Assembly (NCBI GenBank): GCA_963799845.1
Contig: CAWCYI010000004.1
Span: 896,001-960,000, forward strand
Direction of reading: 5' to 3'
Length of the DNA stretch: 64,000 nt
From: an uncultured Nitrososphaerota archaeon
GTDB taxonomy: Archaea > Thermoproteota > Nitrososphaeria > Nitrososphaerales > CADDZS01
In this document: positions 1 through 64,000 of the stretch, one piece after another
Numbering within the stretch: the first letter of the stretch is position 1
Layout of the letters: every line of letters begins with the position of its first letter
The notes under the pieces: model-generated
Databases searched by the model: none
Seen by the model: the letters and a program-made list of their open reading frames with translations, nothing else
Told to the model about the DNA's origin: nothing
Made by a program: the position numbers and the translations under genes

Positions 1-929
1 AGTATGCAAGTTCGTGCCTGATCGATTGTAGTAGTTATTCCGACGAACACCGCTGTTCCAACTCCGACGCCTAAATTGTTCGCAGCTCCCCCCAGAATCA
101 CTATTACAAACGGATAGAAAGTCCACATAGTCCTAGTGAAAGTGGTTGGTGAAATAGCAGGTTCCCAAAGCACCCACAATACTCCCGCAATTCCGCAGAG
201 CGCTGATGAGATGATCAGAACATTGCGCCTAACCCCAACAGTGTCTTTGCCAATCGCCTCTGAAGAAATCTCGTTGTCACGAATTGCTCTCATCATCCTT
301 CCGAGTGGAGATCTTGCCACCCTTTCAGAGTAAAAGTAGACTCCAGCCGCTGCCACAATCAAGATCGCAAGAACCACAACATCGCGCAGACCCTGCGTCG
401 AAACAGCCCAAGAGACAGGGTCTGGTACGAGCAATCCTTCTGTACCGCCGGTTATAGGATAGTATGCCGTGACAAAGATAAGAAAGAACTGCCCAGCTGC
501 GAGAAGAAGCATACCGAGGTAGTCTTCTCTAAGTCTGATCGCGGGAAACGAAGCTAGATATCCTATCACAGCGGCGACCCCGGCGCCGACAGCCAAGGAA
601 AATAAAAGCAGCCCCAGGCCGAAATAAGGATGAGAAAGTATGTTTTGGTTAATATCTGTAGAAAATAGTGCTTGGGACGCTATGATATCCGAAGACTTTA
701 GGTTCAAAACATACAGAGCAAGCCTGTAGGAAAGGGAGCCGGCAATCAAACCTCCGGCAGCCACAAAAAGAACCTTTCCAAAGTTCGGTATGCCAGTATA
801 TCCAAATTCAAGATTTACTGTCAGGCTGACAATTAAGTAGAGACAGAATAGTATGCCAACTTCAATGAAAACCGAAACGAGATCGATATGAGTTGTACCG
901 CAGCTGACGGTAAACGAAGGGATGGACAT
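1..929 (-). CDS. livM: Branched-chain amino acid ABC transporter permease (LivM-like), truncated by window edge
   Basis: Manual translation from ATG at 929: ...LTVNLEFGYTGIPNFGKV... and PAIRLREDYLGM motif; hydrophobic; directly downstream of livH. Confidence 0.85.
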   Translation of the reverse strand, partial: MSIPSFTVSCGTTHIDLVSVFIEVGILFCLYLIVSLTVNLEFGYTGIPNFGKVLFVAAGGLIAGSLSYRLALYVLNLKSSDIIASQALFSTDINQNILSHPYFGLGLLLFSLAVGAGVAAVIGYLASFPAIRLREDYLGMLLLAAGQFFLIFVTAYYPITGGTEGLLVPDPVSWAVSTQGLRDVVVLAILIVAAAGVYFYSERVARSPLGRMMRAIRDNEISSEAIGKDTVGVRRNVLIISSALCGIAGVLWVLWEPAISPTTFTRTMWTFYPFVIVILGGAANNLGVGVGTAVFVGITTTIDQARTCI

Positions 930-1907
930 TTACAAAGTACCTCTTAGCTTTTTCCCAACTCTTCGCCAATTTACGCCTGTAAGTCCTCGTGGAGCCACAA
1001 GCAGAACTATGATCATAATGGCGAGAGGAATTCCTTTTTGAAAGTCGAGAACCTGAGAGCCTGCAGACGCACCGTAAAGAGCGCTAAAGAGCCTGTCTAA
1101 CAATACTGCGATATACGTTTCGCTGAAGCCTACAATTAGTCCACCGATTATTGCTCCGTAAATACTTCCTAGGCCCCCCAGCACGCTTCCTGCAAAAATG
1201 TCCACTATGATTAAAGACGATTGACCCTCCGGTGTTCCCGTAAATATTGCGGTCAGTCCTCCCGCAACCCCGGCTATCCCTCCTGCCAGAAACCATGAAA
1301 CTAGGTTAACCCGCTCTACATTGATTCCCACTGTTTTGGCGAGATTTGCATTTTCGATAGCTGCTCTCATCGCTACACCAAACTTTGATCGGGTAAGCAA
1401 GAGAAACAGACCAAATGAAACGAGCAACAGGACGGCTGGAGCTATGAATAGCAACCCAGGATATCCAAAGATACGAATATCCGGTAGCTGTTGAAGGCTG
1501 TAGAATTGACCCCCGTATCCTTTGTCATCCAGAATTCTCCCGTATTTGCTTCCCATGTACTCTGCGAACAAATCGAAAAGTCCCGAAAAAACAATGTCAA
1601 CAGCAAGAGTTGCGATCATAAGCACAACCAGTGAAGAACCACGACGAATCAATGGCCGCAAAACTATGAGGTACATCACGACGGCAACTGCTGCCCCGAA
1701 GATCAACCCCAACGGTGTAGTCAGATAGGGACTTGGCGCATCCCAAAGAATGTAGGAAGCCGATGATGCATAAATCCCCACGACGACGAAATCAGCCACA
1801 GCAAAATTTGGAACTTTGGTAGTGAGATATGTAGCTGTCAGTCCGACGCACATCAATCCCACGAGCGATCCGTAGATGATTGATTCTGTGATTGTCGGGT
1901 CGAGCAT
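930..1907 (-). CDS. livH: Branched-chain amino acid ABC transporter permease (LivH-like)
   Basis: GLTATYLTTKVPNFA, RSKFGVAMRAAIEN..A..VGIN and GGLGSIYGAIIGG motifs; start taken at MLDPT. Confidence 0.9.
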   Translation of the reverse strand: MLDPTITESIIYGSLVGLMCVGLTATYLTTKVPNFAVADFVVVGIYASSASYILWDAPSPYLTTPLGLIFGAAVAVVMYLIVLRPLIRRGSSLVVLMIATLAVDIVFSGLFDLFAEYMGSKYGRILDDKGYGGQFYSLQQLPDIRIFGYPGLLFIAPAVLLLVSFGLFLLLTRSKFGVAMRAAIENANLAKTVGINVERVNLVSWFLAGGIAGVAGGLTAIFTGTPEGQSSLIIVDIFAGSVLGGLGSIYGAIIGGLIVGFSETYIAVLLDRLFSALYGASAGSQVLDFQKGIPLAIMIIVLLVAPRGLTGVNWRRVGKKLRGTL

Positions 1908-1969
1908 CCAGTTCTTCTCATGGCGAAGGTAAGAATAGTTAAATAGTTTCTCATAGCTGACCCTCAAAT

Positions 1970-3379
1970 ATGGTTAGAATAAATCGAAGACGTACGGGCG
2001 TCTCCACAGTGGTTGCTGCCGTCCTTTTAATTGTAGGATTGGTGGTGGGCGCGGGTGTAGGGCTTGCTGCGTCATCTAGCAAAGTTACGACGTCAACACA
2101 AACGACAACAATTACTGGATCTGGTAGCGCACCAGCAACGACAACAGTGACATCTCCCGGGACAACGGTCACGGTCAGTGGTTCAGGTTCGAGCAGTAGC
2201 GGCCTTTCAGGGATTGTTACAATCGGAGTCCTCGATGACCTGACGGATGGATTGTCAGGTGAAGGGCTTAAGATAAACTTCACAGTGCATCAGGCAGTGA
2301 ATGACATTAACGCATATTTGCAAAATACTAGTTGGGCGGGCAAAGTAAGCTTCAACGTAGCAGTAGAAGACTATGCGTTGGACAACACAAAGGCAACGAA
2401 CATCATGAACACTTTCAAGTCAGATGGAATTGCGGTTACTGTCGGACCCCTAAACAGCGGATCGGCACAAGCGATACTCAGTTTGGCTGATTCGGATCAA
2501 ATTGTCATGATCAGTCCATCGTCAACATCTGCGGCTCTCGCAATCCCGAACGATTATCTTTTCAGGACTGCGCCAACGGACAATGTACAGGGCATGGCAG
2601 ACGCGGCAATGATGTGGCAGAATGGAGTGAGGTACCTGATACAAGTTTACCGACAGGATACCTATGGTAGCGGCCTCGCCAATTTCACTGCAGCGGATTT
2701 CAAAGCCCTTGGCGGAACTATAGTGGATAGCGTACCTTACGATACAACCACAACAAACTTCGCGCCAACTCTAGCGACTCTGAATACCGACTGGGCGACT
2801 GGAGTAAGTGATGCAAAAGGCAACAACAATTCAGTAGCTATTCAGATGGTAGCCTTCGATGAAGGTGCGACGTTGCTACAGCAAGCAAGCACGAGTTATC
2901 CCACTCTACTAAAGACTCCACAGCCATGGTATGGAACCGACGGAGTAGAAGGAGAGTCAGTTTTCACAAACTCGACTATTGCCTCCACAATACAAGCTGT
3001 GAGGCTCCCCTCAACGGTATTCGGCTACACCAACAGCAGCAAAACACAGGTACTATGTACACAACTATTCAAGGCAACTAGTCAGACTTGTGATTCCTAT
3101 CCGATAGGAGCATACGATGATGTTTGGATCGCGGCTCTCTCAATACTGGAATGTGGCTCCAACACTGGCTCCTGCATTCAAAAAGTACTGCCGAGCGTTG
3201 CTGACAACTACTACGGAGTTAGCGGATGGACGGAGCTGAACGCAGCAGGTGACAGAGCTATCTCTGACTACCTGATCTACTGCATCACTGGCCCCGCAAG
3301 CAATCTCGCTTGGACCGTCTGCGGATCGTGGTCGTACCAGACAGACACGGTAACTTGGACGAACAAACCTTCAACGTAA
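1970..3379 (+). CDS. ABC transporter substrate-binding protein (LivK-like) with N-terminal anchor and Ser/Thr linker
   Basis: N-terminal TM segment, T/S-rich linker, VGPLNSG, ISPSSTS..L, YLFRTAPTD, DTYGSG motifs. Confidence 0.9.
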   Translation: MVRINRRRTGVSTVVAAVLLIVGLVVGAGVGLAASSSKVTTSTQTTTITGSGSAPATTTVTSPGTTVTVSGSGSSSSGLSGIVTIGVLDDLTDGLSGEGLKINFTVHQAVNDINAYLQNTSWAGKVSFNVAVEDYALDNTKATNIMNTFKSDGIAVTVGPLNSGSAQAILSLADSDQIVMISPSSTSAALAIPNDYLFRTAPTDNVQGMADAAMMWQNGVRYLIQVYRQDTYGSGLANFTAADFKALGGTIVDSVPYDTTTTNFAPTLATLNTDWATGVSDAKGNNNSVAIQMVAFDEGATLLQQASTSYPTLLKTPQPWYGTDGVEGESVFTNSTIASTIQAVRLPSTVFGYTNSSKTQVLCTQLFKATSQTCDSYPIGAYDDVWIAALSILECGSNTGSCIQKVLPSVADNYYGVSGWTELNAAGDRAISDYLIYCITGPASNLAWTVCGSWSYQTDTVTWTNKPST

Positions 3380-3380
3380 A

Positions 3381-3421
3381 AGGAGTTTAGGGAAACTCCT
3401 CCCCCTTCTCTTTTTTTGTTT
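3381..3421 (+). terminator. Hairpin plus T-tract after the substrate-binding gene
   Basis: AGGAGTTT-aggg-AAACTCCT stem followed by a pyrimidine/T run immediately after the stop codon. Confidence 0.55.
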
Positions 3422-3453
3422 AATTACCTGTTTTCTTCCGTGTTTTGAGAAAC

Positions 3454-4212
3454 ATGGGTCTTGCCTTAGAGGTTAAGGACGTACGTAAGTCCTTTGGAAA
3501 CCTGCACGCTCTCGACGACGTTTCACTAGGTGCTGAAGAGAAATCACTTACGATTCTAATGGGCCCCAATGGCTCGGGAAAGACGACCCTGATCAACGTG
3601 ATAGGTGGATTGTACAAGCCCGATTCTGGAACTGTATTCTTTCGCGGAAAGGAAATTACTGGTCTTCCACCTCACAAGATATTCAAACTTGGGCTTGCTC
3701 GTACATTTCAAATTCCTGCACTATTTCCTAACCTCACTGTTCTTGAGAACGTGATGGTTGCTAAGAAGGATAACCCGGGCGAAAGTTTCGCCAGATCCCT
3801 TTCGAAAAGATTTTGGGCGAAAGAGGAAACAAAAACTGCGGAAGAGGGTTTCGAAGTCCTAGCCATGGTCGGCTTGTCGCATATGTGGGACAAGCTCGCG
3901 GCAGTTTTAAGCGGAGGGCAATTGAAGCTCTTGGAAATAGGGAGAGCTTTGATTAGCGATGCAAGCGTGATCCTTCTCGATGAACCAATCTCCGGAGTAA
4001 ACCCAACGCTTGCTCATCAAATCTTTTCAACATTAGTGAAAATTAGAGATAATTACGGAGTCACATTTCTGATAGTCGAACACAGGCTCGACATAGCCCT
4101 AAGTTATGTTGATTCAGTTATCGTAATGGCGTACGGAAAATTCTTGACCTCGGGAACGCCGCAGGAAGTGACCTCGGACATCAGGGTTATTGACGCCTAT
4201 CTGGGCGGTTGA
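3454..4212 (+). CDS. livG: ABC ATPase (LivG-like)
   Basis: Walker A GPNGSGKT, LARTFQ, LSGGQ, LLDEP, IVEH, C-terminal DAYLG. Confidence 0.92.
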   Translation: MGLALEVKDVRKSFGNLHALDDVSLGAEEKSLTILMGPNGSGKTTLINVIGGLYKPDSGTVFFRGKEITGLPPHKIFKLGLARTFQIPALFPNLTVLENVMVAKKDNPGESFARSLSKRFWAKEETKTAEEGFEVLAMVGLSHMWDKLAAVLSGGQLKLLEIGRALISDASVILLDEPISGVNPTLAHQIFSTLVKIRDNYGVTFLIVEHRLDIALSYVDSVIVMAYGKFLTSGTPQEVTSDIRVIDAYLGG

Positions 4213-4232
4213 ACGAAGGTTTTCAATAAAAC

Positions 4233-4973
4233 TTGCTTTCAGTCGAAACAGTTTCTGCCGGTTATGGCAGACTCCAGGTTCTCTACGATATCTCGATGCA
4301 GGCTGCCGAAAAGGAAATCACTGTAATAGTTGGACCGAATGGGTCGGGGAAAAGCACTCTCCTGAAAACAATAGCTGGGCTTACATCAATCTACAGTGGC
4401 AGTGTTTCTCTCGATGGAAACAAGATTTCCGGTCTGCCTGCGCATGAGATCGCAAAGCGAGGATTGGCCTATCTTCCTCAGACTGAAAGTGTGTTTACTC
4501 AGCTGACTGTTGCAGAGAATTTCAAGATGGCCGGTTATACTGTTCCAGACGCAGAATTTGATTCACGGCTGAAAACTGGAATGGACATGTTCCCGCAGTT
4601 ATCGAATTATCTAAAGTCCAAAGCTCAGAATCTGAGCGGCGGCGAAAGGCAGATGGTAGCGATGACGATGGCGTTGATACGCAAGCCTAAGGTAATCATG
4701 TTTGATGAGCCCACGGCCAACCTATCGCCTAAACTTGCGACCGAAGTCCTCAGAAAAATAGCGGATCTACCCTCAGCCCTCGGGCTTACAGTACTCCTAG
4801 TGGAACAGAATGCGAAGAAAGCTCTTGAGATCGGCAATAAGGCGTACCTGCTTGTCAGCGGGAAAAAGGTCTTTGACGGCTCTGCAAGGGAGCTGCTCGA
4901 ACACGAAGAGCTTTCCCGCATGTACCTCGGCCTAAAAACAACTGGAGCAAATCAATCCCGGTCTTCAAAGTAA
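4233..4973 (+). CDS. livF: ABC ATPase (LivF-like)
   Basis: GPNGSGKS, LSGGERQM, DEPTANLSP, LLVEQNA, YLG. Confidence 0.92.
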   Translation: MLSVETVSAGYGRLQVLYDISMQAAEKEITVIVGPNGSGKSTLLKTIAGLTSIYSGSVSLDGNKISGLPAHEIAKRGLAYLPQTESVFTQLTVAENFKMAGYTVPDAEFDSRLKTGMDMFPQLSNYLKSKAQNLSGGERQMVAMTMALIRKPKVIMFDEPTANLSPKLATEVLRKIADLPSALGLTVLLVEQNAKKALEIGNKAYLLVSGKKVFDGSARELLEHEELSRMYLGLKTTGANQSRSSK

Positions 4974-4989
4974 ATCAAGCTTTTCCAAG

Positions 4990-6015
4990 CTAAGAAAAAT
5001 CTACACTTGTTCCCACGTTGTTTTTGACAGCATTTCGATAGGCTAGCGAAGCTGCCGCGCAATCCTGAATGCCCAACCCAACCGATTTGAACAACGTAAT
5101 TTCTTCAGGGGATTTTCTGCCCTGCACTGATCCGAGAATTACCTCTCCGAGATTGCCGAGGATTCTATCTTTTGAAAAGGCGCCTTCCTTAATCGGAATT
5201 AGCAGGTCTCCGGCTTCCTCCAGCGCCGCCTCTTGCAAATCCACGTAAACTTTGGAACGGACAACTGTTTGAGTGTCGATCTCCCTTTCCAACGGTTTGT
5301 AGTTCCCGAAGGCGCTAAGATGAGTCCCAAGCTTAATTTCGCTTCCATCAAATAGAGGATCTTTCGAAGGCGTGACGGTGGTAATGATGTCGGAGAGCTT
5401 TACCACAGAACTTGGAGTGTCGGCGACCTCGACGGATATTTTCAACACATCACTCATTTCATCCGCATAATTCTTGGCTCGCGCCCTAACATTGTCGTAG
5501 ACAACCGCTCGGTCAATTGATCTAACTTCCACGAGCGCCCTGAGCTGCGTCCGCGCTTGAACGCCAGCCCCAAAAATACCTGCAACGTGCGAATCGGTTC
5601 GTGATAGATACTTTGCAGCAAGCCCCCCCAACCCTCCCGTTCTCATAGCTGTAATCGATGCGCCGTCCATGATCGAAAGCACCTGACCGGTCTTCGGATC
5701 GTTTAGCACGATTGTACCTATTATCGCGGGAAGGCCTCTTTCCAGATTTCCGTTGTAGAGTGTGACTATTTTTGTCGTAAAAGAATTCAAACTCGGAAGA
5801 TAAGCTGGCATGATTCCTATCCAGCCTCCTTCCCGCGCGAGAGTTACCGTTGACCTAGCAATGGGCATCGTCTTGCCTGAAGCTTGGTCTTTGAACGCCG
5901 TCTCAAGCTCGGAAATCATTTCAGACATGGTCAAAACTTGATCCAGATTGGATTTAGAAAGAATCAAGACCAAAGAATTGCTCGCTCGGCAAGTTTCGAC
6001 TGTGGTCTTTTTCAA
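4990..6015 (-). CDS. Ornithine cyclodeaminase / archaeal alanine dehydrogenase (mu-crystallin) family; true start probably slightly downstream
   Basis: MPAY, KIVT, ITAMRTG, GAGVQARTQ, EEAGDL, TLFKSVGLGIQD. Confidence 0.9.
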   Translation of the reverse strand: MKKTTVETCRASNSLVLILSKSNLDQVLTMSEMISELETAFKDQASGKTMPIARSTVTLAREGGWIGIMPAYLPSLNSFTTKIVTLYNGNLERGLPAIIGTIVLNDPKTGQVLSIMDGASITAMRTGGLGGLAAKYLSRTDSHVAGIFGAGVQARTQLRALVEVRSIDRAVVYDNVRARAKNYADEMSDVLKISVEVADTPSSVVKLSDIITTVTPSKDPLFDGSEIKLGTHLSAFGNYKPLEREIDTQTVVRSKVYVDLQEAALEEAGDLLIPIKEGAFSKDRILGNLGEVILGSVQGRKSPEEITLFKSVGLGIQDCAAASLAYRNAVKNNVGTSVDFS

Positions 6016-6098
6016 GCATTCTAAGTGATTTCAGTCTCTCCCAATTTTGGGACATTCCTTACAATGAATTCGAAACGATTGTCTTAATTCCTTACAAA

Positions 6099-7104
6099 TT
6101 ACTGATCAAGATGTTCACGGATTAACGGTTCCAGAAGATTCAATCTCGCGGCAGATGCGTTTCCGTCCTTTACTGTATCTACTGAGAAAATGGGTATGAC
6201 CGTTGGTGGCAAAGTGAGAATTTTTTCTTGAATTTTTTCAATGTCTCCGACAAGTGACAAATCGTCGATGAGATCGTTGTCTACTGAATCAGCAGCGGCT
6301 CTGCTTCCGCCTTCGGCATGCGCTTTCTGAATCTTCTTTACGCTATCTTCGAACCCCAGTTTCGAGAGATTCGTGGCATAATAGCGACCCATGGAGCCCA
6401 CGTAGAAGGCAATATTTTTTGCAATTTCAATTCTTGCTTTCCTTGTTTCCTCGGAGTTCAGAGTAATTTTCAGCGGGATGTATGCGAAAAGTTTCTTCTC
6501 TTTTCCGCTCGAATCTGATCGTCTCACTATATCCAGCGCGTGCGAAATTTTCGAAAGCGGATACATAGTAACTATCGCGCCGTCCGAGATGCGGGCAGCA
6601 ACTGACAAGTTTCGATCGCCAATTGCTCCGATGTATATTTCCTGGTCGGTGCTTCGAGGCTTTGTGTAAAGTCTGAATCCGGATAGTCTCAGAACTTCTC
6701 CCGAGTATTCCAAATCATCGCCGCGAGCGACGCGCCTAATGATTTCGACGTATTCCTTGGTTCTCTGCAATGGTTTCGTAAAACTAGACCCGTGCCAGTT
6801 CTCGACCACAGTTTTCCCGCTTGATCCTAATCCCAAAAGAAATCTATCTGGAGCAATCTGGTCGAGTGTGGCACATGCCATACCGATTAGCGCGGCGGAT
6901 CTAGAATAGATATTAACCACTCCTACGCCAATCTTAACTCTCTCAGTAATGCCGAGCAAGTAGCCGGCGGTCGATATAGACTTCTAGGCCCCAGGCTTCT
7001 GTCAGCCAGAGATACTCGAATCCGTAATTGTCGGCTTCACGAGCAATCGACCTGGTGAAATCTATGGTCGCTCCTCGCCAATTGATGCAAGCGCCGAACT
7101 TCAT
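6099..7104 (-). CDS. LLM-class (probably F420-dependent) oxidoreductase; +1 indel near 6981
   Basis: N-terminus MKFGACINW...GFEYLWLTEAWG in one frame joins GITERVKIGVGVVNIYSR...RFLLGLGSS in another. Confidence 0.8.
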
Positions 7105-7194
7105 TCTAGAAACGAGCCGTTCCCTATGAACGAGCCCGAATCATAAAACCATGATGTTTTATGCGAGTGTTTAACCTACGCCGTTTCCGCCTCG

Positions 7195-7821
7195 TCAGCT
7201 CTCAGGCTCGTCTGGAACGTCCGGGAATTTCGCTCTCATACGTTGCTCGACTATCGTGCTCGCTTCCTCGATTACCCTCTCGGCTTCCTCGTTGTTCACC
7301 TCAAATGAAAGCTGCCCTCCATCGAGCTGACCTGCATCCACGAGAATGCCGGAGAGAAGGCCCGAGATCTCACCGATTTCTCTCTCAGCGTCAGGAATGA
7401 CATTAACAAGTCCAGGCTGGACGCCCTTGATCGCGCTTATGGCGGGTGCGAGAGTGTTTGCAATATCCCCAAGTTCTTGTACTGTGCTCAAGCGAAGGTT
7501 GAGCTGTTCCAGAGCAAGTCTGGCCTGTGTGACTACGTTGTTCATCTTCCGAACTTCTGAGAGCTCGTTTGCAAGCATGCTCGCACGTGTGTCGTCATTT
7601 TTCTGCATCGATGAGACGACCTTTGAAAATAGTGAAGCGTCTTTTTCTCTCAACTTCGCTCCCAGCTGTTCCAGTTTTACTACCTGAATTTGGATCTGTC
7701 TTGAGGCCATCTCGAGCTTGGGCCTCAGCGGCTCTGCTGATCTCAAACCACCTGTCAATCGTGAACCTAATCCATCTGAGTCTTTTGAGGGCTTTTGCCA
7801 CTTTTCAGAGAACTTTACCAA
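7195..7821 (-). CDS. cdvB: ESCRT-III / Snf7-family CdvB paralogue
   Basis: Helical Snf7 core with PL+P+..A, LREKD..LF.KVV, ANELSEVRK, LEQLNLRLSTVQELGD as in thaumarchaeal CdvB proteins. Confidence 0.85.
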   Translation of the reverse strand: MVKFSEKWQKPSKDSDGLGSRLTGGLRSAEPLRPKLEMASRQIQIQVVKLEQLGAKLREKDASLFSKVVSSMQKNDDTRASMLANELSEVRKMNNVVTQARLALEQLNLRLSTVQELGDIANTLAPAISAIKGVQPGLVNVIPDAEREIGEISGLLSGILVDAGQLDGGQLSFEVNNEEAERVIEEASTIVEQRMRAKFPDVPDEPES

Positions 7822-8166
7822 ACAGATCTACCACTAAACTCCAGTACTACAGGCACAGTTTGATAGCTCGCATAAGGCCCCGTGTTAAGAAGAATTTACT
7901 CTTGGAACGAAAAATATTTGACTCAGGCGATTCTTCTGAGGCGTACTCACTAGCGGCCAATTCGTCGAACACATGCGGCTATTTGGATGAAACTTTCGTA
8001 CAAATCTAACTAGCAAGCTCCCTTCATCCGAAGGGGAGCATATTTCATTCGATCTGATGGACTACTACTGGAATAGTAATAAATTTCTCTTATCGACTAT
8101 TTTTGAGCATAGTTTACTTGGCAATTTCGAATAATGCCTATATGCCAGATAGAAGCTTAGAATCCC

Positions 8167-8631
8167 ATGCGACTCAAGGAAAACGACATGGCTCCTGTCT
8201 TCGAATCGTTTACAGAGACCGGTGAAAAATTTTCACTAGGAGATTTGCTCGGCAAGACAAATATCGTCCTCTATTTCTATCCGAAGGATTTTACGATGGG
8301 ATGTACAAAAGAGGCGTGTGCATTTCGAGACAATTGGAACAAGGTGATTTCTTTGGGCGCCACGATTATCGGAGTGAGCTCCGATTCTCCCGAAACGCAT
8401 TCCAGATTCAAGAAGGAGCATTCGCTGCAGTTTACATTGTTGAGCGATCAGAATAAAGATATCAGAAAACTGTACGGCATCGATGGCATGTTCATCCCGC
8501 CAAGAACCACCTTCGTAATTGACAAGCGAGGAAAGATCCGCCACATTTTCAATTCCCAGCTTAACGTTACAAAGCACGTCGAAGAAGCCCTTGCAACCCT
8601 TGACAGCATCTCAAAGGAAGTTCATGTCTAA
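8167..8631 (+). CDS. bcp: Peroxiredoxin (BCP type)
   Basis: YFYPKDFTMGCTKEACAFRD, GVSSDS, RTTFVID. Confidence 0.93.
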   Translation: MRLKENDMAPVFESFTETGEKFSLGDLLGKTNIVLYFYPKDFTMGCTKEACAFRDNWNKVISLGATIIGVSSDSPETHSRFKKEHSLQFTLLSDQNKDIRKLYGIDGMFIPPRTTFVIDKRGKIRHIFNSQLNVTKHVEEALATLDSISKEVHV

Positions 8632-8912
8632 TGGCGAAAAGCAGGGGAGTCTTGGTTGCCATCATGTTTTTCTTCGGAGCAATCTTTGCGCTGTCAGGAC
8701 TAGTATTCACGCTTCAAGGCGAAGGTATTGTAGGTCCTGCGAGCAGTTTCATGTATCAAAGCCAGACATGGATTTATCAAGGAATAGGAGTTCTTGCGTT
8801 GGGATTAATAGTGCTGGGGCTAGCATTTCTCTTCCGTAAGAGTACAAACTCCAACTCGATTCCTGTTGGGGATCGATCGGCGGAAAATCAGAAGAATACG
8901 CCCAATGCCTAA
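8631..8912 (+). CDS. Small two-TM membrane protein
   Basis: Two hydrophobic helices, LQGEGIVGP.SSFM; 1-bp overlap with bcp stop. Confidence 0.65.
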   Translation: MAKSRGVLVAIMFFFGAIFALSGLVFTLQGEGIVGPASSFMYQSQTWIYQGIGVLALGLIVLGLAFLFRKSTNSNSIPVGDRSAENQKNTPNA

Positions 8913-10123
8913 CCGGTTGCTTTCTTGATAGATTGATCCAAATCGAAGATCAGATCATCTACGTCTTCCAATCCGACCGACAATCTGATCAATCCGTCAG
9001 TAATTCCCGCGTCCAGTCTTGCCTTTTTACTCATCGCCGCGTGCGTCATCGTGGCGGGATGAGTGACCATCGATTCTACGGCCCCGAGGTTTTCAGCGAG
9101 AGTGATTAGGGATAGACTACTCGCAAACTTCAAACCCGATTTGACCCCTCCCTTCAATTCGAAGGCGAGCAGTCCCCCATGCCCGTGAAGATGTTGTCTT
9201 CTAGCAATTGAGGCCTGCGGGAAACTGTCGAGTCCGGGGTACAATACCTTCGTGACCTTTGGATGGCCTTCGAGATACTCAGCAATGATTTGGGCGTTCT
9301 CGCAGTGCCTTTTCATCCGAACATCCAAAGTCTTCAAGCCTCGAATTGTCAGCCATGCATTGAAAGGAGACTGTATCAATCCCATCGCGTTCTGGATGTA
9401 CTTTAGATCCTCATGGTCTTTTTTGGTCTTGGTGACGATCGCTCCCCCGACAGTCGTATTGTGACCCTCGATGAACTTGGTAGTGCTGTGGAGAGTAATG
9501 TCGGCGCCCAAATCGAGAGGGACTTGAAGTGCTGGCGTCAGGAACGTGTTGTCAACCACGAGCTTTGCCTCCCCCTTGATTTCAGATACTGCTTTGATAT
9601 CGGTAAGTTTGAGGGTGGGATTTGCGGGAGTCTCGACAAAAATCAGTTTGGTCCTTGGAGTGATGGCCTCCCTGACAGCTTCAACGTCTCCCGTGTCCAC
9701 ATACGAAAACTTTAGTCCAAATCTCGAAAGTATCATATTGCAGAGCCTCGGCGTCCCACCGTAAACGACGTTCGAAATGATTGCATGATCTCCCTGACTT
9801 AGCAAGGCGAATACTGCGGTTATGGCTGACATTCCTGTTCCAAAGCAGGCGCCACCTTCGCCTTTTTCCAAGATACTCAGGTTATTTTCAAGAACCTGGA
9901 CGGTTGGGTTCCCCGTTCTGGAATAGGTAAATCCTTTATTGACTCCGACCGCCTGCTGGGCGTAAGTTGTTGTCTGGTAGATCGGAAGGGAAATTGCTCC
10001 CGTTGTTGGATCGGGAAACTGCGCTGCGTGAATTGCCTTGGTCGCAAAACCAGTTTCCGAGATCGAAGTCTGTTTCTTCTTGGTTGTTCTCTTTTCTGTT
10101 GTCTGTTCTGTCATCACTAACAT
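8909..10123 (-). CDS. Cystathionine gamma-lyase/synthase (Cys/Met PLP family)
   Basis: YSRTGNPT, ETPANP, DNTF, HSTTKFIEGH, HPATMTH, RLSVGLED. Confidence 0.93.
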   Translation of the reverse strand: MLVMTEQTTEKRTTKKKQTSISETGFATKAIHAAQFPDPTTGAISLPIYQTTTYAQQAVGVNKGFTYSRTGNPTVQVLENNLSILEKGEGGACFGTGMSAITAVFALLSQGDHAIISNVVYGGTPRLCNMILSRFGLKFSYVDTGDVEAVREAITPRTKLIFVETPANPTLKLTDIKAVSEIKGEAKLVVDNTFLTPALQVPLDLGADITLHSTTKFIEGHNTTVGGAIVTKTKKDHEDLKYIQNAMGLIQSPFNAWLTIRGLKTLDVRMKRHCENAQIIAEYLEGHPKVTKVLYPGLDSFPQASIARRQHLHGHGGLLAFELKGGVKSGLKFASSLSLITLAENLGAVESMVTHPATMTHAAMSKKARLDAGITDGLIRLSVGLEDVDDLIFDLDQSIKKATG

Positions 10124-10132
10124 CCATTTGCC

Positions 10133-11145
10133 CTAATTAAATTCCCCCACTGACGGAGTTTTGTCCAAAAAGCCGTTTTTCGCCATCCACTCGTCGTTGT
10201 AGACGGTCGAGAGATATCTCTCACCAGTATCTGGTAAAATGACTACGATGTTATCATTTAAACGAAATCTTGGTGCAATCTTGAGGGCAGCGAAAACGGC
10301 TGCTCCCGAAGAATCCCCGGCAAGTATACCCTCTTCCCTTGCGAGTCGTCTCGCTGTAAGAAAAGCATCCTTGTCTGAAACAGTCACCCATTCATCCACA
10401 ACGTTTGGCCAAAGAGTCTTCGGAATAAAGTCATAACCGATACCCTCAACTTTGTACGGATGATCTACCCCTCCAGAAAGAACAGAACCTTCCGGATCGA
10501 CACCGATAATTCTTATTCCTGGAGCGAGCTTTTCAGCTGGGTACCAGCACCGCTGATAGTCCCTCCCGTGCCGACGCCTGCAATCAGCGCAGAAATTTTC
10601 TTCCCCTTCAATTGATTGAAAATTTCATAACCCGTCTTCAAATGGGCTCGGGTGTTGGCTTGATTGTTAGTCTGATCCAGGAATACCGCATTTGGTCTCT
10701 CTCTAACTATTCTTTTGGCTACTTCGGAATAACTGTTCGGATCAGAGTGAGGGAGGTTCGGAGTAACGATTACTTCGGCCCCGTATGCCCTAAGAAGTGT
10801 TTTCTTCTCGGCGCTCATTTTGTCGGGAATCGTGATCACAAGCTTGTAGCCTCTGGATGCACAAAGTGAAGCAAGTCCGATCCCCGTGTTTCCGGAAGTC
10901 GCCTCAACGACCGTGCTCTCCCCGGGTTTCAATATACCAAGCTGCTCGGCATCCTCAATCATTGCAAGGGCGCAACGATCTTTTACACTCCCGCCCAAAT
11001 TCTTCAATTCAAGTTTGGCATAAACCGTGGCTTCTACTTGATTTGGAATAATTCGATTCAGCTTGACTATTGGAGTATTTCCGATGTTCTCTGCCAGAGA
11101 GTTGCTCCTCGACACGTTCGAAATAGTTTCCTGCTGCGTGGTCAA
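10133..11145 (-). CDS. Cystathionine beta-synthase / cysteine synthase family; one base missing in an A-run at ~10530
   Basis: IGNTP, GGSVKDR, EATSGNTG, GVGTGGT; continues IIGVDPEGS...VEGIG...ARRLAREEG...PDTGERYLS in a shifted frame. Confidence 0.88.
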
Positions 11146-11302
11146 TTCGAATTACGACCAGTTTCCAAAAGCAGTAGTTGAATTAGATTGAAAGCTATAT
11201 TCCTTTAAGAATATATTAAAGCAAAAATATTCTTGCAATACACGTGGTAGAATTTCAGAATTGGATTCTTGCTTCGATGAACTAGCCATCACTAGACTCC
11301 GA

Positions 11303-12172
11303 TCATTCGGGCTTTGTAGTATTTCTGAGTACCCCGATTCCCTCGATCTTCGCTTCGAGAACATCGCCTACCTTAAGAAAGGGGGCTCCCGAGAATGCGG
11401 CAACACCAAGGGGTGTTCCCGTTGAAATGATGTCGGCAGGGAGAAGTGTTACCCCAGCAGATACGTATTCGATGAGATCATCAATCTTGAACACCATTTC
11501 GCCTATCTTGGATTTCTGTCGTTCAATCCCGTTGACTGAGAGCGAGATTTCAGACGAATATGGATCGGTTAACTCGTCTTTAGTGACTAACCACGGTCCC
11601 AGAGGGAAGGCAGTATCCAGTCCCTTGCCTTTGACCCAGTTTTGTCCCAAGTAATTTTGCTGGGCCGGTTTCTGTAGATCTCTGAAACTGATGTCGTTAG
11701 AAATAGTGTAACCAGCAACGTAGTCGATTGCCCGTTCCTTCGAAATATTCTTGCCACGCTTTCCAATCACAACGGCGAGCTCGACTTCCCAATCAACCTC
11801 TTTTGAGATCTTCGGAAGCAAGATTGAATCTTCGGGGCCGATCAAAGCGTTGTGAAACTTTGTAAAGAAATAGGGTTCCGTCGGAGGACTGACGTTATAC
11901 TCCTTTCCGTGGGAAACGTAGTTCACGGCCGCGCAGTATATCTTCTCAGGATGGAGAACTGGACTCGTGAGCTTTACGGATTCTATTGGTAGTCCTTCCT
12001 TGCGTGTAATTTCTGATAGCTTATCGTGTACAAATCCAATGGAATCGCTCGACAAGATTTGATCGACGCTCTGGAATAGAGTTCCAGAGTGGTCGCTAAT
12101 TGGAAATATTTTGGAGTCCCAGACCAGTCCGGCTCCAGTCAAGGAGTTAACAATGTAATTTGCGAGTTTCAA
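11303..12172 (-). CDS. Fumarylacetoacetate hydrolase family protein
   Basis: NYVSH, DWEVELAVVIG, NDISFRD, GKGLDT, TGTP.GV. Confidence 0.92.
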   Translation of the reverse strand: MKLANYIVNSLTGAGLVWDSKIFPISDHSGTLFQSVDQILSSDSIGFVHDKLSEITRKEGLPIESVKLTSPVLHPEKIYCAAVNYVSHGKEYNVSPPTEPYFFTKFHNALIGPEDSILLPKISKEVDWEVELAVVIGKRGKNISKERAIDYVAGYTISNDISFRDLQKPAQQNYLGQNWVKGKGLDTAFPLGPWLVTKDELTDPYSSEISLSVNGIERQKSKIGEMVFKIDDLIEYVSAGVTLLPADIISTGTPLGVAAFSGAPFLKVGDVLEAKIEGIGVLRNTTKPE

Positions 12173-12315
12173 TTAAGCCAAGTCTCCGGATTCTCGTTGT
12201 TGCGCTCAAAAGTGTTTTTGTCTTGATTCGCGGGATCATGTTAGAGTTTTATTCGATCAGTCACTTTCGGATAAGCTTGTAAGGAAGTAAAATTCTGGGA
12301 AATATTCGATATGTC

Positions 12316-13212
12316 ATGAGCAAACCGACCGAACATATTGGATTTATTGGGCTGGGAATAATGGGAAAGCAGATGGCGTCGAACCTGATGCGGCGGGGTT
12401 ACCAGTTGACGGTTTTCAACAGGAGCAAGAAATCTGTGAGTGAGCTTCAATTGCAGGGTGCGAGCGCCGCAAATAGCCCTCAGGATGTCGCGAGCAAGTC
12501 AGACATTGTTATTGACATGGTGACCGACGCGCCGGATGTGGAACAGGTTCTCCTCGGTGAAAATGGTGTACTCTCCGGTTCCAAGGAGGGACTGGTGGTC
12601 ATTGATATGAGTACGAATTCGCCCCAGATGGCCCAGTCTATTTTTACCAGACTAGAAAAAAGTGGGGTCGAGTTTCTGGATGCTCCTGTCACGGGCGGCG
12701 ACAAGGGGGCCAGGGAGGCAACACTGACAATCATGGTCGGTGGGAAGAGGGAAGTCTTCGATCGGTGCAAGCCGGTTTTTGATGCGATGGGCAAGGAGAT
12801 CGTGTACATGGGAAGTTCCGGATCTGGGCAAGCCATGAAGCTCTGCAACCAGACGGCCGTTGCGATTCATACCCTTGCAACTTGCGAATCTCTTTTGCTC
12901 GGTTCCTCGGCAGGGCTGGACTTGAAAGATGTGCTCAGGGTGCTGACCTCCGGCGCTGCTAATTCGTGGAATCTTACCAATCTGGGGCCGAAGGTGGTGC
13001 AGAGGGATTACGAGCCCGGATTCAAGGCAGCCCACCTGCTGAAGGATCTTCGCTACGTAATTCAGCTCTCGGAGAAAAATCACCTGACATTACCTGGAAG
13101 CTCCACAGTTTACCAGCTGTTCAACTCGATAATGGCTGAAGACCAGGGAGAAAAGGGGACGCAAATCCTCGCGAAAGTACTTGAGAAACTCGCCGCGCGC
13201 GAAATCAAGTAA
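12316..13212 (+). CDS. NAD-dependent beta-hydroxyacid dehydrogenase (3-hydroxyisobutyrate / tartronate semialdehyde reductase family)
   Basis: GFIGLGIMG, DAPVTGG, GSGQAMKLCNQ, KDL. Confidence 0.92.
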   Translation: MSKPTEHIGFIGLGIMGKQMASNLMRRGYQLTVFNRSKKSVSELQLQGASAANSPQDVASKSDIVIDMVTDAPDVEQVLLGENGVLSGSKEGLVVIDMSTNSPQMAQSIFTRLEKSGVEFLDAPVTGGDKGAREATLTIMVGGKREVFDRCKPVFDAMGKEIVYMGSSGSGQAMKLCNQTAVAIHTLATCESLLLGSSAGLDLKDVLRVLTSGAANSWNLTNLGPKVVQRDYEPGFKAAHLLKDLRYVIQLSEKNHLTLPGSSTVYQLFNSIMAEDQGEKGTQILAKVLEKLAAREIK

Positions 13213-13312
13213 ACCTGATGCAAAATATCAATCCTCTTTACATTCCCAAATCTGTACGGGCTAGTCGCCATCATAATATATTCGCGGGATTATTGTCTGG
13301 AGCGGACTAAAT

Positions 13313-14318
13313 TTGGCTCTTGGAGTAGATGTCATCGGGTTCGGAGCGATTGGAAGAGAATTGGCAAAGAGAGTTGCGAGCGACGAGGCGCTGAAAAAAT
13401 CGTTCGTAATTTCGTCAATCACAGATTCCAGCGGTACGGTATATCCCAAGACGCCGTCGGATGTTTTGAAAGCTGTCGAGTGGAAATCTGGCGCCCCGGG
13501 GAAAAGTCTTGACGCGTCTGGAGTCGATAAAAAATCTGGAAAGGGCGCGCAGATAGCCGTCGATGTCACGACCAGCGATTACAAGAAATCAGAGGAGGCA
13601 AAGAAGCGAGCTGACTGAAATTCTGGACTCCGGCAGGCATTTCGTAACAGCCAACAAGGTGGCGCTGGCCTACTATTGTCCTGAGATTTTTGAGCTCGCG
13701 AGGAAAAAGAAGCTAGTAGTTGGATATGGCGCGACTATCTGTGGAGGGGTGCATGCGATAAGCGTGGCAAAGAGGATTTCGAGAGCAGAGATCCAGTCTG
13801 CGAGCGCGGTCTTGAATGCCTCCACCACCATGATACTCTCCATGCTTGAAGATGATCACTCGCTCACTTTTGATGACGCGTGCAAAAAAGCCGCGGAGAC
13901 GGGGGTGCTAGAGAAAGACTGGAGCGTTGATCTAGACGGCATCGATGCTGGTGCGAAGAGTGCGATACTTGCGAACGTGCTTTTTCCAGAATCAAAGTAC
14001 TCGCTGGGTGACGTCGCGATCAGGGGAATCAGGGATGACAAGGCTCAGGCGGTTATAAGGTTCGTCACCCAGAAGAAGAACTCAGACGAGAGGGTCAGGC
14101 TCGTCTCCGAGATCACGAGAGAGGGTATCTCGGTAGAGCCGAGGACCGTGCAGAAAGATTCACCCCTCGCAGTAAGCGGCGGTTTCAACATTGTCTTGTT
14201 CAACACGAAAACCCTGGGTGAAATATCCGTCCGTAATTTAGGCGCGGGTGTTGAGCTGACTGCTTCGGTAATCATTTCAGATCTCAAAAACATAGAAAAC
14301 TTTGAGAAAAGGAGTTAG
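13313..14318 (+). CDS. hom: Homoserine dehydrogenase; +1 indel near 13607
   Basis: GFGAIG; then VTANK, ATICGG, VLNAST, D.S.DLDG.DAGAK, GAG.E.TAS.IISDL in the second frame. Confidence 0.82.
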
Positions 14319-14324
14319 TTTGAA

Positions 14325-15032
14325 TCAATTTGATGTTGTGACCTCGATCTCTCCAGTCATGAAAGGATGATACTTGCAGTAATAGTTGTACTCACCGCTC
14401 TGCGGAAAAGAGAAATTCCAAGCTTCATACTGACTGAGAGTTGGAGAAACCATCGAGATACCGCTTGAGAAATCAACATCGTGCGATCCGTCGTCGGTCG
14501 GGCTGAGTATTCCGTTCAACCGTAACCAAGTCACTGTTGAGCCTTCAGTGACGGTGAGGTTTTGAGGAATGAAACTCGTACCTACCGTAACTATGAGATA
14601 TTTTACAACTTTGATCGAGACGCTCTGCATGTAATTAGATTCTCCGTTTGAGGCTTCAATTGTAATCGAGTAGCTTCCGGGCAGAGTTGTATTGAGCGCT
14701 TTCAGCTGGAGCATAACGGCCATTGGAGTAGCGCTGGAAACCACGAGCGGTAAAAATCTAGCGGTAAGTCCTTGTGGTGTCGAGGCACTAAAGGTGAAGT
14801 TTCCTGAAACACCTGCCGGCGGATTGAAAATTACTGAATAGTTGATTGATTGAAGGTCGGATGATGCAAGAAGAGCTCCGGGGAATGATAGCTCTAGAAC
14901 CGCTGAAGGTTCTTTCGTTTGGGTTTTGGTTCCAAAAGGATTCAGGAAAATGAGCGATACGCCAATCGCGAATACTACGATGAGAATACACAAGACCAGG
15001 GCAGTCGATAATCCGGATTGGATTTTCCGCAA
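14325..15032 (-). CDS. Membrane-anchored cupredoxin (plastocyanin/halocyanin-like C-terminal domain)
   Basis: N-terminal TM, Ig-like spacer, F.PQ.LTV..G.TVTW, HDV, YYCKYHPFM type-1 copper ligands. Confidence 0.85.
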   Translation of the reverse strand: MRKIQSGLSTALVLCILIVVFAIGVSLIFLNPFGTKTQTKEPSAVLELSFPGALLASSDLQSINYSVIFNPPAGVSGNFTFSASTPQGLTARFLPLVVSSATPMAVMLQLKALNTTLPGSYSITIEASNGESNYMQSVSIKVVKYLIVTVGTSFIPQNLTVTEGSTVTWLRLNGILSPTDDGSHDVDFSSGISMVSPTLSQYEAWNFSFPQSGEYNYYCKYHPFMTGEIEVTTSN

Positions 15033-15218
15033 ATGCCCTTTCTAATTGACAAGCCTTAGAATCTGAGCTAATAATAACTGCTTTTCCAGTGATGTTGGAA
15101 CGGCTGCCTGCATCAACTATCTCCATATCTTGTTAACGAATGTATTGAATTCTTCTGAAAATACTACCTCGAAATCCTTAAGGAATGCGCTAAACCTGCA
15201 TTAATCTTGGAATCCTGA

Positions 15219-16217
15219 ATGAGCGAGAAACTGATAATAGCGTCATTTTCAGGCGCTGGCAGCATCCCCAATCTCTCAAGAGAGGGTAAGCCGCGGGACA
15301 AGGGCCTGACCTTTGCAGTTGATGATTTGAAGCTTCTCGATAGGGATTACTTTTTGCAAACTGCCGAATACATCGACTGGATCAAGATCGGCCAAAGCCT
15401 TCCTTTGCTTCTCGATCGCTCGAAACTGATTGAGAGGATACGATTCTTTCACGACTCTGGAATGAAGGTGCAGAGCGGCGGGACGCTAGTACAAGTTGCG
15501 TACAAGAAGAAGATTCTGCCACAGGTACTGGAGCGCCTGAGAGCGTTGGGATTTGACACTGTCGAAATTAGTGAATCCGCAACCGACATCCCGCGGGAAG
15601 CTAAAGAGGAAATCTTGAACCTAATTAGAAAACTCTCCATGGATTATGTCTTCGAAGTCGGGAAAAAAGATCCGGCAAGACCACAGTCAGTCTCTTACCT
15701 GATATCCAAGGTAGAAGAGGCGATCGAGCTGAAGAGCCCTAAGGTGATCATCGAAGCAGGTAACGGGATGGGAGTCGGCATATTTGATTTGCAGGGAGAG
15801 ATCGTCTGGGACAGTCTAAACGAAATTGTCGGACGATTCGGTCCTCCCAGCTTGGTGTTCGAGGCACCGCTTGAGTCCCAGAGGATTGCGCTGACATTGG
15901 AGTTTGGTCCCAACGTGAACCTCGCCGGGATTCTTGTGAATAACGTTACCACGCTCGAGATGCAGCGGCTCGGCCTAACAGCGGAAACGCTCGGAGTCTC
16001 CCCTCCTGTTCAGAGCGTTCAGGGATCTCCAGCTTCAAAGTTCGTGTACCACCTCATAAAATCGGAGCACCCCATCGACCAGCAGGCATTGATCCAGAAG
16101 TCCGGTCTTCCAAAGAGGACGCTTCAGGCAGCTTTGAGATACTTAGTCGAGGGTGGATTCGTCCGCGAAGTTCCCGACATGTCTGACCTGCGCAGACACA
16201 AGTACACCCCGAAGTAG
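15219..16217 (+). CDS. comA: Phosphosulfolactate synthase (ComA)-like TIM barrel fused to a C-terminal winged HTH
   Basis: KPRDKGLT, YIDWIK, GGTL, VEIS, EVGKK, FEAP, FGPNVNL; C-terminal SGLPKRTLQAALRYLVEGGFVRE. Confidence 0.8.
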   Translation: MSEKLIIASFSGAGSIPNLSREGKPRDKGLTFAVDDLKLLDRDYFLQTAEYIDWIKIGQSLPLLLDRSKLIERIRFFHDSGMKVQSGGTLVQVAYKKKILPQVLERLRALGFDTVEISESATDIPREAKEEILNLIRKLSMDYVFEVGKKDPARPQSVSYLISKVEEAIELKSPKVIIEAGNGMGVGIFDLQGEIVWDSLNEIVGRFGPPSLVFEAPLESQRIALTLEFGPNVNLAGILVNNVTTLEMQRLGLTAETLGVSPPVQSVQGSPASKFVYHLIKSEHPIDQQALIQKSGLPKRTLQAALRYLVEGGFVREVPDMSDLRRHKYTPK

Positions 16218-16269
16218 CACTTAACGAAAGCAAATGTGAAAAGGAGTAGACAGTTCTCTATTCGATATC

Positions 16270-16788
16270 ATGTCATTCAATGTTGTGAGAAAAAAAGCAC
16301 AGTTTTATCCCGGAGACGCTCCTCCCGCTTCAATTTGCCTGTCCTCGTTTGCCGTCGTGCGCCACGGGAAGGAGATACTCGCTGGACGGATGGATCGACT
16401 GGACATCTGGCTCGATAGATTTTACGTCAGCCCGACGAACGGGCCGAGCTTTCTCGCGAGCGGAAAATTACTAATCCCGGCATCCCACCTCTTGTGGTAC
16501 GAATCACCGCTTGACGCCGCCGAGAGAGTATTGAAGGAGCAAGCTCTCCTTGATGTACCCAAGGAAAAATTGAAGCTCGTGGATGCGCAGTCGCACCTGA
16601 GACCGTCGCCGGTAGATCCATCAGTGCCACACTGGGACATTTGTTTTGTTTATTCGGTCGAGCTCCCCGCAGGCGAGTTCAAGCAACCAGAATGGTTCAA
16701 AGATTTCGGGTTCAAGTCCAACCTGAGAGCAGACGATTTTACCAGAGGGCACGGCGACGTCCTCGAAGAAGCTGGACTGCTGGGCTAA
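16270..16788 (+). CDS. NUDIX-like hydrolase
   Basis: Degenerate Nudix box (PASHL..YESP.DAA.RVL.EQ), HWDICFVY. Confidence 0.6.
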   Translation: MSFNVVRKKAQFYPGDAPPASICLSSFAVVRHGKEILAGRMDRLDIWLDRFYVSPTNGPSFLASGKLLIPASHLLWYESPLDAAERVLKEQALLDVPKEKLKLVDAQSHLRPSPVDPSVPHWDICFVYSVELPAGEFKQPEWFKDFGFKSNLRADDFTRGHGDVLEEAGLLG

Positions 16789-16856
16789 TTAATCGCAACT
16801 ATTGATGCCGCGCAAAGAATAATCAAATTAAGGCAGGGAATTGCGACGGATCTGAA

Positions 16857-17819
16857 ATGAAATCCGCTACAGACTGGTTGCTAGAGGAAGACCAGCCCTC
16901 GATAAGATCTCTCGCGCTCACTCAACTTCTGGAAAAACCTGAACATGATCACGAGGTTAAAACCGCAAAAGAACAGATGACTGAAAGAGGGTGGGCGGCT
17001 GATATCCTTGCAAACCAGGATCCAGAAGGATATTGGGTCAGCAAAGAGAGTCTCTACAAGCCAAAGTATCTGTCAACCAACTGGATGCTTTTGATCCTTT
17101 CTGATCTTGGAGTGACGAAAAAAGATCCTAGAATCGCGAAAGCATGCGAACTCTGGATCAAGGCATTCTCGAAACCGGACGGCGGGTTTGCGATGGAGAG
17201 CTCAAAGGTAGGCCACCTTTGTACCGCCGGCAATACCGCGAGAGCTCTCGTGAAATTCGGGTACGTTGATCATCCCAAGGTGAAGAGCTGCTTTGAATGG
17301 TTTGTGAAAACTCAGGCGAAGCTCGGCGGCTGGTCGTGCTTTGGCAGCGGGCGAAACCTCGATTCCTGGGAAGCGATGAGCGCGTTTGCGGTCTACCCGC
17401 GAGAAAAGTGGACGAAGGGAATGGAGGAGGCCGTTGAGAAAGCCGCGGAGTTTTACCTTGAACGAGAAATGCACATTCAGGGCGACCATTACGAGCCGTG
17501 GTACCGTTTTCACTACCCGGTTCACTATTACTACGACCTGCTTGTTGGACTGGAGTTTATGACGGCGCTTGGATACGGTCGCGACAAGAGACTTCGTCAC
17601 GCGATCGACGTCCTGAAGAAAAAGAAGAGAAAGGATGGCCGATGGAACCTGGACGCTGTTCATCCCGATGTCGAGGGCGGCATCGGCGAATTTTATGCAA
17701 AACACCCGAAGCAGGCGCCTACTCATTTCGCGCTGGAAGAGGTCGGGAAGCCGAGCAAGATGATCACTTTACGCGGCATGATTATAATGAAGAGGCTCGG
17801 GGAAAGTTATCGAGACTGA
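16857..17819 (+). CDS. Prenyltransferase/squalene-cyclase repeat (alpha-alpha barrel) protein
   Basis: WLLE..PSIR, Q..DG.W-type repeats, LYKPKY.ST.W, YP..Y.YDLL, GKPSK..T. Confidence 0.75.
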   Translation: MKSATDWLLEEDQPSIRSLALTQLLEKPEHDHEVKTAKEQMTERGWAADILANQDPEGYWVSKESLYKPKYLSTNWMLLILSDLGVTKKDPRIAKACELWIKAFSKPDGGFAMESSKVGHLCTAGNTARALVKFGYVDHPKVKSCFEWFVKTQAKLGGWSCFGSGRNLDSWEAMSAFAVYPREKWTKGMEEAVEKAAEFYLEREMHIQGDHYEPWYRFHYPVHYYYDLLVGLEFMTALGYGRDKRLRHAIDVLKKKKRKDGRWNLDAVHPDVEGGIGEFYAKHPKQAPTHFALEEVGKPSKMITLRGMIIMKRLGESYRD

Positions 17820-18289
17820 GACGGTAAACGGGAACTGAACTCCGAGGTCCTCTTCTTGAGAGCTCTGAGCTTGCGACTTTCCATTGTTTTTTTCAGGTGA
17901 TGCGCCCTGCATATCGACTGGGTGTTGCTGAGGTCGAACTCTGCACCACCGTCCGCAATCTCGATGATATGGTCAACTTCCCTCGTCCAGGTTCTGCGAC
18001 CCTCCTTCAAGCACGGGACGCAGAGAAAGTGATCCCGCCGGAGCGCGCGCCACCTAGTTGATGCCCACGAGTTTGTGATGTACCTGTACTTTATTTTGAA
18101 TTGTCTCCGACATTTACTGCCGCAGTAAATCCTGCGCAGGTCGTGGAGATCTTTCTGGCAGTACGCGCACTTGTTGTCGATATGAGCCTGCAGCCTCCCC
18201 TCGTTGTACTGGCTGAGTTTCTCCCCATCGACCGTGAAACGTTCTCGCACTGGAGCCAAGTAAACAGTCCTGCATTTCCCTTTTCGCAT
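17807..18289 (-). CDS. HNH endonuclease with zinc-finger motifs
   Basis: CAYC...YCGSKC, RRDHFLCVPC, EVDHIIEIADGG...N.QSICRAHH.KKT. Confidence 0.85.
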   Translation of the reverse strand: MRKGKCRTVYLAPVRERFTVDGEKLSQYNEGRLQAHIDNKCAYCQKDLHDLRRIYCGSKCRRQFKIKYRYITNSWASTRWRALRRDHFLCVPCLKEGRRTWTREVDHIIEIADGGAEFDLSNTQSICRAHHLKKTMESRKLRALKKRTSEFSSRLPSQSR

Positions 18290-18397
18290 TAATATTTTTG
18301 GCACGAAATAGAGTAGATAGGATCCCGTTGAGTTTCCACATTGCATCTTTGGAAAAAGTTTATCACGTGATATCCCGTCCAAGGCGCTCGAAGCTTT

Positions 18398-18850
18398 TTG
18401 GCAAACTCATCCGTTCAGACTATTCGCGTCTCAAAGACGATTAACGCTCCCATGAAATATGTTTTCAATTGGTGCACAGATTTTAGGGAAGACGATCCGG
18501 GATTGACAGGATCCAAGAGTCGGAGGAAGATTTTGGAAAAGACGAAGAAGAGGGCGGTCTATGCTTCCCTGTATACCGGAGACGACGGTAGTCCCAAGAT
18601 CGGCGTCAACATTGTCACTCTGAAATCTCCCGTTTCATGGCACTTGGAGTACTTTGGAGATGATGATAATGAAATCGGGGATTACAAGCTTGTGAGTCTC
18701 GGCAAGAACAAGACGAAGCTCAACATGGTCTTCAAAGAAAAGTGGAAAACCCAAACAATCCCGACTATCGAAGAACAAGTCGAATCGACCGACAAAGTCT
18801 GGGACCAGTACGTCATAGCGCTGGAAAAAGATTACAATTCTGGCAATTGA
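18398..18850 (+). CDS. SRPBCC/START-like protein
   Basis: VSKTINAP.KYVF.WCTD N-terminus, C-terminal helix WDQYVIALE. Confidence 0.6.
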   Translation: MANSSVQTIRVSKTINAPMKYVFNWCTDFREDDPGLTGSKSRRKILEKTKKRAVYASLYTGDDGSPKIGVNIVTLKSPVSWHLEYFGDDDNEIGDYKLVSLGKNKTKLNMVFKEKWKTQTIPTIEEQVESTDKVWDQYVIALEKDYNSGN

Positions 18851-19101
18851 CGGCGGGAGTTTCTCGTTCGTCCAGCCATGAAGAGCGCATTACGTCGAAT
18901 GAAAGCGCTCTAAACTGGATATATCGTGAAACGAACTTTAGATCATTCTTGCCGATTTCAATAACACCTAAAAAGGCGTAGTGTGGAAAGTGACTTTCAA
19001 GCCTATATTCAAGAACGGCTAATCGTCTACCAAGAACTCGCGAATAGCTCTGCGAACCTGAAATTCATTCTCGCAGAGCTTGCCTGATCTCACCGGCTCT
19101 T

Positions 19102-19659
19102 TTGAAAAAAAATCAAAGTGAATCAAAATTGGCAATAGACACGCTAGTATTTCGAGACGATGGAAAGTCCTCATACGTTGAGAACCCGAAGCTGGATGGA
19201 GTAAAATTCTGTAGGCACTGTCGCGTCTGGCACCAGAAGCTGTCTCTGGAATCCGGCACGAAATTCTGCGCTTTCTGCTATACTACTCATCACTCGCGGG
19301 CATGCAGAGCCGGGCTGGGAGAAAAGTGTCCTGACCCCTCGATAGATCCAATATATGGATTCCTCAACGACGAATGCTCCAAGAATCAAAAGTTCGACCT
19401 GAGTTTCTGCAAAGAGTGCAACTGCTTTCATTCAAAGCAGGGGTGGAAGCTATGTCTGGAACAAAACAGGCCAAAGTCTTCGTGGAATCAGAGCAGGTAC
19501 ACAGTCTGGAAGATGAGGTGGGATATCTGCACGTCGGATGAATCTACCTCTTCGATCAAGAGAGAGCGCAGTCTGTTCAACATTTCGGAACTGATGATGA
19601 TCGTCCCCTACGAGTATCCATATACGAATGGGAAGTTCGTTCATCACTGCAACGTCTAA
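19102..19659 (+). CDS. Cys/His-rich hypothetical protein with repeated FCxxCxxxH motifs
   Basis: FCRHCRVWH, FCAFCYTTH, FCKECNCFH. Confidence 0.5.
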   Translation: MKKNQSESKLAIDTLVFRDDGKSSYVENPKLDGVKFCRHCRVWHQKLSLESGTKFCAFCYTTHHSRACRAGLGEKCPDPSIDPIYGFLNDECSKNQKFDLSFCKECNCFHSKQGWKLCLEQNRPKSSWNQSRYTVWKMRWDICTSDESTSSIKRERSLFNISELMMIVPYEYPYTNGKFVHHCNV

Positions 19660-19856
19660 TTCAGCTTGCCTTTAGCGAGGCCCTCAAGATTGGCGTGCTT
19701 ATTGGAACCCTACTTGTCAATCTAGATATTCCTCGGTACAAGATCAGTCAATTCGTATGTCAAGGGTTTCTATCTGACTGTTGACTGCATCAAAACCCAT
19801 AAAGTTCACCCTGAGTGAGTCCGTCTTATAACTCTCCGATTACTCCTGAATAGGAG

Positions 19857-20351
19857 ATGACAAAATCTGGAGACAAGAAAGTTTGGTTACTTGTGGCGAT
19901 AACGATTGCCATAGTAATTCAGGTAACCGTACTATCGGAATTTCGTTCTGTATCTGAGGGAGGTTATGCAACTGGCCTGTCCGTTGTAGATATTACAAAA
20001 CAGAATTATGTTTACGCCAGGTTGATTGTATCTGTCACTCCTTCAGCAAACACGTCAATCGTGATCTTCCCCAACGGAACACAAACCAGTGTGCCTGCAT
20101 TTCAAACGGAATCATTCACAATCGTGATGCCAAGAACGGGCGACATCTTCGGGAACGGCGCAGCAGCAGTAAATGGATTGAGCATTTCTGAATCACAACC
20201 GATTGCGGCGGCCGTAATGTCAAACTATACTTCTCCATCAGGAAACCTCAACCTTTCATCGCTCACCAACATTCCCAATGTCGATGTGTACCTTTTGATC
20301 ATCAAGGGCTATGCCGACGTAGGTATTCAGGGGTACGCGATCGCAATATGA
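19857..20351 (+). CDS. Membrane-anchored hypothetical protein
   Basis: GGAG before ATG, N-terminal TM, ATGA overlap with next gene. Confidence 0.7.
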   Translation: MTKSGDKKVWLLVAITIAIVIQVTVLSEFRSVSEGGYATGLSVVDITKQNYVYARLIVSVTPSANTSIVIFPNGTQTSVPAFQTESFTIVMPRTGDIFGNGAAAVNGLSISESQPIAAAVMSNYTSPSGNLNLSSLTNIPNVDVYLLIIKGYADVGIQGYAIAI

Positions 20352-21049
20352 TAACAGAAAATGCTACGGATCGCACCGGATTGAAGAAGAAGATTGAAGA
20401 GCTTATGGCCGCCCTAGATCAGGTGAAAAAATACAGGGAACTCTCTCGATCGGTAATAGACCTTGTCCTAATTATCGGACTCTCTTTTGTGGTTGCGTTG
20501 TTTGTCTTGATTTCGGAAAACTTGTTTCTCTTGTTTTTCGGAAATCCAGCTTCCTCATACAACATTGAAGTTCCGACAATTTTCATTTCTGGAGGAATCA
20601 TCCTAGCAGGGATAATTGTCGCGACACTCTCAATCAACAGGCGCGTGGATAGGGTGAAAATCGGAGAATGGAGGAGTGCTATCCCCGAGAATCAGGAAGT
20701 TTCGGGCACTTTCGCACTTCTTTCAAACATTGACTGGGATTCGACGTTCAAAGATATTCAAATCTCAAAGATTGGATTTGTTGTCTATGGAGCGCTCAAA
20801 GTAGCCGGCTATTGGCTGTTCACCTTCTTCTTGCTGGAAATTCTGAACATCTTGTTCATTTCTGGGTTGATCCATGCTACAATCGGAGCTGCGTATCTGG
20901 GAATACTGGCGCTTGTTGTGGTATTAGCAGGGAGTTGGGGTGATCTAAAGTTTCGATACTTGCAGTCATGGTCGCTTGACTCGCTACTATGGGAGTTGCG
21001 GTGGTTTGACAGTGAATTCAGGAGAGAAGGGTCCAACTTCGAGGCCTGA
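20348..21049 (+). CDS. Four-TM membrane protein
   Basis: Four hydrophobic segments, C-terminal LLWELRWF; coupled to both neighbours. Confidence 0.7.
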   Translation: MITENATDRTGLKKKIEELMAALDQVKKYRELSRSVIDLVLIIGLSFVVALFVLISENLFLLFFGNPASSYNIEVPTIFISGGIILAGIIVATLSINRRVDRVKIGEWRSAIPENQEVSGTFALLSNIDWDSTFKDIQISKIGFVVYGALKVAGYWLFTFFLLEILNILFISGLIHATIGAAYLGILALVVVLAGSWGDLKFRYLQSWSLDSLLWELRWFDSEFRREGSNFEA

Positions 21050-21311
21050 CCTGTACGTGCTTGCGAGGATGATTGAGACTCTGAAAGAGCATGGTCCCAT
21101 GAACAGGACTTCTCTCGCGACAAGCAGCGGAATCGCATACGACAGGATGAATAAGTACCTCCAATGGATGACGGCGAAGGGGTTCATGGAAGTAAGCGAA
21201 GAAGGGACCGTGTCATTGACTGAAAAAGGGCAGAAAGTTTACGATGAACTTGTCTCATGGATTTTGCTTCACGTAGGTAGACTGCGGTTTCCTAAAATCA
21301 ATCGACTCTGA
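21012..21311 (+). CDS. Winged-helix transcriptional regulator
   Basis: RPDLYVLAR, RTSLA...G.AYDR..KYL.W, LTEKG. Confidence 0.75.
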   Translation: MNSGEKGPTSRPDLYVLARMIETLKEHGPMNRTSLATSSGIAYDRMNKYLQWMTAKGFMEVSEEGTVSLTEKGQKVYDELVSWILLHVGRLRFPKINRL

Positions 21312-21361
21312 GGATCTTCAAATTACATTTTAAGCAGTTACAGTCTTAGTGACGAACAAGC

Positions 21362-22162
21362 TTGATCATCGCAGTTCTGGGCGCCGGTAAAATCGGGGAA
21401 GCGGTTGCTAGAGGCCTGTCTGGTTCGGACAAGGTCTCCAAGGTCATAATCACGAAGCGAAATCTTTCGACGCTGGAAGCTCTTGAAAAATTGAAGAAAT
21501 TTGAGATCACATCCGACAACAAGAAGGCAGCGCAAAAGGCCGACGTTATCGTGATCGCGGTAAAGGCGGGAGACGCCAAGCACGTCCTCCAAGAGATCGC
21601 GGATTATGCGGAAGACAAGATTGTTATTTCGCTCATGGCGGCGATTTCGATCAAGACCATTCAAAAAACTCTTCCAAAGTCCAAGATTGTTAGAGCAATG
21701 CCGAACATCGCGGCGACGATTGGCGAGGCCATCACCGCCTACTCGACTGACCAGAAATTGACCAAGGAGGAACTGGCAAAGGTAGAGTTTGTCTTCGGCA
21801 CTTTCGGAGATAGCATACCGGTCCCCGAATCATTGATGGACGCAGTGACAGCGCTCAGCGGAAGCGGCCCCGCGTATATCGCGGTCATGATCGAATCGAT
21901 GGTTAGCGCCGGATTGAAAGTGGGAATGCCGCGAGACATCGCCTTCGTGCTCGCCACGAAAACACTCACCGGCACCGCAAACCTGTTGAGTCAGAAAAAG
22001 ATGCACCCCGCGGAGTTGAGAGATTCGGTCACGACGCCTGCCGGTACGACCATAGCCGGGCTGTACGAACTCGAGAAGGGTTCGTTCAGGACGAGCATCA
22101 TGAACGCGGTTGAAGCTGCAACTTTTGCCGCCCAGAAGGTCGCGCAGAAGTTCGAAGAGTAG
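21362..22162 (+). CDS. proC: Pyrroline-5-carboxylate reductase
   Basis: GAGKIG, RAMPN, TALSGSGPAY, VTTPAGTT. Confidence 0.95.
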   Translation: MIIAVLGAGKIGEAVARGLSGSDKVSKVIITKRNLSTLEALEKLKKFEITSDNKKAAQKADVIVIAVKAGDAKHVLQEIADYAEDKIVISLMAAISIKTIQKTLPKSKIVRAMPNIAATIGEAITAYSTDQKLTKEELAKVEFVFGTFGDSIPVPESLMDAVTALSGSGPAYIAVMIESMVSAGLKVGMPRDIAFVLATKTLTGTANLLSQKKMHPAELRDSVTTPAGTTIAGLYELEKGSFRTSIMNAVEAATFAAQKVAQKFEE

Positions 22163-22323
22163 ATTCTCAAATTAGTTAGGCATCTTATTCGGTCTTGGCG
22201 CGGAACTTAAGAGTCAAATCTTGACTCGCATGGAGTCAGTAGGTCAAAAGATATCTCGGATCCCGAGACATGAAGATCGAAAACGCTGCCAACCGTTAAT
22301 AGTCCTAACTCTCAATGCTCTAA

Positions 22324-23199
22324 ATGCGTTTTGCCATGCAGGCCGCCAATCCGCCCGCAAATGAGAAGAAAAGTAGTAAGTTTACGCTCATCGCTCTTGT
22401 AGTTGTTGTCATAGTCCTTTCCGCAGGATTTGGATTTTACTATCTTCAAGCTTCTTCCCAGATCTCCAATTTGAATAACCTGAACGCCAACTTGAGCGGT
22501 AAACTTTCAAGTGCAAATAGCAATCTGTCCGCAGATCAAAACCAGATTTCTCTTCTTAACTCTAACATTTCTTCACTTCAATCTACAGTGGCGGTAAACA
22601 AAGAGAATATCGCTTCACTCCAAACTTCTGTTCAATCTGATAACGCCACGATAGGATCGCTGAATTCAAGGGTCTTGGCGCTCGATGAAAACATCTCAGA
22701 ACTCAAGGGCAACCTGGATGCTGAAAACTCGCAGGTTTCCACCTTGAATACTCAAATTTCGATGCTCCAATCCAACGAGACCGCTGATGCCCAGCAAATT
22801 ACTCAACTTCAGGGACAGATTACCAGCGACAGTAGCAACATAAGCAACTTGCAGAGCCAGGTCAGTTCGCTAAACGGCATCACGTCAATGTCGGAAAAGA
22901 CCATGGAATTGACCAGCAAACAAGTCACGCTTCCCCAATCTGGCTTCCTTTCAGTTCTGAACTTTACAGCGAGTTATTCCGGATACATCGTCATCAGTTC
23001 GACATCTGCGGGTAATCAGACGTTCGCTCAATCGGCCGACCAGGTCACTTCCACAGAATACTCGGTTACCGATTCATTCTTCATGTTCAGCTATTCGCCC
23101 ACCACAGTCATACTACCGGTCGGACCAGGTCAGATCTACGTCGGGTACGGAGATAACCCCGGTTCAACGGCAAGTTTGACGATCACGTATTACTACTAG
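22324..23199 (+). CDS. Membrane-anchored coiled-coil surface protein
   Basis: Single TM, long heptad repeats (L..QIS.L), beta-rich C-terminus. Confidence 0.75.
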   Translation: MRFAMQAANPPANEKKSSKFTLIALVVVVIVLSAGFGFYYLQASSQISNLNNLNANLSGKLSSANSNLSADQNQISLLNSNISSLQSTVAVNKENIASLQTSVQSDNATIGSLNSRVLALDENISELKGNLDAENSQVSTLNTQISMLQSNETADAQQITQLQGQITSDSSNISNLQSQVSSLNGITSMSEKTMELTSKQVTLPQSGFLSVLNFTASYSGYIVISSTSAGNQTFAQSADQVTSTEYSVTDSFFMFSYSPTTVILPVGPGQIYVGYGDNPGSTASLTITYYY

Positions 23200-23361
23200 A
23201 AAAATCAGACTGACCTCGGCCTGCGATTGGTCAAGGTTTCGGATCGCAACTAGATTGGTTCTATCACAATGCGACTCGGCTATCGATATCTCATTTTCTG
23301 AATCCACTAATGCTTCGCCCAAATTATAAGGAATTATTTCTTCGAATGATCCAGGATTAGT

Positions 23362-24447
23362 TTGAACATCGAAGAGCTTCCCACGCCCTGCTTAATCGTC
23401 GACCTCGATTTGCTTGAAGAAAACATTTCCACGATGGCTAGATACTGTCGTTCCGTAAATTGCGGCTTGAGACCCCATGTCAAGGCGCACAAGAGTCCGT
23501 TCATCGCCAAAAAACAGGTAGATGCGGGTGCCCTTGGAGTTTGCGCACAGACCCTGGAGGAAGCGGAGGCGATGATGCTGGGCGGGATAGACCACGTCAT
23601 CCTCACGAACATGATCGTTTCTGGAAACGGACTAGACCGACTCATGAATCTCAGAAGGAATGGGGAGATCATCACTACGGTCGATAGCCTTGAAGGAATC
23701 GAGCTTCTGGCGAGAGCGGCGACTCGCAGAGGTCTCACAGTCGATGTCCTGATTGAGATAAACGTAGGCCAGAACAGAACAGGCGTTGAGCCTGGAGAAC
23801 CTGCGGCAAAACTCGCAACCGCAGTCTCAAGAACCGAGGGTCTCAACTTCAAGGGACTTATGGGGTACGAGGGCTTTCTTCAGCTTACGATCCCGGAGAT
23901 TGAGAAAAGAAAAATCGAAGACCACAGAGCGCTCGCCGGGATTTTCCGTAGCATCGATGCGGTAAGGAAAGCAGGTTTCGAACCGGAGATAGTGACGTCG
24001 GGCGGGACCGGAACGTATAACATCGCAGCCGAGTTTGAAGGAGTCACGGAAATCCAGCCGGGCTCATATGTGATGATGGATCACAGATATAACATGATGG
24101 AGACGTGCGGGACCGATTTCAAAAATTCTCTCAATATCCTTTCCACGGTAGTGAGCACGCCGGAAGATCGTGTGATCGTGGACATGGGATGGAAGTCAGC
24201 TTCAGTCGAGTACCAGATTTTTGGTTGGGACGGGATGGCACATCCGATAGGTACTAGTGCAAAATATTTCCCCGGCGGTGACGAGCACGGCGTCTTGAAG
24301 TTTGACGATTTGGCGAAGAGACCGAAGTTAGGCGATCGTCTCAGATTCATCCCGAGCCATTGCGACACGACCTTGAACTTGTATAGCAAGTTTTACGGCA
24401 TCAGGGGAGATCACGTCGAGGCTATTTGCCCGATTGCGAAGCGCTAG
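23362..24447 (+). CDS. DSD1 / D-threonine aldolase family PLP enzyme
   Basis: LPTP, RPHVKAHK, RTGV, GGTGT, EIQPGSY, DEHG, PSHCDTT.N. Confidence 0.92.
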   Translation: MNIEELPTPCLIVDLDLLEENISTMARYCRSVNCGLRPHVKAHKSPFIAKKQVDAGALGVCAQTLEEAEAMMLGGIDHVILTNMIVSGNGLDRLMNLRRNGEIITTVDSLEGIELLARAATRRGLTVDVLIEINVGQNRTGVEPGEPAAKLATAVSRTEGLNFKGLMGYEGFLQLTIPEIEKRKIEDHRALAGIFRSIDAVRKAGFEPEIVTSGGTGTYNIAAEFEGVTEIQPGSYVMMDHRYNMMETCGTDFKNSLNILSTVVSTPEDRVIVDMGWKSASVEYQIFGWDGMAHPIGTSAKYFPGGDEHGVLKFDDLAKRPKLGDRLRFIPSHCDTTLNLYSKFYGIRGDHVEAICPIAKR

Positions 24448-24591
24448 TCTTTTCTATTGGGATTTTTCCTTTCTCGATTTTCTCTAGAGTAACCGACCAG
24501 TTAACAAAGCAGTCCCAAAGTAAATAATGCTCATCCTCCTTTGGTTTCTCAGATTGTTTGGACATGAAAGATCAAATCTTTCGAAAGCATT

Positions 24592-25404
24592 TCACTTTCT
24601 CAGGTGCTTGTTGAAAAACACAACCGTGCTCTCCCAAGCATCCTCGGCCGCAGCCTTGTTGTAGACCGGCCTCGTCTCGTTGAAGAAAGAATGTTGTGCG
24701 CCTTTGTACACTTTCATCTGAAAATCCTTCTTGTACTTCACCATGGCTTCAACAATAGCTGGAACTCCTGCGTTTATCCCCTCGTCCTCGCCCGCGTAAA
24801 ATGCTAGAACGGATCCGCTTATTTTGGCGGCTGCTTCGATGGGCTTTGGGTTTGCCCCGTAAAACGGAACGGCACATGTGAACGGATACATCGTCGAGAT
24901 CTGATAGGTGAGCCCGCCCCCAAGGCAGAAACCGGTGACGCCCAGTTTTTCCCCGTTAACAGAGTTCAGACCCTGGAGATAATCCTTGCAATTCATGAGG
25001 TCGCTGACCATCTGCTTTTCCATCGTTTCCCGCCCCGCGAAGAAAATTTCGAAGACCTTTCTATCAGTCTCAGACATTGTCTTCATCAATTCCTGCATCG
25101 CGTTTGGATCTCTTCTTTTCTCAGGCGGAACCGTCCAGAGATGTTTCATCGCGCTCTCGATATTCTTCTCATTCATGACTTCCGAGTTTCTCGCAAACAG
25201 GTGCGGTGCGATTGCAACAAATCCCTGTTCGGCGTACCTTCTCGCAACGCCTCTGATCTGTTGATTCAGTCCGTAGGCTTCGTGTATCACGATAATTCCA
25301 GGCTGCCTGCTCTCGCTACTTGCATTAGATGGGGAGGAGAGGCATGCGAGCATTTCAGTACCGTCGTCACACTTGAAAGTGATGTCCCTGCTAGAAGATT
25401 CCAA
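24592..25404 (-). CDS. Dienelactone hydrolase family protein
   Basis: HEAYGLN, GFCLGG, FYG, D, HSFFNE. Confidence 0.92.
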   Translation of the reverse strand: MESSSRDITFKCDDGTEMLACLSSPSNASSESRQPGIIVIHEAYGLNQQIRGVARRYAEQGFVAIAPHLFARNSEVMNEKNIESAMKHLWTVPPEKRRDPNAMQELMKTMSETDRKVFEIFFAGRETMEKQMVSDLMNCKDYLQGLNSVNGEKLGVTGFCLGGGLTYQISTMYPFTCAVPFYGANPKPIEAAAKISGSVLAFYAGEDEGINAGVPAIVEAMVKYKKDFQMKVYKGAQHSFFNETRPVYNKAAAEDAWESTVVFFNKHLRK

Positions 25405-25518
25405 AGAATATCGAAATTTGGAATGTCTGGTCTCACGTATTATTTTTGTCGGCTTGAATTTGGCGAACCGGCAAGGAGATATTTCCCTTTTTCAATTGAG
25501 AGGCCAAAGAACGACCAA

Positions 25519-25995
25519 ATGAAGGCAATTGCAAAGACTCAGCAGGTTCCCATCATGATGAGAGACACCTCAACAGCTGACAGGATTCGAAATCAAGATC
25601 CGATAACCGTCTCGATCTGTGGCAGTTATCACAGACATCTGAAGAAGATGCACAAGCTGATCAAGGAGTGCAAGAAGCTCGGGATCGAAGTTCTGATTCC
25701 AAGATACGCGATCAAGAAATCATCGACAAACGGATTTGTCTACCTGAAAGGTGAGGTTGGTACGCCCAAACAACTCCAGGAGAAGAACTTTGACGCTATT
25801 GCAAGGAGCACGTTTATTCTAGTGGTAAATACAAACGGTTACATCGGAGCGAGTACTTCGATGGAAATTGGATTCGCTATCGCAAAGGGAATTCCGATAT
25901 TCTGCACCGACACACCGGAGGACTACGTATTCCGACTTTATACCGAGTACGGGAAAACCCTGCCGGAGATAAAGGATCAGCTTTTGAATTCGTAG
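25519..25995 (+). CDS. Nucleoside 2-deoxyribosyltransferase-like protein
   Basis: ICGS, LVVN..GYIGAST.MEIGFA.A.G.PI; start uncertain. Confidence 0.65.
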   Translation: MKAIAKTQQVPIMMRDTSTADRIRNQDPITVSICGSYHRHLKKMHKLIKECKKLGIEVLIPRYAIKKSSTNGFVYLKGEVGTPKQLQEKNFDAIARSTFILVVNTNGYIGASTSMEIGFAIAKGIPIFCTDTPEDYVFRLYTEYGKTLPEIKDQLLNS

Positions 25996-26109
25996 AAGCT
26001 TTAGTGATTTTCCCCCTCGTCTCTATCTGACATCCAGGGAAAAATTCGCCATCAAGCATTAAGATGTAAATACGCTCTTCAACTCCACCTGAGTTTCAAG
26101 AGTGTGCTC

Positions 26110-27303
26110 ATGGCCACAATTGTAGTGTGCCCAAACTGTGGTCATCATTTTCCCCGACCCTTTATCACGGAAAGGAGGTATGGATTGGGTTTCACCTTCG
26201 GTCCGCTGGGTGCGATAAAATGTCCGTGGTGCGGATACAAGGCAGGTTGGAGCGCCTTCAAAAAAGAAAAGGATGTTCCGCCCGCATCTGGAGACTTTCC
26301 TTCAGGCAAACCCTCGATGCCGCCGCCTCCAAATCCCGCCGAAGAGAAAGAAAAATCGCTCGAAGACACGAAGTACGGATCAATCTTGATAGTTGCGTCT
26401 TCGCTCACCAGAAGTTTCGGCAGCTTTACCGCTGTCGAAGATCTTTCTCTGGAGATTGAGCGCGGCGAAATATTTGGATTTCTCGGACCTAACGGCGCCG
26501 GAAAGACCACGACGATGAGAATGTTAACTGGTTTGATATCACCGACCAGCGGAACCGCAATGGTGGATGAACTTGACGTATCTTTACTTCGGAATATCCC
26601 TACAATTCACCGCAACGTCGGAGTTTTACCAGAGGTACCCGGGCTGTATGAAAACCTGAGCGCGTACAGGAATTTGGATTTCTATGGAAGACTCTACGGA
26701 TTGAGAGACCCCAAGCTAAGAGAGAGAATAACGTCCCTGATGAAGACCTTTGAGCTCTGGGACAGGCATGCTGACGTCGTCCAGACGTTCTCGAAGGGAA
26801 TGAAGCAAAAAATTGCGCTAATCCGGTGTCTCCTCCACGATCCTGAATACCTGTTTCTGGACGAGCCAGTCTCAGGCCTCGATCCCGAAGCCTCAAAGAC
26901 CGTGCGAGATTTCATACTCGACCTGAAGAAAAATGGAAAGACCGTGATCTTGTCAACCCATAACCTGGACGATGCCGACCGGCTGTGCGACCGAGTCGCG
27001 GTGATCAGGAAAAACCTGCTCGCGCTGGACACGCCGCTCAACTTGAGGACTCGGATGTTCAAGAGGACTGTCGTATTCCATCTGAAGCAGGCCGATGATG
27101 CAATCTTGCCGAAACTTAGGGCGTTACCATTTGTCCAGTCTGTCGAGCGGGTGGGCAACAAGCTCGTGCTTGACGTTGACACTCCAGAAGACGACAACCC
27201 CGAGATCCTTGAACTGCTAGTCAGCAATGGATACAAAGTTCAATTCGTCGGCGAAGTCAGACACACTCTGGAGGAAGTCTACTTGAAGTTGGTGACAAAT
27301 TAA
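26110..27303 (+). CDS. ABC-2 type ATPase with an apparent N-terminal zinc-ribbon extension
   Basis: CPNC..CPWC plus Pro-rich linker, then GPNGAGKT, FSKGMKQK, LDEP, STH, LEEVYL. Confidence 0.88.
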   Translation: MATIVVCPNCGHHFPRPFITERRYGLGFTFGPLGAIKCPWCGYKAGWSAFKKEKDVPPASGDFPSGKPSMPPPPNPAEEKEKSLEDTKYGSILIVASSLTRSFGSFTAVEDLSLEIERGEIFGFLGPNGAGKTTTMRMLTGLISPTSGTAMVDELDVSLLRNIPTIHRNVGVLPEVPGLYENLSAYRNLDFYGRLYGLRDPKLRERITSLMKTFELWDRHADVVQTFSKGMKQKIALIRCLLHDPEYLFLDEPVSGLDPEASKTVRDFILDLKKNGKTVILSTHNLDDADRLCDRVAVIRKNLLALDTPLNLRTRMFKRTVVFHLKQADDAILPKLRALPFVQSVERVGNKLVLDVDTPEDDNPEILELLVSNGYKVQFVGEVRHTLEEVYLKLVTN

Positions 27304-27304
27304 A

Positions 27305-28036
27305 TTGAACTGGGGTATTGTCGAACAAGTCTTCTTGAAAGATCTTCAGGAGCTGAGCAAGAATAGGTACGTGTTTTACTCGATGTTCTTCCTTCCGGTG
27401 CTTCTGGTTAGCATAACGATCATAGAAATCGATGCTGCGGTGACATCAACATCGGTGTCGACAACTGAAATATTACTCCTCATATCGACCCTCTCCGAGG
27501 TCATCATTCTTATTCCAGCGATAGTTAGCGTTCTGATCGGCTCGACCAGCGTGGTGATCGAGAAAAATAACAAGAGCCTCGAACCCCTTCTTGCAACACC
27601 GATAACTGATACCGAGCTCTTGATGGGAAAAGCTCTCGCTCCATTTATCCCGGCAATGATTCTTGGATATGCTGCTTACGGAGCGGTGATCCCCGCCGTA
27701 GACTTTCTGACCTATCCTGTCTTCGGGACTTACATCTTGCCGACGGGCATGATGCTATACCAGATGTTCGTGATGGCCCCGTTGGTCGGGCTCTTCGGTA
27801 CTTTCGTCGCGCTCTTCATTTCTACAAAGATTAAGGACGTAAGGGCTGCCCAGCAAGTCTCGACTCTTTCGATCATGCCTCTATTCCTCGTCCTCATAAT
27901 AGGATCTCTCGCCTTTGCCTCGACCTTTGATTTGTTAATCGTTCTCACTGTAATCTTGGTGGGCGCCGTCATTGGATTTGCAAGGTTGACAATCAAGCAG
28001 TTCAACCGAGAATCGATTCTAATTTCTTGGAAGTAA
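27305..28036 (+). CDS. ABC-2 type permease
   Basis: EK..KSLEPLLATPITD.ELL.GK, six TMs, F.RE.IL. Confidence 0.88.
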   Translation: MNWGIVEQVFLKDLQELSKNRYVFYSMFFLPVLLVSITIIEIDAAVTSTSVSTTEILLLISTLSEVIILIPAIVSVLIGSTSVVIEKNNKSLEPLLATPITDTELLMGKALAPFIPAMILGYAAYGAVIPAVDFLTYPVFGTYILPTGMMLYQMFVMAPLVGLFGTFVALFISTKIKDVRAAQQVSTLSIMPLFLVLIIGSLAFASTFDLLIVLTVILVGAVIGFARLTIKQFNRESILISWK

Positions 28037-28052
28037 GTTGCTGACTTCTAAG

Positions 28053-28724
28053 ATGAATGTGGTTATCTCCTGGAGCGGCGGAAAGGATAGTTCACTTGCG
28101 TTACACGAGATCATGAAAACTGATGTCGATGTCAAGGGTCTGCTCACCACGATCACGAAAGACTACGACAGGATCAGCATGCACGGAGTGAGAAGGGAGC
28201 TGCTCCGTCAGCAAGCGATGTCGGTCGGGCTCCCTCTCTATGAAGTTTCGATACCAAAAGACGCGGGCAACGAAATCTATGAAAAAGAGACTGAATCTGT
28301 TTTGCTGCGTCTGAAGAAAAGTAACTCGGTCTCGGCTGTTGTTTTCGGCGATCTTTTTCTCCAAGACATTCGAGAGTACAGGGAAAAATTGCTTGGAAGA
28401 GTAGGGCTGGATTGCATCTTTCCTATCTGGAGAAAGGACACCAAGAAGCTGGCGTACCAGTTCATCGAGAATGGTTTTAGGGCGATTGTCTGTACGGTAG
28501 ATCCCAAGAAACTCGATAAACAATTTTGCGGCGTTGAATTTGACGGATCTTTTCTGTCAGAAATCCCTGAGGCAGTTGACCCATGCGGGGAAAATGGTGA
28601 ATTCCATACGTTCGTCTACGACGGCCCCATATTCAAAGATCGATTGCGAGTCTCTATTGGAGAAACAGTCGAGAGAAACGGGTTTTACTTTGCCGACATT
28701 TTTCCTGTCTCAAAGGACAGTTAG
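28053..28724 (+). CDS. Dph6/MJ0570-related N-type ATP pyrophosphatase
   Basis: SWSGGKDS, MHGVR, FGDLFL, DPCGENGEFHTFV.DGP. Confidence 0.88.
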   Translation: MNVVISWSGGKDSSLALHEIMKTDVDVKGLLTTITKDYDRISMHGVRRELLRQQAMSVGLPLYEVSIPKDAGNEIYEKETESVLLRLKKSNSVSAVVFGDLFLQDIREYREKLLGRVGLDCIFPIWRKDTKKLAYQFIENGFRAIVCTVDPKKLDKQFCGVEFDGSFLSEIPEAVDPCGENGEFHTFVYDGPIFKDRLRVSIGETVERNGFYFADIFPVSKDS

Positions 28725-29345
28725 AGCGGCTGCGAGTGCGCCGTCTTCTGCAAGTGCGGAAGAATCAGCGCCGGTCACAATCACAACATCCCCGCTTTTT
28801 GGTTTTGAATTATTTCTTATCGTCGTCCATGGCCTCGAAGGTCCGAGTGCCTCGCAATCCGACGGTCCCTTTTCACTTGGTATCTTGAACTTCCCCGCAG
28901 AATAAATGACGGTAAGAGCACCCGTCGCTCCCGCTCTTATCGACGCATCGCGCTGTTCAAGCCCTTTCTTGATTCGTGGAGCCTTGTCGCGAACGATGAC
29001 CGACCAGGCAAATTTTCCCAGTTGTAGATCGCCTGCTTCAACCAAAGAGCTATAGGGGATCGCTCGGGAGATAGAGTCAAACTTCCTCCTTCCTTTTTCG
29101 GTCAGGGCACAACCCCTGGAATCTACTGTTATGAGACCAGCATCTTTCAGACGCGATATCAAAGTTCTAACTTCGCCCTGACCCAATCCGGTAACCTGAC
29201 CCAGTCTGAACCGCCCCATGCTGGAGGGAGAATTTCCAATCGCAAAGAGCGCTTTCAAGACATCGACTTCACCGTAAGCAGCCATGGGCCCGCGATAATC
29301 AGAGGCTAGAACTGCTTGAATTTGCTTCTTAAGCGCCGTTTCCAA
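28710..29345 (-). CDS. wHTH plus DUF4443-like regulator
   Basis: GR..L....GLG.GEVRTL..RL...GLI, LTEKG, GLEQRD..IRAGA.GA. Confidence 0.7.
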   Translation of the reverse strand: METALKKQIQAVLASDYRGPMAAYGEVDVLKALFAIGNSPSSMGRFRLGQVTGLGQGEVRTLISRLKDAGLITVDSRGCALTEKGRRKFDSISRAIPYSSLVEAGDLQLGKFAWSVIVRDKAPRIKKGLEQRDASIRAGATGALTVIYSAGKFKIPSEKGPSDCEALGPSRPWTTIRNNSKPKSGDVVIVTGADSSALAEDGALAAALTVL

Positions 29346-29395
29346 ATATGAGAACTCCTTTCGATACCAGAGGGCCTTTACAAGTATCTCTTACT

Positions 29396-30397
29396 TCAGA
29401 TAAATCTTCTTTCGGCCAGAGAATAAGCAGCAAACTTCGGAGTTTTGTAATCAGGGAAAAGTTCCGGATGGAGAATAGATGCCATAATCTCAAGGCCGTC
29501 AACGAGACGCGGACCTGATCTGCTGTAGTACGACGGACTGTCCATGACGAAAACTTTGGAATTTCGCACAGCTCGTAGGCTGCCCCAGCCTTCCTTTCCC
29601 GTAAGAGTAGAAATCTCTGAGAGAGTACGTTGGACATCGTAACCACAAACGGTCACGAAAATAACCTCAGGATCAATCTTCAACACTTTCTCCCACTCCA
29701 CGACGGTCGACGGCTCTCCGAATTTCCCAAGACCTTCTCTGCCCCCAGAGTAATCCACCAGCTCGGGCATCCAGTGCCCCGAGCAATAAACCGGATCGAG
29801 CCACTCAAGACAAAATACTGAAGGCCTTTGGACAGAACTATCCATGCATTTTTCCTTGACCTTGTCGACTCTACTTTCGAGCTTTGATAAAATTTCCTTC
29901 GCGCGCTCTAAACTCCCGGTGGCTCTGCCTACTTTCACCACGTCCTGCAGCACCTCTTCGAGGTTATGTGGTGTCAAAGAAAGTATTCCTGGTTTTGGAT
30001 TCAGGTTTGCTATCGTTTTCGAGACTTCGCGGAGCGGAGTGGCGCAGACTTCGCACAGTTCTTGCGTGATTATTAGGTCGGGAGCAAGCGATCTAAGGAG
30101 CTCTTCATCGATAGTGTAGACGGACTTGCCCTGAGTTACGCGTTCCAGGACCGAGTCGTCAATTTCTCTGCTCGTCATTTGAGTCGAATCAAACACCGAT
30201 CGCATCACCACTGGTTTTAACCTGATTTCGGGCGGATAATCGCATTCGTGGGTTATTCCAACCAGTTTATCCTCCAGCCCAAGCAGGGCCACGATCTCGG
30301 TGGCGCTGGGAAGAGTCGTAATTATTCTCCTAGCCGAAGCTCCGGTGTCTTCCGCTGGAGAACGGTGATCCAGATGTGAAGGAGGATAGAGACTCAT
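29396..30397 (-). CDS. BtuF-like cobalamin/siderophore substrate-binding protein
   Basis: LPSATEIV, THECDYP, PDLIITQELCEVCA, LEW.DP, GHW.PE, SRSGPRL. Confidence 0.85.
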   Translation of the reverse strand: MSLYPPSHLDHRSPAEDTGASARRIITTLPSATEIVALLGLEDKLVGITHECDYPPEIRLKPVVMRSVFDSTQMTSREIDDSVLERVTQGKSVYTIDEELLRSLAPDLIITQELCEVCATPLREVSKTIANLNPKPGILSLTPHNLEEVLQDVVKVGRATGSLERAKEILSKLESRVDKVKEKCMDSSVQRPSVFCLEWLDPVYCSGHWMPELVDYSGGREGLGKFGEPSTVVEWEKVLKIDPEVIFVTVCGYDVQRTLSEISTLTGKEGWGSLRAVRNSKVFVMDSPSYYSRSGPRLVDGLEIMASILHPELFPDYKTPKFAAYSLAERRFI

Positions 30398-30465
30398 TTC
30401 GTGAGAATGAATCTGGGATTCTTTTTCTTAAATATTGGGCTCGCATTCACGGGAGGTACCGACAA

Positions 30466-31269
30466 ATGTCCGAGCCTCTCAAATTCTACGATAATACGTA
30501 TGGTAATTTTTCTGAATCGATCCTGCAGGAAGTTCGAAACGAAGCGTTCGGCATGGACATCGGCCAAAATAGCTGGCTTACGTACGACGAACATCTAAAA
30601 TTCATCCTACATCTCAGGGCAAACCCACAATCTAGAATACTCGAGGTCGCTTGCGGATCTGGCCGTCCGGCACTAAGGATCGCGGAAGTTTCGGGCGCAC
30701 GGGTAGTTGGAATTGACATTAACGAAAAGGGAATAAACACAGCAAAGGAGATGGCTCGGGGGATGAAACTGGATTCTCTCGTCCAGTTTCAGGTTGCGGA
30801 TGGAAGCAAGTCACTGCCCTTCGATGACCAGTCCTTTGATTCGCTGATATGCGTGGATTCAATCAATCATCTTCCAGATAGACCGGGCGTACTCCGTGAA
30901 TGGCACAGAGTTTTGAAGCAGGGTGGGAGATTACTTTTCACAGATCCTATAACTGTCACGGGAATTCTGAGTAATGTCGAAATCGCGATCCGAAGTTCAA
31001 TCGGTTTCTTCCTTTTTACTCCTCCGGGCGTCGACGAGATTATGCTGAAAGAGTCCGGCTTCGAGTTGTTGGATAAGGAAGACCTGACCTCAAGCATGGA
31101 GATCGTTGCAAAACGGTGGCACGATGCTAGATCCAAGCGAAGAGAAGCTCTGATCAAAATAGAAGGAGAAGCTGAATACGAAGGCCTTCAAAAATTTCTG
31201 GAAGTTACACATACTTTGTCCCGGGAGAGGAGACTTTCCAGATTTGCCTACTTGGGAAGGCGACCATGA
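30466..31269 (+). CDS. Class I SAM-dependent methyltransferase
   Basis: LEVACGSG, GIDIN, LPFDDQSFD, RVLKQGG. Confidence 0.9.
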   Translation: MSEPLKFYDNTYGNFSESILQEVRNEAFGMDIGQNSWLTYDEHLKFILHLRANPQSRILEVACGSGRPALRIAEVSGARVVGIDINEKGINTAKEMARGMKLDSLVQFQVADGSKSLPFDDQSFDSLICVDSINHLPDRPGVLREWHRVLKQGGRLLFTDPITVTGILSNVEIAIRSSIGFFLFTPPGVDEIMLKESGFELLDKEDLTSSMEIVAKRWHDARSKRREALIKIEGEAEYEGLQKFLEVTHTLSRERRLSRFAYLGRRP

Positions 31270-31336
31270 TTCCCCAAGGCGCCAAATTTGGATTGGTTGT
31301 GATTCGATCCTATTTAGTCTCAAAAAGATATCTCGG

Positions 31337-31405
31337 AGGAGCCCTCTGTTCGAATCTCGGCTCAGATTCGAGAGGAATATGGAAATAACCCTGCTCTTCG
31401 CTCTA
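31337..31405 (+). repeat. Family-B-related element; first ~30 bp repeated at 44761
   Basis: AGGAGCCCTCTGTTCGAATCTCGGCTCAG vs AGGAGCCCCTCTGTTGGAATCTCGGCTCAG; local stem TCGAATCT/AGATTCGA. Confidence 0.7.
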
Positions 31406-31484
31406 CCCTCTTACCGTGAATCGCATATGATCATCTCAGATCTTCTGGTAGATCAATATTACCAGAAGGTCATTTCCAGGTGCG

Positions 31485-31518
31485 GGGGTCCCACATTCCG
31501 TACATGTTTACTAGTAAA
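31485..31518 (+). repeat. Family A repeat, degenerate copy 1
   Basis: GGGGT-CCCACATTCCG..CATG then TTTACTAGTAAA (31507-31518). Confidence 0.65.
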
Positions 31519-31657
31519 TCTCTTCGGGGTTGAAGGATCACTGCCGAACTAACAACCCTTCAAAAGAACTAAAGGAGTAAGACGAACATAGGCGGCTAAC
31601 AAAGAAGAGAGTGAGAATTCTTATTATCTGGGATTTGCTGCGGGATAATAGAAGTTT

Positions 31658-32464
31658 ATGAGCATAGCTAGAGAAGACGATAAGAATCCATTCGATCTAA
31701 GTGGCAAGAACGCTGTTGTGACAGGAGGAGCCATGGGTATCGGTTTTGGGATTTGCAAACGATTTGTTCAAGCCGGGGCCAACGTGCTTATTGCGGATGT
31801 CGCGGGAAGCGCGGTGGAGGCAGCCGCGCAGAAACTAGCAGGTTCCCGCGGTAAAGCGGTTGCGATCCAAGCCGATGTTGCCGCGGATGGTGTCGGCGAT
31901 AGACTAGTCAGCAAATGCATGGAACTTTTTGGTTCGATCAATATTTTGGTCAATAACGCCGGCATTTATCCCATATCTCCCATTCTTCAAATGACCCCGG
32001 ATTTCTTTGATAAAGTCTACAAAATCAACCTGAAGGGACTGGTTTTCCTATCCAAAGCCGCGGGAGCGAAAATGGTCGAAAGAGGTAAAGGAGGTAAAAT
32101 CATAAACATTTCTTCCATCGACGCGTTCCACCCCACATCTGTGGGCCTCGGAGCTTATGACACTTCCAAGGGAGGAGTGACGATGTTCACCAAAGCCCTC
32201 GCTCTGGAGCTTGCACCCCACGGGATTATGGTGAATTCAATTGCCCCCGGAGGTATAGCGACGGAAGGCACTTCGAAACCTCTCACAGGAATGACCGAAG
32301 AACAAACGAATCAGATGATGAAAGCGTTTCTTGCGAGGATTCCTTTGAGCCGAATGGGAGTTCCAGATGACATTGGGAAGGTGGCCCTTTTCCTGGCTTC
32401 TTCTGCGTCCGATTACATAACAGGCCAGACGCTTATTGTTGATGGCGGCATGCTCCTCAGCTAG
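31658..32464 (+). CDS. Short-chain dehydrogenase/reductase
   Basis: TGGAMGIG, NNAG, YDTSK, VNSIAPG. Confidence 0.93.
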   Translation: MSIAREDDKNPFDLSGKNAVVTGGAMGIGFGICKRFVQAGANVLIADVAGSAVEAAAQKLAGSRGKAVAIQADVAADGVGDRLVSKCMELFGSINILVNNAGIYPISPILQMTPDFFDKVYKINLKGLVFLSKAAGAKMVERGKGGKIINISSIDAFHPTSVGLGAYDTSKGGVTMFTKALALELAPHGIMVNSIAPGGIATEGTSKPLTGMTEEQTNQMMKAFLARIPLSRMGVPDDIGKVALFLASSASDYITGQTLIVDGGMLLS

Positions 32465-32494
32465 TTGCGAGAGAAGTACAGCTCACCTCATGGA

Positions 32495-32566
32495 TTTACA
32501 AGTAAATTGGGGTTCAAATCCCACATTCCGCTCATGAGAATATCACAAGGTGAAATCTAGTAGTTT
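32495..32566 (+). repeat. Family A repeat, copy 2
   Basis: TTTACAAGTAAA-TTGGGGTTCAAATCCCACATTCCGCTCATG; right end degenerate. Confidence 0.8.
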
Positions 32567-32730
32567 CCTACGAATACAAGCCACCCATTCTGGCAAATTC
32601 TCGTATTTACTATCAACAGCCTACAGTGGTACCTGCTCTTGGGTTCGAGTCCAGATAGACGCGCTTACATGTCGAACAACCGCCCATCTTGGATAGCGTG
32701 CAACTGCGACAGGAGGTTTCTGTCCGGAGT

Positions 32731-33933
32731 CTACTTTTTGACTTGGACACCTTGTCGCCACACAGCTCGGATGGACAGCGTGTCTGAGATGTTCGTCGTT
32801 GGGTCCCCATCGACCAGCAGCAGGTCGGCGCGAGCCTGAGGAATGACCCGCCCCCTGTCGGTGAGACCGAACCTGCGCGCAGGGATGGATGTGGCTGCCT
32901 GTAGTGCTTCGATCGGGCTCAATCCAGCCGCGACTAGGAGTTGCAGTTCCTGGTGCAAGCTGGCACCGTGGCCGAGTCCACCTAAACTGGGGATAGGCTC
33001 CGAAGCATCACAACCTGCCAGAATGTCTACACCCGCCTCGTGGAGGGCTATGACCCCAGCATACGCATCTTCGAGCTTTCCTTGGGGGTATACATTCATG
33101 CTGCGGGAGAGCGCGTCGAGCCACTTCTGGTTCAGCTTGGAACTTACTCGTTTGTCGGCGGCGAGCGCAGATGCATTATTGCCAACGGCAGAGGAGATCG
33201 TCACAAGAGTGGGGATAACAAACGCGCCGGAGGATGCAATGGAATCCACAAATTCGGCAGTAGGTCGACTATCAAAGAACAAGTGTGCCAGACCATCTAC
33301 TCCAGCTGCAATAGCTCTTTGGCCCCCTTCGGCGGTCGTTACGTGCGCGATGGCCAGCCTACCATTACGATGAGCTTCCTTTACGGCTGCACCGAGGATT
33401 TCATCATCAAGCACAGGAAGCCCCGGGAAACCGATACAGGTTCCGTCCTCAATGAAGATTTTGATGTAGTCGGCTCCGTCAGCGATCTGCTTGTCTACGA
33501 ATTTGACTGCTTCGTCAGGGGTCGAGACACAAGGATAACGATAGAATAGGCGAATGAGTAAGTTGTTGCTCGAACTCATGTATTCAGTCGGGTGACCTCC
33601 TGGAGGAGTGAGGCCCATCCCAGAGGATCGCAAATCCGCGACATCACTCCGTTCAGCGATTTCCTTACGCTTCTTCGTTGTCCAATGACCGTTCATCTCC
33701 AACTCTGTGGTGACACCAAACAACAAGGCGTCACGCAATCCGTGCATGTCGGTATGCACATGGGAGTCAATCAAGCCGGGCATCAGGGTTGCGCTGTGAC
33801 CATCGATGACAGTTGCCCCAGATGGTACCTCCCCACCCACCGACTGTATATTTCCCCCGTTTATCACTACAGTCGCGTCGTCGATGATACGAACACCGTC
33901 GAAGATCCTCGCGTTGATAATGGCTGTAATCAT
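32731..33933 (-). CDS. Metal-dependent amidohydrolase
   Basis: PGLIDSHVH, GADYIK, AH, LAH, AGCD, ATS.PA..FG, ADLLLVDGDP. Confidence 0.92.
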   Translation of the reverse strand: MITAIINARIFDGVRIIDDATVVINGGNIQSVGGEVPSGATVIDGHSATLMPGLIDSHVHTDMHGLRDALLFGVTTELEMNGHWTTKKRKEIAERSDVADLRSSGMGLTPPGGHPTEYMSSSNNLLIRLFYRYPCVSTPDEAVKFVDKQIADGADYIKIFIEDGTCIGFPGLPVLDDEILGAAVKEAHRNGRLAIAHVTTAEGGQRAIAAGVDGLAHLFFDSRPTAEFVDSIASSGAFVIPTLVTISSAVGNNASALAADKRVSSKLNQKWLDALSRSMNVYPQGKLEDAYAGVIALHEAGVDILAGCDASEPIPSLGGLGHGASLHQELQLLVAAGLSPIEALQAATSIPARRFGLTDRGRVIPQARADLLLVDGDPTTNISDTLSIRAVWRQGVQVKK

Positions 33934-34430
33934 GCTAGCAATAGATCTATTTCTATTCTACATAGGTAAGGCTATCTTCAATGGGAAGAGATTCTGACAA
34001 AGTGGAAGTAAACTGAGACACAAATTCCTAAAGTGAGAGACTAGGGATGGAGGTGAAAGAAAGTGTCGAAAAAGTTTGAAATCGGAGAAGGGAAAAGCGC
34101 TTCTCCACTGTCAACTGCGATATGATTACAAATCGTATCAAGATCGAGCAAGACTGAGGGATTGTTGCAAACGAATTGCACTATTCGCCACGCGCAAAAA
34201 ATTCCAGTTCGATATCGGAAGTTAACCACATCGCGTCGACGCCGTTACTGGCAAGGTAATCTACAGTAGTCCAGGACCTATCGCCATGAGTCTGCTCGGT
34301 TTCAGACTTGATGACATCGTATTCGAATCAATCTGTGCCAGGTGGAATTAATGGATCTACAACTTCAATTCTCGGAAAATTAAACCCACAAGAATAGGTC
34401 GTTGGATTCTAATATTATTCTTTATACTAT

Positions 34431-34504
34431 TTTACTAGTAAATTGCGGTTCAAATCCCACATCTCGCGCATGGAATTATTTTGTGCTCAGAATTTACTAG
34501 TAAA
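34431..34504 (+). repeat. Family A repeat, copy 3 (complete)
   Basis: TTTACTAGTAAA-TTGCGGTTCAAATCCCACATCTCGC...-TTTACTAGTAAA. Confidence 0.88.
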
Positions 34505-34638
34505 GAATAAACCAATTTTCATGTTCATGGTTGGCCCGAGTTTGTCTATTGTCAATTCTACCGTTGTCAATTTGCTTGTCTTGATTTTAGGACAAAGATT
34601 CATAATAAGCGAGCCACACCCTTGCGCAAGGCCTGAGC

Positions 34639-35100
34639 ATGAAACCTGCAGAGAAGTCCCCGAAGTCCGCCAAAAGCACTACCGCGACCAGCAAGAAGTC
34701 CAAAGGATTCACGGACGAGGAACGAGCCGCGATGAAGGAGCACATCCAAGAGCAGAAAGCGGGCAAGGCGGACGGGGAAAGCGCTGTGCTTGCGAAGATC
34801 GCCACGATGTCTGAACCGGATCGCGCCATGGCCAAGCGTCTCCATGAAATCATTATGAAGAGCGCGCCAGCCCTCTCGCCGAGGACCTGGTACGGGATGC
34901 CTGCCTATGCTAGGGACGGCAACGTCGTCTGCTTCTTCCAGCCAGCGCAGAAGTTCAAGACAAGGTACGCGACATTAGGTTTCAGCGACGAGGCGAATCT
35001 CGATGAGGGCGATATGTGGTCGACCGCCTTCGCTCTGATGGGATTGAATGCCGCCGAAGAGGCAAGGATCGGCGCGCTGATAAAAAAAGCGGTGACCTGA
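34639..35100 (+). CDS. DUF1801 (YdhG-like) protein
   Basis: [38 protein letters not shown]. Confidence 0.85.
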
Positions 35101-35102
35101 AT

Positions 35103-35528
35103 ATGAAAGCAAGTGCAACTTCTTCCCCGAACGGTAAGTCTACCTCTCAACAGATAGATGCAATAATTAAGAAGTCGGATGACTGGCGAGGCAAGAGATT
35201 ATCACAACTTCGCATTTTGATCAGGAAAGCCGACACTGACATAATCGAAGAAGTGAAGTGGAGAAAACCCAGCAACCCGATGGGAGTCCCGGTCTGGTCT
35301 CATGACGGAATAGTCTGCATAGGAGATACGCTCAAGAACGCCGTGAGACTGACATTCCCAAAAGGCGCTCAGATTAAGGATACAAAGAAGCTCTTCAACA
35401 TGCGCCTAGACAGCAATACAGTTCGTGCAATTGACTTCCACGAAGGTGACGCTGTAGACGAAGCTGGGTTAAGAGCACTCATTCTCGAAGCTGTGAAGCA
35501 GAACACATCGAAAGTGCGCGAGCGATAA
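35103..35528 (+). CDS. DUF1801 protein
   Basis: DWRG..L..LR.LI, EEVKW, PVW...G, LTF.KGA, RAID. Confidence 0.85.
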   Translation: MKASATSSPNGKSTSQQIDAIIKKSDDWRGKRLSQLRILIRKADTDIIEEVKWRKPSNPMGVPVWSHDGIVCIGDTLKNAVRLTFPKGAQIKDTKKLFNMRLDSNTVRAIDFHEGDAVDEAGLRALILEAVKQNTSKVRER

Positions 35529-35592
35529 ATAGCTCTGCGCGTGACTGGGCCAGCGAATCGTCCATTATCGCCAATTCAATTCCTGGGAACAA

Positions 35593-37570
35593 TCAGTAGA
35601 CTCCAATCTTTTTCATTATTTCTGCAAATTTCTCGTTAGTTTGTTTGAGCCTGTCAAAAACAGGGAAATGTCCGAAGAGGATCATGCTCAGCTTCCCTAT
35701 CTCTATACGCTTTTTCAAAGAATTCGACGGCTCTTTCATCTTCTTGGAGACCCAAGTATACCAGGCCAATATCAAATGCACCCGACCTCCCGATTCTATC
35801 TCCCTTTGTAATTTCGTCGATAATTTCTGCCGCTTCCTTTTTTCTCTGAGAGACAGCTAAGACGTATCCGAGATAACTCAAACAGTATGAGAGTCGATCG
35901 GTGAGCTCAACTGCCTTGTTGGTCTCCCTTAGTGCGTCATCAAACTTTCCCTTCTCTACGAAAATTAGTCCCTTGAAAAGTCTCGGATAGATTCCTCGGG
36001 GATCCAGATCGAGCGACTCGTTGAATAAATTTAGGGCATTATAGTACCTTCTAGTATTGTAGAGCGTCTTCCCAATGTGCCATTTCAGGAACGCCCAGAG
36101 CGGGTCCAGCTCAAGCGCCCGACTGTTTTCCCGCTCTGCCTCCGCAGCTCTGTTGGACAATCCAAAAGTGTCCCCCAGCCATAAATGCGGAGTAGAATAG
36201 CTTGAATTAAGTTCAATGGCCCGCTTGAATTCTCTTTCAGCTGTAGGAATATCATAATCTGATTGTAGGGAAACTATTCCCAGTGAGCAGTGCGCCTCTG
36301 CGAGCTCCGGGTCTGCATCAATGGCGAGTTTTGCATAGTGTTTTGCTTTCGCGAAACCTTCCTTTTCGGTTATTTCCTCCCCCGCCATGTACGTGTAACA
36401 TTCGGAAATTCCGGATAAGGCCAGACCGTAATTAGGTTCCAATACGAGAGCCTTCTCGAAGCATTCAATAGCTCTGAAGAAACGCTCTCCCATCTCCATA
36501 GTCCGCATGAAGTATCTTCCCTTGAGGAACAAATTGTACGCCTCCGCATTCCTGGATGATTCTTTCTCGATTCTTGCTCTGGCACTCGGAAAAAATGTCG
36601 ATTGTAAAGTCGAACTAACTGTTTCTGCGATCTCTGTTTGAATTGCAAAAACCTTCTCCAATTTCCTATCGAACTTTTTTGACCATACGTGCCTGTCCTC
36701 AGCTGTATCGATGAGCTGCACGGTAATGCGCAGATCGTCTCCTGCCTTCCGGACACTTCCTTCGAGGATCAATCCGGCGTCGAGTTCTTTCGAAATCTCT
36801 TTTACCTGGACGACTGCATTATTCTTGTAACGCATTATAGAAGTGCGGGAAATTACGTCGAGACCTTGAACTTCGGACAGAGTCGTGATGAGTTCTTCCG
36901 TCAATCCATCTGCAAGGTATTCATCTCGTGGATCTGGGCTTATGTTTGAAAAAGGCAGTACTGCAATTCGGCGATCATTCGAATTTTCGCGAGTCTTTTC
37001 CCTTACGACGCCTGCTTCCCAAGGCATTTCGACCGAGTACAATTCCGTGGGAAATTCAACGTTCTTCAGTGACTGCTTTCCGAGCAGTCTCAGAGGCTGG
37101 TCTATTTTGTTGTGCACCTGGTCGAACACCTGCCGGGAAATTGCGACTCTTTCGGGAGGTGATAGCTGCTGAATTCTTGATGCAATGTTCACTGCATCGC
37201 CGAAAACGTCATTGTCTTGATGTATGACATCGCCCAGATGAATGCCAATCCGAAGTGTGGTCTTCCACTCCTCTCTTGAGGAGAAGTTGTAGTCGTGAAG
37301 AAATTCTTGGATCTTAATCGCGCACTTGACGGCATTCAGGGCGCTATCAAATTCCACGAGAAAGGAGTCTCCAATTGTTTTCACCTCACGTCCTCGATTT
37401 TTCGGAAAAAATGGACGGAGAAGATGAAAGTGCCTTTGAAGAACCGCCATCGCCAGTGACTCATTGGCTTGAGTAAGAGCAGTATAGCCGACCATGTCCG
37501 TGAACATTATCGCCGCGAGGCGGCGCTCATCCAACGACAAAAAGTTCAGACTACTCCGGTTAGTGGACAT
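35593..37570 (-). CDS. Class III adenylate/guanylate cyclase - TolB-like - TPR protein; +1 indel near 35707
   Basis: AAIMFTDMVGYT, KTIGD, RIGIHLGD, GDAVNIASR, IAVLPF.N, EGSVRK, TPR repeats; C-terminus resumes in ORF 35593-35781. Confidence 0.88.
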
Positions 37571-37579
37571 TTGTATTAT

Positions 37580-37636
37580 TTTACTAGCAAATTCGTGCTC
37601 AAATCCCATATCTCACATTCGGGATTTACTAGTAAA
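37580..37636 (+). repeat. Family A repeat, copy 4
   Basis: TTTACTAGCAAA-TTCGTGCTCAAATCCCATAT...CGGGA-TTTACTAGTAAA. Confidence 0.85.
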
Positions 37637-37684
37637 ACTAGATCTTATCTTAAAGTACTTTGCAAGAGCTCTCCCTAGCATAGT

Positions 37685-38362
37685 CTAGCGGAGTGAGAAG
37701 CCTTGCAGACCGGAATTTTTTCTGGTAACTATCTTTGATCTTCGTCTTCTTCTAGTCCACCAGCTAATTGGAATTGGACAATTATCGGCTAAGGCTATGC
37801 TCCCCTGTCTGAGCTTTTGGTCGACAATCGCAAAGTCTGATTTTGCCTCTTCGATTTCGTATGGAACGTCGTACAGAAAGAGGTCGACGCTTTCAACTTC
37901 CTTTATCAAATCTGGAAGAATTTCACTACTCTTTCCTAGTCTCAGATCCCAGTTTTTCTTCAACGATTGAGGAACCGCCCAACCGGATTTTTTTCCCGGG
38001 GGCAAAACCCAAGATACTTTTGGTCGAGGAATGTTTTCAATTTCTTTCTCGGGGAGATCTATTGAATGGAGCACGCCTTTTCCATTTGATTCCAAGGCGT
38101 GCAAGAAATATGCTGACGAAACACCGGCCGAAACACCGACCTCGACGACATGTTTCGGTCTCGTGATTGTCACAAGTGTGCGCAGCTCAAACGGCGCACA
38201 AATCTGAATGTAACTAGAGCGCCCACCCTCTGCCAAGTTGCGCTCCATCAAATGGCGAAAAACGATGTCTTGACTTATCAATTCGTTTTGCATCTTTGAC
38301 ATCCCAAGGCTGACTCTAGCTGAGCTTTGACACGAAGAGTGCATCGGGAGCGCCCCGTTCAA
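37685..38362 (-). CDS. Class I SAM-dependent methyltransferase (Methyltransf_24-like); N-terminus uncertain
   Basis: VVEVGVSAGVSS, LHSIDLP, SGWAVP, LRLGKS, DLFLYD. Confidence 0.75.
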   Translation of the reverse strand: MNGALPMHSSCQSSARVSLGMSKMQNELISQDIVFRHLMERNLAEGGRSSYIQICAPFELRTLVTITRPKHVVEVGVSAGVSSAYFLHALESNGKGVLHSIDLPEKEIENIPRPKVSWVLPPGKKSGWAVPQSLKKNWDLRLGKSSEILPDLIKEVESVDLFLYDVPYEIEEAKSDFAIVDQKLRQGSIALADNCPIPISWWTRRRRRSKIVTRKNSGLQGFSLR

Positions 38363-38582
38363 TTTTTGGTCTGGTTTCTTTTTAACGAGTCTGACGTGCT
38401 AGGATGCGATGATTGCACCGTCTTTCATAATAAGAATTTGAAGTCTCCTATTTGAAAATTCAATTGTTGTACGAAGGGTAGTTTTTCCCTTCTAAAGAGC
38501 ATCAGAAGTCTTAATCTCTGAGTTTCTCGACCTTCGATTTTAATTCGGAAAGATTCAAAGGTTTCGAATTCAACGATCATTT

Positions 38583-38670
38583 TTTACTAGTAAATTGTGG
38601 TTCAAATCCCACATCCCGCTGTTGGATTATCCTTCCTTGGGATTTTACTAGTAATTACGTGTCCGAATCC
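38583..38670 (+). repeat. Family A repeat, copy 5 (with a partial tandem unit)
   Basis: TTTACTAGTAAA-TTGTGGTTCAAATCCCACATCCCGC...TGGGAT-TTTACTAGTAAT-TACGTGTCCGAATCCC. Confidence 0.88.
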
Positions 38671-38882
38671 CGTTTCTGATTCGAATTCGGAATGTTCTCC
38701 AACGGGACTCGCACCTGTATTCGGATAAAATTCTTGCAGGCAGAAGACCGTGAGCTCCCGATTACGGAGCTAGATTGAGAGGATACAGCTACTGTCCTTA
38801 AAAAGACCCCAATGGGGTCGTAAGCCAGTGAATTATCATAACCACAAAACAATCTATCATAAAGAAAAAATCGATAGGTTAC

Positions 38883-39863
38883 ATGGTCGTCCCGGATCTA
38901 AGGGACACTCATACGCTGCTGAATCACGCAGCACTTGCTGCGAAGGCTGGATTCTCTGTGATTTGGGTTCCAGACCACTTTCATCCCTGGTTTCACACAG
39001 GAGCCTTCGAAGCTAATTCCTGGATTTGGCTTTCGACCGCCATGGATAGAATCAAAACGGTCCCGTTCGCTTCGGGGGTGACCGTCCCAATTCTAAGATA
39101 TCATCCCGGAATCGTGGCACAGGCGTTTGCAACTCTCGAAGTAATGCACGGCCCAAGAATCATTCTCGGAGTGGGGAGCGGTGAGGCACTGAACGAGATA
39201 CCACTGGGATTTGAATATCCTCCACTACCTGAAAGAATCGACAGAATGGTCGAAGCGATTACGGTCATGCGAAAGTTGGGCACAGAAGAGTTCGTGGATT
39301 TCAAAGGAAAGTACTACACGCTGAAAAAAGCAAATCTGTACATGAAGTCCACAGTACCGATATACATCTCCGCGCTCGGCCCGAAGACAGCGAAGATCGC
39401 AGGAAAAATTGGCGACGGTTTCATTACCTTCCCATCGCCGATGGACCGACTGAAGAATGTGATCTTTCCAAAAATCAGAGAGGGCGCGCAATCGGTGGGC
39501 AGGTCTTTTGACGATATCACAAAAGTATTAGAGCTGGACGTGTCTCTCGATCTAGATTATCAGAAAGCACTGGATGCCCTGAGGCCTCAGAAGCCAACTC
39601 TCGTCCCGAACATCTTCAACACTAACGAGTACGATCCGAGGAAATTAGAAGAGCGTGGAAATGCCGAAGTAAGTGACGAGGATCTCGCAAAAGCGTTCAT
39701 TGTCGGATCTTCGGTCGATGATCATATCACGAGAATTGAAGAGGCGTTTGATGCAGGCTTCGACCACGTATTTGTGTCCAGCAACAGTCCGGACGAAGAG
39801 AGATTCATCGACGAATACAAGAAAAAAGTGATACCATACTTCGAAAAAAGATCTGAGGAGTAA
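38883..39863 (+). CDS. F420-dependent LLM oxidoreductase (G6PDH/Adf-like)
   Basis: DHFHPW, GVT.P..RYHP..VAQAFATL, GVGSGEALNE. Confidence 0.9.
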   Translation: MVVPDLRDTHTLLNHAALAAKAGFSVIWVPDHFHPWFHTGAFEANSWIWLSTAMDRIKTVPFASGVTVPILRYHPGIVAQAFATLEVMHGPRIILGVGSGEALNEIPLGFEYPPLPERIDRMVEAITVMRKLGTEEFVDFKGKYYTLKKANLYMKSTVPIYISALGPKTAKIAGKIGDGFITFPSPMDRLKNVIFPKIREGAQSVGRSFDDITKVLELDVSLDLDYQKALDALRPQKPTLVPNIFNTNEYDPRKLEERGNAEVSDEDLAKAFIVGSSVDDHITRIEEAFDAGFDHVFVSSNSPDEERFIDEYKKKVIPYFEKRSEE

Positions 39864-40102
39864 AAACGTCGCCGCCGTTCATCATTTCGCGGAGGGAAAT
39901 CGCAGGGTAGCGAAAGAAAATAATTCTGGGTGAGAACAAGAAACCTGCAACGATAAAAGTGAGACTTATCGGCCAGGAGACGAACTTAATATTCTCTGGT
40001 AGCGCCTTACGCTAGAACGCGATGCAGCAGGTACCTCACAGGTCTTTCTTTCCCGCCTTGCAATTTCGTTATCGAAGAAGAAGATACATAACTTCCCCTT
40101 TT

Positions 40103-41611
40103 TCAGCCCAGTCCAGGTGGACTGGAAGTTTTGTAGTGGTTGTCGAACCAGTGGTTGCCAGCGCCTGCTCCATCCCAGTAGAGATCGAACTGCCCGCTGT
40201 TCTTCACAGTGTTCTCTGCGATGATATTGTTACTTGACCCCCCGACAACTGCGATGCCGTACTGCCCGCTGTTTTTTACTAGGTTGTGTGTCACGTGAAC
40301 TCCGTTTGCGGCAAACGTGCCGATATCCGGGAATGTACTACCTAGCAAAACACCTATGATCGTTCCATCGATTGTATTGTCACTGACCTGCCCGGGGTCG
40401 CCTAAAACGAAGACTCCAGTTCCTCCATCCAGAATCGTGTTACCTGACACTACGACCGATTTGAGATCCTGACTCAAGATCACGGGAAACTCTGCGGTGT
40501 AGCATCCACAACTAGTGTTTGTCTGAAGCACGTTTCCGGACACCACCGCGTTCAGAGTGCTTACCGTGTTGAAGTCTGCCAAGATGACGCCGTTAGCCCC
40601 CTCACTGACCTGGAGAACTTGGTTGTTCGTGATGTAAACCGTGGACGGCAAAGTGCCGGGCTCGTAGGCGTCCTCTTCCGCCAATATTCCCACGCCGTCT
40701 ATCACGTTCGAAATTTGGTTCCCGCAGTAGGTTAGCTTGCTGTTGTACGCGTCATAGAAGCCCGTCGCCACGATGGAGTTGGTGATCGTGTTGTGGCAGA
40801 CCATGACCGTTGCGCTAAGAAGAGTGTCGCTCCAGGGCCCAGAGTTTGAGGAGTTGAATACACTGTTGGTCACCGAATAAGTGCCGGAAAGTGGAATTAT
40901 TTGTGTCAGGGCGTTGGTCCACCCCTTCGGCAGTCGGGAGACTTCGTAATTGATCCCGTTCAACATGTTTTGTCCCGAGGAGTCACCTGACGCTCCGAGC
41001 ACTGTCACGTGGTCAATCGTGGCAGAGGCTTTCAGGCCGGTAATTTCGATTGCCGCGACGAGCGCAGTATAGGGTGTACCCAAATCGTTCCAGCCCATGG
41101 TCGGCGCAGTGTATGGATCGGTAAGCGTCATCCCGGTGATCGAGTACGAACCGCCCTCGAAGGTGAACATTGCGGGCCATGGATCATGTGGCCCAGGCAA
41201 GCCTGCCCAGAACGGAATTGTTGGTGTATTGTATGCCGGGTTGGGTGATGGCAAGTTTGGAAGCGCTTGGATTATCGTCAATCCCTGACCCATCCCGACG
41301 AAATTTCCTCGGAAACCATAAACAGCGATCTGATCAATGTAGTACGTTCCCTTCTCTAACTGAACCGTGACCGGCGACCCCATACTGCCTTGATTTAGAG
41401 CATTTTGGATGTCCTTTGTATCGTTGTGCCCATTTGGATAGACGGTAATGACCCTCATATTAGAGCTTGAGGACGAATATGCAGCCGTGCTTTGCATGAA
41501 CAGAGGCGATAGTGCCAGTAAAAATATGACTACAATCGCTACTGCTGTAACTAGTGCCGAAGAAGAAACTATATTCCTTCTCTTGTTCTTCCATTCGTTT
41601 TGAGTTATCAT
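40103..41611 (-). CDS. Secreted right-handed beta-helix (NosD/pectin-lyase-like) protein
   Basis: Signal/TM, DT..IQ.AL, repeated N..I/V strands, C-terminal DLYWDG. Confidence 0.8.
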   Translation of the reverse strand: MITQNEWKNKRRNIVSSSALVTAVAIVVIFLLALSPLFMQSTAAYSSSSSNMRVITVYPNGHNDTKDIQNALNQGSMGSPVTVQLEKGTYYIDQIAVYGFRGNFVGMGQGLTIIQALPNLPSPNPAYNTPTIPFWAGLPGPHDPWPAMFTFEGGSYSITGMTLTDPYTAPTMGWNDLGTPYTALVAAIEITGLKASATIDHVTVLGASGDSSGQNMLNGINYEVSRLPKGWTNALTQIIPLSGTYSVTNSVFNSSNSGPWSDTLLSATVMVCHNTITNSIVATGFYDAYNSKLTYCGNQISNVIDGVGILAEEDAYEPGTLPSTVYITNNQVLQVSEGANGVILADFNTVSTLNAVVSGNVLQTNTSCGCYTAEFPVILSQDLKSVVVSGNTILDGGTGVFVLGDPGQVSDNTIDGTIIGVLLGSTFPDIGTFAANGVHVTHNLVKNSGQYGIAVVGGSSNNIIAENTVKNSGQFDLYWDGAGAGNHWFDNHYKTSSPPGLG

Positions 41612-41736
41612 GTACTTTCACATCTGTGTTTTTCTTTGAAAGATCAATGTATGTCGTTGGCTAAGAGTTATTTGAATGACAAACACGATTATCAAAATAG
41701 GTAATCAACTTAGGGCACCCATGATTCAAGCGTTGT

Positions 41737-41831
41737 AGGGCAGAAACCCTCATCCCGAGGGCAACGGAGGGAATGCTGTGTCCCGACAAAGGTCTACTCC
41801 TGCCGCGTGAGGAAACATCTCGCCTCTCGGG
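41737..41831 (+). ncRNA. Candidate structured element (multibranch)
   Basis: CCCGAG/CTCGGG closing stem, GGCA-GGAG/CTCC-TGCC, nested small hairpins; GC-rich within AT-rich intergenic DNA. Confidence 0.3.
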
Positions 41832-42008
41832 TCAAATCAAGAACAGTGAGGTCAGAAAGATTCAGAAGACAAATCACTATTCCATCATAACTTCCGAAAA
41901 CTTTGAAAGTGAGGTTCTAAGGTTCGTCCGAGATTAGGACAAAAATTCAAGTCTCCGACTTAGTGATTACTTCTACCGAGTGTCGAACTTCAGGTTTTTT
42001 GTCAACGT

Positions 42009-43038
42009 TCAGGGCATAGCTTCTGCAACCTTCAAAAGCTCGTTTTCCGAAATTCTCCCCGGTGAATAGACGGACAAGCGTCTTTGGAGCATTCTCAAGA
42101 CCCACGACAATGTCCTCTTTCTGCTTCAAGCGGCCTTCGCGGAGCCAGCCCGAGATAGCCTGGATCGCTTCCGGGAAGCGTGAAACATAATCCAGCACGA
42201 GGAAACCTTCCATCCGACTCCGCCGAGCTATGAGGATTGTGTAGTTCACAGGGCCGTACGGCTCTGTCGTGTTGTAGCGTGATATTGCACCGCAAAGCAC
42301 TATCCGCGCGTGAAGACTTATCCGCATGAGCACTTCGTCGAGGACGGGGCCGCCGACATTGTCAAAATACACATCGATTCCTTTAGGGCAAAGCTCTGAA
42401 AGCCTAGTACCAACGTTCTCGGAATGGTAGTCGATCGCCGCGTCAAAACCCGCGCCTTTGATAACCCAGTCACACTTTGCTTTCCCGCCGGCAATCCCGA
42501 TGACTCTGGACCCTTTGATTTTCGCTATCTGACCGGCAATAGAACCGACAGCACCGGCCGCGCTGGAGACGACAAAGGTCTCACCAGCTTTGCTCTGAGC
42601 GATATCGTTAACGCCAAAGTAAGCGGCGAGCCCAGTCATTCCAAAAAGGCTGAGCGCCAAGTTCGGTGGCACCCCGGGGGGAACTCTTTGCATCGTTAAG
42701 AGTCCTCTTCCATCAGTAGCGATATAGTCCTGCCAGCCGAATCCTCCTAAGACAAGTTCCCCGACCTTGTAGTCCGGACGGCGCGATTCCACAATCTGAC
42801 CGACTGCAAAGGCTGGCATCACCTCGTCTAGGGGAATCTTCGGGACGTAAGTGTCACGGGACATCCAGCCTCTCTGCGTGGGGTCAAACGAGAGCCAGAG
42901 GTTGCGAATCAGTACCTCTCCTTCCTTTGGACTCGGAACCGGAGCCTCGGTCCATCGAAAATTACTTTCCTTGATCATTCCTTCGGGCCTGGAGCTAAGG
43001 AGCCACTGACGATTTGTTTGTTGCATTAGTGATGTCAA
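42009..43038 (-). CDS. NADP-dependent oxidoreductase (CurA/PTGR-like MDR); +1 indel near 42042
   Basis: RPEG, S.DP..RGWM, GMTGL.AYFG, AAGAVGS, YFDNVGG; restored end GENFGKQLLKVAEAMP. Confidence 0.9.
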
Positions 43039-43437
43039 CTATCTGACAGGTAACCCTCACTTAAGTTACCGAGACGATCTTCAATTTTGAGAACATACTG
43101 ACAGAATTTATCGTTTCATTCCGTCCTCTACTGGCACAAAAGGGGATCAAAAGTGCAAAAAAAATTGGAAGGGCGCCACCCTGCGCGAATCCCGTTTCTG
43201 TCTTGAGCAGGGAATCTGCTCCAAAGGTACTCGGACCTAATTAGGGTCAAATCCCCAGAGATCGTCCCCATCGATTCATAGTCTTGGAAAGTTGTACAAT
43301 AATTTGGATGTCTACTTGTTTTTGACACCTCGAAGCATTTCAAAACAATGGGGGACCGGAAAAATCGAGCCCCCTCAATTTCAAATTGTATCGGCCTGCT
43401 TGGTGTCCGCCTTGAGCAACCGTAGACGATCCTCATT

Positions 43438-44532
43438 TCAGTGCGTACCTGGAGGAAATATGATCGTTCTCGCGTCCCAGTACGTCTGATCTGTGTAGTG
43501 GATATAATCCGGATTCTTTCCATTTTCCACCGCAAAATAGTACGAGAATAGATAGGGAGGAATTACGCTCAGAAACGGGGAGAGGTACTCGTGGATTTTA
43601 TTGATGCGCATGACGTAGTCGGCGTCAAAATCTGAAAGATCGCTAACCACCATAGTCTTCGCGCCTATCTTTTTTGAGGCAGCCAATAGATCTCTCGTTC
43701 TCTCGATCGAGGGCCCGGATGGAGCCAATGCAACGACAAGCGTCTGCTTGTTAAACGACATTGCCGGACCGTGAAGGATCTCTTCAAGCTCCATCCCCTC
43801 TGCCGCGAGGTAACTTGCCTCCTTGATTTTGAGTGCAGCTTCTCTGGCCGTGACAAAGTTAGGACCCGCGCCTGCAAAAAATATCTTTGATACGTTTCGA
43901 AGCTCGCTCGCGGCTTTCCTCGCCGGCTCGTCCATCCTGGAAATTGTTGATTCGATTTCGTCTGCAAGTTTCGTTTCAAATTCTTTCTTCACGTTTTGGA
44001 GCTCAGTATTGGCAGGTTGAGCAAATTTCAGCGAGAGTGCGAACACAGCCGCGGCAGAATTAGTGTACGCCTTTGTGTGGCATCTGGATTTATCGGGCGA
44101 GTCGCCGATGACAAGAGTACTGTCGACAACCTTGGAAATGGGCCTGTCCGCAAAGTGCGTCACTCCAATAGTTTTAGATCCATTGGACCTTGCTCTAGAT
44201 AGCGCATCTAGAGTAGATTTTGTGATGCCGCTGTGCGATACTCCAACAGTCACCAGCGGCTTCCTTCCAAGCCGTTCGTAGTTTACGAGTTCGAAAGCTG
44301 GCACTGCGCGCCAATCCCTTTCAGAGAGATTCAAAACCTGCGAGCCCATCATGGCTGAATACAGCGCGGTTCCGTTACCCGTGAAAACCAACTGGCTTTG
44401 GGCAGATGGGTCTAGTGTAAAATCGGAAATGGTTCGAAGGGTGGATTTGAAACCTTTCGGGATGTCCCTTATCATATCGTAAGTGAGATATGGATGAGAG
44501 TTTCGCTCCGCGACCAGTGCCGGTGTGCTCAT
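43438..44532 (-). CDS. SIS-domain sugar isomerase/deaminase (GlmS/FrlB-like)
   Basis: G.GT, VSHSG.T, HTKAY, AREAALKIKE, EEILHGP, NPD. Confidence 0.88.
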   Translation of the reverse strand: MSTPALVAERNSHPYLTYDMIRDIPKGFKSTLRTISDFTLDPSAQSQLVFTGNGTALYSAMMGSQVLNLSERDWRAVPAFELVNYERLGRKPLVTVGVSHSGITKSTLDALSRARSNGSKTIGVTHFADRPISKVVDSTLVIGDSPDKSRCHTKAYTNSAAAVFALSLKFAQPANTELQNVKKEFETKLADEIESTISRMDEPARKAASELRNVSKIFFAGAGPNFVTAREAALKIKEASYLAAEGMELEEILHGPAMSFNKQTLVVALAPSGPSIERTRDLLAASKKIGAKTMVVSDLSDFDADYVMRINKIHEYLSPFLSVIPPYLFSYYFAVENGKNPDYIHYTDQTYWDARTIIFPPGTH

Positions 44533-44783
44533 GTTTTTGAAATTACCAAGTTGATTACCTCTAGGATCGATTATGTAACGTTTCAGGTATAGATAGCGTC
44601 AGAGGACCTTTCGTAGGGCAAGAATATTTCTTTGGAAACCCGTTATTCTCTTTGCAACTGACCGAAATTCGCCCTGTCTTCGAATTTTTGCTCTGACTAT
44701 CTCTCAGTAGTCTTCAAATTGTATGGAATCCAAGTTTGTTTGCGGTCAAGTTGTTGTCTCAGGAGCCCCTCTGTTGGAATCTC

Positions 44784-44830
44784 GGCTCAGCATCTAGGTG
44801 GAAAAGTCGATTCTACTGCGAGTTGCTCTA
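44784..44830 (+). repeat. Family B repeat, copy 1
   Basis: GGCTCAGCA...GAAAAGTCGATTCTACTGCGAGTTG-CTCTA; core 44801-44825. Confidence 0.9.
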
Positions 44831-44924
44831 AGCGGATTTCCTCATTTCTAGCCAAAAACAAGGTCAAATGAAGCAAGCAGCTATATAGAGAAGTTTCCTC
44901 TTTTTCAAAGCTCTTGCAAACTTA

Positions 44925-45386
44925 ATGCTTGAGAAAAATGTGTCTGAAGCGAAAAGCCCTAGGAAGACTCTCGAAATCGAAGCGGCGAGCTTCCTCCTTG
45001 GTGTCGCTGGTCTGTTTTTCCTGCTTGAGGGCATGATACATTACGCTGACTTTTTCATCACAGCACATGAAGGGAATAATTCCCTAGTTCCGGTGTCTTT
45101 GATACTTGGGAGCATCGCGATTGGGCTATTGTATTTTCTTCTTGCGTGTTTGTGTTTGCAGAACCAAGGAAATGCGTGGTTCTTCGGTTTTGCAGCAGTT
45201 TTTGCTGGACTGCTTTCAATATCCTACTTCATAATCGAGATTGTTGAGTCCCTTGGGCCGAAGTTTTATTTTTTTGGGTCTTTCAATTATGTTCAATTCA
45301 TTACCGGATACGGATCTGTTACGATTCTTGCAGAGCTATTAATCGTATTTTTCTCTTACAGAGTCTTGAAGACACTTTCGACTTAG
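44925..45386 (+). CDS. Four-TM membrane protein
   Basis: Four hydrophobic helices; TATATA ~40 bp upstream. Confidence 0.65.
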   Translation: MLEKNVSEAKSPRKTLEIEAASFLLGVAGLFFLLEGMIHYADFFITAHEGNNSLVPVSLILGSIAIGLLYFLLACLCLQNQGNAWFFGFAAVFAGLLSISYFIIEIVESLGPKFYFFGSFNYVQFITGYGSVTILAELLIVFFSYRVLKTLST

Positions 45387-45403
45387 TTAGAGAAGGAAAA
45401 GCC

Positions 45404-45457
45404 CTCAGCATCGCGAAAGAAAAGTCGATTCTACTGCGAGTTGTTCTGGAGAGATAA
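45404..45457 (+). repeat. Family B repeat, copy 2
   Basis: Identical 25-bp core at 45419-45443, followed by TTCTGGAGAGATAA. Confidence 0.9.
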
Positions 45458-45574
45458 AACGCTGTTCGTACCCTTACGATTCCGCCGACCCCTTGGTAAT
45501 TCGAAAGTTCAATCCTCTGTAGTTCACGCACTAGAGCAATTGCTTGCCAAATCCAGAACTTCACGTATTACAAT

Positions 45575-45958
45575 CTATTCGACCATTTTCCAATATGAAT
45601 CCTTTCGGACTATCTTGCCGTTTCTGAATTCGAAGAGATCACAGCCTCTTACGGCTACGTGCTCCCCAGACTTCTTCGTGCCTGTAAGCAACCATTCAGA
45701 GGCACCCCTGTCCCCACATACCCAATGTGTATCTTCGCCGTAGTGCACATCAGGGATGCCCGCAAAGCGGGTGGCAAGGCCCTCCCTGACCTTTGCCTTC
45801 CCCACAAATCTTGTTCCCCACGGTTCGGTTCCGCGTGGAAGGTCGAATGTGCAGTCATCTACGAAGAATTCCATGATATCGTCCAAGTCGTGTCGATTGA
45901 AAGCATCTAGAAACTTCCTAAGAACATCGATTTGATCAACTTCCTTTTTTTCTGCCAT
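45575..45958 (-). CDS. SnoaL-like / NTF2 family protein
   Basis: AFNRHDLD.IM, PRG..PWG, SEW.LTGT, RGCDLF, KDSYWK. Confidence 0.88.
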   Translation of the reverse strand: MAEKKEVDQIDVLRKFLDAFNRHDLDDIMEFFVDDCTFDLPRGTEPWGTRFVGKAKVREGLATRFAGIPDVHYGEDTHWVCGDRGASEWLLTGTKKSGEHVAVRGCDLFEFRNGKIVRKDSYWKMVE

Positions 45959-46157
45959 ATCGGGATAAACTTTGGCAAAGAGGTGAGATAAAGAATTCGC
46001 GCGGGGTCACCAATGTCCGACTTAGGTCAATGGGAAGCTATCAGTTAAGTCCCATGCTGCGATCTTGTTTAGCCGGACACGATGGGACTATCCCCGCAAG
46101 ACATACCCTCACAGCATGCTCTAAATCCGTTCTTTTTCTTTTAACTAATGAAAGTCT

Positions 46158-46204
46158 GGCTCAGCAACGCGATGGAAAAGTCGATTCTACTGCGAGTTGC
46201 TCTA
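46158..46204 (+). repeat. Family B repeat, copy 3
   Basis: Identical core at 46175-46199; AGCAAC/GTTGCT inverted ends. Confidence 0.9.
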
Positions 46205-46276
46205 TTGGATCGTTCTTCCAAACTTTCTTTTGTTATAATTAATAGTAATCGGAGTCCGATGCCATTTTCTTACTTT

Positions 46277-46837
46277 TCAATCGTTCTTCTTGTCGGACTG
46301 ATACCGAAGCAGCGTGACTCCCGATTCAAACATCTTGGCTTCTATGAGTTTCAGGTTCATTACACTTGTTCCGCGTTTGAAAAGATGCTTCCCCTTCCCA
46401 AGAACTAGAGGATACACCCACAGATTATAATGATCGATGAGATTTTGTTGCGCCAAGCTATTCACCAGCTCGCAACTTCCGAAAATCAAGATGTTACCCC
46501 GAACTTGTTCTTCCTTCAATTTGGATACTTCCTTCGTGACGTTTTCCTTGATTAGCGTTGAATTATTCCATTTAGCTTCTTTCAGTGTGGTTGAGACGAC
46601 GTATTTCGGTAGGCTGTTCATTCTATCGGCATATCCTGTCGGATCCTTTGGCATCGAAGGCCACGCAGCGGCAAAACCTTCGTAAGTTGCTCGTCCGAAT
46701 AGAAGAGCATCGCTCGTGAATAACTCATCGACTTTGACCTTCAGGTAGTCTTCGGTTGGTTGGAATTGGAATGCCCACTGGGGATCCTCCATGACACTGT
46801 CCAATGTCAGGAATTCTGAAACAATTATTTTTCTCAT
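46277..46837 (-). CDS. Dihydrofolate reductase / RibD C-terminal family protein
   Basis: MRKIIVSEFLTLD, LLFGR.TYE, PKYVVS.TL, GS..L, PLVLG.GK.LF. Confidence 0.9.
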   Translation of the reverse strand: MRKIIVSEFLTLDSVMEDPQWAFQFQPTEDYLKVKVDELFTSDALLFGRATYEGFAAAWPSMPKDPTGYADRMNSLPKYVVSTTLKEAKWNNSTLIKENVTKEVSKLKEEQVRGNILIFGSCELVNSLAQQNLIDHYNLWVYPLVLGKGKHLFKRGTSVMNLKLIEAKMFESGVTLLRYQSDKKND

Positions 46838-46952
46838 GTTTGCTTTCTCGGTTTGGTGAACTATCGGCCAACTCTTCATAAGTCTTGGTTTGCATGAATT
46901 TCTAAGTAACCGACTTTTGAAATCAAGAAATTCCATTTCAAATTACCGAAGA

Positions 46953-47206
46953 CTTGTTCAAGCTATCCAATGATATTGGAGGGTAGCCCTGTATGAAGTA
47001 GCTTCACGGATTGCTCTAAATTTGTTCCTAGTGACGGACCCCCTCATCACTAGCATAGCGGGAACCATTATCGGTAAGACTAAAGCCAGTCCAAGGAAAA
47101 CACTTGAGTGGCCTGCGAGCTACTAACAGTGAAAGTAGAAGGGACCGTTTGCCGTTGTTAAACTAACCTTGCAGGGGCAGGCTTAAAGCTGTCAGGGAAG
47201 AACAAG
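46953..47206 (+). ncRNA. Candidate ~250-nt structured non-coding RNA
   Basis: 5'/3' ends pair (CTTGTTC/GAACAAG, CCCTG/CAGGG); several internal helices; G-U wobbles favour the + strand; no ORF. Confidence 0.45.
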
Positions 47207-47460
47207 AGATTGATTCCATTACCTTGGTTAGGGTTTTTCTGTCAACAATTTTCTCCAGTTTTGGAAAAAATGGTTGATGAAAAGCAAAGGCATTATTTTT
47301 TGAAAAATATCTTGACCTCATGCTTTAAGAATCAGGACTACACATTGCTCTCTTTGCTGTCTTGTTAGATCCGACGCAAACTGAAATCGATTTGGGAAGC
47401 ATGATTTGTTTCCGTTCTATCGAAAAATCTGATCAAGCCTTCGGCAGTTAGAAAAAAAGT

Positions 47461-48279
47461 TTGACAACTCAACCCGGTACTTCTCCCTCTCATGCTACTC
47501 GAAATAGCATTCTAACCGTAATCATTATCGCATCAATTGTCTCCGTTGCGATCTTGAGCAGCAGCGGTATTGCATTTCAAAATTCCTCTAAAGTACCAGC
47601 AACCGAAACTATTGTTGAAACCTCGACTGGCATTGTTATTCTTACAACTGTAGAACAGGTTACGACTTCGGTTTCTTATCCAGTTACTCAAACAGTGATC
47701 TCCGTTACTCCCATAACCAGCGTGGAAGAAATTCCCACAACTATAATAGAAAACAGCACCACTGAGACTGTCGATGTAACCTCGGTTGGAACGCTATACT
47801 CTACTGTATACCAAACTCAAACTTCTCTGGTCTATTTCTTTACAACCGAAATTCAATATTCTGTCGTAACACAGAAAAGCACTTCGACTTTCGTAGTCAC
47901 TGTAACTCACACCAGCGGAACTGCAACCAGCACGATTACTGCTACCACAACTCCAACTGTTACTCAGACTGCAACTACAACTTTATCCACATTTACTACC
48001 ACTATAACTTCTCCAACCACAGCAACTACCACCCTTTCAACCGCGACCACTACTACTACCCTTCCGACTACAGTTACTACGACTCTCTCCACCGTTACCC
48101 TTACCACATCAATAACCAAAACAACAACCCTCAGCACCGCAACTACAACTGATACGGTTCCTACCACCACAACAACAACGACCGGAGGATCGACAGTCAC
48201 TCAGACAGTGCCGACTACGGTCACGACCACGGTTACAACAACGTGTACGACCACTGCAGGTTTGGGTGGCAACTGTTAG
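47461..48279 (+). CDS. Thr-rich membrane-anchored surface protein
   Basis: N-terminal TM and long T/V/S low-complexity stalk. Confidence 0.75.
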   Translation: MTTQPGTSPSHATRNSILTVIIIASIVSVAILSSSGIAFQNSSKVPATETIVETSTGIVILTTVEQVTTSVSYPVTQTVISVTPITSVEEIPTTIIENSTTETVDVTSVGTLYSTVYQTQTSLVYFFTTEIQYSVVTQKSTSTFVVTVTHTSGTATSTITATTTPTVTQTATTTLSTFTTTITSPTTATTTLSTATTTTTLPTTVTTTLSTVTLTTSITKTTTLSTATTTDTVPTTTTTTTGGSTVTQTVPTTVTTTVTTTCTTTAGLGGNC

Positions 48280-48411
48280 ATTCTCTTATTCGTCCTCAGT
48301 TATTATCGATATTTTGTTAACAAAGAATATCATTTGTCAATCTGCTTGACAAGATCCGACTCCATGACTCCCTCATTATCGATGCAAGCCTATGAAGAGG
48401 TCGGAAAACTG

Positions 48412-48498
48412 ATGGATGACAAGAGCGAGCAAGTCAAAGGAAAGCTGGAGCAGGCCAAGGGCGAAGTAAAGAAAGACTTGGGAAAAGCAAGCCAATAA
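48412..48498 (+). CDS. CsbD-like microprotein
   Basis: Manual translation MDDKSEQVKGKLEQAKGEVKKDLGKASQ; alternative ATG at 48382. Confidence 0.55.
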   Translation: MDDKSEQVKGKLEQAKGEVKKDLGKASQ

Positions 48499-49085
48499 AA
48501 TCTAAACGTAGGCCACGTGATTCTTATCAGAGGTATTTTTCCAAATATCTCCTTTCAGCTTAACTTTGCCGGATTGTTCAAAAATAACGAGGTTCTATTT
48601 TCTTGATACTGTTTGAAATTTCAGATAGACAGAGGACCCAATTCAAGACATATGAGACTAGGATCTGCTGTTTGTATTTTGGATTGGCTAAGTTCCGAAA
48701 TGAATGTTGACATTGGAACGAGTGTTCCAAAACTCAATCGATCGGTTTGTAGTCTGTGTGAATTGTTTTCTTATCTGATTGCCGATAATAGGTTGACTAG
48801 CATTCATGATATGTAGAACTATCGTCTTTCCAAGACTGGGCAATGTTTCTGGATGGTCTCAGGAAACAATATTAGTTACCGTTGGATTTTCTGACGGACC
48901 CTGGTGATACGAAAGCCGATCGTTCATTTGTCCCGTGAAAATTGAAGAAAAAATTCGTTATGCCCATCTTAATTGACCGCTTTCTTATTATCACTCCCAC
49001 AGATGCTCTGACGCGGGAAAGTCGTGAAGCATCGAGACTGAACGAAGATAATTGGTTTGATGAGTACTTTCTCGGAATTGAATTA

Positions 49086-50209
49086 ACCTGGCCGACATAA
49101 GTTCATAGACACCTGTTGGTCAGAAGGAATTTCTTCATGTCAAGATGCGAGCAAAACCTTCGCGTTCGATAGTATTCTGCCAGGATTGATTTCAGTTCTT
49201 TCAATGACGTCGGAAAGGTTGGAAGCCTTGAGAGATCCTTCTCACCCTCGCGCCAACACTCCTCCATCATGTTGAACTCTGGCGAAGCTGTCGGGATCCA
49301 TCTGACTCTGAGAGTCTTCCTGTTCTTACCCAAATAATCAGTTACGATCCTGGTTTTGTGGTGTTGCCTTGCTTTGTCAAGGAAGAGATAGAGTGATCCA
49401 AACTTCCTGTGCACCTTCTTCAGGTAGTCGAGGAATGTCTCGCCATTGAATTTCTCGTACTGCCTGAAGATTTGTGTCCCGTCCAGGCTGATCGCTCCAA
49501 ACACCACGGTGTTGCCGTGCGAGCCTGACACAATCCGAATCGGTCGAATCCCTTTGACCGCCCACACCCTTTTGGTTTCTATGTTCTGGACGAAGATTGA
49601 TTCGTCTTCGGATGCTACGGTGAAGCCTTCCGGGATATTCCTGAGGAGTCTTGCGGTCCTTTTTTAAATTCGAGCCTCTCTTCGAGGGAAGCCTTGTGAA
49701 GTAACCTCTTGTCAGGGACAATTGCTCTCACTCCCCACTTCTGCATCAACCTGTAGATGTGTCTCTCAGTGTATGCCACGTCTGCTTCCTTGCGGATCAT
49801 CTCCCTGACCTCCTTCACGGTCCAGCCGCATTCGTTCTTCACGACCTTCCTCTTCACCGCAATGAACTTGTTGTGATCGAGCTTCGGAGGTCTCCCGCTC
49901 CTTTCCATCGTCTTGAGTCCTTCTAGCCCATCTTTCTCGAAACGTCTAAGCCACGGTGTCGTCCATGATTTGTGCCGGTGAACTTCCCTTGCTACGTGCG
50001 ACGCCGGGACACCCTCGTACTTGACCTTCAGAACGAGGAATATCCTCTTGCTTACGTTTGCGTCCCTCTCCTCTCTATAAGCCTCTTCAACAATCTCCTT
50101 CGGTGCCTGTAATCGAGACATACAACCTGAGATAGGAAGGGAAGTTGGCCAAAAATGAGAATGTCTAGGTCTGTGGCCCTTTCAGTCTAATAATTTATGT
50201 CGGCCAGGT
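49086..50209 (-). mobile_element. IS630-family insertion sequence
   Basis: Perfect 15-bp TIRs ACCTGGCCGACATAA (49086-49100 / 50195-50209) flanked by TA on both sides; split transposase inside. Confidence 0.95.
49103..50121 (-). CDS. IS630 transposase (HTH ORF-A plus DDE ORF-B joined by -1 frameshift)
   Basis: RSGRPPKL HTH; TTTAAAAAAG at ~49659-49668; DES, LDKA..H, SPEFN..E..W. Confidence 0.92.
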
Positions 50210-50227
50210 TAGATTGAGGAATTTGTA

Positions 50228-50521
50228 ATGGAAGAGGACGATATCAAAAATAGAAAATGGGATTCTCGGGAAAGGGAGATGAATAGAATTCATAAACTTC
50301 GCTCCAAACGTGGTCTCAGTCCCCAACCTAAGACGAGAAAATTCGATCCGAGAAAAAGGTTCAAATCCATGCTGGTCTGTTTGAGCGTCTTCCTCTTTTC
50401 AACTCTATTCTTGTTGTGGAGCTTGAATGTTCCGGGAGCCCTTTTTCAGGAATTTTTCTCAATGATAGGCACGCTTTTTCGGGGACATTCTTGGCTATCA
50501 ATTACGGCAAGGACGCAATAA
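50228..50521 (+). CDS. Hypothetical protein with one TM
   Basis: Basic N-terminus plus hydrophobic helix; GAGG upstream; starts just beyond the IS end. Confidence 0.4.
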   Translation: MEEDDIKNRKWDSREREMNRIHKLRSKRGLSPQPKTRKFDPRKRFKSMLVCLSVFLFSTLFLLWSLNVPGALFQEFFSMIGTLFRGHSWLSITARTQ

Positions 50522-50590
50522 TGACACTCTTTTATTTACTCACCAAAAGTTCTCTGAGATAATCAATCTGGAATCAATGGGGCAAGTATC

Positions 50591-50752
50591 ATGTCCAAAG
50601 CTAATGTTATTTGCGAAAGTTGCAGGGCAGCAAATCATAGAGAGTGCCAAGCCCCGATATCCCTATCTGTAACTCAAGACGGGAGAATAAAGAATACAAG
50701 TTATGTATGCTGCGACAACGTAGTGAGCTGGATCGAACAGACTGTTATCTAG
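50591..50752 (+). CDS. Cys-rich microprotein (CxxCxxxxHxxC...CC)
   Basis: Manual translation MSKANVICESCRAANHRECQAP...YVCCDNVVSWIEQTVI. Confidence 0.5.
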   Translation: MSKANVICESCRAANHRECQAPISLSVTQDGRIKNTSYVCCDNVVSWIEQTVI

Positions 50753-50970
50753 TCTATGATTTTGGGAGAGTGCAGTCAATCATCTTCAAGTCATGAATGT
50801 GAACTATAAGCCCCAAACTTATCGTGTATTGCTTTTGGTCACCCAACTACATTCAGTATTTATTCGATCCTAAAACAGATTAGGCCAACAAAACCGATGC
50901 AAATGAGTCGAATAGACATTTATTGGCAGTCAAGCAATCTATCTAATTATGACTTCACTTACCATTTCGA

Positions 50971-51222
50971 TTGAACACAACAACTCGTACGAACTCAGCT
51001 ACCGAACTTGTCCTCACTCTTCAAGAGTCCAGAGCGGTTGTTAATCCCGTGAGTGCTCCCCAGACTGATAATTCTAGGACGACGTTGGACCTTCCAGATC
51101 TTCAAAATGATGCAAGAGAAAGAATAATGATGGAAGCTTCGAATTGGGCGAATGCCAAAGGCCTAAAGTCTATCCCAACAGTAGGCTTGCAGGATGAGAC
51201 TTACTTTTTGACGATCCGCTAG
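50971..51222 (+). CDS. Hypothetical protein
   Basis: 83-aa ORF with protein-like composition, no recognised motif. Confidence 0.35.
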   Translation: MNTTTRTNSATELVLTLQESRAVVNPVSAPQTDNSRTTLDLPDLQNDARERIMMEASNWANAKGLKSIPTVGLQDETYFLTIR

Positions 51223-51424
51223 ACAGACTATGCCAATGTTCAATATTATCTGGACTGAAATTAATCCTAATCTTCGCAGCGTTGAAACGTCTTCCTTGAC
51301 CTATTCCTTCTTTGACGGGTCTTTGGTTTTGAACCAATCCTTGTCATAATGACGCTGAAGCTGTATGGGTAAGGCTGAAGCGAAGTTGCCTGACAGATAG
51401 TAAAATTCGGCTGACCCAAAACCT

Positions 51425-51521
51425 AGGATGCATCCTCCCCCGTCGTCAGCGGGGCTTTTAACTCCAGCAGCCTGTTGTTTCCCGTGTCCGCGATTCACAG
51501 GTTGCCGCTGGAACACCCGCT
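51425..51521 (-). other. Structured element ending in an IS200/IS605 right-end-like hairpin
   Basis: Minus strand: TCCAGCGG..CCTGT/ACAGG-CTGCTGGA stem, then AAGCCCCGC-TGACGA-CGGGGGAGGATG. Confidence 0.35.
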
Positions 51522-51611
51522 CAGCCTCTGCCAGCTATCGCATTGGCCATTCAGCTCGCCAAGAACATCTGTTTTAACGCTTATCTTACTGGCTTTAAGC
51601 TTCGAGTATCA

Positions 51612-51828
51612 TTGGCTTCTAAAACGGAGTTTGTGTGCGTTGGCTGTACTAACAAGATTGAAATCTCAATCTCGAGATCCTCAACATATGATTATCCGGG
51701 AAGCAAAGTGCGACACACTCGGCGATATCAAGATTGATTACAAATGCTCGAAGTGCGGAACTATTAACGCTCGTTTTTGGGATGTGGAACACAACGAATA
51801 TTTTGGGACATCCTTCAATAGCGAATGA
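51612..51828 (+). CDS. Zinc-ribbon small protein; indel near 51677
   Basis: FVCVGC in one frame joins DPQHMIIRE...YKCSKCG in another. Confidence 0.5.
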
Positions 51829-52652
51829 TTTGCGTTTTTTTGGGGGAACGATTCGCTTTGGATGAAAATATAAACGGAATAAATGTACACTTCATCGACG
51901 TCGGGGTGCAAGACGATAGAAAGTCCCCAGTTGTACTAATCCATGGATTCCCTTTTAGTTCCGAGATGTGGAGCGCCCAGATCCAATTACTAAAAGACGA
52001 ACATCGCGTGATTGCCTACGACATTAGAGGCCATGGCAAGAGCGGTGTTAGCGATGGTCAATACATGCTGGAGTTTTTTGTCGACGATCTAATCGCACTG
52101 CTGGATCATCTCAACGTCTCAAAAGCCGAGTTATGTGGACTTTCTCTGGGTGGGTATATCGCACTACGCACAATAGAAAGAAATCCTGAGAGAGTCTCTT
52201 CACTTATACTTTGTGATACTGGCCCCCAAGCTGATTCAAACGAGGCAAAACTGAGACGCGCCGCCAGCATAAGATCGGTGAAAACTGACGGAGTCAATGC
52301 GTTCGCCGAGACATTCTTGAAGGCAGTTTTTGCACCGGAGAGCTTCCAATCAAAACCTGGAGAAGTGGAAATGATTAGACGGATAATCCAATCCAATTCG
52401 CAAACTGGAATCTGTGGGACATTGCTGGCACTCGCGGGGAGGACCGATACTTCAGATGCCCTATCACGGATCAATGTTCCAACGCTTATTTTGGTTGGAG
52501 AACTGGACAAAGTCACGCCTCCGAATCTCTCTGAGCTGATGCACGATAAGATTCGAAATTCGGAGTTTCACGTACTTCCGAACGCGGCGCATCTGAGCAA
52601 TTTGGAGAATCCTGTTGAATTTAACAAACAATTGACACATTTTGTGGGGTGA
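51825..52652 (+). CDS. Alpha/beta hydrolase (3-oxoadipate enol-lactonase-like)
   Basis: HGFP, D.RGHG.S, GLSLGG, GELD, AAHLSN.E.P. Confidence 0.92.
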   Translation: MICVFLGERFALDENINGINVHFIDVGVQDDRKSPVVLIHGFPFSSEMWSAQIQLLKDEHRVIAYDIRGHGKSGVSDGQYMLEFFVDDLIALLDHLNVSKAELCGLSLGGYIALRTIERNPERVSSLILCDTGPQADSNEAKLRRAASIRSVKTDGVNAFAETFLKAVFAPESFQSKPGEVEMIRRIIQSNSQTGICGTLLALAGRTDTSDALSRINVPTLILVGELDKVTPPNLSELMHDKIRNSEFHVLPNAAHLSNLENPVEFNKQLTHFVG

Positions 52653-52759
52653 GGGTTTGCATGATCTTTCCTCTCTTTTTGCTTGAAAAGCAAACTACTC
52701 TAGTCGCGTTCTTCTATGGGGTAGAGGCTATCGATACTACATCGCAATAATCTACCCTT

Positions 52760-52879
52760 ATGAAAGAAAGGATGGACGACTCTGGCAGTATTACTTGCAG
52801 CTGTGGTAAGACCTTTCCCGACCTACAGACGTTTTCTCGGCATCAGCAGGGAATAGATATTACAGTCGTTCCTTCTTAG
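52760..52879 (+). CDS. Zinc-finger-like microprotein
   Basis: Manual translation MKERMDDSGSITCSCGKTFPDLQTFSRHQQGIDITVVPS. Confidence 0.35.
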   Translation: MKERMDDSGSITCSCGKTFPDLQTFSRHQQGIDITVVPS

Positions 52880-53766
52880 GAAAAGTTCGACAATTGAGTA
52901 GGAATAGTTGAAAGCAACGAATAACCTCTTTCTCTGCACCTGTGTTATGAAATAACCAAGGGTTGTGTGATAAAGTGTACAGAACGTTCATTTTTAGCTT
53001 TCCTTTCGACCCATTGGTATCTATACTACAGTGCATTGTCAGTGAATCGAGAGAATCAGAACATGATGCAGACAAGAGGGAATATTTTGTGAAGTCATTT
53101 GCTGAACTCTGTCAAATGTCGAACGGGTTGCTTAAGCTACTTTACAAGAAATCGGTCAAATATGACGCTCTGGTGATCTCTGCTAGCCTAGGGATATTTG
53201 TATTGACAGTCTTAGCCTTTGTTCAGGCAAGTTAACCCGAATTCGAATGTTGAGAGAAATTTTTCGCTGAGTAATAGCGGTGATCTTAGAGGGATGATCG
53301 AGAATAGTTGCCATCCTACAATGACCACATTCCTAGCTCGGAGAATTTCGCTAATTCTTGGAAGTATCAATTCACCGTAAAGCTCCGACATTTAAGACTG
53401 CGAGCTCGTGATCAGCTACTAATTATTGTTTAATTGCCTTGTCTTATAGTGATTTTGTTTTAGCAAACCAAAGTCTTGATGACGACTCAGGAGGACCTTG
53501 GAAAATCGATTCCGCGGCTAGTTGCTCTGGAGAGATAATCTGTTGATTCTTCGAAGAGCACAGATCTTGTTTCTTAGTTCGAATGTGATGTGTGTAAATT
53601 AGTATTCGAACTTCTCACACGTGAAAAATATTACAAGGTTTTTCCTTTTCGATTATGTCTAGGAGATTCTTGTTAAAGTCGTTTCTTGTTTGACAAATCC
53701 AAACGCTTGGTGTTTGTACGATTAAAGAAGATCAGACTCTGCCAGACACATTACTCCGCAGCATAA

Positions 53767-54719
53767 TTATGTTCGCAAGGTTCTTGCGTGCGGTGCATAT
53801 GCTGAGCTATGTTGAAGTTTTTCAAGCTGCTCCTCATACACGGAATATAACGAGATTATCTCCTGCACAATGTCTATTCTCCCGGTTGAAACTCCCTTTT
53901 GAGCCAAAGCCCAATTCAAGATCTGCTGTGCCATGGCCAGGTTCGTAATTATGAGGGCAAAATATCCGTGATGAAGATCATCCAGATTGGCGAAAATTAG
54001 CTGGTCGCCGAGATAGGAAACAATCTCTTCTACGAGATATTTTCGTCTGGGATCGTCGTAGAATATCAAAAGGCCGCAGGCAATACCTCCGCTCAGGAAC
54101 TTCGGATATCTAGTTCAGCCACCAGGTAAAGTGCGTCCCCTTCGCTCAACCGGTTGATCCTTCGCTTTACCGTCTTAGTCGATAGCCCGAGTTCATTAGC
54201 GATATCTGTGTACGGCTTTAGGGGTTCCTTCTGAAGACTTGCAATTATCCTTAGGTCATAGCTTGACAGTGTAATTCTGCAGATTGGAAAAGGCTCACTG
54301 GCACTGGTTATGGAACTGGATCCTGCAATGCTCGAAATGAGTTCCGTCGTCTTCTTCAGCGTCTGCTCGCCTTCGTAGTAAAAGGCTATGCAGAGTGAGG
54401 GCCCGAAGAGATTTTTTATCACAGCAACGCCGGGGATCAGTGATACCTTCTGAATCACTTCCTGTTTTGCGGATGGACTTTTCACATCAAACCAGATTTG
54501 GGCCATCTTCTGATTGACCAAGTTCGGATTAATACCAACCCACCATCCCCTCAGGAATCCTGACCTCCTGAGCCTGTCGATTCTGTTCTTGACGGTATTC
54601 TCGTCGACCTCTAATTTTCTGGCTATGGAAGACAATGACTTCCTGACGTTTGCATCGACGGGAGACGTAGCCTTGCTTTCGAGAATATCATGTATGATTC
54701 TGACATCAAGGCTGTCCAT
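53767..54719 (-). CDS. Tandem Lrp/AsnC-family regulator; 2-bp indel near 54107
   Basis: Two HTHs (MDSLD.RII...IARKL.VDENTVKNRI; DLRII..L...IANELGLSTKTVKRR); C-terminus continues PKFLSGG...IFYDD. Confidence 0.82.
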
Positions 54720-54826
54720 TTTTCTTAATCTGATTCCGATATTCGTCTATATTTATCTGATCTGGTGACAATTTTCTATTCAAACTCACGGTGAATTCTT
54801 ATCGTGAAGTTACCAAGCCCCTGAGC

Positions 54827-55246
54827 ATGAGCAAGCAAGAAAACTTACAGACATTCAACGAATGGATAAGCGCGCATAGGGCACACGATCTCGACAAGCT
54901 GATTGGCTTCGTGACCGATGACGTTGTCATCAGAAGCGCAGCCGGCGAGAACATGCCGCCAGCCAATGGGAAGGCCGAAGCCCGAGAGCACTGGCAGGGG
55001 ATATACAACACGTTTCCAGACTTTAAGATGGAAGCTGTTGCTCTAACTGCAGAAGACGATAGATTAGTCGCCGAAATCTCGCATGGAGGAACTATGAAGG
55101 GAAAGATGGGCAATCAAGAACCAACAGGGAAATCCTATCGGTTAACTGGAGCTTTCCGAATGGACTTCACAAACGGCAAGATTCAGCATATCCAATCATA
55201 CTGGGACACGGCTTCGATGGCGGGTCAGTTGGGCTTACTGCCTTAA
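54827..55246 (+). CDS. SnoaL-like ester cyclase family protein
   Basis: AHDLD, FPDF, GT..G, PTGK, YWD; divergent from the Lrp regulator. Confidence 0.88.
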   Translation: MSKQENLQTFNEWISAHRAHDLDKLIGFVTDDVVIRSAAGENMPPANGKAEAREHWQGIYNTFPDFKMEAVALTAEDDRLVAEISHGGTMKGKMGNQEPTGKSYRLTGAFRMDFTNGKIQHIQSYWDTASMAGQLGLLP

Positions 55247-55640
55247 CGACCCCCCCTCCTTCTTTATTTCTGCCCAAAAAAACGGTTAATTTTAGCCAAC
55301 TAACTGTTTGAAGTTGCTTTTCTGATTCCTTTGAGACTGCGATTCACTTAGTTACGAACTACTCAAACTATCCAACGATATCGTTGGGATGCCTGAGTTG
55401 AGGCGCAGATCACCTTGAACCCGAATTCAACCTCAAAGAATAGATCTTGGCGCGCCATTCGTCTACCCATTCATTCATCTCTCCAGCTTTGACTCGGGTA
55501 GCCACGAAACTGGAATTCCATATCGGAATGTCTTAATATTTTTAGATCACAATGTTATCCTGATCGTTATCCTTTTGTTCAATCGGTTGCGATAACCAAG
55601 TTCTTCAGCTCGTATGAGGTAGGTCAACAAAACGAAAATC

Positions 55641-56219
55641 TTGGTTATGTCGGATACACACTATCCGCTGACAGACACAAAGCAATTCCTGAGCATCATA
55701 AACGAAGAACGGCCAGACAAAACAATCTTCTTGGGAGATAACGTCCAGAATATCAGTTATGCCGATGAATTCCTACGGCTAATTCAAACATCTCCTTGCA
55801 AAGACTACTCCTTCATAGTGGGTGACCATGATTTTTCTCAACATGGTGAAAAATCACTGACTCTGGATCTAAATGGTAGAAAACTCATTTTCATTCATGG
55901 GTTTCAATTTAATTTACATTCGGAGTATATGACGGGCAGGTTAGCGTCCACACTGAGAAAGCTAGATAGCAATTTACCCGTGCTAGGATACGCGGTATTC
56001 TCAAAAATCAAATCGCGAACCAATAACACCTATTTGATACTCGGACACTCTCACGCGCTAAAGTTCTTTCCGAGATTGAAGATAGCTTGCGCCGGTTGTT
56101 TGACGACCGAGAAAAACATCTACAACGACAGGGGATATCTGGTCTTCAATACAGTGGATGACAGTGTGTTACTTTCTGTTAACAAGCTTGATGGTGGTAG
56201 TCACATCTTCGAAATCTAG
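55641..56219 (+). CDS. Calcineurin-like metallophosphoesterase
   Basis: SDTH, LGD, GDHD, IHG, GHSH. Confidence 0.8.
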   Translation: MVMSDTHYPLTDTKQFLSIINEERPDKTIFLGDNVQNISYADEFLRLIQTSPCKDYSFIVGDHDFSQHGEKSLTLDLNGRKLIFIHGFQFNLHSEYMTGRLASTLRKLDSNLPVLGYAVFSKIKSRTNNTYLILGHSHALKFFPRLKIACAGCLTTEKNIYNDRGYLVFNTVDDSVLLSVNKLDGGSHIFEI

Positions 56220-56744
56220 CTATACACAAAAGCACGTACTGGTGCTGTTGTTTCCAGACGGGCCGTTTGTAATCAAACAAGGTGATGTTACGGTCGTGGT
56301 GTTGTAAGTGATTAATGAATCAACGGTGATGTTTTCGTATGATGTAGTGGTCGTAATGCTCGTTGATGTGGCGAGCGTGGCGTTAAAGTATTGATCAGTC
56401 GCATTTGTGGGAAACTGATAGATCGTAGAAGATTCACTAGTGTATCCTAGAAAACACACTGCATTTTCAACGATTTCCGTGACAAGCACCAATTGAACTA
56501 TCTTCTGCGGCCTGAGGGATTCATTTACTGTCTTCGTCAAGGTCGTTTCTGCTGTCTGATTAGAAACCAGAGTCGTTAGAAACTGTCTAATTATAGTCTG
56601 GTTCGAAATGATCTTTACAGTTCGAAGAACGGTACTTGTCTCCGTAGTAGTCGAGTAAAAAGAAAGGCTGATCGAAAGACCAATTAAAAGAACCATGAAA
56701 GCAACAACAAGTATAACGATCAGGACTTTAATTGTGGAGCTCAA
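56220..56744 (-). CDS. Thr-rich membrane-anchored protein
   Basis: N-terminal TM, T-rich, C-terminal Cys residues. Confidence 0.6.
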   Translation of the reverse strand: MSSTIKVLIVILVVAFMVLLIGLSISLSFYSTTTETSTVLRTVKIISNQTIIRQFLTTLVSNQTAETTLTKTVNESLRPQKIVQLVLVTEIVENAVCFLGYTSESSTIYQFPTNATDQYFNATLATSTSITTTTSYENITVDSLITYNTTTVTSPCLITNGPSGNNSTSTCFCV

Positions 56745-57071
56745 TCGGAAGGAATCTAACAGTAGAATCTATTTTAGGATTGTTTTGTAATCGCTCATGA
56801 TAGGTTGTTTAGGCACCGACGAAAATCCTGCAAGTAATTTTTGCAATGCCCAACAAACACTGCATTGCTATGAAGAATGGATTAAGAAATAATTACCTAG
56901 AGTGGGGTTATCGTGAGCTTCTGCAGAGGTCCGCCACGTTCGCAGACATGCCTCACGCGTACCACATTACCCGAGATTTCGCGAATCTCTGAGCCGTCTA
57001 GGATAGGAATAGTTGTATCTATTCATAGATAACCTTTTCGCTATTTCCACTCTGTACTCGCAAGATCGAAA

Positions 57072-58038
57072 TCAGATCGGGTATTCGCCACACGCAGTGC
57101 AAAAAGTAGCCAAATTAGTTATATTCGAATTGCACGCGGAGCATACTCTTCGCGATCTATCTGGCCGGAGGGCCGAACGCATTTCGGTAAATTTCGTAGT
57201 AATGCAATTGTTCCTTGTCGCGCAATCTTTCTCCGTCACTTTCAAAGTACCGTCTCTTCTTCTCGCTGAATTCATCGTTGAGAATTTTCATCGAATAAAA
57301 CTGAGGGAGGATCGTCGTCCCAGAACCGTACTCTATCGGGGTCTTTTTTCTCCACACAATCTCTTCAGGAAGCTTGCTTTCGAATGCTTTTCTCAACAGA
57401 TACTTTCCAAAGACCTGACCTTCTCTCTTCCCTACGAGGTACTCGAAGGGTATCTCCTTCATTGCGAAATCTCTAACCCTCTCGTCGAGGAATGTGAGTA
57501 TTGCTTTGATTTCTAGTGACCTCGCGAGCGGAATCGAGGAGAAGTGCATCACTTCCCACAAGTGTTTGAGTTTAGCTTGGGCCTCTGCTTTCTGGAGTGA
57601 ATTTACAAAACTGTATCCTGCAAAAAGTTCATCCGCCGCGTCTCCCGTCAGAACTCGCTGAAAACCTTTGGATTCCGCCCTCTCTAGTCCAAGAAAAACA
57701 GTAACACTGTTCCTAACTTCCATCGGATCGAAAGACTTGAGTGTCTTGATGACTTTTGGTAATGATGATTCTATTTCGTTAAAGTTGACTTCGATGATAT
57801 CGTGTCGAATCCCGAATTTCCCGGCAAGCATCTTGGAAAAGTCGAGATCAGGCGCAGGAGAATCTTTCAATATCACCGTAAATGCGTGGATTTTCTGATC
57901 AAGTGACGTCGCGATTGTAACGATAATGCTAGTGTCCAGTCCTCCAGAGAGGAGGATCGAATCTCCATTTCCATCTTGGACGGATGAATAAAGCAGCTCT
58001 TTGAGTCTCGAAGAGGTTTGCTCGAGACTTATCTCCAA
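57072..58038 (-). CDS. Asparagine synthetase C-terminal-domain protein with C-terminal double zinc ribbon; +1 indel near 57163
   Basis: LLSGGLDTS, TGDAADELFAGY, KYLLRKAF, WRKK.P...GSG; CSAC...FCTACGEYPI continues in a shifted frame. Confidence 0.85.
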
Positions 58039-58043
58039 ACTGG

Positions 58044-58529
58044 TCACGGAGAAGTACAATTACCGCTACAGAAGCTCCAGGCGAAGACGGAGTCGTTGGT
58101 TACCTGAAGTTCGTCGGGGCCGACCGGTGCCTGTTGCCATGAAGTCGTCTTGTTGTAGGTCCACAAGAGCCAGTACATCGTATTCGTATTCCCTACATTC
58201 AAGATCGCTGTAACAAAATGAGACTGATACTGCGGATAGTAAGTCGCGTTGACGTCGCCCTTAGCAATTATCTGCGTTTCTACGTAGAGGTTAGTTCCGG
58301 GCTGCACGTTTGTAACGTTGTACCAATTTCTGGTCCCATTCCCGAAATCGATCAGGACATTTGAAAGGTACTTGACGTTCAACTGATTCAATTCTTGAAC
58401 ATAGGTCGAATTCTCCGAAGCAACCTGGCTGTACTGGTAGTAGTACAATCCCGCAATGCTTGACACAATCACTATTATCGCGACGAGGACCGCGATCAGG
58501 CCGTAGATAGATCTCGGCCGCGTCGTCAA
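58044..58529 (-). CDS. Membrane-anchored DUF4430-like (transcobalamin C-terminal-like) protein
   Basis: TM, IDFGNGT..W, FVTAI, YW.LW, APVG...L.V. Confidence 0.65.
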   Translation of the reverse strand: MTTRPRSIYGLIAVLVAIIVIVSSIAGLYYYQYSQVASENSTYVQELNQLNVKYLSNVLIDFGNGTRNWYNVTNVQPGTNLYVETQIIAKGDVNATYYPQYQSHFVTAILNVGNTNTMYWLLWTYNKTTSWQQAPVGPDELQVTNDSVFAWSFCSGNCTSP

Positions 58530-59138
58530 TTTGCAGAACCTCCATTTGAGCTGAGAGGTTGCGTTCCCTCAACCGTCGAAGACAGTAATTTGTTACTTTG
58601 CGGTCTCAAACGTCTGAAGTAAACTATGATAACTGATGCGAGAGCCGCCCCGATCACGAAGTCTCCGAGCTCATGGAACACCATGAACGGAACCCCAAAC
58701 GCTTCAAAATAAAGGAACTTTGCCAAAGTCAGATAGGGCCACGTCGCTATGATGGCTGTGCCGAAATTTGTGATAGTATCCCAGAAAAAAGCGCAGATCG
58801 CCATTATCGAGCCGAAGATTAGGTTCAGAGAAGAAACGGGGGCGATGTCCTGACCCCAGACCCTTGAAGCCCCCCAGCCAGCCAAAACGTAGACCAAATT
58901 TCCTGCGATAAGAAACGGGATGATTGGTCCTCCGAAACCATAAGGGCTGATACTTCCCCAAATCAATTCAGAGAGAACAGCTGATAGACGTACCAATTTT
59001 AAGACCGAGGGAATAGGTCGAGGCAAAGGTGAGAGTAAATACGAGCTTGACGTTTGGTATCGGAGCGAGTACATAGTCGCTTGCAATGATCAGTGAAGTG
59101 AAAATAGCAATGATTGAAATACTCTTTGTAGATTGCAT
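58526..59138 (-). CDS. ECF transporter S-component (CbrT-like); +1 indel near 58981
   Basis: Restored N-terminus MQSTKSISIIAIFTSLIIASDYVLAPIPNVKL; SP.GFG, D..TN, G.PF...H. Confidence 0.7.
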
Positions 59139-59186
59139 GGCTGGCTGGCTTAGCCAGACAGCTCCTTAAGCATTTCGTGGGAGGCC

Positions 59187-59220
59187 AAAAAGGGAAATGA
59201 AGGGAGGAAAACATCCTCCC
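59187..59220 (-). terminator. Hairpin plus pyrimidine tract after SIMPL gene
   Basis: GGGAGGA/TCCTCCC stem followed by TTCATTTCCCTTTTT on the minus strand. Confidence 0.45.
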
Positions 59221-59242
59221 GATTGATCGGATTTTCGCGTTA

Positions 59243-60043
59243 CTAGCCCAGCAGATAGACGACCTGCACCTGCATGGTGTATTGAGTCTGGCCCGGCGAG
59301 ATCGGGACCGAGTAATTCACTGAAGTAGTTGACGCGAGGACAACCTCACTGCCGTATGAGTAGTAGTTTGGCTGCTGATAGTTAGATCCAAGAACTGAAA
59401 CACTCTGTATTCCAACGATCTTCACGTTCTCTGATCCTGCTGTCAGGAGAGCGGTCTCATTCGCACTGGCGATTGCATTCTTTAGAGCCTGATTTTGGAG
59501 CTGAGTCTGCAGAGAATTTGAAAGTACGTACTGGATGCTCTGAATCTGGTTTACTCCGGCATTCACGGCCGCATTGATTACGCTGTCAAGCTTGGAGACG
59601 TCACTGCCCGAGAGAGTTACCTGAACGTTGTTGCTCGCCTGATACCCGTTTATGGTGTTGGAATACTGCGCATAGGTCGGACCAAAATTGAAGTTTGTAG
59701 TCTGAACATCGCTGCTGTTGATTCCCACGCCCTTTTCGATTGCGGTAATAACGTTCGTCATGTTAGCGCTGTTTTGCAATAGAACGGAAGTAGCGTTCGG
59801 CCCCGAATTTGTCACGCCCAGGACGATCTGGACCTCATCCGGTATCGCGCTTGCGATTCCGACACCCGGAACTGAGATCGTTGACGGCGTGCTGCTGCTA
59901 TTTGTCGAAACCGTGCTCACAGTATCGGCTTGAGAGGCCCTCGACACTGTCGCGGAATACGCGACAAGCCCGAGGAAGGCCACGGCTAGGATTGCTATCA
60001 CAAGAGATATTCCCACTATCTTACCAGACATATTGTTGCTCAT
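59243..60043 (-). CDS. SIMPL (DUF541) domain protein
   Basis: ISV.G.G....PD, QT.N....P.Y, GYQASN, G.NQI, PISPG. Confidence 0.88.
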   Translation of the reverse strand: MSNNMSGKIVGISLVIAILAVAFLGLVAYSATVSRASQADTVSTVSTNSSSTPSTISVPGVGIASAIPDEVQIVLGVTNSGPNATSVLLQNSANMTNVITAIEKGVGINSSDVQTTNFNFGPTYAQYSNTINGYQASNNVQVTLSGSDVSKLDSVINAAVNAGVNQIQSIQYVLSNSLQTQLQNQALKNAIASANETALLTAGSENVKIVGIQSVSVLGSNYQQPNYYSYGSEVVLASTTSVNYSVPISPGQTQYTMQVQVVYLLG

Positions 60044-60170
60044 GGTCTGGAGTAGACAAAGGGCGGCCGATTTAGTTCTAGGGTAAAGAACAGTGATGTT
60101 GACTCTCAGAACGATCCCGAATGAAATGGCAAGGAAGCGTTATTTGGCTGCAGTCCAGTTTTAGGTCCCT

Positions 60171-60464
60171 ATGGTCAGGACATGGGTCTCCGGCGGCCAG
60201 AACACCGAGGTGGTCGACAGACTCCGAAGGGAAATCTCCGATCTTGAGGCCAAGAGGGACAAACTGGTCGACTCTAACAAGTCAAAACTATTCCAGTGGG
60301 CGTCGCGCGCGCTCAAATCAGACAGCATACCTTCAGGAAACTTGACAAAAGAAATCAGGGAGATTATGGCAGAATACGAGTCGATAACCCAGGAGCTCTT
60401 TGACAAGGAAGTGCTTCTTTCAGAGAGAATGGACGAGCAGGCGAAATTCGATTCATTGGGCTGA
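60171..60464 (+). CDS. Small coiled-coil hypothetical protein
   Basis: Charged helical composition. Confidence 0.55.
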   Translation: MVRTWVSGGQNTEVVDRLRREISDLEAKRDKLVDSNKSKLFQWASRALKSDSIPSGNLTKEIREIMAEYESITQELFDKEVLLSERMDEQAKFDSLG

Positions 60465-60532
60465 TTGTCCATTATTGTGTTTCTAAAGTTTCGTTAAAAT
60501 CCGTCTGAATTTCATTTTGAGGTCGGAACGCT

Positions 60533-60895
60533 TTGCGCAGTTCGGCAGGCTTCATCGTGGGAATTCTCTTTCTCTCTTTGGGAAGCTTGATTATGATTAC
60601 AAAACTTCTTACTCCAACTATATGTTCGTGTCCAGCTCAACAGGTCGGACAGCCGAATACTTGTGTCTGCCAACCCGACTTGTCATTCTATCTCTCAATG
60701 ATTTTCGGCTTGATTATAGTCACAATGGGGGTCGCAATTGCAATCAACTACGGCAGAAATCCAAGAGCTTCGGGAATCTTTGGAAGTAGTGACCCCAGAA
60801 AATTAGGCGCACAAAACTGTTCAAAACATAATCCTGTTTACCAATCTGGAAAAATAGACACTTTCTCCGAGGTCTTAATTACTAGATTTCATTGA
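60533..60895 (+). CDS. Two-TM protein with Cys-rich loop
   Basis: TM - CSCPAQ...CVC - TM. Confidence 0.5.
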   Translation: MRSSAGFIVGILFLSLGSLIMITKLLTPTICSCPAQQVGQPNTCVCQPDLSFYLSMIFGLIIVTMGVAIAINYGRNPRASGIFGSSDPRKLGAQNCSKHNPVYQSGKIDTFSEVLITRFH

Positions 60896-60950
60896 TTCTT
60901 ATATAGAATTTTTTTTCTGCGTTTCACACACGTGAGCACTTTTCAGCCAA

Positions 60951-61040
60951 AGAGCTGACGTTCAAGCTTTGTAAGCTCAGAAGAGCTTGAAACGAGCTGA
61001 ACGGAGCTCAGTAAGCTCGGAACGAATTGAACGGAGCACA
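60951..61040. repeat. Degenerate ~10-bp-periodic AGCT array
   Basis: AGCT at 60953, 60965, 60974, 60984, 60995, 61005, 61014; variants at 61025 and 61035. Confidence 0.7.
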
Positions 61041-61126
61041 AAGAAAGTGGCGATGGAGAGGGGGCCCCCTAGGAGTTCTACAATCGTTCGTGTGTACTCC
61101 TTAGAAAATGGAATCCGAAGGGCCTT

Positions 61127-62533
61127 CTAGTCATCTTCCAGTCTGAGAACTTTTCCGGGATTCAGAATGTTGTTTGGGTCCCACTGTTTTTTGAGATGCC
61201 GCATTAGCTCGAGGACTTCTCTTCCATTGCTCTTTAGGAGCTGGGCCTCCGCGAAGGCTATCTTCTGCTCTCCGATCCCGTGTTCTCCTGTGACAGATCC
61301 CCCGACTTCAATCGCATAGTTGCAGATATCCGCGAACGCCAGATCAGCCGCCTCCCTGGACTCTTTCGAATTTTCATCATACAGAATGCTCGGGTGCACA
61401 TTGCCGTCTCCCGCGTGGCCTCCTGTGGGGATCCGCAGGCCGTATTTTTTCGAGACCTGCTTTACAAATTCCAGATAGTCCACGAGCTTGTCTATGGGAA
61501 CCACCACGTCCTCCGTGTGCAGCGCCATGTTGAGCGACTTTAATCCCATGTAGTTGAGCATCCTGGCATTGTACAGCCGCTCCTCGTCCGCCTCGTCCTT
61601 TGCCACGTAATTTGCGGTCGAGCCGCACTCTTGGCAGATCTTGAGCAGCTCGGATAATCTGGAATCCGTCTCGATGAACAGGATGGCCTCGTCTTCCGGT
61701 ACGCCTAGATCAAACGCAGTGTTGACGGAGTGCATCGTCTCCCTGTCCATGAACTCCAGCAGCACGGGCTGGATCCTATTTTCCCTGATCTTCTGGATCG
61801 CCTTCCCCGCGGACGCCCAGTTATCGAAAAAGACAAGCAGCCTCTTGTGCTCGGCACTCTTCGGAGGGATGGGAGTGATCTTCACCCACGCCTCGGTGAT
61901 CAGACCCAAAGTCCCCTCGCTACCGCACATAAGATGGACGAAATCGTAACCCACGCGGTTCTTCGGCAGGGGCTCGCCAAATTTTACGATTGATCCGTCG
62001 GCGAGGACAACCCTCAGTGACAATATCCAGTCCTTCACGGTGCCGTACTTGAAGCACTTCATGCCTCCCGAGTTCTCCGCGATTGCGCCGCCGATTGTGC
62101 ACCAGGGAGTGCTCCCTGGATCTGGCGGAAAGAAAAATCCATACTTTTTCAGCTCGTCGTTCAGGTCTTCAAGAACAACTCCTGCCTCGACGTGCGCGTA
62201 CCAGTTTACCGTGTCGATTTTCAGGATTTTCTTCATCCGGGTGAAATCGACTACTATCCAGCCGTGGGCCGATGACGCACCGGTCAAACTCGTTCCGGCA
62301 CCCCTCGCTACGATGGGAGTTCGCGTTTCATTTGCTCTTGCGACTATCTTTGAGACTTGCAAAGTCGAATCGGGGCGCAAGACGAACAGTGGTTCGGAGG
62401 GGTAATCCGCCATGTCCTTGAGATAGTCCTGGATCTTTTCCTGAGAACTGGTCCGAATGATGTTCTGCTCGCCCAGGAGCCCAACAAAATATTCCGGCGA
62501 CGACTCCACTTCGTTCACTGTCCCAGTTTTCAT
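61127..62533 (-). CDS. FAD-linked oxidase (GlcD / D-lactate dehydrogenase family)
   Basis: RGAGTSL.G, PPDPGS, GSEGTLG, GHAGDGNVHP, GEHGIG, ILNPGK. Confidence 0.93.
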   Translation of the reverse strand: MKTGTVNEVESSPEYFVGLLGEQNIIRTSSQEKIQDYLKDMADYPSEPLFVLRPDSTLQVSKIVARANETRTPIVARGAGTSLTGASSAHGWIVVDFTRMKKILKIDTVNWYAHVEAGVVLEDLNDELKKYGFFFPPDPGSTPWCTIGGAIAENSGGMKCFKYGTVKDWILSLRVVLADGSIVKFGEPLPKNRVGYDFVHLMCGSEGTLGLITEAWVKITPIPPKSAEHKRLLVFFDNWASAGKAIQKIRENRIQPVLLEFMDRETMHSVNTAFDLGVPEDEAILFIETDSRLSELLKICQECGSTANYVAKDEADEERLYNARMLNYMGLKSLNMALHTEDVVVPIDKLVDYLEFVKQVSKKYGLRIPTGGHAGDGNVHPSILYDENSKESREAADLAFADICNYAIEVGGSVTGEHGIGEQKIAFAEAQLLKSNGREVLELMRHLKKQWDPNNILNPGKVLRLEDD

Positions 62534-62551
62534 TCGGAAAAGTGGAGCGTC

Positions 62552-63202
62552 CTAACTCTGTCTCTGGATGTGAAGGTTGAACATCGGAGTCTGGTACTTC
62601 ATCCGGAGCCTGAAAAAGAGCGTGAACCACATTTCAACTCCCCGCGAAGTCGATATATCGCCCAGGTCGATTATACTCTTCCAGCCGAGTTCACCGAGAA
62701 TCTTTTGCACTTGCGCTTTCGCCTGCGGGTCGTTCCCGCAAACAAAAACATCATGCTCGCCTGGAACCCCCATCGGATTCACCATGACCTGAGCTGCCAT
62801 TGTGTTGAGAGACTTTACCACTTTCGCTTCTGGAAATTCCCTCTGAATCTGTTCTCCAACTGAGTCTGTGTTCACAATGGTCAGAGTCGGCGGCATACCC
62901 TTCGAAAAATCAAGCGCGTTTGCCACATCGACCAGCACCTTTCCCTTGAGATTTTGAGCCCCTGCCATCCTCAGCGCCTCAACAGATACATTTCCAGAAG
63001 TACAGTTGAACACGATCTCCCCGAAAGAAGCCGCGTCGGCGAATGTTCCCTGCGAGGCCTTCGCTCCCGCATTTTTCACCCACTCTGCCGCCTTTTCATT
63101 GTTAGAGGTTCGAGACCCCATCTTCACTTCGTAACCGAGCTGAACAAGTTTCGTGCCAAGTGTATTGCCTACAATCCCAGTTCCAATAATTCCAATTCGC
63201 AT
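62552..63202 (-). CDS. NADPH-dependent F420 reductase (F420_oxidored) family protein
   Basis: MRIGIIGTGIVG, GSR, D.AN.LDF, S..EQIQ, VVKSLNT, D.GDI. Confidence 0.88.
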   Translation of the reverse strand: MRIGIIGTGIVGNTLGTKLVQLGYEVKMGSRTSNNEKAAEWVKNAGAKASQGTFADAASFGEIVFNCTSGNVSVEALRMAGAQNLKGKVLVDVANALDFSKGMPPTLTIVNTDSVGEQIQREFPEAKVVKSLNTMAAQVMVNPMGVPGEHDVFVCGNDPQAKAQVQKILGELGWKSIIDLGDISTSRGVEMWFTLFFRLRMKYQTPMFNLHIQRQS

Positions 63203-63248
63203 GATCTGGATTGAGGCTCTCGCTCGGCTAATAAGCGTAGCAAACCAG

Positions 63249-63771
63249 CTAGCGAGTTTTGGAAGCGGCTGACGATTTTCCCGCGAATAACTCAGTCCAC
63301 TTTTTCGAGAGATCATCCCTCCTCGGCTTGTACACCTTCTCGTAGAACTCTTGATGTGATTTCAGCGTGTCATCGTCATAGCTTTTACGATCTTGAGTGC
63401 TTCGTCCCAGGCTCTTCTAAAGTTGGTCTCGTTTCCAAACCTTGAAACTATCTGTTTTTCAAAATCCTTCGGTGACTGAACCTCGCCGCCGATTTCAAAG
63501 AGCGGGTTGTTCTTGGTTGATTTCTCATCCAGGAAGGCTTTCTCATTTCCGAGGAAATATTCTTTGTTTTCAGGTTGTGCTGATTCTTTTTCCTTTGATG
63601 ATTTACCGTGAAATCCTTGGGTCGATGGTTTTCCTTTGAACCCCCTTTTCGCGGCAGCATAAAATATAGATCTATTCAGCCCCCAAGAATATGCGGAGTC
63701 TTCCGGCAAACCAAGCGCCTTCGCAGGGCAGCTTGGAGAATTGCCATAATTTGGAAACGACCTATCGCCAT
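63249..63771 (-). CDS. Conserved-looking archaeal hypothetical protein; indels near 63725 and 63383
   Basis: Restored: MAIGRFQIMAILQAARAKALGL...SWGLNRSIFYAAAKRGF...FYEKVYKPRRD. Confidence 0.6.
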
Positions 63772-63852
63772 CTGTTTTCTGAGATCCCCAAAAACATTGT
63801 AGATGAAATGATTTATGGTCAAGAGGGATTGAAAATCTAGAAGAAATCATCG

Positions 63853-64000
63853 TTGCTACCGTTAGTTTATTGTGGAACGACGATCTCGGTGATCCAGGGT
63901 GACATTGTGGATCAAGAGACAGATGCAATCGTGAACGCTGCCAGCTCTTCTCTCATGGGCGGCGGGGGTGTTGATGAGGCAATCCACAGAGCAGGAGGTC
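63853..64000 (+). CDS. Macro domain (ADP-ribose-binding, YmdB-like) protein, truncated by window edge
   Basis: Manual translation [35 protein letters not shown]; start uncertain. Confidence 0.85.

Follow-up and report, generated by a model that had tools for sequence, protein, structure and literature searches.

The window, the whole stretch of 64,000 nucleotides that was analysed, contains five related repeat elements that are most probably att junctions left by a widespread family of archaeal integrative elements, whose tyrosine integrases target the 3' ends of tRNA genes and whose cargo genes build up in one-way arrays. Elsewhere in archaea the box that bounds these repeats is tied to a tRNA end, a gene that we named ORF174 and an integrase, so we read the repeats as att junction sites and the gene modules between them as cargo. 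The system is of a known kind, found here in an unusually abundant form without an integrase gene.

The box, TTTACTAGTAAA, is a perfect 12-bp palindrome. With at most one mismatch it has eight matches in the window, at 31507, 32495, 34431, 34493, 37580, 37625, 38583 and 38644, all within 31.4-38.7 kb; shuffled windows are expected to hold 0.11 matches, and eight were reached in none of 100 shuffles. A full site has the order 12-bp box TTTACTAGTAAA, 7-9-nt arm, core of about 20-25 bp and second box. The sites, the cargo segments and the flanking genes are as follows.

30376..31269, + strand: left flank gene, methyltransferase (Pfam)
31485..31518, + strand: copy 1, half site; core remnant (GTGCGGGGGTCCCACATTCCG...) and right box 31507-31518, without a left box
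31658..32464, + strand: cargo segment 1, short-chain dehydrogenase, SDR (Pfam adh_short_C2, 7e-59)
32495..32538, + strand: copy 2; left box TTTACAAGTAAA (1 mismatch), arm and tRNA-like core, without a right box
32731..33933, - strand: cargo segment 2, amidohydrolase (Pfam Amidohydro_1, 2.5e-22)
34431..34504, + strand: copy 3, complete long-form site; boxes 34431-34442 and 34493-34504 (nhmmer E 3.5e-12)
34639..37570, mixed strands: cargo segment 3, two DUF1801 genes (+) and an adenylate/guanylate cyclase-TPR gene (-)
34639-35100 and 35103-35528, + strand: the two DUF1801 genes (Pfam)
35654-37570, - strand: the cyclase-TPR gene (Pfam)
37580..37636, + strand: copy 4, complete short-form site; boxes 37580-37591 (1 mismatch) and 37625-37636 (nhmmer E 2.5e-16)
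37685..38362, - strand: cargo segment 4, methyltransferase (Pfam Methyltransf_24, 3e-14)
38583..38655, + strand: copy 5, complete long-form site; boxes 38583-38594 and 38644-38655 (1 mismatch) (nhmmer match)
38644..38680, + strand: unit-B half site; box and ACGTGTCCGAATCCCGTTTCTGA (second core type), without a box behind
38883..39863, + strand: right flank gene, luciferase-like monooxygenase (Pfam)

A sequence-only reading of this DNA had described five co-oriented intergenic elements, and the palindrome search and nhmmer found exactly these at 31485-38655, all five intergenic and, by nhmmer, in the same orientation. Its spacing of 45-62 bp between paired boxes applies to copies 3, 4 and 5 (62, 45 and 61 bp), but copy 1 has no left box and copy 2 no right box. 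The inner complement AAATCCC/GGGATTT that it saw in copies 4 and 5 is present in both, and Pfam agrees with its division into SDR, amidohydrolase, two DUF1801 genes with cyclase-TPR, methyltransferase and luciferase-like monooxygenase (LLM) modules. Copy 1, a partial nhmmer match to model positions 27-59, is the leftmost junction of the array, and the unit-B half site is the rightmost; unit B recurs in eight doublets elsewhere in the genome.

Segments between sites in the window are 1.0-3.1 kb long. GC content is 0.549 in the amidohydrolase gene, versus 0.475 for the window, and 0.576 in the first DUF1801 gene. Homology to a same-genus genome (G003) stops at 31271 on the left and restarts at 38716 on the right, with 96% identity to G003:C291 across 38716-39982, and this gap (31271-38716) thus brackets the whole array. 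The breaks do not coincide exactly with the nearest half sites: the left one is about 200 bp and the right one about 35-60 bp away. Nor was any box found within the 1.5-kb flanks of the DUF1801 homologues (77-90% identity) in G007, G011 and G020, and a simple att-site model predicts neither observation.

The sequence-only reading found no copy outside 31.4-38.7 kb, which holds for the window and fails for the genome. The 4.6-Mb assembly (86.7% complete) contains 40 exact TTTACTAGTAAA palindromes, compared with about 0.3 expected by arithmetic, and nhmmer at E<0.01 detected 49 sites in 21 clusters after one duplicated contig end was removed. Scattering over the genome in random orientation had been named as evidence against recombination sites; copies do occur genome-wide, yet they are clustered and co-oriented. 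Neighbouring sites no more than 10 kb apart share their orientation in 26 of 28 pairs, with 28 sites on the + and 21 on the - strand overall. Spacing from site to site ranges from 0.1 to 8.6 kb, and the boxes are the best-conserved columns of the site alignment. Genes inside the segments face both ways; those flanking 50 sites are convergent at 19, divergent at 7 and tandem at 24. Three paralogous blocks within the genome have a border at a site: a 384-bp block (99%) has an end in a unit-B core, a 691-bp block (92%) begins at a unit-B box and a 437-bp block (88%) terminates at a right box. G043, G045 and G042 likewise have sites in local co-oriented clusters.

The core of the window sites resembles the end of a tRNA. 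Compared with the genome's own tRNA-Leu(CAG) (G000:C7:91427-91597), the core is identical at 18 of 20 positions in copy 2, 18 of 20 in copy 3 and 19 of 20 in copy 5; the core of copy 4 reaches 15 of 20 against the class-II tRNAs of the genome, and that of copy 1 has no good match among the genome's own tRNAs. No box lies behind the tRNA-Leu(CAG) gene itself. Outside this genome, sites reproduce the 3' end of the tRNA upstream of them, trailer included. Among 11 loci with an upstream, co-oriented tRNA, the site scored 15-29 against the tRNA 3' end in seven (L162, L105, L108, L056, L096, L097 and L062) and 6-12 in L063, L102, L120 and L129; scores were 6-13 in four loci whose tRNA is not upstream and co-oriented. 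These alignments show that the core of the window sites derives from a tRNA 3' end, of which the junction repeat is a copy.

Intact elements were found in other archaea. In L164, tRNA-Ser is followed by the box-like ATTTACTGGTA, ORF174, an integrase, about 4 kb of further sequence and then box, arm and tRNA 3' copy. The L164 integrase matches PF00589 (1.7e-28) and has a SAM-like N domain. L169, from the family of the window genome, and L168, from its genus, have the same layout as L164. ORF174 (about 174 aa), a DNA-binding-like protein without a match to any Pfam family, and its tyrosine integrase partner (about 325 aa) form a conserved gene pair. Between L168 and L164 the integrases are 63.5% and the ORF174 proteins 74% identical, and the integrase of a Thermoplasmatales-titled record is 52-55% identical to both integrases. 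The integrase is co-directional in L164, L168 and L169, whereas L134, L165, L166 and L162 have it on the opposite strand behind a site, an arrangement that the simple model does not predict.

Other genomes also have arrays beginning at a tRNA gene. In the Bathyarchaeota-titled L162 the order is rpl3, tRNA-Ser(CGA), NikR/ZnuA/ABC-3 genes, site, PAS gene, site, prismane and HTH genes, site, integrase pseudogene and thermosome genes. An intact target tRNA stands at the end of the element or array in L162, L164, L169 and L168. Segments without an integrase between sites were seen in other phyla (L162, L160 and L089), the one in L089 with a cbb3 oxidase operon. The NikR/ZnuA/ABC segment lies beside the tRNA in L162 and behind a site following other genes in L090. 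In the genome contig collection, 105 stretches matched the box-plus-core pattern; among the 80 matches listed, nearly all were archaeal and many phyla were represented. Carrier records are titled Bathyarchaeia, Nitrososphaerales, Thermoplasmatales, ANME-1, Methanohalarchaeum and others.

An independent sample of 80 metagenome loci was collected via ORF174 alone. Among the 77 loci with at least 60 nt upstream of ORF174, 74 had a box (no more than 2 mismatches) ending 24-61 nt before the gene, with a mode of 38 nt, against a background of 6 boxes in 186,902 nt. The metagenome rows inspected had a tRNA 3' end immediately in front of the box, and an integrase lay directly behind ORF174 on the same strand in 70 of the 72 loci with room for it.

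None of these companions of the box was detected in the genome of the window. ARAGORN, with and without introns, and the Rfam tRNA model called no tRNA inside the window and none at the 21 clusters. PF00589 had four weak matches genome-wide and none at the arrays, in keeping with the earlier proposal that the recombinase is not encoded beside the elements. With four integrases and three ORF174 proteins as tblastn queries, the best hit in the genome was a generic 22% match (E 0.001), and no integrase remnant adjoins any of the 49 sites. Integrase, ORF174 and anchoring tRNA, the defining cis parts, are thus missing from this genome as assembled (86.7% complete), and its sites are orphans. Such an absence of integrase remnants beside boxes that are the best-kept part of the site is not obviously predicted by simple decay of whole elements. 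Contigs of four public runs contained no excision or integration event; every joint was explained by further copies of this repeat in the genome.

The sequence-only reading proposed recombination-site repeats bounding accessory gene segments, and the data support this. Its undescribed cassette system is not required, because the core copies a tRNA 3' end and the same boxes bracket ordinary tRNA-targeting elements in relatives and in other archaeal phyla, with a tyrosine integrase in cis. Intact elements elsewhere run in the order tRNA gene, box, about 38 nt, an ORF (about 174 aa), the integrase (about 325 aa), cargo, and finally box plus arm and tRNA 3' copy. The core copies the T-loop-to-discriminator part of a class-II tRNA. 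Crossover probably takes place within this shared core; tRNA identity starts in the T-loop. A complete site would join the right end of one element (box and arm), the shared core and the left box of the next element. Repeated use of one site together with loss of the integrase module would give co-oriented cargo arrays, and the window segments may have arrived through such integrations. The boxes are presumably bound by the ORF174 protein, the integrase or both, and the left-end box may double as an operator of the ORF174-int operon.

Several other explanations were weighed against this one. It is very improbable that the boxes are the terminal inverted repeats of a transposing MITE- or REP-like repeat. 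The elements are indeed short (about 57 bp), multi-copy and intergenic with identical palindromic ends, and the genome has two IS200/IS605-type Y1 transposase genes (Y1_Tnp), but these genes sit in a 2.8-kb IS200/605-like repeat whose ends are unrelated to the box. Flanking direct repeats of at least 2 nt are absent in 15 of 16 full-length short copies; with no target-site duplications, this alternative, which the sequence-only reading had left standing, is not supported. Clustering and co-orientation speak against it as well, as do the tRNA-copied core and the box's tie to tRNA end and integrase in 74 of 77 independent loci. Sites that serve only as a host operator or as another protein-binding site, origin-recognition boxes (ORBs) included, with no relation to mobile DNA, are hardly to be expected either. 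Paired perfect 12-bp palindromes with a spacing of 45-62 bp would suit such a role, and at ORF174 an operator function is plausible because the box lies about 38 nt upstream at a fixed distance in other genomes; the excess of sites between convergent over divergent genes does not fit it, and the linkage to tRNA ends and integrases would be left unexplained. Identity with an ORB was rejected: the real ORBs, next to the single cdc6 gene, belong to the TCCAGTGGAAA type, and the intergenic region before the single Cdc6_C match contains three TCCAGTGGAA-type repeats and not the box. It is likewise highly unlikely that the sites are small structured or tRNA-like RNA genes or RNA processing signals. 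Many single sites fold into a hairpin, the core resembles a T-arm plus acceptor end, and a 5-bp consensus stem lies behind the box in 30 diverse sites, with at least one double change in four of its five pairs. These 30 were chosen by a pattern that fixes some columns, however, and covariation is weak (alifold -1.3 kcal/mol), each pair being broken in 2-7 of the 30 sequences. ARAGORN called no tRNA at the sites, Rfam 15 gave no match to any family there in the range 30000-40000 at E up to 10, and the likeness to tRNA is accounted for by the copied end of the target tRNA.

A less distant possibility, which we nevertheless consider doubtful, is an integron-like system proper, in which the segments are still mobile in trans through ORF174 and an integrase encoded elsewhere, and the sites are thus selected and not fossils. 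The lack of any integrase or ORF174 remnant beside the 49 sites would fit, as would the survival of 40 exact 12-mers in the most conserved columns, the short segments (0.1-8.6 kb; 1.0-3.1 kb in the window) and the one-sided homology blocks that end at sites. The integrase-less segments in other phyla and the different placement of the NikR/ZnuA/ABC segment in L162 and L090 point the same way. On the other hand, neither a circle nor an empty-site junction turned up in the contigs, the assembly yielded no trans-acting integrase, genes in the segments face both ways, and homologous recombination between 57-bp repeats combined with deletion of the integrase module could mimic the picture.

The att junctions of tRNA-targeting elements thus remain our preferred explanation, and published work offers close parallels. 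Such arrays are described as forming when a tRNA att site is reused in tandem (PMC6563490, PMC8371274, 10.1101/2020.12.28.424599). In archaeal tRNA-targeting elements, a group that includes the thaumarchaeal 'cryptic integrated elements' and arrays stacked in tandem at a single att site, the tyrosine integrases are intact after integration, according to the available text of two of these reports (PMC6563490, PMC8371274). As in those elements, direct repeats copy the tRNA 3' end, the integrase lies beside the tRNA-side junction, the cargo consists of operational genes, and site reuse leading to arrays and integrase loss after integration are shared. Relative to that text, the system differs here in the conserved palindromic box on both sides of the core, the conserved ORF174 partner without a Pfam family, a module 63-74% identical between a same-genus genome and a Bathyarchaeota-titled record, and some 49 sites with neither integrase nor anchoring tRNA in this genome. 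Outside supplements, which may list such att sites, topic searches did not find the box or the module in print, and a search for the exact string returned two unrelated papers.

The Prochlorococcus tycheposons (10.1101/2020.12.28.424599), as far as the available text describes them, also are cargo elements with a tyrosine recombinase at one end that integrate at tRNA genes, form islands by repeated integration with partial tRNA copies and carry nutrient-uptake genes, comparable to NikR/ZnuA/ABC and cbb3 oxidase in the other archaea studied here. They are bacterial, however, with an integrase lineage of their own and with replication modules, which were not seen here. The likeness lies in the way of working, and membership is not claimed.

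Integrons have been reported in Archaea (PMC9668308). In the available text of that report they share with the present arrays co-oriented short segments split by foldable recombination sites, arrays without an integrase (CALIN-like) and a recombinase of the tyrosine family. The arrays studied here differ in that they have a tRNA 3' copy with palindromic boxes in place of the attC layout, start, in other archaea, at a tRNA gene and not at attI next to intI, and have genes facing both ways. The SAM-like N domain of the integrase is typical of Xer/phage integrases, and no integron integrase, nor any other PF00589 match, lies near any array of this genome. The site ends, TTTACTAGTAAA, we take by eye to be unlike the attC core. 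Xer-dif arrays and pdif modules likewise have gene modules bounded by short recombination sites with the recombinase elsewhere; pdif sites have the 11-6-11 Xer structure and alternate in orientation, whereas the sites here follow a box-core-box pattern, include a tRNA copy and all point the same way. In appearance the sites are unlike attC and pdif sites, as the sequence-only reading had said.

The 12-bp box, the tRNA 3' copy and the ORF174-integrase pair provide a sequence handle for horizontally acquired cargo in poorly known archaea, and they mark one family of integrative elements that is common to several archaeal phyla at high identity. The roughly 49 orphan sites in a 4.6-Mb assembly are an extreme case that bears on the growth of large soil archaeal genomes. 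Speculatively, and at a likelihood we put as low, the family could be an archaeal, tRNA-seeded analogue of integrons, in which a box-binding ORF174 protein and the integrase move between phyla and capture, stack and reshuffle integrase-less cargo in trans, and which in this genome was freed from its tRNA anchor, seeded some 20 arrays and helped to expand the genome. Should integrase-less segments prove to move in trans, cassette arrays would have a second, tRNA-seeded way of arising in addition to integrons.

The palindrome TTTACTAGTAAA, with at most one mismatch allowed, occurred eight times in the window (G000:C4:896001-960000, where G000 is the window's own genome), all within 31507-38655, against 0.11 occurrences expected from shuffles in the window scan. 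By sequence and nhmmer, the eight matches make up five elements with one common orientation, the last of them followed by an extra half unit:

31485-31518, right-half remnant
32495-32538, left box and core
34431-34504, complete site, boxes 62 bp apart
37580-37636, complete site, boxes 45 bp apart
38583-38655, complete site, boxes 61 bp apart
38644-38680, extra half unit of box and second core type, after the last complete site

The gene modules that the sequence-only reading had placed between the elements were recovered, namely SDR, amidohydrolase, two DUF1801 genes with a cyclase-TPR gene, and methyltransferase; past the array comes a luciferase-like monooxygenase. GC content, 0.475 in the window, is 0.55-0.58 in the amidohydrolase gene and in the first of the two DUF1801 genes. 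By sequence comparison, the stretch 31272-38715 is variable between G000 and the same-genus genome G003, because at C291:1336-1500 of G003 (locus L051) another cyclase paralogue stands before the monooxygenase gene, with site and methyltransferase absent. It had been expected that synteny would break at the elements. The breaks relative to G003, at 31271 and 38716, do bracket the array, but they lie tens to about 200 bp off the half sites. Over 34492-35259 the DUF1801 genes reached a summed contig depth of up to 82 in a peat metagenome versus less than 6 elsewhere, and other genera hold DNA matches to them at 77-90% with boxes absent nearby; the gene seems to be widely shared in its own right.

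The 4.6-Mb G000 assembly contains 40 exact copies of the 12-mer box, and the nhmmer profile found 50 non-overlapping sites at E<0.01 (49 once a duplicate contig end was removed). With a crude ORF caller, 43 of the 50 sites lay between ORFs and seven inside short ORFs of 64-117 aa; flanking genes were convergent at 19 sites, divergent at seven and tandem at 24. The sites form 21 clusters, and 26 of 28 neighbour pairs no more than 10 kb apart are co-oriented, with 28 '+' and 21 '-' sites overall. The short-form consensus reads TTTTTACTAGTAAATT, a variable arm, CCCACATCTCGCACTCGGGA and then TTTACTAGTAAAA, and the boxes are the best-conserved columns of its alignment. Units can be chained, unit B (the second core type) standing before or after the main unit in several copies. 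Paralogous blocks within G000 terminate at sites, and a target-site duplication was absent in 15 of 16 full-length short copies. The families that recur at the G000 arrays (ABC ATPase, cyclase-TPR, SDR, RibD_C) proved to be large sets of paralogues. Successive sites at C4:1952503, 1957822 and 1963141 are exactly 5319 and 5319 bp apart, with an orientation flip at the first, and may mark a duplicated or inverted segment. Around another site, 557 bp are 100% identical and oppositely oriented in C7:11735-12291 and C8:4328-4884, a match that redundancy in the assembly or a duplication of recent date may account for.

The core is copied from the 3' part of a tRNA. From T-loop to discriminator, copies 2, 3 and 5 of the window match G000's own tRNA-Leu(CAG) (C7:91427-91597) at 18, 18 and 19 of 20 positions; for the core of copy 4 the agreement with class-II tRNAs is 15 of 20, and copy 1 had no match among the genome's own tRNAs. 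No tRNA was called within the window or near any site cluster, and Rfam gave no match at the sites. A 5-bp stem from arm to core end is kept in 30 diverse sites, where some double changes lend it weak support. A split tRNA or tRNA intron was considered as the source of this likeness, and we rejected it since, in our reading, the box is unfit for an anticodon arm and the copying of att sites accounts for the likeness. Most predicted G000 tRNAs bear introns, and in several cases the intron position is non-canonical. ARAGORN also called a few tRNAs with 'introns' of 1-1.7 kb (e.g. C4:1366359-1367633, C4:1935194-1936727), which may be disrupted genes or artefacts of the prediction.

Sites that copy the end of an intact tRNA occur in other archaeal genomes. 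At locus L162 an intact tRNA-Ser(CGA) opens the array, and its last 30 nt are repeated behind the box at three downstream sites; the repeat family takes in the tRNA end itself. This array is bracketed by the core genes rpl3 and thermosome; the cargo of its segments is NikR/ZnuA/ABC-3, a PAS protein, and prismane with HTH, and behind the last site lie fragments of an integrase pseudogene. In loci with a co-oriented upstream tRNA, the end of that tRNA is what the site copies, sometimes through the trailer, with scores of 15-29 in seven of 11 loci and 6-12 in four, compared with 6-13 in four loci whose tRNA was not upstream and co-oriented. Locus L164 holds a whole element. On its left are tRNA-Ser, ATTTACTGGTA, ORF174 (a DNA-binding-like ORF of about 174 aa) and an integrase (PF00589, 1.7e-28, with a SAM-like N domain); on its right, after about 4 kb with IS genes, are TTTACTAGTAAAT, an arm and the last 21 nt of the tRNA. 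When the two ends are joined they give box-arm-core-box, the architecture of the window sites. The same tRNA-box-ORF-integrase order was found in L169 (same family as G000, with the exact box) and L168 (same genus). The L168 and L164 integrases are 63.5% identical and their ORF174s 74%, and an integrase in a Thermoplasmatales-titled record is 52-55% identical to both integrases.

With ORF174 as the sole query, an independent search of metagenome contigs returned 80 loci. Of these, 77 have 60 nt or more of upstream sequence, and in 74 of the 77 a box (no more than two mismatches) ends 24-61 nt before the ORF, with a mode of 38, compared with a background of six boxes in 186,902 nt; a tRNA 3' end immediately precedes the box in the rows inspected. 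The integrase lies just downstream on the same strand in 70 of 72 loci with room for it. The fixed 38-nt distance suggests that the box is an operator too. The predicted fold of ORF174 (mean pLDDT 66) has two short helices, one long helix and a winged-helix-like end, and its best Foldseek matches in the PDB are winged-helix regulators, weak at E 0.035-0.2; when PDB sequences were searched by profile, no match scored better than E 0.2. We read the N-terminus as a candidate ribbon-helix-helix.

These architectures suggest how the elements would move. The element circle would bear box-arm-core-box, and the integrase would recombine the circle's core either with the tRNA 3' end, to which it is identical, or with a site already in place. 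The tRNA would thus be restored, followed by the left box of the element and the ORF174-integrase operon, and the far end would be left as box, arm and displaced copy of the tRNA 3' end. Reuse of a site would stack elements in a single orientation.

In the G000 assembly, which is 86.7% complete, we found no cognate integrase, ORF174 or anchoring tRNA, and no integrase remnants beside the 49 well-kept sites. The segments may be elements that have decayed, or they may be cassettes that lack an integrase and are still mobilised in trans. Five public runs had matches, with no RNA run among those listed. Contigs of runs X1-X4 contain joints from 31500 to 37616, 34466 to 38581, 32531 to 37621 (+CTAT), 38597 to 37610 and 38677 to 34431; all of these, seen in contigs only, are accounted for by other repeat copies (e.g. 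C4:1374963) and count neither for nor against excision; circles were not seen in these contigs. When the C7 array was compared in fine synteny with five genomes of the genus, just scattered 63-90% matches came up, the genomes being too diverged or fragmented. The sequence-only reading had proposed looking for a recombinase beside other site clusters. PF00589 was found in just three of the 73 nearest downstream ORFs of loci matching the box-core pattern, and clustering of 482 ORFs from 77 such neighbourhoods gave no common recombinase, with at most six loci per family. A transposon reading of the box, as IS200/IS605 ends or RAYT, was rejected because the element ends are unrelated to it; G000 has two 2.8-kb copies of an IS200/IS605-like element, 93% identical, with a 141-aa Y1 transposase (C4:749685-752504 and C6:728085-730901). 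Nor is the box an origin-recognition box, as those at cdc6 differ. Three canonical repeats of the latter (TCCAGTGGAA type) lie at C4:1318100-1318300, in an 850-bp gap upstream of the sole Cdc6_C match (C4:1319359-1319631), and are likely a replication origin.

A covariance model of 18 copies matched eight of 12 other same-family genomes and, weakly, one of 28 outside the family; G043, G045 and G042 have small co-oriented site clusters. A pattern of box and spaced core letters matched 105 stretches in genome contigs, and their taxonomy rests on the 80 matches listed. Among these are three actinobacterial records with common flanks, probably a coding coincidence, and one bacterial-titled record. 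The rest are archaeal-titled, most commonly Bathyarchaeia, then Thermoplasmatales/-ota, Nitrososphaerales/Thaumarchaeota, ANME-1/Methanophagales, Methanohalarchaeum, Hadesarchaea, Micrarchaeota and one Hermodarchaeum. Among the matches listed, by our reading, a second exact box occurs only in Nitrososphaerales- or Thaumarchaeota-titled records, and the box after the core is degenerate in other archaeal groups. The same pattern had no match in IMG/VR. In the Bathyarchaeia-titled L089 (486-6783), a cbb3-type cytochrome oxidase operon (FixO, COX1, FixP-like, cytochrome c assembly) between two co-oriented sites looks like acquired aerobic-respiration cargo. L160 (G043:C1:1272000-1291999) has three co-oriented sites, two of them with 233 nt in common at 97% identity, and one inverted degenerate copy; its cargo comprises an ArsP permease, a TnpB gene, a 984-aa PAS histidine kinase and an SBF symporter. 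At element right ends in L105, L108, L114, L119, L132 and other Bathyarchaeia-titled loci, a reverse-oriented T-arm-like stretch (e.g. GAGATTCGAACTC) lies 20-60 nt upstream of the box.

For archaea, published accounts describe integrases that target tRNAs, arrays stacked in tandem at a single att site, and integrase loss (PMC6563490, PMC8371274), as well as integrons with attC sites and IntI (PMC9668308). The tycheposons of bacteria (10.1101/2020.12.28.424599) work in a similar way to the archaeal tRNA-targeting elements. The box string and the ORF174-integrase module were not found in the literature, where supplementary att lists may hold such sites. We file the box/ORF174 elements as a new family inside the known kind of tRNA-targeting integrated elements, set apart by their palindromic boxes, ORF174 and spread across phyla.
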